Positions 1-60,549 of a DNA stretch of 60,549 nucleotides are shown piece after piece. The notes beneath the pieces were generated by a model. The model had not been told where the DNA came from and did not search any database. It saw only the letters and a program-made list of their open reading frames with translations. Position 1 is the stretch's first letter; every line of letters begins with the position of its first letter. The stretch is from Rhina ancylostomus (Eukaryota), in contig JARFYF010000022.1 in the NCBI GenBank assembly GCA_030265395.1, positions 25,825,427-25,885,975 of the forward strand. The letters run 5' to 3'. A program made the position numbers and the translations under genes.

Positions 1-1129
1 TGTGATTATTATGACCTAGATAAGAATGAGAAATGTTCTCTGTATCAATGTGCTGATGGTATTCATTGCTTTTTGGTTTCTAAAATACATTTGCTGTCAA
101 GATTGAATCTGTTGTCTGTTGTTAATCATGCCGATTTGCACCTTGAGTGATCTAATCATTCCCATGTGCAGTTTCATACATCAGATTTTCATCATTTTGG
201 TTGTAGGCTTGCCAACTATCTCTTATTCTTTATAAAGTATATCATAATGCTATGTCAATACTTGTGCCAGAAGAACATCTCTTGGAAAGCAAAGTCAACT
301 TTTATGTAAGTATATAAAATCAGTGTTGTCAGCCAAGTGCCATGGAGGGGATTGCTCAAGTGACCTAGTTTATATCCTTGCAATGAAAGAGCTTAAGTGT
401 CAGTTTGACTTATTGGATAAGAATCTCTTGTTGTGGCAGAGACAGGCATACATGTTTAGCTGAAAGCCATGAAAGTCCCTAAAATAATTCACAGAATTAA
501 AAAAAATGTCATGATTACCCCAAAGCCTACTGTGAAAATCAGGTTTGCATTATGCATAATGTTTACATTGTATTTCAGATATCAGCATGTGGTATGGGAT
601 CTTATTTATAAAGGAAACAAAAACCGTGCCATTAAGAGAAGCTGTTCAGTAACTTGAGGATTACTTTATTGTGACAGTTCTTTTTCATAATTCCTTAAAT
701 AGCGGAGTTAATTTTACCCCTCTCGCATAGTCCCTGCAATGGATGCAAGATGGTCAATGAAGTATTAAATTGGTAAAAATGGGGCAAGTGGTCTTTTTGC
801 TTGTTCAACTCTAGTGGGTTTGTGGTTGGGTGAGTACTCTTTTCCTGAGAGGGCTGAGTACTATTTCATTGTATGCAACTTTTCTCCACATATTTGTATA
901 TACTTTTACTGCTAGTTATGCCAAACAGGCTTCTGTTTTTGTTTGTATCATTGTGTCACGTGATGAACATTGTGGTTTAAATCAAATGAAGTGCCTGTCA
1001 TTATGGCACTATGTTATAAAAGTTTATTTTATAAAGACAGTTTTAAACTTATTAAACAATATTTGGATTTACTGGTTTTTTTACTGGACCCCAGCCCTCA
1101 AGTGCTAAAGACAAGGCTGAGGCATTTGC

Positions 1130-1900
1130 AACAGAATTGTCGGTGGATGATCCACCTGGGTCAGCTCCTGAAGCTGTCATCATCACACTTGGTCTTTGGC
1201 CAATTCAATTCACTTGAAATGATATCAAGCAACAGCTGAGAGCAGTGTGCACTGCAAGGACTATGATCCCTGACAACATCCCAGGCAAAGTGCTGAATGC
1301 TTGTGCTCTAGAACTGAATGCATCTCCAGCCAAGCTATACTGGTACAGTTACAATAGTGGCAGTAATATGGAACCTTGCTCAGATATTTCCCTTGTAAAA
1401 CAAAATAACACATATCCAATCAGATGAGTTGCTGTCTTTGTAGTCTGTTCCCGAAGTGAAGGAAAATGTTGATGGCAATGCTAACAGGTGATATCTACTC
1501 AGCAGTAAATTGCTAACAAGTGATCTTTTTGGGTCATTGCAGACACTCAGCTCCAAACCTTTTTCGCAGTCCTGGTTCAAACATAAACAAAGAGCTGAAT
1601 TCATGAGAAGAAGTGAGGATGTTATTGATGTTAATGAAATGTTTGGCCAAAGACATCAAGTAACCCCAGTAAAACTGAACATTGAGAAACCTGTCCACTG
1701 ACTGGAGTTGAACTTCACTCAAACGAAGATGATTGTTGTTGTTGGATATCAATCACATTCCTAACACAACATTGCTGGAGTCTATTTTCATGGGCCCAAC
1801 TAATTTTAGCCACTTCATTAACAACTTCCCTCTCTCATAATATAAGAAGTGTGAGTGTTTGTTGATAATTGCACAAGGTTTAGTTCTGTCACAATACCTC
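1130..1900 (+). mobile_element. Decayed LINE reverse-transcriptase fragment (CR1/L2 group); boundaries approximate
   Basis: ORF 1245-1427 contains PDNIPGKVLNACALEL...PAKL, resembling the GPDxI...LK...EL RT-proximal motif; many stops. Confidence 0.55.
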
Positions 1901-1914
1901 AAATGAAAATGAAA

Positions 1915-2400
1915 CTAATGTGGGCACGGCAGAGTCTTCCACAGTCGGGACAGGAGGTGCCTGACAGGGCAGATGGGTGGGTAGTTTGTTAGGTGGTGCG
2001 CTCCTTCCACCACTGAAACGGGCTTCTGTGAGCTCCAAGTGCAAGGACTTGGGGTTCTCAATGCTGGCCTGATTCCCCCTTCTCCATTTTGAGCAGTTGC
2101 AGACCAGGGATTCTGAGGAGTGAGTGTGGATGTTGCATTTCTTCAAGGAGATTGATTATATCCTTGAATCTTCTCTTCTAACTGCCTGGTAATTGCTTCC
2201 CATGGCAGAGCTTTGTGTAGNNNNNNNNNNNNNNNNNNNNNNNNNNNNNNNNNNNNNNNNNNNNNNNNNNNNNNNNNNNNNNNNNNNNNNNNNNNNNNNN
2301 NNNNNNNNNNNNNNNNNNNNCTTCTAACTGCCTGGTAAGTGCTTCCCATGGCAGAGCTTTGTGTAGAGTGTCTGTTTTGGGAGTCTAATGACAGGAACAA
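1915..2400 (-). mobile_element. RTE-like LINE 3' fragment; boundaries approximate
   Basis: KKCNIHTHSSESL...SKWRR, plus a C-terminal zinc-finger remnant SCPDCGRLCRAHI in another frame. Confidence 0.65.
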
Positions 2401-5400
2401 CTTGACCCTCCCTATGTAGCCAGCTGATATCAGATGTGGCCCAGGAGAAGATAACTGATATTGGCTCAATTCACTTTCCAGTGAATTTGGAGAATTTTGC
2501 TGCAGATCAAGTCACCTGTGCCACCTTATGAGAGGGGCACTACACTCTTGACTTTCTCGTTCTCTGTGATGTGGAAGACCACAACATTCTCCTTCAGTGC
2601 CTTTTCTCTGTGGTTCGGTAGACCACCGTTGATTAATTCTAGTTTTAATTAATCAGCTGTCAAGCAAAAACCATGTATGCTTTCTGCTGTATAATCTCCC
2701 ACAACTACAGTTAATAAGTAGGAGATAAATCTCTTTGAAAGGAAATCAGAGAATGGGGAAGTTCCCAGAAGTAACAACTTATAAATTTTAAAATATATCC
2801 TTTTCCTTCTGTTTGTTCTGGGATTCAAAGGAAATGATGAAAATAAATTTTAAAGTTATATTAGATTATTCATACTTAGATGGAGATTGTAAATAAAAGT
2901 TCTGAATATTGTTGTATATATTTGAACAGAACTTTTTAGAACTATGGTGCTTACAATAGTATTCTGTAAATGGAGAAACAAATCACAGTAATGTTGCCTT
3001 ACAATTTGTATACATTTTGACCACTTATTTCTTAAAATTTACATCCCAAACTGAACTATAAGGAACTGCCTTGCATACTTCATGAGATGTTTATTTTGTA
3101 AGGAGCAATAATGCAGAAGACTGCTGTTATAAAATTTTCTGAGCGATCTTGCAAATCACTATTCAAATATTTGCAGTGGAAATGTCCAGAAACATCCTCT
3201 CTCTTGACCTTTTTGTCACTCCAATGCCAAGCAATGACAAAAGCACTGACTCATTAGGAGCAAGNNNNNNNNNNNNNNNNNNNNNNNNNNNNNNNNNNNN
3301 NNNNNNNNNNNNNNNNNNNNNNNNTCTGCTTTGAACTAAAGTACACTTTGCTGCTTAACATACCTCAAAGTTTGTGCAACATTGGCTGAATCAACACACA
3401 GGTACGCAAGATGCACCATTTTCCCTCAGGCTGATTTTATGCAATTTTCACATGTGATAGTATTTAATAAGTCATAGGTCTAGCTGGATAATGTAAATAA
3501 TTTACTGTTTTTGCCTGTAGCCACCTTTTTAGCACTGTGGAACATAACTGAATATCACAGAAATGTGATGACTGGATGTGAGGCCCTGCCAAATTATGGT
3601 GTAAAATATTAAATGTCTGTGAAGCAACCTCAGTCTACCTTTTGAGTCTTATACTGTGCTTATTCAGGAAATATTCAAATGATTCATATCTTAATAATTA
3701 AAAGAAATGTGTTTAAATACATAATAAAGCCAGAAAATGTGGAAGCAAAAATTTCAAGTTAATGATTTTCATCAGAACTGAGATAAGGAATTTAACAGGA
3801 TGAAACTTCATCTGGTGAGAGAATCCAGAAGGAAAGGTTAGATCACTGGTGATGACCCTTTGGAATTAATGGACTATTTGTTCAGTGCACATGGCTCTTA
3901 TATGCCAGGTGCCTATTTCGTTAGAAAATAGAATGCAAATTTAAGATATTGTTTCCATAAGAACTGTAGGTTGAAATTAATATTCAAAAAATTTCCTGAG
4001 TATGACATGGAAGAGCATATTATTCTCCTGGGGTGTGTATTCTCCATCAGTCACTGCACTGAGATGGTTGTTTCATTATTCTGCCCTGATCAGTTGTAAG
4101 ACAAGTTTCTGCTACATCATCTCTTGCAGCTACAGATGGCAAAGAGAAGAACCCAGCTACCTTTAGAAAGGAAATCAGAAAGCGGGGAAGTATCTAGGAG
4201 TAGATATCCTACTTGCTGTGATTGTTTATTCTTAAAATTAGACCACAACAGTAAAGGGGTGTAGTTCCTCAAAATAATGCCTCTTACACTGCATGTGATT
4301 TAACATAAAATAGGTTACCGTCTGTTTTGCAAAGAGTAAAAGCATAGCAAAACAGCTAGAATACTTTTTTTTGCATATTGATCTTCCTGTCTGATATCCA
4401 GAAAATGCTGACTCCCACATAGCTATGATTCCACCAAAGGCATCAGCTGCTGTCCTTTGCCTTACATAAATGCCAGTCTTCACCTCTGAACCTACCCAAT
4501 TAATAGAGGGCTGTTTAACCATAGATGTCATTATAACTTGGCTCAACAATGTCCAACAGTTGGCATTTGAACAGAAAGAAACTTCCAGATTCACCCAATC
4601 CCATAGCCTTCAAAGGCCAGGACCCTGAAGTCATTTGGAACAGTGTGAAGACAAAAGGAACTGCAGGTGCTTGAATCTGGAACAGGAAACAGAATGCTGG
4701 AAGAACTCAGCGGGTTAAGCAGCATCTGTGGAGGCAAAGGGTGTAAGTCAANNNNNNNNNNNNNNNNNNNNNNNNNNNNNNNNNNNNNNNNNNNNNNNNN
4801 NNNNNNNNNNNNNNNNNNNNNNNNNNNNNNNNNNNNNNNNNNNNNNNNNNNAGGAAACAGAATGCTGGAAGAACTCAGCAGGTTAAGCAGCATCTGTGGA
4901 GGCAAAGGGTGTAAGTCAACGGTCCATGTCGAGATCCTGCATCAGTCCCAAAGCACTTCACAATAGAACAATCCAACAAAAAAAATGTCGGGACGAACAG
5001 CTAGGCTGTAATGAACACTGAGAGGTTGGGAGGGTAAGAAATTTAGTGAGGATCTGATTTTGCTTAGCACCACATCAGCTGAAGGCAAATTGGCTAGTGC
5101 TAGAGTGATTAATTTCGGGTATAAGACACAAGAATCATAGTCTCAGAATTCAAATTAGTCGAATTAGTTCAAATCCATTAATCATCCTTAGATTATTATT
5201 CATCTACATATCATATTTGTTGATGGTGTTGTTTTTACTTGAGCCATGAGGGAAATTACACTTAAATATACGCCAATACAAAAAAATACATGAGCACAGA
5301 AACATACTTGCATTCAAACTCAGTGTTATTTTTGTTCTGTTTAATTCCTCATTTTATAGTGACACATATGTCCTTTATGTCTGAGACAGAAGACATGCAC

Positions 5401-8400
5401 ATGGTGATATTTATTTTGTATTTGGTTTTGTTTGTGGCTTATTAACACCATTTTTGTGAAACTGGCATCAACTCCACTTGTTTGTGGTCCACAGTCACCA
5501 CAGCAGCTGGTGGACAGTCTGCTTACAATAGATTCCATATGTGCATAGACCATTGTGTTGGAATTTACAGGGTTCAAGCCATTAAATAATGGGCATTGAA
5601 ACACAACACTTTTTATCCCCCTCTTAAAATCCATTTATAGTAGACTAGATCTAACAGAGGGATAAGGATGTGCGTGTGAACTCCATGTCTACATTCAAAT
5701 GCAATTTAGTGTTGGCAAGTGAACTTTAGTTTTGGCAAGATGTGCTTTGCCTGTGTAACAAGAAAATCTTTATAGTTGTGTTTATTAAATATATCATAAA
5801 AGCTCTGATATGCTACTGGGAAGCAAAAGAATTTCAAAACACACCAAGTCTTGAAAGCAGTTGTGTAATTTTCTACAGCTATTTGATGGATGTATGCATT
5901 TTGCTTGCAAACTATGCATTTCCTTACAAGACATTATATGAATTGGGAAATCAAATTTGTTCTTGGGCAGATGAAGTACCAGAAATCTAAAGTCAAAACA
6001 GATTATGTTGCATGTTCTCAGCAGGTGAGGCAGCATTTTTGGAGAGAGGATCAAAGCTAGTGTTTCAGTCCGTGCTTAATCCAACTTGCTGCTTCCACTT
6101 GCCTTTTGCGCAACCCCCTCCTCTCCAATGGCACTGCAGTACCAGTAGAATGGATCAGAGACATTTAAGGACTGTTGAAAATGATTAAATTATTTCTGAA
6201 AACTAAAACATTTTTAAAAATAAAGCTACTTTTAACAAAAAGTAAATACATGGTGAAATAAAAATGAACAAAAATCCAACAAATATACACGTTGGATGAT
6301 GGTCAGAAGAATAGGTCAATGCTAAATATAATGCTGCTGACATAAAACTGAGTGGCCAGACATGAAATGTATCTGGTCTCTCGTATGTGGCTCCTTGTCA
6401 CAGTAAGTTACAGAATGCCTTTGAATTCAATGATGAGTCCAGGGGAACAGCAGAAGGTGAGATATGCTTGCATCTATCCTCTATTGCATTCTTCTATGCT
6501 GCAGACCTTCTCCACAATACTGCCAGCTAGCCATCAGAATGATCTCCCCAATAATTTGGTTTCTCTCTCTATTTATGCTGCCTGACCTGCTAAGAATTTC
6601 CAGTATTTTATTTTTTTTATTTCCAATGACTGTAAAACTTCTTTATTTCTCATCTTGAAGGATTCAGGATCTGTTACTAAGTTCCATTGCTTCCTTTAAA
6701 ATGAGCAATGTTCTGTTGGAAAAGCATTTTGATGATAAGTCTGCAAGTGACTAGGCTGCCACCCATGTTCCTTTCATGTGTTTGTGCTGTAATTAATGTG
6801 GAAAACATGCTGTCTGCTTAGTCACTAGAGGTGACAGAATGTTGCAGTGGTAACCTTCATTGTGGTTTTAAAAAAAATTCTCATGAATGTTTATTTCTGA
6901 TTTTTACATTTGTATAATTTGAGGTTCTTTTTATCAGCTCCAGTCGGGCAAGGAAAGAGTTTGTTTCTATCATCGATGTCAGCATAGTGCTTTGGCCTTT
7001 TTAAAGTAGCGGAGTCAAACAATGGTTGATGAATTAAATGGAAACTGAGGCTGTTCATTTTTCACTGTACTAAAATTGCTCTTGCAAATTTATTCCCTGC
7101 CTCCTTTCTTTCCAGTATTATGAGTTAATGTGGTTCACTTTAATATCTTCCCCTAAAATGCTGGCTACTTTTACTGGGGGAGAATGAGCAACCCAATTAC
7201 AAGCAGCTGACATTTGTTTATTGGCGATATCGGATAATGGACTGTGAAGAATTTTGGGAAAAGGAAATGGTGTTTTTGGACCTTGAGCAGATTGTGAAAA
7301 ATGTTTGCTATGTTCAGACCTAAACTCACATCTTCACTGTGTTCCAAACCACCATCCAGCCACTATATCTCGTTGTAATGAGATTTAATAAGCTCCTAGT
7401 GCAGTAAAAATCCAGTGATACAGAATATGGCAAGTTCTTAAGGAAATTAAAAGACTGACTTCAGCTTTTTGTGCTAACAGGTTAAATCTGCATTGCAATG
7501 AAATTTTTTGCTGCAACTGTTTCAAAGTGATTTTTCCAGAAGGGCTTTTGGCACATTGATGAGTAGTTTTGGATCAAACCTGATCATTTCAATAGTATGT
7601 TTTAAGCCTTTATGATATCAGAGTTTTGTACAAGACTAAGAGATTTTATTTTTGATGTTTTGCCACTCTTCGTTTTTAGGCACTTAGGAACAAATGTAGC
7701 TGTTTATGGTTGATGCCAGTTGTGCCTGTATGTTCTTCCAATAAGTTTTGTTTTTGCACAAGCTTAGTCCATTAATTGAGTTACATTCAAATGTTGCAGA
7801 AATCTATATTGCAAGAAATTAAGAATGAATGACAGGTGCTGATGTGTTGGTGCGTTGCTGCATGATCACAGCTGGTGACATGATCGACAGTCACAAGTGT
7901 TCAAATGCATGTATCGATGGACATACACATTAATATCTTTGTTTATACAACAAAGTTCTAAAAAGTCTGATTTGCTAAGTTGATTGTGTGAATTTGTAAA
8001 GGAAAAATACCTTTAGGCAGAAAAGTAATGGCTGTGTTATATTATGATACAGGTCATAACTTAAGATTTAAAAGATCCCTGAAGATTTTTCCCATTTTTC
8101 AGAATTTCATTGTGCCCAGTTTTGCATTTTCACTCCTTAACTGATTTTTGGAGACATTCTGGCTCCAAGTATTATTCTACATATCTGTAACTAATTAAAG
8201 AGGATTATTCAAAAACTGGCTTTGTTTATTTCCTCACCTCATCCATCCCAAGCAATCTAGTGGTAAACTAGCAGCATTTTCAAACCTGTGTACCTGACAA
8301 ATTACAGAACACTTGAGTGTTCTGTAATCCACACCATCCTTCTCTACTGAATATTCCACTATTTTTGTTTTGGACGTAACTAAAATTGGCTTAATTTTGA

Positions 8401-11396
8401 ATCAAAGGATCAATACAGCAATGAGTACTTTAAAGGAGTTGCCTTGGACCATATTTGTTTTCAATTACTTTGTGTAATTTATTTTCTTCATTCGGACATC
8501 ACACGGTAGATGTTATTCTGTTTTAAATGTATATTCATGTTTTTGCTATATAAATGATTTTTAAGAATTTCTTTTTATAATCAAGGAAATGGAATTTAAA
8601 CACACTTCCTCAGATTCAGGAAGTGCTGAAGTTGATATCGGTGTGTTTCCTCCAGCTGGTATGAATCATGCCCTAGTCTGGACAGGAAAGAATACAAGGT
8701 CAAAGAAAACATCTCTGAGAGAACTCTTGGTTTTGTTGATTTTTCTCTAAAAATTGGTTAGAAGTCAGAGGCTAATTTGATTGGGATGTACAAGACTATT
8801 CATTCACTAATTTTTAGTGGTATGTTCTCTCCTTGTTTTCTGAGTTATTATGTCCCTAATTATAATGGAAACCACCTATGTAAACTTGCCCACTTGTAAG
8901 TTCATACTCCTACATGAGGCATTGATGACAGAAGAGCTAGATGGAAAAGGGAAATAGGAGGCAAGGAATATAAAGCATAATAGGAAAAATTAAGTAGAAA
9001 GGAGAGAAGGTAAAAGATGGACAGAAAGAATGCAGAAATTGAATAAGTAGTTTAATGGGCAACCCTAATTTTTAAACAATAAATCATAGTTCTAGCATCT
9101 CCCACAAGAAGAAAGATCCTCTGCACTTCTACCCTGTCAAGACCTCTCAGGATCATATTGGTAAACTGAAGTGAACTAATAGGCAGATGGTAAACCAACC
9201 AAGAAAGCTTCCTTATGGGTTTTGTTCTACATCCAAAAAAGTTAGGCTTTATTCCCTGCCTCCTTTATTTCCAGTAAAATTAGTTGATGTGGCTCACTTT
9301 AATATCTTACCCTAAAATGCAGGCTACTTTTACTGGGACAGAATGAGCAACCCAATTACAAGCAACTGACGTTTTTTATTGGTGATGAAGGATAGTAGAC
9401 TGTGAAGAATTTTGGGCCTAAATTCATGTCTTCACTGTGTTCCAAACCACCATCCAGCCACTATATCTTGTAGTAATGTGATTTAATAAGCTCCTAGTGC
9501 AGTAAAAATCGAATGATACAGAATGTGGCAAGTTCTTAAGGAAATTAAAAGACTGAATGCAGAAATTGAATAAGTAGTTCAAGTAATTGAATAAGTAGTT
9601 TGAATAAGCAATCTTGGGTAAAGTTACAAGAATTCCAGTCCTGTATCCTGCCTTCTCCCCTCATAATCTACCCACCCTTCTGCTTCCCATTCCTCTCCCA
9701 TCCTCCTCAACAAGGACTGAATGATTTTAATTCTGGAAACTCAGTTCCAAATCAAGATGGCAACAGAGGTGATATAAAGTTGTTTCACTCCATTCACAGT
9801 TGTTTTGTCATTGAGGTGAATTTATGTAGACAAAACATATAAATGTGGAAATAGAACATTATAATAGAAAGAGTTGATACACAGCATGTTAAAAATGTCA
9901 AATGTCACAATAAAAACATGCTTTTTTTCTAAATGGGAAGAAATACACTGATTTTCTGGTCATTTGCTATAAATAGGAAAAAAATCACCTAAATCTTTTT
10001 AAGTTAGTAATTAAATATAGTGCTTGGATAAGGCCTATTGAGAAGTGTGGAATGTGGTGTAACCAAGGCTGAGAATAGATCTACTGATGAAGTCAGTAGT
10101 TCTCTACTGGGAAGTGGATGAATACTGGAAAATTAGTGTTGGATGAAATCCAGTTGTTTTCAGAAGCGCAAGATAGTTAGGTTTCTATTCCCTTGCTCAA
10201 CGAAGCTGCTTAATCCTGATTTCCCCCCCCCCCCCATCAATTCCATCAGGTGTTCTGTCAAATGCAGCAGCCAATACTACCACATNNNNNNNNNNNNNNN
10301 NNNNNNNNNNNNNNNNNNNNNNNNNNNNNNNNNNNNNNNNNNNNNNNNNNNNNNNNNNNNNNNNNNNNNNNNNNNNNNNNNNNNNGCCAGCAGGTGGACT
10401 GTCCAATGCAGCAGCCACTACTCCCACAGTCTACCCCCCGAACTGCTTCCCTACACCTCTCGAGGCTGGGACTCAAGGCTTCCATTTCCCAGTCCATGAA
10501 TTCCTATCAGTATTCAGAAACACTAGACTGCATCTGTAGTTCTCTTTGATATCAGAACTGATCCCATGGATTCTGAACACTAACATCATGTCAAATTTTC
10601 CAACACATCCTAGCATCTGCCCAACATTCCTAACATTTCCCTTAGCTTGGCCTTGGACCTCGACCAAATCTTGACACTCTCAGGTAACTCTAGTTTGTAG
10701 AAGTAATTTTGCTTGGTTCTATTATTCTTATAAAACCTTCAGCTCATCATGACTTTGGCTATGGAAAATCACCACAGAGATCACAGGAATACACATTAGT
10801 AGTGAAGAAAAGTGCAATATTACTTTAGAAATAGAATTCCCCTCATTTTCTCAGTAAGTGTAACAACTTTAACAAAATTTAAAGAAATGAATGTAAAGTT
10901 TATTTTTGAACCATTCAGTTTTTGTCTGAAATTAAAGCTCATCAGAACTGAAACCCCCAAGCTATCTTCAGAATCAATTTATTTTGTCAAGAAATTTTCT
11001 ACTATAGAAAATGAAATTGTAATCCTGAATTACCACGTGTTGGAAGTACAGAATATTGTTGAGAAATGTGAAATTTACAGCAGTGTAACGAAATTAAGTT
11101 GTGACACATTTGCCACAATAATATGTTGCAAATGGAAATCATTGGGAGAAATAAAAGCAAGTTTCAAAAACTGAATGCACGAATAATTCATAGAAAATAA
11201 ATGGTACTAAAGTAATTCCTGTCAGTTGATCATACCTTGACTGATTTGAAGAGGCCATTTTCTACATTGATTCTTTTTTGTTTTACAGTCTCAGGTAGAA
11301 TACAAGCCTAACTTTTTTGTATGCAGAATAAAACCCATAAGGAAACTTTCTTGGTTGATTTATCATCTGCCTGTTAGTTCACTTCAGTTTACCAAT

Positions 11397-11740
11397 ATGA
11401 TCCTGAGAGGTCTTGACAGTGTAGAAGTGCAGATGATCTTTCTTCTTGTGGGAGATGCTAGAACTATGATTTACTGTTTAAAAATTAAGAGTTGCCCGTT
11501 TAAGACAACAATGAGCTGAAAGTTTTTTCTTGAGGGTATTGAGTCTTTGGAACTCCTCAAAGAACAGTGGAAGCAAAGTTTTTGAATATTTTGAAGGCAG
11601 AGGTAGATAGATCCTTGATAAGCAAGAGGTTGAAAGGTTATCAAGGACAGGCAGGAATGCAGAGTCAAGGTTACAATCAGATCAGCCATGTTCTTATTGA
11701 ATTATGAAGCAAGCTGATGTACCTCTGCTCCCAATTCACT
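11397..11740 (+). mobile_element. Old CR1 LINE 3' fragment; boundaries approximate
   Basis: Typical CR1 ORF2 end (TTGAAGGCAGAGGTAGATAGA) and 3'UTR (AGATCAGCCATG..CTTATTGAA). Confidence 0.65.
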
Positions 11741-12099
11741 CATCCATTGAAATATTCTGTACTGTTAAAGAGGTGGTGGCAGCTGGCAGCAATGTTAGCA
11801 CGACCACAGGAGATAAAGATATGTAGCTTTACTGGCTGCTGACTCAGTCTTGGAATTTGCTTTTTATTCACTTTACATGCCTTTCCCAGATTTTATAGAA
11901 TTTTTACCACTTGGGGAAAAGACTGCAACAAGATTGAAGAATGTAGGTGCGTATAATTGTTTTTAGTTCCTTAAAAGGTTGACAGCTCACATACCATATG
12001 GAATAGATACCTTGTGGTGTATTTTAGCTCAGTATATTTTAATCACTAAGTGCAGGTCCACAAACAAGACTTTGGTAAATAAGGAACTTCAGTGAGATG

Positions 12100-13690
12100 A
12101 GGGCAACAGTATAGCTTTATACTTAAACAATTAAACAAATTAAACTATTTAAATGACTAAATGAATGGCAGCGCACTTGGTGTGTTGCAGCTACAGCATG
12201 TGGGAGATAATAGAAATCATTGTGATCCACGCTGAGCATAGCTGCAGCAAGAAATTTTAGTTCAGAGTTGATAAGCTGGAAACTGAGATTCAGACACTGT
12301 GATGCATCAGGAAGAGGGAAAGTTACCTGGATACTTTATTCCAAGAGGTAGTCATGCTACTTAGTTTAAGAATGACAGAACTTGTCAGCCAAGAGAGTCA
12401 GGAGGATGTAACTGTGACTAAGGCAGGTATAGAGATCCAGAAGTTAATGTTGGAGGAGTCTCCACTGTTGCACTTTACCAACATGTGCAAAGTTCTTGCA
12501 GCCTGTGTGGATAAGAGCAGAACTCACACGAGGATGAACAAATTGACCACAGCACTATAGTACAGATCAAGGGAATGGTAGGGCACAGTATAGTTTCTTA
12601 GATTCAAAGAGTTATACCACATGGAAACCAGCCCTTCGGTCAACTTGTCCATGCTGACCAATGTATCTATCCGTGCTAATGCCATTTGCCTGTGTTTGGC
12701 CCATACCCCACTAAACCTTTCCTATCCACGTACTTGTTCAAATGTAATTGTACCCACCTCTGTCTACCTCAGACAGGATGTTCCATATATCCACCATCCT
12801 CTCTGTGGAAAATCTTGACCCTAATATCCCCTTTAAATCTTTCCCCTTTTACCTTAAACCTGTGTCCTCTCATTTTAGACTCTCCTACTCTAGGGGAAAA
12901 GACTGTGACTATCTATCACATCTATGCCTCTCATAATCATATAAACTTCTAGAAGGTCACCACTCCACCTTCTAGGCTCCAGGGAAAACAGTCCCAGTCT
13001 ATCCAATCTCTCCTTATAACTCAAGCCCTCCAGCTCGGGAAATATTCCCGTGAATCTTTTCTGTACCCCTTCAAGCTTAACCACATGCTGCTTAATAGCA
13101 TGTTGACTAGAACCGTACACAATACTCCAAATGCAACCTAACCAACAATTTGTACAACTGTAACATGAAATCCCAACTCCTATACTCAGCATCACAGCTG
13201 ATGAAGGCAGGCACACCATATGCCTCCTTCACTACTCTGTCTACCTGTGTCACCACTTTCAAGGAACTATGTACTTGTACCCCAAGGTCTCGCTGTTTGC
13301 TAACACTCCCCAGGGCCCCTGGTTCTTGGGATTTGTACTGTCCTTTGCAGTCAAGAGTCCTGAAAGCTATGTTGCCTGCCTAGTGTTAGAGATCTCCTCA
13401 GGGTCAGTGATGAACTTGGAATGGGAAGGAAAAGATCTCATCATTGTCCAAGTGGGAACCAATGACAAACATAGAACAGAGATGTAGGTTTGGTTGTAAG
13501 AATTTGAGCAACCAGGATCCAAATTAGAAAGCAGACCTAGAAATGTAATAATCTCTGGGTTACTTTCTGAATCACATGCAAATTGGCATAGGTCAATAAG
13601 ATCAGAGAGTTGAATGAGGGGTGCAAAGACTCGTGTGGGACAAATGAGTTTCAATTCAAAGGGCACAGGCACCAGTTCCAGGCCAAGAAA
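12100..13690 (+). mobile_element. Decayed CR1 ORF1 region, interrupted by a younger antisense CR1
   Basis: Cys-rich N-terminal remnant near 12180-12250 and esterase block IIVQVGTND near 13440. Confidence 0.55.
12600..13320 (-). mobile_element. CR1 LINE 3' end, 5' truncated
   Basis: ORF 12890-13219: KLEGVQKRFTGIFPELEGLSYKERLDRLGLFSLEPRR...DLLEVYMIMRG. Confidence 0.9.
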
Positions 13691-14917
13691 GTGAAAAATT
13701 TAAAAAAAACTGCAGATGCTGGAAATCAGAAATAAAAAAACCCAGAAAATGACACGAAAGCTGAGCAAATCAAACAACACTTGTGACTTCTTTCCCACTT
13801 GTTATGGTCTTTCACCTGAAATGTTATCTCTGGTTCTGTTTCCACAGATACTGATGAGTGCTTTCCAGAATTTTTATATCTGGGGAAAGAAAGTTGTTGA
13901 TGGATCATTTGCAGGCTGTGAATTGTTCGCAGGGATCAATGCTGGGTCCCAGCTGTTTGTCATCTATATCAGTGATTTGACTGAGGGATGAGGGAATCAA
14001 ATCAAATCTATCTGAAGTAAAGTCAGAAAATGCTGGAAACACTCAGCAAGTCGGGTAGCATCTGTGGAAAGAGAAACAGTTCACCTAATCAGGTTCAAGA
14101 GCCTTCATCAGAACTGGGAAAGAAAGAAAACAAGTTAGTTTTGAATGGCAGAGAAGACAGAGGGAATTAATGGCCTCCAACTTCCATTTTTTATGTGTTC
14201 ATGTTAAGTTCATTGAGCATTTGGACAATGTTGTTCGGTCAGCAGCAAGAATAAGTGCAATTTTAGTCCATGCTGAATATTGGCTAATCTCCTTACAAAC
14301 TTCCATTTGTATAACGTTTACATCCTAACTATTTTCACATTAACATAATCAAATTTGACATTGTCTTAGAAGAGTAAAGAGCGGTTAAAAAGGCAAAAAT
14401 GTAGGAGGGAATTCCATGGTTTGGGGGGTCAAGCAGCTGAAAGCAAGGAAGGCAATAATCAGAGAATAAAGCAGTTAATCAGAGAAAGAGGCCAAACGCT
14501 AAGGCCTCTTAGATAGTTGTCGAACTAGATGAGATAGGGACAGGTGAGGATCAAAAAGCGTTTGACATCCAGGATGAGAACTTCAAAACTGGAGTTTTGC
14601 TTATCGAGGCACCAAAGCAGATCAACAACATGAGATTTTGGGTAAATGTGCCTTGGTGCAAATTGTTGGCAGCAGAGTTTTGGATGAGTTAAAACAAATG
14701 AAAACAGAAAGTTGGGCTCCCAGCCAAACACACTATGGAGTTTCAAAGACTGAAGGTAACAAAGACATAACTGAGTGTTTTAGCTGCAGGTGTGTTGAGG
14801 CAGGCACAGAATCTGTTGATGTTACAGACATGCTCAGAAGAAATTATAGATAGAACAGATATAACACCACAGTTGTGAAAAGACTGGTTCAGTTTCGGAC
14901 ATTTGTTGTGGACCTGG

Positions 14918-14944
14918 GTGTGTGTGTGTGTGTGAGAGAGAGAG
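14918..14944. repeat. (GT)n(GA)n compound microsatellite
   Basis: gtgtgt... followed directly by gagaga... Confidence 0.9.
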
Positions 14945-17781
14945 GGAGGGATCAAAAAAAAGACCTTGGCCTTCCCAATATTTCATTCAGCCAAGTATTG
15001 GCTCATTCAGATATTCAACAAGCAGGCTTGGCGACTTAGGAAAGTTGGAGGGTCAAGAGAGGTGACAGCAAGTTAGAGCTGGGTGTGGAAACCAGTGTAA
15101 TGCTTTTGGATGATACTGAATAACTGCTATTGTGTTGCAGTGTTGGCTGCACCAGCCAAATCACTGTAATCTGGCTGCATTTACCAACAAATCCAGGAAC
15201 CTTTGCACTCTGCTGCCCTTTTTAGACTACATTTTAGAGAACCAGTTGTTGCTGTTGCCATCAGCCATGTCAGACTTGTTTGCAGGGAGTTAATAGAACT
15301 AATACAACATCATGAATTCTGTAAACAAACTGTACAGGAAAGGAAGAAAAGGCCACACACACTGGGCAATTTTCCCACTGGAAGTATTGTAAATGTTATT
15401 TGATCTGCAGACAAAATAAGTTTAGCAAATAATATTAATAATATATACAATGCATATTTGTTAATCAAGTATTTAAAATAATTTGGATTTGCTTTATTTT
15501 AATTGTGATTGATAATTCATTAACTTATAATAAGGTAAATTTTTAATTTTATGCTTGTTTCTAAATTTGATAGTTGCCTACCAGTTCTTAACAAGCTCCA
15601 AGTATAATTTTATTTCCTTTCACTGTCCTTTTTCCCAGCCAATATACCTTAATCCCAATTCCAATATCCTGTGGCATTTTCACACCCTCTTGAATGAAAC
15701 TTTTCAAAAAGTACAAACAGGAAAATATGGACCAACTAACCAAGTGATTATTATGACTAACCTTCAGAGTTTGTTATATGAAGTGAAATTATTGAAAACT
15801 TTCTGAACCTTAGTGTAATCAGAGAATCGCATGAATTTCAAAGAAGAAAATGGTGCTTGACAAATAAAGAAATGTTGCTGTTTGTTATAGTGTATGAATT
15901 TTCAGGTGTTTTTTTAACATGCCTCATAGGGGCTAGTTATGAAATTTTGTATCTGTGGCATTAAAAGAAATTAATAGAATAAATCAAAAAACAGCATATG
16001 AAGCAGTATCAGTGCAGAAAATCAGAATCGGGTTAATTATCGCTGACCTATGGCCTGAAGAGGAGTTGACATTTCACGTCACCCTTCATCAGAACAGTTC
16101 TCTGTCCACAGATACTGCCTGACTTGCTGAGTAGTGCCAATGTTGTTCATTTTATTTCTGATTTTCACAGTATTTAGCTTTTGAAATTGGTAAATGTTGC
16201 CTGGTAGAAAACACTGAATAGTAGCAGGTAGAGCTTTTTGTGGAGAGCTGGGCATAGATGACCCTGCTGGAAGCTCCTTTTTGCCAAACTTGTGATCTGG
16301 ACATGGTTGCAAGAAGATTAACTGGAAACTTACTACTGATAGCAAAGTAACAAAATACAGTCTTTAAGAGATAATACAGGAGTAAACAAGATTGTATGGA
16401 AAGTAAAATTGATGAAGACTGAATGAAGGGAAATGCAATCATTGTGAAGTGGCACAGTTTTGCAAAAGGATGCTGTGACAAAATTTGTAGAATCCATAAC
16501 TGGATAGAACAGATCAATTTGAGGTTGCATTTACATTGATTGTTGGGAATGCAAATAGAGAAGATCATAAAATGGCAAGTGGCAATAATTTGCTGCCTCA
16601 AAATATATGCAATTTATGAAATGTAGAAATAAATCATTATTGCTGAATCTTTATGAGACGTTGTATTTGGCCACACTTGCAACAGAAATACTGGTAACAC
16701 CTTCTGGTCTCCTTATTTAAAGAAAGATACAGAAAAAAGAAGGATGAAGTGAAAGTTCACTGGAATGTTAACAGAAAAAAAAGTTATGAGAATTGGAACT
16801 CTGAATCATTTTAACCAGGATGTGACAGTTTGAAAGCATCAGGTAGAAATTTTCAAAACTCAAACTGATTTTGAAAATGAAAAGAATTAAGATTTTTATT
16901 GAAATCAATGACAAATCTAGACTGAAAATTATTTCTCAAGGGAAATTGAAGAAAAATCTTCTCATACAAAATAGTTGAACTTGGAAGTCATAATTTGGTT
17001 TTAACTCCATTTTTGATTAATTAAGCAGATAGTGCTGGCATCCAATTGGATTTCCTGCAAAAATCATGTAATTATCTAAAAATACTTTAGAAATTGTAGT
17101 ATGGTGGTTCATACCCAGAATCATGTTCTAAAACGGGACTTGTGTGGTTCCAGATGGGACCTGACCAAGTTTAGCTCAGTTGGAAACACTTTGCTATGCA
17201 GCAGTCATGGAGGAGTGTCAGCTCTTTAAGGCACACTCTCTGTGGCAACAAGTCAGCAACAAAACACCATGAGAGGGAGAGAACTCCAGTTCTCTGGTGG
17301 CTGAGACCAGGAGGAAGGTCTGGTGTTCTAAGGGTTCAGGAGACCTGTTAGGGTCACCCTTCAAAACGTGTGGTGGGAATTAGCAACAATTGTCTTCTGG
17401 TTTGAGAATCCTCATACTGTGGAGAAATTTGAGATGAAATTTTAAGAGATAATGAAATATTAAATGTAAATATTAAATTTAAGATGTAATAATGAAATAT
17501 TAAATCTTAAAACCTGCAGACAACTGGTGCACATCAGGATTCCACAAACAAAGTAAACTACATGTTTCCAGCATTTTCTGTTTTTATTTCAGATCTCTAG
17601 CATCTGCACTTTGTTTTAATTTTTACTCCCATAATGGGAAGGAAATTACAGGTTTCAGATCCAGATGGCTAAGTGGTGATATATTTCCACATCAGGATAA
17701 TGTGTGTGGGGCTGCACTCATCCAAGCAAGCGGAGAGCAATCCATCATGTTCCCGACTCGTGCCCTGTAGATAATGAAAAG

Positions 17782-19090
17782 TCAGAATCAGGTTTATCAT
17801 CACTGACATATGTTGTGAAATTTGTTGTTTAGTGGCAGCGGTACAGTGTAAGGCATAAAGACATAACATTTACTATAAGTTACAAAAATAAATAAATACT
17901 GTAAAAGAGGAATAACGAGGTAGGGTTCATGGACTGTTCAGAAATCTGATGGTGGAGGGGAAGAAGCTGTCCCTGAAACGTTGAGTGTGAAACGTTCAAG
18001 CTCCTGTATCTTCTCCTCAATGGTAGTAACATGAAGAGGGCATGTCCTGGGTGGTGAGGGTACTTAATGATAGATGCTGCCTTCTTGAGGTACCGCCTCT
18101 TGAAAATGTCCTTGATGGTGGAGCGGGTTGTGTCTGTGGTGGAGCTGGCTGAGTCTACGACCCTCTGCAGCCTCTTTCGATCTCCTCATTGGAGCCTCTA
18201 TACCAGGCAGTGATACAACCAATCAGAATGCTCGCCATTGTACATCTGTAGAAATTTGCAAGAGTCTTTGATGACATACCAAATCTCCTCAAACTCCTAA
18301 TGAAGCAGAGCCATTGGCGTGCCTTCTTTGTGATTGCATCAGTGTGTTGGGCCCAAGATAGATACTCTGAGATGTTGACGCCCAGGAACTTGAAGCTGCT
18401 CACCCTTTCCACCACCCTACCATCAATGAAGACTGATGTGTGTTCTCCTGACTTCCCCTTCCTGAAGTTCACAATCAAGTCCTTGGTCTTACTGACATTG
18501 AGTGCGAGATTGTNNNNNNNNNNNNNNNNNNNNNNNNNNNNNNNNNNNNNNNNNNNNNNNNNNNNNNNNNNNNNNNNNNNNNNNNNNNNNNNNNNNNNNN
18601 NNNNNNNNNNNNNCTACCATCAATGAAGACTGATGTGTGTTCTCCTGACTTCCCCTTCCTGAAGTTCACAATCAATTCCTTGGTCTTACTGACATTGAGT
18701 GCGAGATTGTTGTTGCGACACCATTCAACCAACCTACCTCACTGATCTATCTCATTCCTGTATGCCTCCTCATCGCCAACTGGGATTCCGCCAATAAGTC
18801 ATCGGCAAATTTCTAGATGGCATTTGAGCTTTGCCTAGCCACACAGATATGAGTGTAGAGAGAGTAGAGTAGAGGGATAAGCACGCACTTTTGAGGTGTG
18901 CCTGTGTTGATTGTCAGAGGAGTAGATGTTACTACCGATCTGCACTGAGTGTGGCCTCCCAATAAGGAAGTCAAGGATCCAGAGGGAGGTAGAGGCCCAA
19001 GTTTTGAAGCTTGTTGATTAGTGCTGAGGAGATGATGATGTTGGATGCCAAACTGTAATAAATAAACAGCAGCCTGATGTATGTTTTACT
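17782..19090 (-). mobile_element. Rex1/Babar-type LINE 3' part
   Basis: WCRNNNLALNVSKTKELIVNFRK...SFKFLGV...LRRFGMS...FYRCT..SILIGCITAWY. Confidence 0.88.
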
Positions 19091-19099
19091 GTTTTTTTA

Positions 19100-20240
19100 A
19101 ATCTTTTTCCTGACTTTGGGATGTCAGGAAGTGAATCATCAGCACTGGATACCCAGCCTCTGAACTGGTGTCGAAGGCCTAGTATTTATGTCACTGGTTC
19201 AATTAAGCCTCTGGTCAAGGATGACTCCTAGGATGCTGGTGTCTGGTGACTCAGTAGTGGTAGTGCAAATGTCAAGGATAGATGATTAGGTTCTCCTTTG
19301 TTAGGATGGTCATTGTCTGATGCATTCAGGTCATGAAAATTACTTGCTATCTCTCAGTCCTTGAATATTTTCCAGGTCTTCTTCATGTAGACATGGACTG
19401 CTTCATTTTCTAAAGGATTGAACATTGAGAAATCATCAGCAGGTATCCCTACTTCTGACCCTGTGATGGAAAGAAGGTAATCAATCAAGCCCCTGAAGAT
19501 GGTTGTGCCTCGGAACACCCATGGCAATGCCCTGGGGTTGGGAACATTTACCTCCAACAACCACAACCATGTTCCTTTGTGCTACGTTTTATGCCCACTG
19601 ACTTCAGTTTTGCCAGTGCTCCATGATGCCACACTCCACTCGGTCAAATATTGCCTGAAGTCAAAAACAGTCAGTCTCACATCAGCTCTGCAGTTCAGCT
19701 CTTTAGTCCATATTTGGACAACTTCTTCCTTTATTCAGCTGATGTTTGAGAAAAAACTGATTTGGGTGATAATTAACTGGATCGTAATTATTTGTTTTTT
19801 TGTGAACAGGATATACCTGGGCAATTTTCTACATTGTCAGATAGACGCCAGTATTGTAACTCTACTGGAATAGTTTGGATCAAGGCACAGCTAATTTTGG
19901 AGTGCAACTCCATAATACTATAGTGTGAATGTTGTCTGGTCCCATAGACTTTGCTGTATCTGCTTCTGTCAGCCATTTATTGACATCATGTGGAGTGCAT
20001 CAAATTGGCTGATGACTGACTTCTGTGATGGTGAGGAACTCAGGAAGAAGCTGAGGTGAATCATCCACGAAGCATTTCTGCTCAAACATGATTAAAATTG
20101 CTTCAGCCTTATCTTTACATTGAGGAGGAAAATTTTCTCAGAACAACTTCCATTATTTGTTCTGTTGTCCCCCACCACTTACAATTGGATATGACAGGAC
20201 TGCAGGGCTTTCATCTGAGCTCCTGATTATGAGATTGTTT
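19100..20240 (-). mobile_element. Decayed LINE fragment; family uncertain, boundaries approximate
   Basis: RT-like remnants (ADD-like motif in ORF 19354-19566); resembles the element at 1130-1900 in reverse. Confidence 0.45.
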
Positions 20241-21077
20241 GCCTAGTATGTAGTCCTGGGGTTATTTGTTCAAATGTTTCAAGCAGCGCTTCAGTCCATG
20301 AACTGACTTTGAAATGTGGTCTATCTGCAGAGCTGAGGCAAATGATTGATTAAGGTATAATGCTGGTTCTGACTAAGTTTTAATTCTTGCATAATCTTTG
20401 CCTACTTCAGCAAATACACTATTTCACTTGTACTCAGAAAAGATCCTGAATAATTCGTTACATCCTGAGTGCTTGACCATCAAGTAGCAGTTTATTATTA
20501 ATGGTAAGTCTACCCTTACCATTGCTAGACAAACATTTGTCAATGCAAAAATTAAACTGGCTCTTGCATGCTTTACCTACCAAGTTGGACATACAGATCT
20601 GTAGTTGATAGTCCTTGTTTAACCTTGCTTTTTAATAGCATTTTCATTATTTTAAATTCTGTTTTTTGATAGATATATTCATAATAAAGTTAAAAATATT
20701 GAATTTTGTTTTGTTTCAGATGAACTGGGTTCACATGGTCTCAACAGAGAAAAATATGAAAAACATGTGCCATAACTAAATTATAAATTAAGCATATTTT
20801 AATCTCTTGAGTGGTTGTGGTTTTAACTGTGGAAATTAAATTTGCTTCCTGTTTTCATCTTCCTTCCACAAACATTCTGAGCCAATTGTTTCCCCAGCTC
20901 AGTTGGGACTTGCCGTTGGATTGGTGCCTTGTAGGCAAAATGATATGAAGCATACCAAGCTCTGTATGGGCAGTAATAGGTCTTACCACATGAGCTGACA
21001 TTGAAAAATGACAGTTTGGAGCTGTTTAATCCTGTCTTTTTCTCTGACCTGGATACTTTTGTGTCTGCTTTCAACAG

Positions 21078-21294
21078 GTAATCAATGTAGATGGAACAGG
21101 CCGTAGAACACTTGTGGAAGATAAACTTCCTCACATATTTGGGTTCACTTTATTGGGTGATTACATCTACTGGACTGACTGGCAGCGTCGGAGCATTGAA
21201 CGTGTTCATAAGCACCGTGCAGAGAGGGAAATAATCATTGATCAGCTACCGGACCTAATGGGATTGAAGGCAACAAGGGTTACTAAAGCATTTG
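21078..21294 (+). CDS. LRP5: LRP5 exon (human exon 8 equivalent), end of beta-propeller 2
   Basis: cag|GTA...G|gtatgt; 217 nt; [43 protein letters not shown]...[12 protein letters not shown], with a YWTD repeat. Confidence 0.96.
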
Positions 21295-21803
21295 GTATGT
21301 TATCTTGGTGGATGAGCATTACTTGAGCTCATGGAAATATCATTCAGGGTCTCTGCCTTTATTGTTGACTATTGACCACTTTTCCAAACTGCAATTTGCG
21401 CTGGTTTGGTTCTCCTTTTGCTGAAGTCATGACACACATTTCCATCAGGTGCCAAGTAATTTGTGGGTGATTATTCTTCACACATAAAGACAAGATAGCT
21501 TCCATGGCTTCAGAGTTGAATATCTTGCCAATCCTTTATGTCTACACCAGCATATGGAGAATAGTGGGCTGGAATATCCCTCATATTGGTCTCTCCTGGA
21601 TACCAACAGTCTGAGTGAACTTCACATATTCAGAGGGGTCTGCTGCTTCTCTTCTCAACACAAGAATATTGTTTACAGATGTGCACTATCCCCATTGCGG
21701 AAGAACTGCAAAATTAAGTCACAAATTGCTATATGTCCTTAGTAATTTTTTTTGATGTAGTGAATTCCTTAATTAATAATGTTATTGTATATTACTGTTA
21801 CAG

Positions 21804-22093
21804 GAACAAACCCCTGTTCAGAGAATAATGGTGGCTGCAGCCACCTATGTCTGTATGTGCCTCAGGGTCCACGATGTGCCTGTCCAATGGGCCTGGAGTT
21901 AATAATGGACATGAAAACTTGCATTGTACCCGAAGCCTTCCTCTTGTTCTCCAGTAGGGCAGATATCCGTAGAATTTCCTTGGAAACCAACAACAATGAT
22001 GTGGCAATTCCATTAACAGGAGTGAAAGAAGCATCTGCTCTTGACTTTGATGTTTCTGATAACAGAATTTATTGGACGGACATTAGTTTGAAG
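21804..22093 (+). CDS. LRP5: LRP5 exon 9 equivalent, EGF2 and start of propeller 3
   Basis: cag|GA...AAG|gtaac; 290 nt; [17 protein letters not shown]...PEAFLLF...IYWTDISLK. Confidence 0.97.
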
Positions 22094-22965
22094 GTAACAA
22101 ATAGTCATCTGTTCTTAAAATACTTGAGAATTTTTTGTATATTAAGAAAAGGGTTTAGCTTTGAAATGTATCAGTGAAACCAAGAGCAAGATTAGACAAG
22201 GTGACTTCTGCAGAGACTGCAAAGGACTTGTGGATTGAATGGCCGATTTCTGCATTGTAATATTGAATGGTTATGTTTTAAAAAAACACAGAAATATCAT
22301 TATTAAAACTCTTGCATATGAGGTCATTTCTAATTAAATAAATTATATATGCTCATACACAAAATAGATACAGGTCACAATTGCCAGTAATATATTGAAT
22401 TAATAAATTTGATTCAGGATAAATAGGGACTGAAGAGCTATTTCTTTGGAAAGGTTATGGTTTGGCAGAGGAACTCCCCGAAAATATAAACAATATTTTT
22501 TAATGTGGAAATTATGTCATTATTTTCCAGTTAGTTCAACTATTGTTTTGAAGGGAGCCTGTACAATCAACTAGACCAACAAATCAAGTTTCAATGATTT
22601 ATAGCATGTTTCTAATTGAGAATTTTGGCTATTCCATTGCATTTACATTGCATGAAGATAAATGTTTAATTTTTTGGCAGTTTCATAATTCATATAAATT
22701 GATAAAATTTGAGAGGTTAAAATTTCCACTTTTAAATGCAAATTTTTGGAGAGAAAGTAAACAGTTTTTGAGTGTTGTTTAGTTTACAAGATGTTTCCCC
22801 TTCTCAAGAAACATTAGGCTAATATTTTGTTTTCTATAGAAAATAAGCAAACATTTGAAGCTTTTGAATGGTGAATAATTAATTTTCTGTTGACTGCTTA
22901 ACATGAAACATTGATTGATAAGTGTAAGGTATTTCATGGTTTTATATTGTTTTCTTCTCTTACAG

Positions 22966-23192
22966 ACCATCAGTCGTGCTTTTATGAATGGAAGCTCCGT
23001 TGAACATGTGATTGAGTTTGGTCTCGATTACCCAGAAGGAATGGCTGTGGACTGGTTGTCAAAAAACCTTTATTGGGCAGACACAGGCACCAATCGAATT
23101 GAGGTGGCACGGCTGGATGGGCAATATCGACAGGTCTTGGTATGGAAAGAGCTGGACAATCCACGGGCTTTAGCTCTTGATCCTTCTGAAGG
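22966..23192 (+). CDS. LRP5: LRP5 exon 10 equivalent
   Basis: cag|ACC...GG|gtaagg; 227 nt; [30 protein letters not shown]...ALDPSEG. Confidence 0.97.
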
Positions 23193-23859
23193 GTAAGGGA
23201 AAGCTTAAGTATGTTACGTTATCACTTGTTCCAAAGGTTAAACGTTTGTTAGAAACTTGATTGTAGGCTTGAAGATAAACTATAATCCTTTGGTTTACAG
23301 AAATAACATTAGCTTGCAAGCGTTGTAACATTTCAGGTTTCATGGGTTATAATTTATAGCTTATTTTGTTTTCATATNNNNNNNNNNNNNNNNNNNNNNN
23401 NNNNNNNNNNNNNNNNNNNNNNNNNNNNNNNNNNNNNNNNNNNNNNNNNNNNNNNNNNNNNNNNNNNNNNNNNNNNNNNNNNNNNNNNNNNNNNNNNNNN
23501 NNNNNNNNNNNNNNNNNNNNNNNNNNNNNNNNNNNNNNNNNNNNNNNNNNNNNNNNNNNNNNNNNNNNNNNNNNNNNNNNNNNNNNNNNNNNNNNNNNNN
23601 NNNNNNNNNNNNNNNNNNNNNNNNNNNNNNNNNNNNNNNNNNNNNNNNNNNNNNNNNNNNNNNNNNNNNNNNNNNNNNNNNNNNNNNNNNNNNNNNNNNN
23701 NNNNNNNNNNNNNNNNNNNNNNNNNNNNNNNNNNNNNNNNNNNNNNNNNNNNNNNNNNNNNNNNNNNNNNNNNNNNNNNNNNNNNNNNNNNNNNNNNNNN
23801 NNNNNNNNNNNNNNNNNNNNNNNNNNNNNNNNNNNNNNNNNNNNNNNNNNNNNNNNNGT

Positions 23860-24140
23860 AAACTCACTGGGCCCCATTTCTTGTGCTCCCTTTAAACTCA
23901 ACAAGGTTTCATTTCCCACAGTCCCTTTATACTCACCCCAGCCCATTTTCTGCACTCCTTTTAAACTCATTAAGGCCAGATTCCCACACTCCTTTTGTAC
24001 TCACTAGGACCCCATTCCCATATCCTTTTTAGACTCACCAGGGCCAACATTCCTATACCTTTTAAATTCACTGGTGCGCTATTTCCCATGCTCTCTTTAA
24101 ACTCTCCAGGACCCTGAGTCTACCGCTCCCTTTAAGGCTC
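23860..24140. repeat. Degenerate minisatellite, ~34 bp unit, ~8 visible copies
   Basis: Recurring AAACTCAC-N-CATTTCCCA-N-CTCCCTTT units abutting a long gap. Confidence 0.8.
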
Positions 24141-25581
24141 ATCTGCTTCACTGATAAACCCATTATATGACTGTGTAACATATTTGAAAATATAGTGTTA
24201 ATACATTAATATCCAGTAGCACAGGAAATTTGCCAGTCCAGCACAACCAAAGTCCTGAGGATGCTAGATTATCTTGGTTTAGTGTTTATAATTAGTTGCA
24301 GTAGATTACAAAGATCAGCTGATTTCAAGTTTTGTGGGGAATCAAACTCAATGGTAGTTCATTGGGGGAATCAGCCTTTACAGCTATTTCCAAGCTGAAC
24401 ATCCAACATCTTAAAAATGATCTTGAATCTCAAGTTATTTGTGCATAGTGCAAGTGATCATCTGAAGCTGCATTCACAAAATTTGCAAACAATAAATCAT
24501 ATTGAATTTGATGCTTTATTTGGGATTTTTCGTGCTGTAAAAGGCAGTTCATTATATCATGCTTGATGCCTGTATAGTCAATTACTCTTTCTAACCTTCT
24601 TAAGATTTGGTTGAGTCAAGATGACAACTGATCTTCTCAACAGTAGGAATGAGCATCTATTTAGAAGAAGAAGAACATACCTAATCTGTTATTAAATCCT
24701 GATTATTAACTGCTTTTGAAAATATTCTTTACAGAATGAGTTTGGGCAATTTGTTTTTTACTGGATGCAAGATGAATAAAACTGCTGCCAATCTGTCAAT
24801 AATTTAACCTTTCAGATGACAGACTTAATTCAGTAATAACACTATTGCCAAATCAGAAAGATGATCATGGGTGCAAGCTTCTCCTCAGACACTTGTGTGT
24901 ATAATTTTGATTGATACATCAATAAAGGAAGTAGCAATGTTGCCACCTTTCAGATATGTTGGGCACTATCTCCGTTCTAGGTGAAAGTAAAGATTCTACC
25001 TTTTTGGAGAATGTGGGATTGTTTTCAAAGGTTAATGTAATCCCTTTACTGAAACAATATTGGTAATCAAGTCAAGTACATTTCTGTTCTGTTTTGGACA
25101 TTGCTGTGCTCAAATGGCAGCCATGCCTCTCCATATTACAACAATGAAGTAAGTTGGAATATCTAAGGTTGTGTGAGGTGCTATACTAATCAAGGTTACT
25201 CCATCATTTTTTATCTAAAATGAAGCAGAACACTTCTTGTAGATTCAACAGGAAGTGCCCTTCTGAGACTAAGCTTAAAGCAGCATATTGGTAACTTAAT
25301 GTTCATACTGGGTGTCCAATGCAACCTATAATTGCAAAGAGAAGATTCATCGTCTTTCTGTGGCAAGTTGTGTATAAATGGACTTACATTGGGTAAAAAA
25401 TTTGGAATAATCCGATGTTTTAACCCAATAACAGTCTGTTTGTATACAACTTGCCATAGAAAGATGAATTTTTGAATGTTTACTTTGGCAGGATCAGTCT
25501 GTTACAATGATGCAGGATCATTTAAGAATATTTTTTTTGCTGCCTCCAAAGTACTTTGATATCTTTGTTTCCCTGCATCAG

Positions 25582-25766
25582 GTACATGTATTGGACTGAA
25601 TGGGGTGGTAAGCCAAGAATTGTCCGCTCCCACATGGATGGCACAAATAGTGCTGCTCTGGTGGACAGAGTGGGGCGTGCTAATGGACTTACCATTGACT
25701 ATGCAGAGAAAAGACTCTATTGGACTGACCTGGATACATCAATGATTGAATCTTCAAATATGCTAG
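25582..25766 (+). CDS. LRP5: LRP5 exon 11 equivalent
   Basis: cag|G...G|gtaaga; 185 nt; [15 protein letters not shown]...[17 protein letters not shown]. Confidence 0.97.
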
Positions 25767-26475
25767 GTAAGAGAAAATTCTAGACTTGGCCCTAAAATGT
25801 TTTGAGATAATGTGAATTATGGCTCTGTTCTGTTGTAATTATTTATCGTTGAAATGGGAACATACATCTTTTTTAAAGGTTCTGTGAATTTTGGCATGTG
25901 TGCTTTTTTGAGTTGTTTCTGAAATTTTGAACTGTGAAAACTCCTGCACATTCTTAATTCCAAGTATTTTGCATACTATATTTTCTATTGAAGCCATCTG
26001 TTCAGAGCAATACAATTTTAAGTTTGATATTCTTCCTTGTGTGCTTGGCAGTTAAACCTTCTCTCATCATATCAAATTTGGGGCCTCCAGCACTGGTACT
26101 CAAAAGGAGGCTTCAGTCATTGGCCTGCTCACACCAGTGTTTAACAGGAAATAGCAGAATTCAAATACCAGCAAGGCATTTTGTTTTTCAGTCTCCATCT
26201 GTGGTCAGTTTCTTTGGATTAAGAGTTGATGAAACAGTCAGCTGCTTTCAGTGAATTTTACTGCTCGAAATTGTTTTTTTTTGTATTTTAAAAGATACTT
26301 AAGCTGTGGCTTTTGAGCCAATATAAATTGATGTTTAACCAAAGTCCACATCTTGAGCTTATCCAAGTCATGCTGACAATTTTGTGTTTGTCTCATGACA
26401 TCTGAAACATTTATGCATTCACATAAATTGGTTGCAAAAGATAATAGTTGATTCTTTTATTATTGGTAAATCAAG

Positions 26476-26799
26476 GACAACAGCGTGAAATCATAGCTGA
26501 TGATCTTCCTCACCCCTTTGGACTAACACAATACCGGGATTACATCTATTGGACTGATTGGAATTTGCGCAGCATTGAGCGTGCTGACAAAATGAATGGA
26601 CAAAACCGAACACTTATTCAAGGACATTTGGACTACGTGATGGACATCTTAGTTTTTCATTCTTCACGGCAAGATGGCTGGAATGAATGTGTGCAGACCA
26701 ATGGACACTGTTCTCATCTTTGCCTGGCTGTGCCAACTGGCTATAGGTGTGGATGTGCATCACATTATGTACTAGATGGCAATAACAGAACTTGCAGCT
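26476..26799 (+). CDS. LRP5: LRP5 exon 12 equivalent, end of propeller 3 and EGF3
   Basis: aag|GA...T|gtaagt; 324 nt; [28 protein letters not shown]...[17 protein letters not shown]. Confidence 0.96.
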
Positions 26800-27886
26800 G
26801 TAAGTCTTTATTTTTGTTCCTTCAAAATTATATTTATCATCTATGAATGCAGCAAATGAAGCATAATGAAAGCACAATTAGCAAAAGTTAGTGAATATTA
26901 AACATTCATACCAGCTGTAACTTTATAAAACTGCTTCAGTGAAATATTGCTATGTTTTTCATTAGAATATTATTAATGCAAATGTCACTGGGTTTGGACA
27001 TTATTCTGCTGTGTCCCTGACTGCAACTGAAATATAACATGATTCACTCTCGGCAATCTACATCACTCAAATGTCAAAGAATTTGCTAACAATATTATGT
27101 TTAAAATAGTGCACACCAAAATTCAAACTGTATATTTAAGGTATCACAATTCACTGCACCAGCTGTTCATTACACCTACACTGGTCTCCAAACTTAATGA
27201 TTTTTTTGGTCCTTGAACTTGAATTATTTAGAAACCAAACAATGCAATGCCCAACACAGCAACCAAGGAAGCTTTGTGAACATGGACTGCAATTATGTGT
27301 TGCCATAATTAATTATATTCAAAAATCTTTATTGAGCCATACAATCTGAATCAAGAAGTACACATCAAAATACCTAATTCAATGCCAGCACATATATAGA
27401 AAGAAGCAGAAAGATAGAAGGAACTGATGGAAAGAAACCTTTTCTTTATATTTTTGAATTACACTCAGAATTATAGTCTAAAGTGTTGATACTCTGCAAC
27501 TGTAAAGGTAAACTTTCAGTGTCAGATGAGTTGTTTGACAATAATTAAGATGTTTAGAAACATGGTTAGAAACTGACTTGCTTTTTTTTCTGATATGGAA
27601 ACCTTTACAAATATTTAATGCAGAGTCTCTAAGTACAACAAAGCAGGAAATTGCTTGAATTCTATGTTTAACTGAGCACAAGCAACCTCTAGAATTTCTG
27701 TCTGATTTATTCTTAAGTAATAGTGAACACTGGTAACCTTGCTCTTATTTTTACATTAAAGTCAAGATCAACATTTTCAGTACTGTTTCAATGTGATTTC
27801 CTCTCACATTATAATTCATTTTAGAAACATTTGGTCTTACAAATTTTTAATCATAATGTTTGTTTAATTTGTCTCTACTATTTTAG

Positions 27887-28089
27887 CACCCATTAGTTTC
27901 TTGCTGTTCAGCCAGAAGACGGCAATTAGTCGCATGATCTTGGATGAGCAACAGAGTCCAGATATAATTTTGCCTGTACATGGTTTGCGAAATGTGAAAG
28001 CAGTAGATTATGATGCTGTTGACAAGTTGATTTACTGGATAGACGGACGCCAAAATATTATCAAAAGAGCTAGAGATGATGGTTCTCAG
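27887..28089 (+). CDS. LRP5: LRP5 exon 13 equivalent, followed by a GC donor
   Basis: tag|CA...CAG|gcaagt; 203 nt; [16 protein letters not shown]...RARDDGSQ; only the GC donor keeps frame with the next exon. Confidence 0.94.
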
Positions 28090-28804
28090 GCAAGTAGCTC
28101 AAGCTATCTTTATAAAGAACCCCTCACAATAGATTTATAGTTTATTTTTGATTAAACTGGTATTTCAACACTCCCCACAAATGTTTCCTCACATTTTCTT
28201 CCCTCGCGTCCTGAAACATATGTACCTTCAAAAATTGTGCTGAAACTGGCCTGACACAAAAATCACTGTCTGTGACCTCTGCCTGCCTGCACTAATCTGG
28301 ATCAGTGCAGAGAGTTGATATTGCTGACCTTCTGTACCCAGGAGTTAGCAGCAAGTTGTATGAGATCTCAGATATGATATAGTTCTGTAGCCTGCCACCA
28401 GCACAAGCTGCAGGAGATGGCTACAGGAACCAGAGATGGAGCTTTGCTTTGCATCAAAGCCAGAGGGGCTTTTTAGTTTAGTTTTGTAACCTATCTCTGA
28501 TGTTAAGAGACATTTAAAAACTATTAACTATTATGTAATTAATTAAAAGAATAAAAATTATTAAGAAAGCTAATTGTAGATAGATTGAAACATTTTCAAA
28601 TCCGTTAAAACATTGAACTAATTTGTATATAGAAATCTTTTTTGATACATTATGCATGCATTTTAATTTGGTGGGAAAAATTGCTCTTCAAGATCAACCG
28701 TGTTGTAGTTGATGCTGCAAGATAGTTATGATATTGTCTCTCAATTGTTTCCAGTAAAAGATGAATCGATAACCTGTTTTTTATTTCATTGTTTATTTAT
28801 CTAG

Positions 28805-29016
28805 GCATTTGTAGTAGTTTCTGGGCCAAACCAAAGCCAAAATCCAGATATTCAACCCCATGACTTGAGCCTTGACATTTATAGTCGAACTGTCTACTGG
28901 ACTTGTGAAACATCCAACACTGTACATGTTAACAGGCTAGATGGAAAGCCCATTGGAATAGTCCTTCGAGGGGAACATGACCGGCCCAGAGCTATTGTTG
29001 TCAATGCAGAACGGGG
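28805..29016 (+). CDS. LRP5: LRP5 exon 14 equivalent (absent from the ORF track)
   Basis: tag|GCA...GG|gtaact; 212 nt; [71 protein letters not shown]. Confidence 0.95.
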
Positions 29017-29827
29017 GTAACTAATTTTCTGTTGTGTATTTGTTGCTGAAAGCAAGCTTATTGCTCAATGGAACTGGTAATAGTCATGCTACAACTTGCT
29101 TATTGTTCAATTTAATGTGAAAAAAATTACTATTTTCCTAAAAAAATTATGTTTTAATGCTTTTGACTGGTCCATAAGGAATGGTAGAACTCTGTAAACA
29201 TATGAAATGCCAGTGAAGAGATTTGAATGCAGTTCCTTTTTTAAAAGTGCTTTCTGACCAAGCTCTCAATTAATTCATCTACCTATCTACCAATTCCCTC
29301 ATTTGCTTCACTGCTTCAGAGTTACTGCATTGCCTATCCAATATTCAGTCTTGAATGAGGCAAATACTTCTCAAGCTAAATGTTAAGAAACATGAACTCC
29401 ATACACTCACCATGACTCCAGCCCCTTGCGAACCCTTGGTCTGATACTGAACAAGCTCTTTGTATCTTCTTTGGCCCTGAACTGAATTTCCAATCCTGAA
29501 TCCCCTGGTTCACAAATATCATCTAATTCCACTTTCATTACCTTCCTTATGCCTAACCTTCCCCTCCCCCTTCTCCGCACCCCACCCCACTGCAGACTTT
29601 CACCAAAATGTTCATTCTTTTATTACTTGCAGCTTTAATTACCAAAATACTTTCTTTAACCATGTTAATGAAACTCTTAAGAATTATTGCAACATTATTT
29701 TATTCCTCCCTTAATTTTCGGAAAAGATATTTTGTTTTATCAAGAGTAGCAGTGAACTGTGTGTAGATGTATATCCCAATAGCTATATCATTGTTTTAAT
29801 GTTCCTTTTAAAAAAAAATTTATACAG

Positions 29828-30018
29828 GTACATGTACATCACAAACATGCAGGAAAGGTCCCCAAAAATTGAGCGAGCGGCACTTGATGGTACCGAAAGA
29901 GAAGTACTATTTTCAACCGGATTGATCCGGCCTGTTGATTTGGCAATTGATAATAAACTGGGGAAACTTTTTTGGGTTGATGCAGATCTAAAACGCATTG
30001 AAAGCAGTGATTTGTCTG
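29828..30018 (+). CDS. LRP5: LRP5 exon 15 equivalent
   Basis: cag|G...G|gtaagt; 191 nt; [36 protein letters not shown]...[16 protein letters not shown]. Confidence 0.97.
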
Positions 30019-30544
30019 GTAAGTTTCAGATCTGCTTTTTGTTTCCTTTTATAAAAATTACTCTAAGAATATTCTATTGAAATGTGAATTTAGAACTGGT
30101 TTCCAGCTTTGTCTTACTTTGGTTATATTCAGTTGAAATGTCAATTCCACTTGTGTCATATTTCTGCCACTTTTTGATCTAATGTAGTTTGATGAAACTG
30201 GCATCTAGTAAATTTTTTGTATCATTTTACTGTAATATTCTTGGTTCTTTTATCTCACCTATCAATGTTCAGGACAATGTAACTTTGAAGTACAAATTTA
30301 CTTCAAAAGAAAACAAAAAAGGATTCTTAAATTGATCATGTCACCAAATTAATAACCAGTTCAAACTGCAAAGCACTGTCCAAAAGTGGCTAATTGAACA
30401 TGACCTAAAAACGGTGCACTTTCAGAGGTAGCTTTAAGAAATTTAATAAGGATTAATACCTCTGTTACAATTTAGCGAGAGTGCATAGTATTGACATTAG
30501 TGCCTCAAAATTGGACCTATTTGCATAAAAATTTTATTGATATC

Positions 30545-30725
30545 AAGGGCAGGCCATATCATTCACATGCTTGATTCCAGACTCCTGACATAGACCCTCG
30601 ACTCCAAACTCTGATACATCAAAAGAGTACCAGAGGAAACAATTCAAGAATGTTCTCAAAGCCTCAGTGAAAACATGTAACATCCCCACTGATTTGCAGG
30701 AATCCCTGGCCCCTGACCACTCAAA
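30545..30725 (+). mobile_element. RTE-like LINE fragment
   Basis: AGHIIHM...RL...FKNVLKASVKTCNIPTDLQESLA remnant across frames; same family as 1915-2400. Confidence 0.6.
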
Positions 30726-31338
30726 ACACTGGTTAGGCCACACATGGAGTACTGTGTGCAGTTCTGGTAACCACACTATGGGAAGGATGTGATTGTGTTG
30801 GAGAGAGTAGAGAGGAGATTGACATGGATGTTGCCTGGATTGGAAGACTTTAATTATGGGAAGAGGTTGGATAAGCTGGGCTTGTTTTCCCTGGAGTAAA
30901 GAAGGCTGAGTGGTGACCTGATAAAACTATCTAAGAATATGAGAGGCATGGATAGGGTACATAGTGAAAATCTTTTTCCCATGGTAGGGGAATCAAAAAC
31001 AAGAGAGCATATATTTAAGTTGAGAGGAAGGAGTTCTAAAGGGGATCTGAGAGAGAGTTTTTATTACATGGCGAGTGGTATAAACTGGAACGTGCTGCCA
31101 GATGAGATGGTGGAATCAGATACAACTACTGTGTTTAAGAGGAATTTAATGTACACTTAAATAGGCAAAGCATGGAAGGTTACAGACCTACTGTGGGCAA
31201 GAGATTAGTGAAGCTGGAGGGATATGGTCCTAATGTCGGCATATGGGATTGGTGTAGATGGTCAAAAAGGTCGGCATGGGCGTGGTGGGCCAAAGTGCCC
31301 ATTTCTGTGCTGTACAACTCTGTGACCCTATGACTCTC
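30726..31338 (+). mobile_element. CR1 LINE 3' end
   Basis: VRPHMEYCVQFW motif, MRGMDRV...F, and a 3' tail with ACTCTGTG/CCCTATGACTCT repeats. Confidence 0.9.
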
Positions 31339-31379
31339 TGAAAAGTATTTGGAATTGCACTGAGTCCATGCATCCATAG

Positions 31380-31630
31380 CCTCAGGAGGCTAAAGAAATT
31401 TGGCATGTCCCCTCTGACATTCACCAACTTTTATCAATGCACCATAGAAAGCATCCTATCTGGATACATCTCAGCTTGGTATGGCAACTGCTCTGCCCTG
31501 GACCACAAGGAACTGCAGAGATCTGTGGACACAGCTCAACACATGACGGAAACCAGCCTCCCCTCCATGGACTCTGTCTATACCTTTTGCTGCCTTGGTG
31601 AAGCAGCCAGAATAATCAAAGACCCTACCC
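31380..31630 (+). mobile_element. Rex1/Babar LINE fragment (left part)
   Basis: LRRLKKFGMSPLTFTNFYQCTIESILSGYISAWYGNC...IIKDPTH. Confidence 0.85.
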
Positions 31631-32098
31631 ATAGAATAATACAGCACAATACAGGCCCTTTGGCCCACCATGTAGTGCCGCCCTTCAGACCACACCTAAG
31701 ACTATCTAACCCCTTCCTCCCACATATCCCTCTATCTAAAATTCCTCCATATGCTTATCTAACAATCTCTTGAACTTGACCAACGTATCTGCCTCCACCA
31801 CCACCCCAGGCAGTGCATTCCATGCACCAACCACTCTATGGGGTGAGAAACCTCCCTCTGACATCTCCCTTGAACTTCTCACCCATTACCTTAAAGCCAT
31901 GTCCTCTTGTTTTGAGCATGGTGCCCTGGGAAAGAGGTGCTGGCTGTCCACTCTATCTATTCCTCTTCATATTTTGTACACCTCTATCATGTCTCCTCTC
32001 ATCCTCCTCTCCCAAGAGTAAAGCCTTAGTCTCTCCTCATAATGCATACTCTAAACCAGGCAGCATCCTGGCAAATCTCCTCTGCACCCTTTAATGCT
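31631..32098 (-). mobile_element. CR1 LINE 3' end
   Basis: Similar to 12600-13320 (CAGGCCCTTTGGCCCAC; ATCCTGGCAAATCTCCTCTGCACCC). Confidence 0.85.
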
Positions 32099-33865
32099 TC
32101 CACATATATAAAACAGTTGAAGGAGGGCCAACTTCAATGTGAAGAGAACAGATCCAGCTTGTTAAATTGGAGTCAAAGCTTCAGGTTGGAGACTCTTGTG
32201 GGAAGGGTTCTGACAACAAGTCTCTGACCTGAAACATCAAATATTCTTTTCTTTCCACAGACGCTGCCTGACCTGCTGAATAACTCTGGCCTTCGCTGTT
32301 TTCATTTCAGATTTCCAGCAATGGCAGAATTTTGTTTTCATTTTAGTCTGCAGTCAAACCTCACTAGGCAAAACCGAACAACAGGTCTTTAAAGTGGAGG
32401 TGTCTTAGTGGCCTACTGGGTCCATTCCCTTCAGAGAGGAGCATAACAAAAGTGAAGTCGGAGCTCTCGGAATAACCAAAAAGAAAGAGAATAAAGTAGC
32501 CAATAAAAAGATACAACCAAAGTCACGTTGCTAATGCAAGTGAGTGTCAGACTGATTGCAGGAAGTTCAAAGGGGAAGTATAAAAGGAAATAAGAGAGCA
32601 AGAAAGTGCAAGGAAAGACTGACAACAAACATAAAAGGTAATCCAAAAATATATTACAGGCATGTGAATGGGAGAAAGGCTGTAAGAGAACCAGCGGGGA
32701 GGAAATCAGAAACCAAAAATAATTGACTCGTTGAGGCAGAGGGCATGGTTAAGGCACTGAGTACTTTACATTAAGGAAGATGTGCTGGATTCTCAGCAAA
32801 GGAAGGTGCTGTTGAGATTCTGAATCGGCTGAAAATTGATGGAGGAGGTATTAGCTGCACTAAAAGTGGCTCAGTCACCTGTTCCAGATGGGATGCTTCA
32901 TTGGTCATTAATGGAAATAAAATTAAAAGGCTCTGGCTATGATCTTCCAGAAACTGAGGGATTGAGGTATGGAAAGTTGCAGATGATACACTCTTGTTCA
33001 AAATAATGGGGTGCAGGGATAAACCTAGTAACTCTTGGCTGGTCAGTTTAACCTTGGAAGATGAAAGAGTACAAAAAATAATATTAGGAGAAGCAGCAAT
33101 CTCATGGAGTAATACAACATGGAAATAGCCCAACTCGTCTGTGGTGCCCACCAAGCGAGTCCTATTTGCCCGTGTTTTGTCCATATCTCTCGGAACCCCT
33201 CCTATCCATGGATTTGTCCAAAAGCCTTTTAAGTGTTGTTATTTAACAACATTTAAACTTCAATAACTTGGACGTGTGAATTTATTAAAGAAAACCAGCA
33301 TGAATGTGTAAAAGGCGAACTGTATTTCAGATAACTTGGTGGAGATTTTATGTGAAATAACGAAGGAATGATGATAAAAATGAAGTTTTACAGATTTCCA
33401 GAAAGTGCCAAATCAACATGTCCTAAAGATTGAAGGCTGTGGAATGGAAAAAGGATAGTGGCATCATTGATTTTAAAAAATTGGCTGAGGAAGAAGAGAT
33501 CAGTTGTGAAAGATATTTGTTTGGATAGGTGAGAAGTATAGAGTGGAGTCCCCGAATGTGTTACTAGGATCGCAGCTTTTAATACATGTTAAAGAGTTAT
33601 ACCTTGGTGTAGAGGGCACACGGTTGAAATTTGCAGATGACATGGACTGGAGGCCTAGTGAGNNNNNNNNNNNNNNNNNNNNNNNNNNNNNNNNNNNNNN
33701 NNNNNNNNNNNNNNNNNNNNNNNNNNNNNNNNNNNNNNNNNNNNNNNNNNNNNNNNNNNNNNTCTATCTATTCCTCTTAATATCTTGTATACCTCTATCA
33801 TGTCTCCCCTCATCCTCCTTCTCTCCAATGAGTAAAGCCTAGTTCTTTTAGTCTCTCCTCATAAT

Positions 33866-34224
33866 CCACCGGGTCATTCTCCCTTCTCTTCTCTCCCATC
33901 AGGCAGAAGATACAGGAGCCTGAGAGCACATACCACCAGGCTCAAGGACAGCTTCTATCCCACTGTTATGACTATTCAATGGTTCCTTTATACGATGAGA
34001 TAGACTCTTGCCCTCACAATCTACCTTGTTATGATCTTGCACCTTATTGTCTTCCTGCAATGCACTTATCTGTAGCTGTGACACTTCGCTCTGTATTCTG
34101 TTATTGTTTTAACCCTGTACTACCTCAATTCACTGTGTAATGAATTGATCTATACAAAAAGTATGCAAGACGACATGTTTTTCACTGTACCTCCATACAA
34201 GTGACAATAATAAACCAATACCAA
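33866..34224 (+). mobile_element. Rex1/Babar LINE 3' end (right part)
   Basis: LPSGRRYRSLRAHTTRLKDSFYP motif and tail GTGACAATAATAAACCAATACC. Confidence 0.85.
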
Positions 34225-34440
34225 GTCCATTTGTTGGAAACTATTCTGAGCAAGGCCACTTTAGCTGTGTGTGTTTTCCAACATCACATTTTTTTTCAAC
34301 CTTAATTTTGTTCTAAGATTGTAAAAGGTGAACTTAGCCAATATTTAGTGATAAGACTGTGGGTTTTATTAAATCTTCAAAAATACAATAATATATAGGT
34401 TCTAATTGGGCAGATGTACTTATTGTTTTTTCATCGCAAG

Positions 34441-34478
34441 TGTTACAGACTAGGTTAAAATTAGTGAGGTTCCTTTAA

Positions 34479-34516
<38 letters not shown>

Positions 34517-34872
34517 TGTGCTTACGTCAACAGAAGACAAAGAACGTCATGACGTTGGTGTTGTTGAAACAACCAGTCGGAGTCAGTCTGAAGGAGAGAG
34601 AGAGACAGAAGAACAAGAACGAGAGAGAGAGAGAGACCAGCCTGCTTGTTTTCTCTATCAATGGATGAGAAACAATAACTGTGACTGTCACTGCAATNNN
34701 NNNNNNNNNNNNNNNNNNNNNNNNNNNNNNNNNNNNNNNNNNNNNNNNNNNNNNNNNNNNNNNNNNNNNNNNNNNNNNNNNNNNNNNNNNNNNNNNNAAG
34801 TAGTTATTAATAAAGTAGTTTTTAACATTTATACATGTCTCAGTGTGTTTCTGTTGTTGCTGGTACGTAACA
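34441..34872 (+). mobile_element. LTR-like element (probable solo LTR)
   Basis: TGTTAC...GTAACA terminal inverted repeats, CAAG duplicated on both sides, AATAAA near the 3' end; contains a 100-N gap. Confidence 0.75.
34482..34515. repeat. (GT)n microsatellite
   Basis: Pure TG dinucleotide run inside the LTR-like element. Confidence 0.95.
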
Positions 34873-36122
34873 CAAGGTAGAATGAAAATCTTTTTCATAG
34901 CCTCAGAGTTTCTGCACAAGTTTTTACCCTCTGGCCTATACACATACCAGGACTAGGGAGCCTCATTTTCCAAATAACATCAAGAATATTACATATTTTT
35001 ACTTGCATAAATTTATCAAATAATAGCTGTTCTAATTATGTCTAAAGTAGCATTTAGATTCATTGTACATGAAACCTGGAAACTATTAAATTAGAATTTT
35101 TTGTCACCCTCCATTAATATGAAAGAAAGATTTGCATTACTAAAGTTTTAAATATTATAAATGTTATAATATCCTAGCATGCTTAACAGCTAATTTTTGT
35201 ATTTATTATTATAATGTAGGAGATATAGCAATTGATTATTTCCATTTATATTGGAACTTCAACCTACAATTATTAAATTCCTGGAATGCTGTTATCTGAG
35301 ACAAAGTGATAATAAATTCTCTGATTAGTTTAAAATGAAAAATGTCATACATTTAAAAAAAATACAAAGTTGATACCAAATATAATACGTAACTAATACA
35401 CACAAATATAAAAAAAATGAAGTACCTCATCAGACAAGGTTAATTCACCAAATTTACTCAACTTTCATTTACTTTGTAAATAGTGATTCTTGCTCATATA
35501 CAGTGCCATGAGCATTGACAATTATCTACCAATTAATAATCCATATGGCTGCTATGTTAACCTTTATAATAAGAGGGTTTATCACAGAATAATCATTACT
35601 GCTCATAAACACAGCGATTAGCAAACAGAGCCCAGGATCCTGGTCTGCAGCTGAAGTTAACCAGGTCCAGAATAACTGAGACCAATTACAAGTCTCTCTG
35701 TGGACAGTGGCTGAAATGAGAGAAATTAGTTTAAATGCACAATAAAATCTTTGGTTTGTGGCACCATTTTATACCACAGTTAGCAAATGAATGACAAAGT
35801 GAAGTATTACATTTGTTGCTATTGCCTATTCTCAATAATTCCTTTTGAAGTCTTCCCATATTCTAAAGTTAGGCAACAGGCATAAAACCTCCAATGCTAT
35901 TTAGCCCAGCTGTATTGTGGTCCAGCAGAAGTGACCTGAAAGACACCAGACTGATTTTCCAGATGAGTTTTATTCTCCTCACCTTGCTGTTTCCTGAAAG
36001 AAACTGCTTTGTGCAAAACCATGTTCTGCAACTGGACTGCCCTACCGGTTTGTTTCATTGCTGTCATGATTTTTTCAGGATCATTACATTTTAAAAGTAA
36101 AACTTCTTTTGTTAAATTATAG

Positions 36123-36332
36123 GTGCTAATAGACTGACATTGCAGGATTCCAGCATTCTTCAGCCAATGGGACTTGCTATACTTGGAAACCACATTTATT
36201 GGATTGACCGTCAGCAACAGATGATTGAGCGCATAGAGAAAACAAATGGAGATCAACGTACAAGAATTCAGGGCAGAATTGTTCATCTTACTGGTATTCA
36301 TGCAGTGGAAGAATTGGATGTGGAAGAATTTA
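36123..36332 (+). CDS. LRP5: LRP5 exon 16 equivalent
   Basis: tag|GT...A|gtatgt; 210 nt; [17 protein letters not shown]...[15 protein letters not shown]...[13 protein letters not shown]. Confidence 0.97.
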
Positions 36333-36859
36333 GTATGTTTGCTCTATTTCATAATCTTGATATTTTATAACGCATGCATATTAAATATTTTACTATTATA
36401 TCACTGTTGTGGTAATGTATTGAAGGTGAATCAGCTATTGCTGCTAGATGCAATCTTTTTACAAAAGTATATTTAAATTGTTGCTTTTGGTGTTTAATAT
36501 TTTTCCCATTAGTAAAACAAACTTAAAACATAAAATCTATATAATTGCTGCTATACTTCTATTTAAATACAGCACAAGAAATGCATGTTATATAATTCAA
36601 CAAATTTTGTAATGTAAGAGTCAAAATGGTAAACTAAATTATAGTGGATGTGGTCATTAACTGCATTTGATTCCTTAGTACTTTGATGTTAAATTAGTGA
36701 CTGATCTTTGGAAACAAATCATGTGGTCTAAATATTGTTACTTAATGTGCTGGATCTCACTGTGCAGCTGGAATGGCTGCTTGTAAAGCTAACACGAGAT
36801 TGACTGGATCAAGATAAGGATGTGAAGCATTTATTGCTGCTGCTAAATTCCTTAGTTAA

Positions 36860-37204
<345 letters not shown>

Positions 37205-38856
37205 TGAAGTAGACCTTAATTGGAGGGCTGAGGGCTGAGGCCTACTTCAGTATTAATTCAGGAAGTCTGATGAAATATGGTCATCTGCTAAGGAAGTTGA
37301 CAACCTTCTCATTTCTTCTTCTTTCATATTCCTGTCCCTGTCTCTCATTCCTTCATAAAACCCTTGCCTGATCCCATCTTTGGCCAACCCCATCCCCCTT
37401 CCCCTGACATTGGCCTGATGCTATGAGATCCTTTTATATCCTTGTGCCACCCCGATATTCTGTCATCCACCTTCTCAATCCTCTCTCATTGCATCAATTA
37501 TCCTCTCTCAATACTTCCATAATAATCTATACACCCCTAATCCTCTTTCTACCACATGATCTTCTTTACCAACAATCGTCTCTGTTGTAACCTCCCCTAT
37601 TCTTTATCTATATTCCTCCTGATCCACCCTCTACAACCTCCTTGATCCCCCCACTACCTTCCTCCTCAATCCTCTCTACACCTCCGATCCACTCCCCTAC
37701 CCCAATCCACTCTCAAATGCTTTCTTTATCCTTCCCCATCCTGTCTTTACTCCTTGTTCTCTTACATTAGCACCATCCCATGCAATTCACAGACTGACTA
37801 ATTTACTCCACCAGATCTGCAACAGTAGAGCTCCCAGAGAAAAGACAATGCAAGGTCTGTTCTGTCATGCATAAGGCTTTGGGCTGAAGACAATTTTGCT
37901 GTTAGGGTACATTGCACAATCCTGATGTAGACATCCCCTCCACCCATGCATTGCCACTTTCATGACCCTTTTTTGGCGCTATTCAATTTCCAGCCCAGAC
38001 TGCGCAGTCCTGATTGTTCCATGTGATTTTGATAAACTGGAGGATTCCAGCAGAGTCATTAGCAATTGTTTCTTTGGATAATCCATTCATTGAAAATGTT
38101 GCTGTTAGAATTTAAACTTTTATTTACTGGGCAAACTTTCATAAAGATTCTGAATTTTATTTTGGCTTGATGCTAGTTGACTATCCCAGCAGTGCTCTCT
38201 AGGGAAATGAAAAATATAGANNNNNNNNNNNNNNNNNNNNNNNNNNNNNNNNNNNNNNNNNNNNNNNNNNNNNNNNNNNNNNNNNNNNNNNNNNNNNNNN
38301 NNNNNNNNNNNNNNNNNNNNATGCTTATTTTCTTTAAAATCAGAATTGGACCTCTGAGGCTCGCAAAACACCCCTGAAATGTGGTCAGCTAGCTGGGAGG
38401 GCAGTCTCTATCTCCACATAAATTGCATGACCAATCCTTAAATAAACTCCAAATCCTTAAATTATGTGATCTTCCATGATGCCATTGGAGAACTGACCTG
38501 CCCTCATGCAGTGCAGTATTTATTTGGAATGGATACTGAAGGATTTTTAATTTGTAAAATCGCTTTCGACCCTCTGCCCAAGAGATTGTGCCCACGCCCT
38601 GCAAGCGCCCTGGTCTGATTGACTGGTGTTGTCTAAAATCCTGTTCTGTTTAAAAACATGCAGAGTAATTGAAAAGTATTGGATGGGATGAGCTCAATGC
38701 TGGTGCATGGGGTCCTCATATCAAACCCCTTTGCCTTTTGATAGTTTCTTCATTCAATGAATGATGAGTGTGTCTCTTTAGAAAAAGATAGTAAAAATGT
38801 ACAGCATCGAGTATGAAAAGTTTATTCGTAGCTGAATGAAACAAATCTTCTTTCAG

Positions 38857-39093
38857 AACCACCAACCTGTTCACCAGAACAATTCACATGTGCAACAGGG
38901 GAGATTGACTGTATCCCAATGGCGTGGCGTTGTGATGGCTTTGCAGAATGTGATGATAATAGTGATGAGGAAAACTGCCCAATCTGTTCTGCCAACCATT
39001 TTCAGTGTGAAAAGGGCCAGTGCATTGATGGAAGTTTACGATGCAATGGTGAAGTAGATTGTCAAGATAAATCTGATGAGGAAAACTGTGATG
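38857..39093 (+). CDS. LRP5: LRP5 exon 18 equivalent, LDL-A repeats 1-2
   Basis: cag|AA...G|gtaata; 237 nt; [27 protein letters not shown]...SDEENCD. Confidence 0.97.
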
Positions 39094-39762
39094 GTAATAT
39101 TTTTTTCTCATCTAATTACTCAGTATTCAAGTATATTGGGTTTGAATGACATGGTTTAAGCTAATCTTTAATCAGATGCAGAAATTAAAGTTTAAATTAA
39201 CTATGACATTAAAGAGTTGATATATCATGTATATATGTTTGTCTCAAAATGCATTATTTAGCATTCTCCGTCCTATCATTGGTATTCTTGGAGAACATTA
39301 ACTAATTTGGTTCCATTACTGTGGAAAATAACTACAGCAGTCAAGCGATATCATGGAGGCAATGTTAATGTCAAAGCAGAAAGCAGGAAAAAAAATAGAT
39401 TAAAATGCAAACCGAACATAGCTCAAGATCTGACTGTCAAAAAACTCATAATGCAATTTTTGAACATTGCACCTGTATGACTAGAGGATGAGAATGGTAA
39501 TCTTAGCAAAAGAGTTGAGTTGAATGTGGGGTGAAAATTTTATTGAACTTGACCTCCCTGAAGAAGTTAAAAATGTATAGCAGAAAGTGAGTCTTTACTC
39601 AAAAGCCTGTGCAAACTGTATGGACAGCTATCATCACAGTGAACAGTGAGTGTCGTTGCCTTGCCATAAAAGTTGAGCCTTTCACACTGGTAAGGTTAAC
39701 TACTGACCTGAGCAAAGGAGAATCTGAAGAACTATCCAGCAAAATACAAGCTAAAGACTTCG

Positions 39763-40128
39763 ACATAAGAGATTCTGCAGATGCTGGAATCTCAAGCAAC
39801 ACACACAAAATGCTGGAGGAATTCAACAGGTCAGGCAGCATTTATGGAGGGAAATAGACATTCGACGTTTCAGGTCGAGACCCTTCATCAGGACTGGAAG
39901 TGAAGAGGGCAGAAGTCAGAAAAAAAAAGGTAGGGGGAGGAGACCAGCTGTNNNNNNNNNNNNNNNNNNNNNNNNNNNNNNNNNNNNNNNNNNNNNNNNN
40001 NNNNNNNNNNNNNNNNNNNNNNNNNNNNNNNNNNNNNNNNNNNNNNNNNNNNNNNNNNNNNNNNNNNNNNNNNNNNNNNNNNNNNNNNNNNNNNNNNNNN
40101 NNNNNNNNNNNNNNNNGCATTTTGTGTG
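39763..40128. mobile_element. Penelope-related repeat with inverted ends, interrupted by a gap
   Basis: CACACAAAATGC on the left and GCATTTTGTGTG right of the gap; carries the hammerhead motif; related copies occur across the window. Confidence 0.6.
39859..39896 (-). ncRNA. Minimal type I hammerhead ribozyme motif
   Basis: CAGUC-CUGAUGA-AGG(GUCUCGA)CCU-GAAAC-GUC-GAAUG; core intact, 3 bp stem II, stem I 4/5 paired. Confidence 0.65.
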
Positions 40129-40432
40129 CCAAGCTAAGGACTTGTCGTTCTGGACGAGGCTTGCTGAATGACTTGCAAAAAATATATCTAAGTCTAAATG
40201 GCAGTTTCAGATGTAGTGGAAATTAAACATAAAATGTTCTTTTTCCTTCATAGCAGAATTTCATTTTAGTAACACTTCATATTCAATGTATACCCACTTT
40301 TGATAGCCTGTTGTATTACATGATAAGCTGAATTCTTGCATTTGCTCTTTGAGTTGCACAGAATGTTAAGCTGGTTGGTCATACCACAAACTGTTTGATT
40401 TCTTCTTCAAAACTGATTTCCTTTAATTCCAG

Positions 40433-40543
40433 TTATTTGTCATCCGAGCCAGTTCCGCTGCAACAGTGGTCAGTGCATTTTGAAGAAACAGCGTTGCAAT
40501 TCATTACCTGATTGCCATGATGGATCAGACGAACTCCTTTGCG
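40433..40543 (+). CDS. LRP5: LRP5 exon 19 equivalent, LDL-A repeat 3 (absent from the ORF track)
   Basis: cag|TT...G|gtaagt; 111 nt; [36 protein letters not shown]. Confidence 0.96.
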
Positions 40544-42690
40544 GTAAGTATCTGTTTACTGCAATGTTTTTCAATTTCTCTGGCCCTCAAAATGTATCAA
40601 AAAGTATATGTTCTGGTTCTCGAAGCAGGAGTGTGAAGAATTCTTTTGAAACTTGATCTAACATTGAAACATCTTTTGATACTCTTGCAATCATTAAAGT
40701 GATGAATAGAAAGTTCCTGTCTTTCCACACCCTGCTTCACACGATAGGTACAGCTCATGGACACTGCTGCATCATTATGATATTTGAATTGTCATTGTGA
40801 CTTGAATTGGCCTGTTACCAAATGGATTTCATTTGGGGTCATTTAAATGCCTGTCAAATTAAAGTTTCTTTGTAAATAAATGGAATCTGTTTAGTTGGCA
40901 CCTCATCCACTGGAAATAACATTAATTCCCTTCATTACTGTTGCAATATAGCTGTATTATTTACCATCTAAAAATGCACTGTAGTACATTTAGGCACACT
41001 GACAGCATCTCTCAATCTACTGACAACAATGAAAGGAATCATGGGAAGAACACAACTTGTGGGTTCCCCTCCAAGTCATACACCATTCTGACTTGGAAAT
41101 ATATTGCTACTGGGTCTAAATTCTAGAACTCCCTGCCCATCACTGTGGGAGTACCTTCACCAGAAGAAGTTGGTGGATGAAGATATTGGCTCTCAAGACC
41201 AATTGGAGATGAATAAACAATTGTGAGGTGAATAATGCTTGTACAGATTAGTCACATTGGACCTGCATTTAATGACCCCCTTTGCTGTGCCACAGTATTT
41301 AAAGTCAAATATAATTAATTCATTTTCATTTGAAGTGCACCAGTTTCAGGTACAATCAGTCCAATCAGGCTTTCATAGGACTTCAAGCTCCTCAAAGGCC
41401 CAATTTAAAGCGGATCTTCCCAGACAGATCACTGTTCATTGAGGAAAACAGGGCTCGGGTTGATTGCTTCTATTTACTTACAGTGTACTATCAGCCATCT
41501 TAATGGGGAAGAACCAGTTGCATGAGAATTGCTTAAAAAAATTACATCACACACTAGTATTCTATGTCTTTAATAAATCTCCAAACTATTTGTGATCCAC
41601 TTTCCCTTATGAATAACAATGTTTCACACTGCAATTCTATATTTTAGGGCTAAACAGCATTAATGTAAAATACAGCAAAAATAAATGAAGTGCCCAATCT
41701 TCAAAGAAGATGGTGCTGCTAATCAGCCTAAAACTGCACTCCCCTTGTGTGTAAATATACATAAACTAAAAAATAACACTTAAAAAAAATCACCATGTGA
41801 GCTTCTGTTTTTTTAAATTGTCAGTTGCATGAGAATTTTGGATGCATGAATGCCAGATAGAGTTTGCTGTACATACCTGTTCCCCAACAACCTCATATCC
41901 AGCCACCCAAGACACGAACCAGCTACCTTGATCAAGTCACTGATCCAGAACCTGATCGCCTCAAATGACTCTATCCCAGATGGCAGGCACTGGCCTTTGT
42001 CTCAACACTCAACTTCGTAACCTCTAATTGCAGACCTTTGTCTCACCTCATGCAGGCACCCAACTCACTGCTCCTGACAGCCTCCCCCCAGTCACCAGGT
42101 CCCAGACTCAGAAGCACCCAACACCCTTGACCTTGAATATACAAGTAGCAGGCTCCTGACCAAAGCAGAAGCTGGCATGTTGTGCAGTGTTCATTTAATG
42201 TGCCTTTGCTAGAATTGATGGATTTCTATCCACTGGATCTTGACTTAACATCACTTCCCAACAATGCAGCATTCAATCTGTGCTGCACTGAAGTGTCAAC
42301 ACAAATTGTGTGCTGAAGTTCTGGTTGAGTGATTTAGAGGTCAGAGTGCTCCCAATGGACACTTTCACCTGTATTCAGGAAATACTCATCAGGTCAGGCA
42401 GCATATGTGGCAAATGAAAAAGAATTAGCATTTTGTACTGAAGTCCATTAATAGAATTGAGTATTTCCATCATTTTCTATTTCAGATTTGTGTATCTGTA
42501 GTATTTTTCTGTTAAATTTGTTTCATCTGTTGATTATTGTTCCTAATTGCTGTACTTGATGACTTTCAAATAGTATCATTATTAATTTATTCTGATTACA
42601 GTTGCTGTATAAATTGTAAAATATCTTATTTAATGATTGACTTTATTTTGAAATATCTCCTCAGACAATAAACTGCTTTCTCTCCAGCAG

Positions 42691-42927
42691 AATTAACGAA
42701 AGCCTCATTGAATGAGTTCCAGTCTCAGAGCAGTGCGATTGGACCAGTGATTGGTATAATCCTCTCACTTTTTGTCATGGGTGCTATGTACTTTGTTTGC
42801 CAACGAGTTGTTTGTCGTCGATACAAGGGACCCAATGGACCTTTTCCACATGAATATATCAGTGGAGCCCCACATGTCCCCCTTAACTTTATCGCTCCGA
42901 GCAGCTCTCAGCATGGTACATTCACTG
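42691..42927 (+). CDS. LRP5: LRP5 exon 20 equivalent, transmembrane helix; alternative start at 42688
   Basis: cagcag|AA...G|gtaagg; 237 nt; [29 protein letters not shown]...GPFPHEY, an LRP5-type TM segment. Confidence 0.96.
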
Positions 42928-43832
42928 GTAAGGAGTCCTGCAGATTATCCCTGATGTTAGTGATTGAATTTTGTGTTTGCTATTCATAGTGCTTAATAAT
43001 ATGCAATTTTGAACAATATTTCATATTTGTATTTAAACTAACATTATATCTTGTGTTTCCTGAATATTGAAATATAACAGACACATGAATGGTATTTTAA
43101 ATTGCCAAAGTGATGCACAATTCCAACAGGAATTAATAGTTATCAGTTTTTTTACTTTTGTTAAATAATCGATTTGACTTTCTTTTGGTTTTGCCAACTG
43201 AGAAGTATTTGGGTGAAATTTTGCGATGTCCAGAAAAATGCCTTAACAACAAATAACCTACCGAGGTATGATCCGTAGGTTATTTGTTATTACTCTGTAA
43301 AATTAACCTTTTAACTCCTGGGCTCTGCTGAGTTAATTGATTTTGGGTAGAACTGCAGTTGGGTGCGATGAAGGGACAAATCAGTGATTTTTCCTTTGAT
43401 ACGTTCTGGAAAATGCACACTTGTACATGTCAGGTAAGGAAAGAAGCAGACTCATTGTGCTGCTCATTCTGGTTGTGACCTCTTACTGGCTGCACGCATC
43501 TGAAATTAATGGCTGCATGGTCATGGCATCAAAGACTTTTTGGAACCCAATGAACTGTATTGTGACATGTCAACATTTTCAGGAGGGAAAGGAGATTATT
43601 ATTGCAGACAAAGGTGGTGATCTTTTAGAATAAAGGTCATGCTGATTCTTTTTTTAAAAGAGGGAGATTTTACAAATGACAAAGTAACTGTTAAAGATGC
43701 ATTATTTTCATTTGAATATAGATGAAATTGTCACAAAATATCGGTATGAAAATTCTGATTACTGCATCTTTTGAAGAATATTTTATGCAAATGCTGTAAT
43801 AGCTCATTTTGTACTCTTGAATTGCTGTGTAG

Positions 43833-43972
43833 GTATGTCATGTGGCAAATCCATGATCAGCTCCATGAGTCTGATGGGAGGGAGCAGTGGTGCCCCATTG
43901 TATGATAGAAATCATGTGACAGGAGCATCATCCAGCAGTTCATCGAGTACAAAAGGAACCTTCTACCCACAG
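43833..43972 (+). CDS. LRP5: LRP5 exon 21 equivalent
   Basis: tag|GT...CAG|gtgtgc; 140 nt; [46 protein letters not shown]. Confidence 0.96.
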
Positions 43973-44620
43973 GTGTGCACTTTTTATTCAGTAGTACAAG
44001 AACAATGTCAGTAGTTTTTATAACATAGTTCTCCCCCTTTTGGGGCTTTGCAAACTTGCATTCTGAAGTAAAAAAATTCTCTACTTTTTATTTTCCAAAC
44101 ATTTGCTGTTTGATGAGACTTGAAATGTTTAATACAGATCTATTTCTGAAAGTTGTGGCATGTTCTGTCCCTGTCAGTGTACGTAGAGTATCTGTGATTA
44201 CCTCATTTTGGAGTTCAAGTGGCATAACAAAGGGTGCAGCATTATGGTGAGAAAGACTGAAAATAGTTTATCACCAGTTTTCACTAAAATTGGCTCTGTT
44301 GTAGACTCATTGTCTATGAATGTAGCTTTCATGAAGCCAATGTAGAATGAAGATGAATTTCCGTGGGTAGTGGAATTTGCAGAGAGTATTCCACAGTGTC
44401 TCAGGCTGATTCAGTGAGCCAACCTTAAAGGGAAGGTAGATTTTTTGAAGGCAATCAGTTGGCAGTCTGAAACTGAGGCAGTATTAACCACAAGATTATT
44501 TTCATTATTGTAGTCAATGAGAAAAGCACTGAGTAGTGCTTTAGTGATTGCCCTGCACAAGCATGCAAACATATTAAATGTTTAAAATAATTTCAATCAC
44601 ATGTTTGTTCCCCCCAATAG

Positions 44621-44718
44621 ATCTTAAACCCACCTCCATCCCCAGCCACTGATCGTTCTCTCTATAATACGGAAATGTGCTACTCCTCCAACAGTCCTTC
44701 CACTACCAGGTCTTACAG
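44621..44718 (+). CDS. LRP5: LRP5 exon 22 equivalent, PPPSP motif A (absent from the ORF track)
   Basis: tag|ATC...AG|gtgtgt; 98 nt; [32 protein letters not shown]. Confidence 0.96.
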
Positions 44719-45916
44719 GTGTGTATATTTACTTGTTTCAAGCTTGTTAAAACCTATTTGTTTTAAATATTTGCAAGCATTAAAATAGAGGACAGAGATG
44801 CATTCATTTTATGTAAAGAATGAGATCCAGGAGCCCATAGCAATATTCTTTTTAGAAAGTGCAAAATGATGCCAGTGCAAATGGAGGTATATTCTTAAAA
44901 CACCATCTGAGAATATTTATTTAGTTTTTTTTATTAAACAGCCTTAGTAGTATTTGGAACTATTTTGTATTGAGCCTTTGACAAATAAAATCTGTGATCT
45001 CACAGGAAGCCGTACTTCTTCATACTGTTACACTATCTTCCTGAGAGGAAAAAAAAAATCAGCTATTCCATCAGTCCAGCTATCTGATTGATTTGTAACT
45101 TAAGAAAATTCATAGGACTAAAATCTAAGAGATTCCAACATGAAAATATTGGTATTGGTTTATTATTGTCATTTGTACCGNNNNNNNNNNNNNNNNNNNN
45201 NNNNNNNNNNNNNNNNNNNNNNNNNNNNNNNNNNNNNNNNNNNNNNNNNNNNNNNNNNNNNNNNNNNNNNNNNNNNNNNNGATCGTACAGGTCAATTCAT
45301 TACACAATGCAGTTACACTGAGTTAGTACAGAGTGCATTGATGTAGCTTTACAGATAGAAAATGAAGCCACAAATAAGTCAGTTCACAAAATATAATGTC
45401 ATAATTTGCAATTAATTAATAATATTGATATTAGAAGATATCTAGCAGTTCAAGGAAACATTGTTTTTGTTGCTAGAAACCTAATGCATTAGGAATGATT
45501 CTACAAATACCAAATTTACATGGTCTGGTAATACAATACTGGTATTTGATTAATATTTGTTTTGAGTCATATTCAAATATCCTCACAAGGAGGCAACTTG
45601 CAAAGGTCAGCTGCTTCCTCAAGAGGAAATGAAAATCAAACGGTCCTACCATTCAGGCCTCCAGGCAACTATACATTAGTATCATTCGACATCTCATTGC
45701 AGCCGGACACTTTGACCAAGAAAGGCAGATGCCATGAGAAGATAATGCAGGGGGTAATAAATGTTGATAATTTAACCTTGTTGCATTCCATATTCATTCG
45801 GTTTACAATTTTAAACATGTTAAGGCAAAAATATGCACTCCAGCTCTTTCAAATGCAGTTTTTGGCCATTGAAATGAAAGGAAGAGAAACTAACCAATTA
45901 TTTTTCAATTTTACAG

Positions 45917-46190
45917 ACATTATATTATGCAGAGTATTGCACCACCTACAACCCCATGCAGTACCGATGTATGTGATAGTGATTATACCACAAGCCGATG
46001 GAAAAGTCCCAAATACTACATGGATCTGAACTCAGATTCAGATCCTTACCCACCTCCTCCTACTCCTCGAAGCCCATACATGTCAGCAGAGGAGAACTGT
46101 GAAAGTTGCCCGCCATCACCTCCTTCCACTGAACGAAGTTATTTTCATCTCTGCCCTCCCCCACCATCTCCTTGTACAGATTCCTCATGA
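45917..46190 (+). CDS. LRP5: LRP5 terminal coding exon, PPP(S/T)P motifs B-E and stop
   Basis: cag|A...TGA; [16 protein letters not shown]...PPPPTPRS...[27 protein letters not shown]. Confidence 0.97.
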
Positions 46191-49100
46191 TCATAACAGA
46201 AGAAACATTTTTATAATTCTGTACATAGCTTTAAATACATACAGAGAGAAAGTATATTTTATGAATTAAAAATAGCAGGTGGGTGGGATTATCCAAAGAA
46301 AAGTGTACAGAGATTGTGAGAAGAAGCAGTGAAATTTTGTACAGATGGAAAGAAAAATATTTATGACCTTTTTTTTTCAAGCAAATACACCACTTGCATT
46401 CTTGTTTCATACATTTATTGTACAGAGTCAAATAGAGAAGCAAAAGCATAACAAGTTCACATGCTAGCACAGGCAAAATAGTTTGCTTCTGTGCAATACA
46501 TTTCCATTGGATGAAATCGTATTGGAATGAAATTATAAAATGCAATATTCATTGATACTAAATGGACAGTTGTTTCTTTTATACTTTTTCTACCTATTTA
46601 TCAAAATTATATTTGCTGTTCTTTAGAGTTTAAATTTTACATTATTGATATTTTCAATCAGAATCTCAACATGTTCTATTATTGAATTATTTCAATGTAC
46701 ACAACCCTCTATATATAAAGCACTAATCAGAATTTCTGCATGTTCAGTACAAAGCAGGTTACCTTAAAGTGTGTATCATTGCTGTTTGTAAGGATTGTTC
46801 ATGAAATGAATTAAAATAATATCTATCCAGTTCCTAGATGGTGCAGATTCATAGCAGAGTAACATGCCACAACTGTATTGTAAATTAGCGTTATTGCCAA
46901 GAGGAATCTTGGTGTGAGAAAATGTAATATTCCATTGGTCCATTTAAAGAGTACACTTGAGGTCGGGATGAAAATGTATTGAGTAGAATATTTAACCCTA
47001 TACCTGACCTGAGGTTACTTTACAACATCCATCGCAGTTGAAGGTATAAAGAAATGAATGTTCCACCCTCTTTAACATAGATCTTCCTTACTTTGATAAG
47101 CACATGGTTACCCACAAAACATTACAGGGCAAAGTTCTATCTGATTGGTGTGCGATTTGTAATTTGATGTTAAATTATTTATCATGGATGGCAAAACCAA
47201 ATTGTTTTCCTTTAGGAATTATTTTAATGTTTGGCTATATTTCTTTTGCTTGTATGTACAGAATGCTGTAGCTANNNNNNNNNNGTAGAGTGCCCTTTGT
47301 AAATCAGTTACAGGAACTTGCACACCAGTAATAAATAACTAAGATTTTGTTGGATCACCAAGCTGCCTTATTTATTCATAGCATGACTATCCATGCTTGT
47401 ACCAGTAATTTGTTTGGCAGTGTTGAATTTAATTGAGGGACTGTTTCCAATTGCTTTTGATAATATTGAGGTACGTTGTATCTTTAATTCCAGAGAAGTC
47501 TTTATATTAATATGCATTGATGTTTTAAACATTTACAAGACTTTCCATTTTTCAAATTTACCTTTTTGCACCATAGAAGTAAAATGTGCTTTATTTCATT
47601 AAATTTCATTATTTATAAAAAAAAGTTATTTACAAATTATATATCTAATTTTCAGCAGCACCACTACAACAACAATACTGCTTTTCTTGCAAAGGCACAA
47701 ACTTTAGCTTCACAAGACAAAACATTATTGCAGAACTTGAGGGTGTCTTCTGTTGTCTTTATTGTGATAACTGTGGTTGTGTATTAGATTAAGTCCATAA
47801 GATGTGTAGAACCCAGTTTTTTCTATCTGTATTGAATAGTCTAATTTTTACAGTAAGGGAAATTATTAACTTTGTTATAAAGAAAACCTTGCAGTTTTGG
47901 AGTGAAATACAAGTATACAGCGGACCCTAAAATATGTGTTAGAGAGGCAGATTACAGAATGTTTCCTTTTATTGTTTTAACTTTGTATACTATACTTTCC
48001 ATAATTACTTTCAAAAGCTTGGAGGGATTTTGTACACCTTTTTGATGTACTCACATGCAATTAATCTTATCCTAGAAGTATTGTTTTGATCTTTCATCAA
48101 TACATTTTTTTCTTTCATTTTGGTGCACAAAATATTAAGATCCATCATAAAGCATGTCAGAGTTCTTAAAAGGCAAAAAATGGATCTTGCATTAGTGCTT
48201 GGCTACTTGACTCGAACCAAGATCAGACTGTATGTATCTCGTTCAGGGCTAGACAGGCTTAGCTGGCTTAGTCCTTTATCACATTGAAATGTACTAAATA
48301 CTTTAGAGGCAGTGTTTTTTATCTGTTATGCTGGTTGGAGTAGGTACATGCTGTGTGTCCTGAATGGGATTCTCTGGATGATTGTAGGGTTGTGTTGAGT
48401 ATGGAGAAAAGTCATGGGGGACAGGTCAGGTTCGGATTGGCTGTTAGGTTTAGATCAAGTTTTAATAAACAAACAGATCTCTAGTGGGGCTTCAATGAAA
48501 AAAATATCCCCAGAGGAATATGTAGAAAATTGTTTTTATTTCATCATTTACACTCCATGTTGGCTACTAATGTCAACCATACAGAATTCACATTACCATT
48601 CACTGTTCTTCAAAACTGCTTCACACACACATATATAAACTACAAACCAATCGCACCCATTTATCCTTTGTGCAAGTCAGGACTTGACAATGGTGACCTG
48701 TGAGAAGATGGAAAATCTTAGTAAGTTAATAGTACTCATATGTGCATGTTGCTATTATTATTGATTTCAATTATGCTTCATAGAACTGAAATTTGATTTG
48801 ACTTGATTAATGCATTTTAGTAACTGAAAATACCCATCTTCCACCAACACTAATAAAATAAACACAATAACCAATCCCCTGCTGAAAAATGGAAAACTGA
48901 ATCCCTAACCTATGAAATACAGTTGGCTAAAAATTCTTGGTTGGTCACCCTAAATGCTTTGTATTGTCTTGTCATTTTAATCTGCCTCTGAAATTCATCC
49001 CATTGAAGTTTAGTTGTTTCTGTTTTGCAAAGTCAGCACGACTAACCAGGAGTGAGTTTCAAGTAAAGGTGCTTAGTTCCTCTATTCTTATTTTAAATAG

Positions 49101-52100
49101 CTGCTTCAAGTCATCAGCCTCATTTGAATTATTAATGGTCAAATTTTTCTATTAGTTTACTGCAAATGCATGTGCTTACATGAGATTTTAAATGAGAATT
49201 TGGTATCACTGTGATCCCAGTGATCAGTGTAAACAGTTTGGGAGTGGAGAAGGAAGAAGGATTTTCTCGGCGGGGGGTGGGTTTGTTCTGGAGAAGGTGA
49301 ATGGTTGCCGTATTTCCCCTCATACATGCTGCATGCTCTTTCTGCTGTAAGTATATCCTTGCTGATCTGGGAAAGTATGGTATTGTCAGCTGCAAAATTT
49401 TTGGTGGTTCTAGTGCTGCTTCTGTAATGTGCTTAATTACTGTATTTTTTTTATTTGTTGATCTTTTTGTTGATTTTATGCAATATATGGAATATTTGAA
49501 CAGAAACCAGCCATTAATCTTAGGATGAAGTTTCTTTTCCCCAAAGACACATCTTGTTTAATCATTTTATTGTGTCATCTCCCCATTTATAACATGTAAT
49601 ATTTCTTCTTTCCAATCAATTAACATGTAATTCCCTTTAAAGCAATTAATTCCTGCTTTATAGTAAATTCCAAATTCTAATCACTCTTCTTAAAAAAGTA
49701 AATTTTTTTCTAACATTCCTCTGTTTTCTAATTAAGTTAATGTCATTTTGTTCCCACCTTCCCAACCGGTAGTAACAAAATTCTCTATCAGGTTGCTTGT
49801 TGAAACAAAGTGTCAGCTGCTGCCCTTAGAATAAAGAAGCTAACACAGTTCTACATCAGGGCTGAAAAATAAACAAATATTGAGATGACTTTTTTCATCA
49901 GAGAATGGGAAGAAACTATTAAAGAAATCCCAGACATAAGAGAACAAAATACCACATTAGGTTTGAAATAGAACCAGAAGCTTGTAAAACTGGTGGGATC
50001 CACCATCCCAAAGAGAAAAAGAAGTAGCTGGTATCAAGTACTCCGTTCTGATTCTTCATTTTGGATTTTTATCTACCTCTCCCCTTCAGCCCCACCCTCA
50101 ACTTCCACCAAAGTCACATTGTTCATTATCAGCCTTCTTGTCATCAACCTTCTTCATTCCAATGAAATAGCCATAATTTCTCAGGACTCATATCAACATC
50201 TTTAAGATAATGTTCCTCAGATCCCAAGTTCAAAGTCCTTTTATATAGATATTTAATATAATTTCATTGTAGATCTCTTAAATTTTGTTGTATTAACCTT
50301 AAGTTATTACTGACTTAGATTTGAATACTGATTTAAAACAAAACACTTCACAATCCATTCAGCTGTCCATGCTTCCCCTGTTGCACGTGTACTTCCGAAG
50401 TAAAACGCATCATTTGTAGTATGTGCTGTACTTGAGTTATGATCTTAAAAACTTGTTTTTTTTCTTAAACACAATTCATTTACAACTGGGTATCATCTAA
50501 GTAAACCTGCAGACTTGTTTTCCAATATCCATATTGAAGCACATATCTATTTAACTGCTTTATTATTTGTTTTAGTGGTTGCTATCCAATTTGTTAAGAT
50601 CCCAATACCTGTCAGTCTTGTACAATAACTTTCTGCACCCAATAAATACCTTTAATACACTGTTAGATAAATCTGAACAGTATGGAATCTTCTCATTAGC
50701 ATTCCTATTTGATCTTCATTTAAAATTATACCTTTATTGTGAGTACATTTAAAAAATTTCCAACTTCATTAACCAAGCATTTTCCTAAAAAGTGGGAAGC
50801 AAAGTTTTAACCCACCTAATCAATTCAAAATTTAAAATTCTACTCCACCTCTGTATAAAAAATCAAGTTCAAGCATTCTTGTCAATACTTGGAAATTTGT
50901 GAGCATTATTAACTTCTCATTTATTTAATTTTTAACCATATCAATCTCAATCTTGTATTTAATGAATAGAAAGAACCAACTTCAAGTCTTAGCAGTGCTG
51001 TCCTTCATTCAGCTTCTAGCCATCCTTCCACCTCTTTTGCCCCAAGGCTCTCAGATCCCCAAGCACCTATTCAAGTCTCTTCCCCAATCCCACATTTTGT
51101 TTATGATAGAGATTTCCTGAACTTTGTGTAAAGGATCAGTAATTTTGATCTGCATCTGATCTATGAATGCTACGTATCAAGCAATAATTTAAGGTGCTAC
51201 TACAGTACAATAGATGGACCTGAAGGTACTTGACACTAAACCATTACAATGTGCCTGTGGTCAATCTTGACAATTTGTTTTTTTTAAAGATCCAGAAAAC
51301 TAATGTCTATCAAACTCCTTTCTGTTTTGACTTGTAAATAAATTGAAAATTTAAATACATATCTATGTCTTGTTTAACCAGCTGTTTAGTACTTACATAA
51401 TTCCCTTAAAGTGTGAGAACAGGTAGGTAAAGCAATGAAAATGCTAACAGCCTTGTACCAATAACAACTAAAACTTCATTACCCAAAATAATGATTTGGC
51501 CAGCTAGAGTAGAGACCTAATAAATTCTTAAAGGAAGCAACTCAACTTGTTTAGCCACATTTACAGTTCTGCAAACAGTTCTGGTACTCAAAGAGCATAA
51601 AAGCATTGGAGGAATTNNNNNNNNNNNNNNNNNNNNNNNNNNNNNNNNNNNNNNNNNNNNNNNNNNNNNNNNNNNNNNNNNNNNNNNNNNNNNNNNNNNN
51701 NNNNNNNNNNNNNNNNCATAAAAGCATTGGAGGAATTTTAAAAAATTATTACCAGAAATGTTGTGATGCAAGAACTAGAAAAGCTTGAACAGGTGGTGAC
51801 TATTTTTCACGGAAAAGATGAGACTTAATGGGGCTCTGTAATATTTGAAGTATTGGTTCAATAGACTTGCTGAGAAAGAACAGTTCCAACTTTTAGTTAA
51901 GCCCAGATGAGTGAATAAACACTTAGAATTAACAGAACAAGAATTTATAAGCAATATTTTTGCAGAAAGTAGTGAAAATGTAAAATTCACTGTCTGCTGC
52001 ACCAGATAGCATTAACAAATGGGGAGTTGGGGGCTTAATATGTATATGAGGGAGATGGGAATAGAGGGAAAGCTAGAAGGGGTAGTTAGAATGTGAGGCA

Positions 52101-53487
52101 GCTATATAGAGCATCCATAGATACTGCCGTTGAGCTGAATGGCCTGTTTCTATTCTCTGGAATCAATGATACTGGACTCGAGTGAAAATACTGTGTGGAA
52201 TTTTAGTTCCTTATCACAGCAAAGGCATAAGAGTTGTAACTAGTGAACTAAGGAGTTTCACCAAGAAAATACAATGCCTAGGAAATTTAGACATCTGGGG
52301 ATTTGAACTTGTTTTACAGTAGCAGAGAAGGTAAGAAAAACTTCAATATAGGTCTAAAATTTTGAATTATTTTGGCCATGAATATAGAAAGATTGTCTGC
52401 TGCAGTTTATCACATTGTCTAAGCAATTGAAGTAACCATTTTCTTCCTTAATGGAAACTTGATAAATTGTGAAAGCAGAGGAAGGTGCAAAAGTGTCTGA
52501 TGGTGGATGATTAATTGAAGCATTGTAGAAGGTTTAATGTGTACATGAGGAAAATGGGAATACAGGTGGAAGATGTAATGAAAATAGGAAGTAACACATT
52601 TGCAAATACTTACTTAAGACTAGAGTAGTTGGATAATCCTGGATAACTGTTCCAAAACACAGTGAGGACAACAATTAGCACTCTTGCTCTAAAATTCTGT
52701 TTCTATCTTTTGGGAGGTATTGGAACAATTTAACAACAAATTATTTGATTTGTATACATTTTGATATAAACGTAATTTATTGGTCCCTAAGAATGTATGA
52801 AGCACCCAGCACATGCAACAGAAACCTTTTTTTTTAAACTTTCGATAATAGCTTTAATCTTTGGATCAAAGACAATGAATATGTCTAGTAAATGTGCCCA
52901 AACCTTAGCTTTTAAAACACAGATTTACTAAAGTTACACTTGGTAGTGTTTGATTGTAATTGGAGTCTACAGACCCTCTCTCTTTTCACCCACATACTGC
53001 AAACCTCAAGTGATATTGTGCTGCATTTCACAAGATGTGATATATAGTTGGCTTGAAAGTTGGTGTTCGGAGCATGTTTCACAGTAGGACTCAGCAAACA
53101 TTATGAAGTTTTCAAAAAATTGCTTTAATGTATTGCCATAAATAATATAAAACATTCAAACAGGAAATAAGAAGGATTGCTAACTGATTTTATCTTTTAA
53201 AAATGCTAGACTGCATGGAATTTCTGCATTTAAGTTTTGAAAAGTTCAGTGCAAATAGACTGACTATAACAGCCTTTTAACTTTTTACTGGCAGCTGCAA
53301 TGGGGTTGGCTTTACTTTCTTAGTTACCAGCCTTTGTGTTAAATAATGTTTTTCTCTGATGTTTAAATTTATGGCCAACATTTGGTCAATTTTCTCTCTC
53401 AATTCCTGGTTCTTGCATGTTGAAATTCTATGCTTCTATTTTCTTGTATAAATATTTGTAAAGACAACATCAAATCATTTCATTTGT

Positions 53488-53556
53488 AATAAAGATGCTG
53501 TTGATTTTTATAATAAAATGTTTTATTTTAAAACTTGTGGTTTTTGTTGTCTGTTG
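53488..53556 (+). terminator. Candidate distal polyadenylation site
   Basis: AATAAA at 53488 and 53512, TGTA elements upstream, GT-rich tract downstream. Confidence 0.35.
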
Positions 53557-54420
53557 AAATTCATCCTTTAAATGTGCTACTAAAAAGGCAGAACTGCAAG
53601 AAATATCCTCTAGTTAAGAAAATGGCATGCAGTGGAATGCTGCTAAATTTTTCTGAAGAACAAAATATCATTTATTTCTATTTTCAGTAAAAAAATTAAC
53701 CTCTATTTTCATGTCAACAACTGTTCCAGGAGATCATATTTATTTGTTTTTACAGAATAAATGCAAATATTTACCATTTTTTATGTTGCCCAAGGTTTCT
53801 AGAGATTACCAAGGTGTCCAACAGTGTTGTCGTCTGTTACTTTCCCGTAAACCTGAATGGAAGCATTCATTGATGCTTTCAGAATTATTTCCTCTTGTTT
53901 CAACCTACAAACCATTGCGGTATATATATCCAAATGCTGTTTAATATCTGGTGGAAAATCTTTTTTATGATTCTCCCAGTTTGCCATTGATAGAGTATAA
54001 TGCAGTTACAGTCATCATTTGCAATTACAGTTGGATAACACACTAGACACATTTTGCACCAGACTGATTAATAGGCATAATCAGAGGATTTTGCTGCTAC
54101 CGGATTACCACCTCCTGTTAATAATTATTTCTTCACCTAACAAGAGTCACAAAATGAACAGTATAACGCCCTCACTAGGCAACTGAGAAACTTGCAGGTG
54201 GTAAACTATAAGATAGTTTTTAGTTGGCAGTTCCAGAAGCCATATAAAAGTGATAAGATTTGAATGCGAATGTGTTGTGAGCATGGAGAAGTTACATAAA
54301 ACATACAGAAAAACTGAGTCTCCATCTGGTGCTACAAGAAGCACCTGGGAGACTCAGCAGTCCGTGACTCTATGTTTAATTTTAAGAGTGATATACATCA
54401 AAGTTGATCTCAATTTTAAA

Positions 54421-54785
54421 TCAGCTGTGGCTCACTTGGTACAACTCTTCTCTCCCAGTCAGGCTGACACTTGTAGTACTGACTGAATCCAGTAATGTTA
54501 CATGAGGTGAAATGTTAAATCAAAACCTGGTCAACGTTCTTGAATGGAATTGAAGGATACCATGGCACTGTTTTAAGGGAGAACAATAGAGTTAATGTCA
54601 TTTTCCTGGCCAAAATTTATCTCACGCACAACACTGGAAGAGCAGATTATCTGGTCATTTTCACATGCTGCTTGGGCAAATTAGTTGCCACATTTCCTAC
54701 ATTACAATGGTAATACACTTAACATTCAATTAATTAACAAAATGATTTAGGGGATGTCCTGAAAGGAACATGAAAGTCCCTATTA
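54421..54785 (+). mobile_element. Deu-domain SINE (SacSINE1/AmnSINE-like), decayed
   Basis: tRNA-like head CAGCTGTGGCTCAC..GGTA; Deu-like core CCATGGCACT...CCTGGCCAA...CAGATTATCTGGTCATT; CCTACATTACAA. Confidence 0.6.

Positions 54786-60549: not shown

Follow-up and report, generated by a model that had tools for sequence, protein, structure and literature searches.

A minimal type I hammerhead motif lies antisense in an intron of LRP5 within a 60,549-nt stretch of Rhina ancylostomus DNA (the window). It is very probably the hammerhead-bearing 3' end of a Penelope-like element (PLE) encoding a reverse transcriptase (RT) and a GIY-YIG endonuclease (EN), now an old fold-back stub flanked by a 14-bp target site duplication (TSD), and this copy is likely inert. 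The motif is a further example of a kind already known (Cervera and De la Pena 2014).

The motif and its insertion in LRP5

The host gene was identified as LRP5 on the plus strand, with a ray LRP5-like protein as top match (99%), and the nearest named relatives of both the host gene and the element's protein come from rays. As exons of this plus-strand gene were mapped on either side (Table 1), the minus-strand motif is antisense and intronic, as a preliminary description of this DNA had claimed. Read on the minus strand from 39896 to 39859, the motif is CAGUC CUGAUGA A GGGU CUCG ACCU GAAAC GUC GAAUG. It contains the CUGANGA and GAAA core boxes and the NUH triplet by which minimal hammerheads of metazoan PLEs are recognized, lacks helix III, and has ACGU as its palindromic 15.1-16.1 segment. 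The unpaired base between positions 9 and 10.1 and the G10.1-C11.1 pair are present in the subfamily master, while the pair at 10.1-11.1 in this copy is a G-U wobble owing to CpG decay; the wobble and a stem I mismatch are the two changes that separate the motif from the master. The core boxes, GUC triplet, ACGU palindrome and four of five stem I pairs are thus as first described, and the consensus CAGTC...GACTG predicted for the family is the one given by the 29 other best genomic copies, which are 87-92% identical to the LRP5 copy. Stem II had been drawn with 3 bp and is redrawn here in the family register, with an unpaired A followed by 4 bp (GGGU/ACCC) around a CUCG loop.

Table 1. Features of the LRP5 intron insertion and flanking exons (window coordinates)
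Feature	Position	Strand	Basis or remark
LRP5 exon upstream of host intron (LDL-A repeats 1-2)	38844..39092	+	tblastn of P0008
Left TSD (14 bp)	39747..39760	+	13/14 identical to 40130-40143
Repeat 3' of hammerhead, including ~41-nt extension ("tail") missing from other arm	39761..39858	-	repeat comparison
Minimal type I hammerhead motif of PLE pseudo-LTR	39859..39896	-	direct reading, subfamily comparison, core descriptor
Predicted cut site	between 39864 and 39863	-	after GUC
Hammerhead core	39891-39885	-	then GAAAC-GUC box
Pyrimidine-rich PLE 3' UTR upstream of hammerhead, entering gap	39897..39951	-	matches upstream flank of EN-linked copies
Assembly gap, 165 N: head-to-head junction and most of inverted arm	39952..40116	.	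contig ends of orthologues
Visible 3' end of inverted arm, tail-less	40117..40128	+	exact 12-nt consensus match, ends 41 nt short of repeat 3' end
Right TSD (14 bp)	40130..40143	+	pairs with 39747..39760
LRP5 exon downstream of host intron (LDL-A repeat 3)	40433..40543	+	reading frame, AG and GT borders

A descriptor of the core matched twice in the whole window against 0.12 matches expected, and none of 100 shuffles reached two. Because the only other match is 24 kb away and has a broken stem II, the LRP5 stub is left with no same-strand mate. An Rfam scan returned zero hammerhead matches at E<=10; as the Rfam models appear to expect helix III, the missing match is no argument against the motif. 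The predicted fold of the 39859-39896 copy is not a hammerhead (z -0.51). The hammerhead motif at this position is confirmed by direct reading.

The insertion is a 369-bp fold-back (39761-40129) whose flanking TSD was matched as well by 0 of 2000 random draws. Its left arm runs from the full 3' end of the repeat and, past the hammerhead and 55 nt of UTR, enters the gap. On the other side, orthologous contigs from three of four related organisms carry 14-16 more letters of the repeat into the gap, the fourth stopping at the gap, so that 26-28 nt of the inverted arm become visible. These letters establish that a partner arm exists and that it is inverted and tail-less; it is known from its 3' end only, any hammerhead of its own would fall beyond the visible part, and no contig of the four organisms spans the gap. 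Of the earlier proposal that a partner is hidden in 39952-40116, the second arm therefore stands, while its role as dimer mate falls away, since a head-to-head partner cannot form a ribozyme dimer with the 39859-39896 copy. Being inverted, the arms would instead pair with each other as a hairpin within any one transcript. Such arrangements recur in the genome, with a head-to-head partner within 450 nt for 28 of 163 randomly sampled copies. Both ends of the LRP5 insertion are common to the four organisms, whose flanks diverge by up to ~5%, and the insertion is therefore old. A second, small fold-back stub of the older family was seen at 16054-16141 of the window, where the minus-strand arm keeps the core boxes and has lost the 3' side of stem II.

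An inverted truncated copy and a one-sided tail of 30-40 bp are features of EN+ PLE insertions, and both occur here, the tail being 41 nt long; the TSD, inverted arm and one-sided tail match the insertion layout published for PLEs in the parts of PMC8557442 consulted. We infer that the parent endonuclease would have cut the two DNA strands 14 bp apart and that reverse transcription, primed at each nick, would have begun at one of two RNA start sites ~41 nt apart, leaving two short head-to-head arms, one tailed and one tail-less. The tail agrees with the pair of RT start sites demonstrated in vitro for a PLE of Anolis, in which both strands are cut and extended, as given in the sections of PMC11167929 covered.

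Several other features were observed in the window. A strong tRNA match (65 bits) lies at 55720-55792 on the plus strand and a weak tRNA-like match (31 bits), probably decayed, at 59519-59591 on the minus strand. A 184-nt inverted pair, 95% complementary and 2 kb apart (9066-9249 and 11304-11487), has direct repeats of 84-92% nearby (7089-7464 and 9248-9562), which together are possibly a DNA transposon or a local duplication. Near-identical short duplications flanking 100-N gaps (4684-4919, 18417-18710 and 2175-2366) are probably assembly artefacts.

The repeat and its parent elements

The window holds at least 11 matches to the tail of the repeat. In longer copies the hammerhead is preceded by the pyrimidine-rich UTR and by the last part of a GIY-YIG frame, which has a CX2-5CxxC linker and CCHH residues; an RT with DKG and YIDD motifs lies further upstream. 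With two EN queries, the repeat was found on the same strand ~230-510 nt downstream of the endonuclease in 11/30 and 22/30 loci, each count including the query's own locus, and it lay downstream of RT on the same strand in 8/29 RT-picked loci. These picked sets are small samples of the best-scoring loci, the first EN query alone having 36,443 first-look candidates, and in many protein-picked loci that lack the repeat there are N gaps downstream. RT, EN and repeat are collinear, with no N between them, in two loci (L074 and L098). A single ORF in which RT precedes GIY-YIG was seen in sister copies and in the intact relative described below, with Pfam scores under the curated cut-offs, and is absent from the LRP5 stub; decayed RT and EN fragments had no Pfam match, and longer pieces and homologues matched weakly. 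The CX2-5CxxC linker and the endonuclease CCHH, read in translations, are among the motifs described in the part of PMC8557442 covered, and by these motifs, as distinct from a reference tree, the family looks Neptune- or Nematis-like. Three ray database proteins named for unrelated host genes (P0001, P0004 and P0007) also contain the element's endonuclease sequence, which suggests that these gene models absorbed PLE fragments.

An apparently intact PLE unit of 3,210 bp, circularly permuted, was found on contig C2762 (L332, 1-3287). The contig ends overlap by 77 nt. The frame has no in-frame stop and gives 738 aa at one contig end plus 212 aa at the opposite one, matching the Pfam families RVT_1 (E 4.6e-5) and GIY-YIG (E 2.3e-4), both below cut-offs. 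There is one hammerhead per unit, with a canonical core, N7=C and a GUU triplet, and the first ATG of the long frame comes ~140 nt past the cut site. L332 is a unit of a related family; other scored matches to its pseudo-LTR (pLTR) region are 75-84% identical, with short stretches up to 93%. Possible identities of the contig are a collapsed tandem array, circular DNA and foreign DNA. With L332 and the EN- and RT-linked loci, the motif is placed in the pLTR of a PLE, where minimal hammerheads are found. The earlier view of a minimal type I hammerhead of Penelope type, carried by an abundant repeat (159 copies per Mb), is upheld. The separate non-autonomous retrozyme that had been proposed alongside it was not borne out, as the repeat is the 3' end of RT and GIY-YIG elements and 1.2 Mb contained no homogeneous tandem array.

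Abundance, 5' ends and decay of the copies

A tail-only profile was run over 120 stretches of 10 kb, spaced evenly across large scaffolds (1.02 Mb once N are discounted). This revealed 163 copies, or 159 per Mb, against 0 in the reversed control, which extrapolates to ~3 x 10^5 copies in the genome; 144 copies were usable, 19 being left out for a cut tail, N or an edge.

These short repeats could instead be a non-autonomous unit, SINE-like or a retrozyme, transcribed and moved by PLE proteins. In favour of this, EN coding sequence was found within 900 nt upstream of only 7 of 134 random copies, leaving 127 with none. The 5' ends were counted in 60 copies from two groups, replacing an earlier count on one subfamily's flank (9/89 at or past the cut site and 34 at the front edge). 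In this recount 22/60 copies begin at the 5' edge of the motif, in a zone of 13 nt, which, like the rarity of upstream EN, also fits short self-moving units, and PLE-derived retrozymes are reported from one cartilaginous fish in the portion of Li et al. (10.64898/2026.07.22.740005) covered. However, the ends run on continuously into UTR and ORF, with 25/60 copies reaching at least 20 nt upstream of the motif, and the LRP5 copy itself includes at least 55 nt of the PLE 3' UTR. None of the 60 begins at the cut site, although a cleaved monomer or circle predicts such starts, and the 5' ends after GUC anticipated in the preliminary description were accordingly missing from this sample. Moreover, when same-strand neighbours no more than 1.2 kb apart were compared (18 pairs), their mutual scores were only 35-80 of 100; the pairs are therefore not arrays. 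We consider a non-autonomous unit improbable and favour truncated PLE 3' ends. For an intact motif the predicted fold is a single long hairpin, which might promote termination or fold-back where these 5' ends cluster, at its front edge.

The core is intact in 17 of the 144 random copies, about 1 in 8, and the LRP5 copy is therefore unexceptional; nor is it among the best, since 45 perfect 38-nt copies exist genome-wide. It differs from its subfamily master at 9/101 sites. In 18 protein-picked copies of that subfamily, non-CpG changes number 12/175 in the core versus 95/972 in the tail (p=0.26), and G12, a CpG site, is lost in 7/17, like other CpG sites (whole core, 2/18). With a core no better kept than the tail and about one copy in eight intact, near-intactness is not supported as a sign of function. 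A sister subfamily carrying a U4A change gives a point against this neutral-decay reading in its core retention, with 10/160 changes in the core versus 110/848 in the tail (p=0.016), a tail that mixes sub-lineages; G12 is lost there in 10/16.

Stem covariation was scored in 83 of the 144 copies, those with a recognisable 5' core. Between subfamilies the 2.1-1.1 pair switches from C-G to U-A (42/76 paired versus 31.7 shuffled) and the 10.1-11.1 pair from G-C to A-U (48/79 versus 33.4), so that the expected covariation holds for these two compensatory switches, while the other seven pairs have no alternative pair type. These are two events only, both of which set the older family apart, but they fit selection on the fold in active masters.

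Conservation of the LRP5 copy itself, or of its hidden sense arm, as an active intronic ribozyme or RNA hairpin acting on LRP5 transcripts could be argued from its intact core, from the insertion's presence in four organisms and from a sense arm that would sit in LRP5 pre-mRNA. Against this, core retention is at the level of chance, stem I is broken, the 10.1-11.1 pair is weakened and each arm would mask the other. Minimal PLE hammerheads, moreover, do not cleave as monomers and cleave only weakly as dimers (PMC4209133, in the sections covered), and the Anolis hammerhead is not cut without its protein, cleavage being unneeded for insertion in vitro (PMC11167929, likewise in part). A retained function in LRP5 is thus very unlikely. 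For the inert PLE stub favoured here, published work suggests how the parent would have operated: hammerheads of successive units in head-to-tail tandem transcripts would pair through their ACGU palindromes, and the dimer would cut after GUC, probably with help from the element protein, to yield unit-length RNA. The LRP5 copy, antisense, with no such mate nearby and presumably bound in a hairpin with its other arm, has drifted after insertion, its intact core being a matter of chance.

Core variants and comparison with known elements

Core variants were scored on protein-picked loci because clustering on the tail only mixed subfamilies. A pattern leaving positions 4 and 9 free had 157 exact matches; among the first 100 matches listed, position 4 was U in 60, A in 30, C in 9 and G in 1, and position 9 was A in 86, C in 11, G in 2 and U in 1. 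Among copies from the second EN query, excluding the query locus, 16/21 have A4 and 4 combine U4 with C9, versus A4 in 0/19 copies from the first EN query or RT. The U4A copies are set apart by tail and UTR variants of their own and by branches that are long and star-like, and the change therefore sat in a widely spread coding master; it represents one event or a few rather than 16. The C9 variant can just as well be read as an altered bulged base, if the bulge precedes A9. The stem II loop of one C9 group is UUCG, and N7=A is combined with a GUU triplet in another group. In the EN tree only the canonical subfamily is supported as a clade (100/100), and the tree gives no order for the core changes.

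Most core changes sharply lower hammerhead activity according to PMC3088659, which in the sections covered mentions U4C and does not name U4A. No U4A hammerhead variant was found in the literature searched, chiefly the running text of open papers, and the variant may already have been published. Tentatively, and with more doubt than confidence, we propose that the U4A subfamily, with tens of thousands of copies, and the C9 masters either are unreported core variants that cut with the element protein, or indicate that self-cleavage is dispensable for Penelope retrotransposition in vivo, the motif being kept as a structure.

The closest known systems were compared through the parts of each source covered. 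The minimal hammerheads of metazoan PLEs (PMC4209133) are alike in lacking helix III and loop 3, in a palindromic 15.2-16.2 segment, an extra base between 9 and 10.1, a G10.1-C11.1 pair and a helix I of 4-5 bp, in their pLTR location, in mostly solitary copies from truncated elements and in opposite-strand pairs 100-700 bp apart. Here, in contrast, the host is a cartilaginous fish, which the sections covered do not mention, stem II is short (4 bp), copies number ~3 x 10^5 by extrapolation, and U4A, or a C preceding the bulged A, occurs in sister subfamilies, the paper naming a U3-A8 variant. Neptune and Nematis EN+ PLEs (Craig et al. 2021, PMC8557442) share the RT motifs DKG and YIDD, a CX4CxxC linker and, at the C terminus, GIY-YIG with CCHH, as well as partial tandems, an inverted copy truncated at its 5' end and a one-sided tail; the LRP5 copy differs in having no coding sequence, and the clade is assigned here by motifs alone. 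Poseidon of Anolis (PAc; Frangieh et al. 2024, PMC11167929) also has a pLTR hammerhead and a tail from two RT start sites, and both strands were cut and extended in vitro with no RNA ends at the cut site. Its ORF, however, begins inside the hammerhead, versus a first ATG ~140 nt past the cut site in L332, and the linker Zn finger is missing from its clade. Non-LTR retrozymes (Li et al., 10.64898/2026.07.22.740005) are similarly non-coding and PLE-pLTR-derived with a type I hammerhead; they consist of head-to-tail tandem units each with a hammerhead, whereas the LRP5 copy is a head-to-head stub. On the sequence visible outside the gap, assignment of the LRP5 copy to this class was rejected, as its partner is inverted where at least two head-to-tail hammerhead units are expected, and 1.2 Mb holds no arrays.

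The LRP5 copy itself is of little weight, being one of the ~3 x 10^5 decayed ends left by elements of a known class, while the family bears on the question of what PLE hammerheads are for. The lack of starts at the cut site, neutral decay and the spread of non-canonical subfamilies agree with the cleavage-independent insertion seen in vitro (PMC11167929, in the sections covered). On the opposite side, stem covariation between families and the canonical core of one intact unit argue for selection on the fold in active elements. If the proposal concerning the core variants is true, the canonical, U4A and A9C masters, together with an intact relative in one genome, would make the purpose of the ribozyme directly testable.
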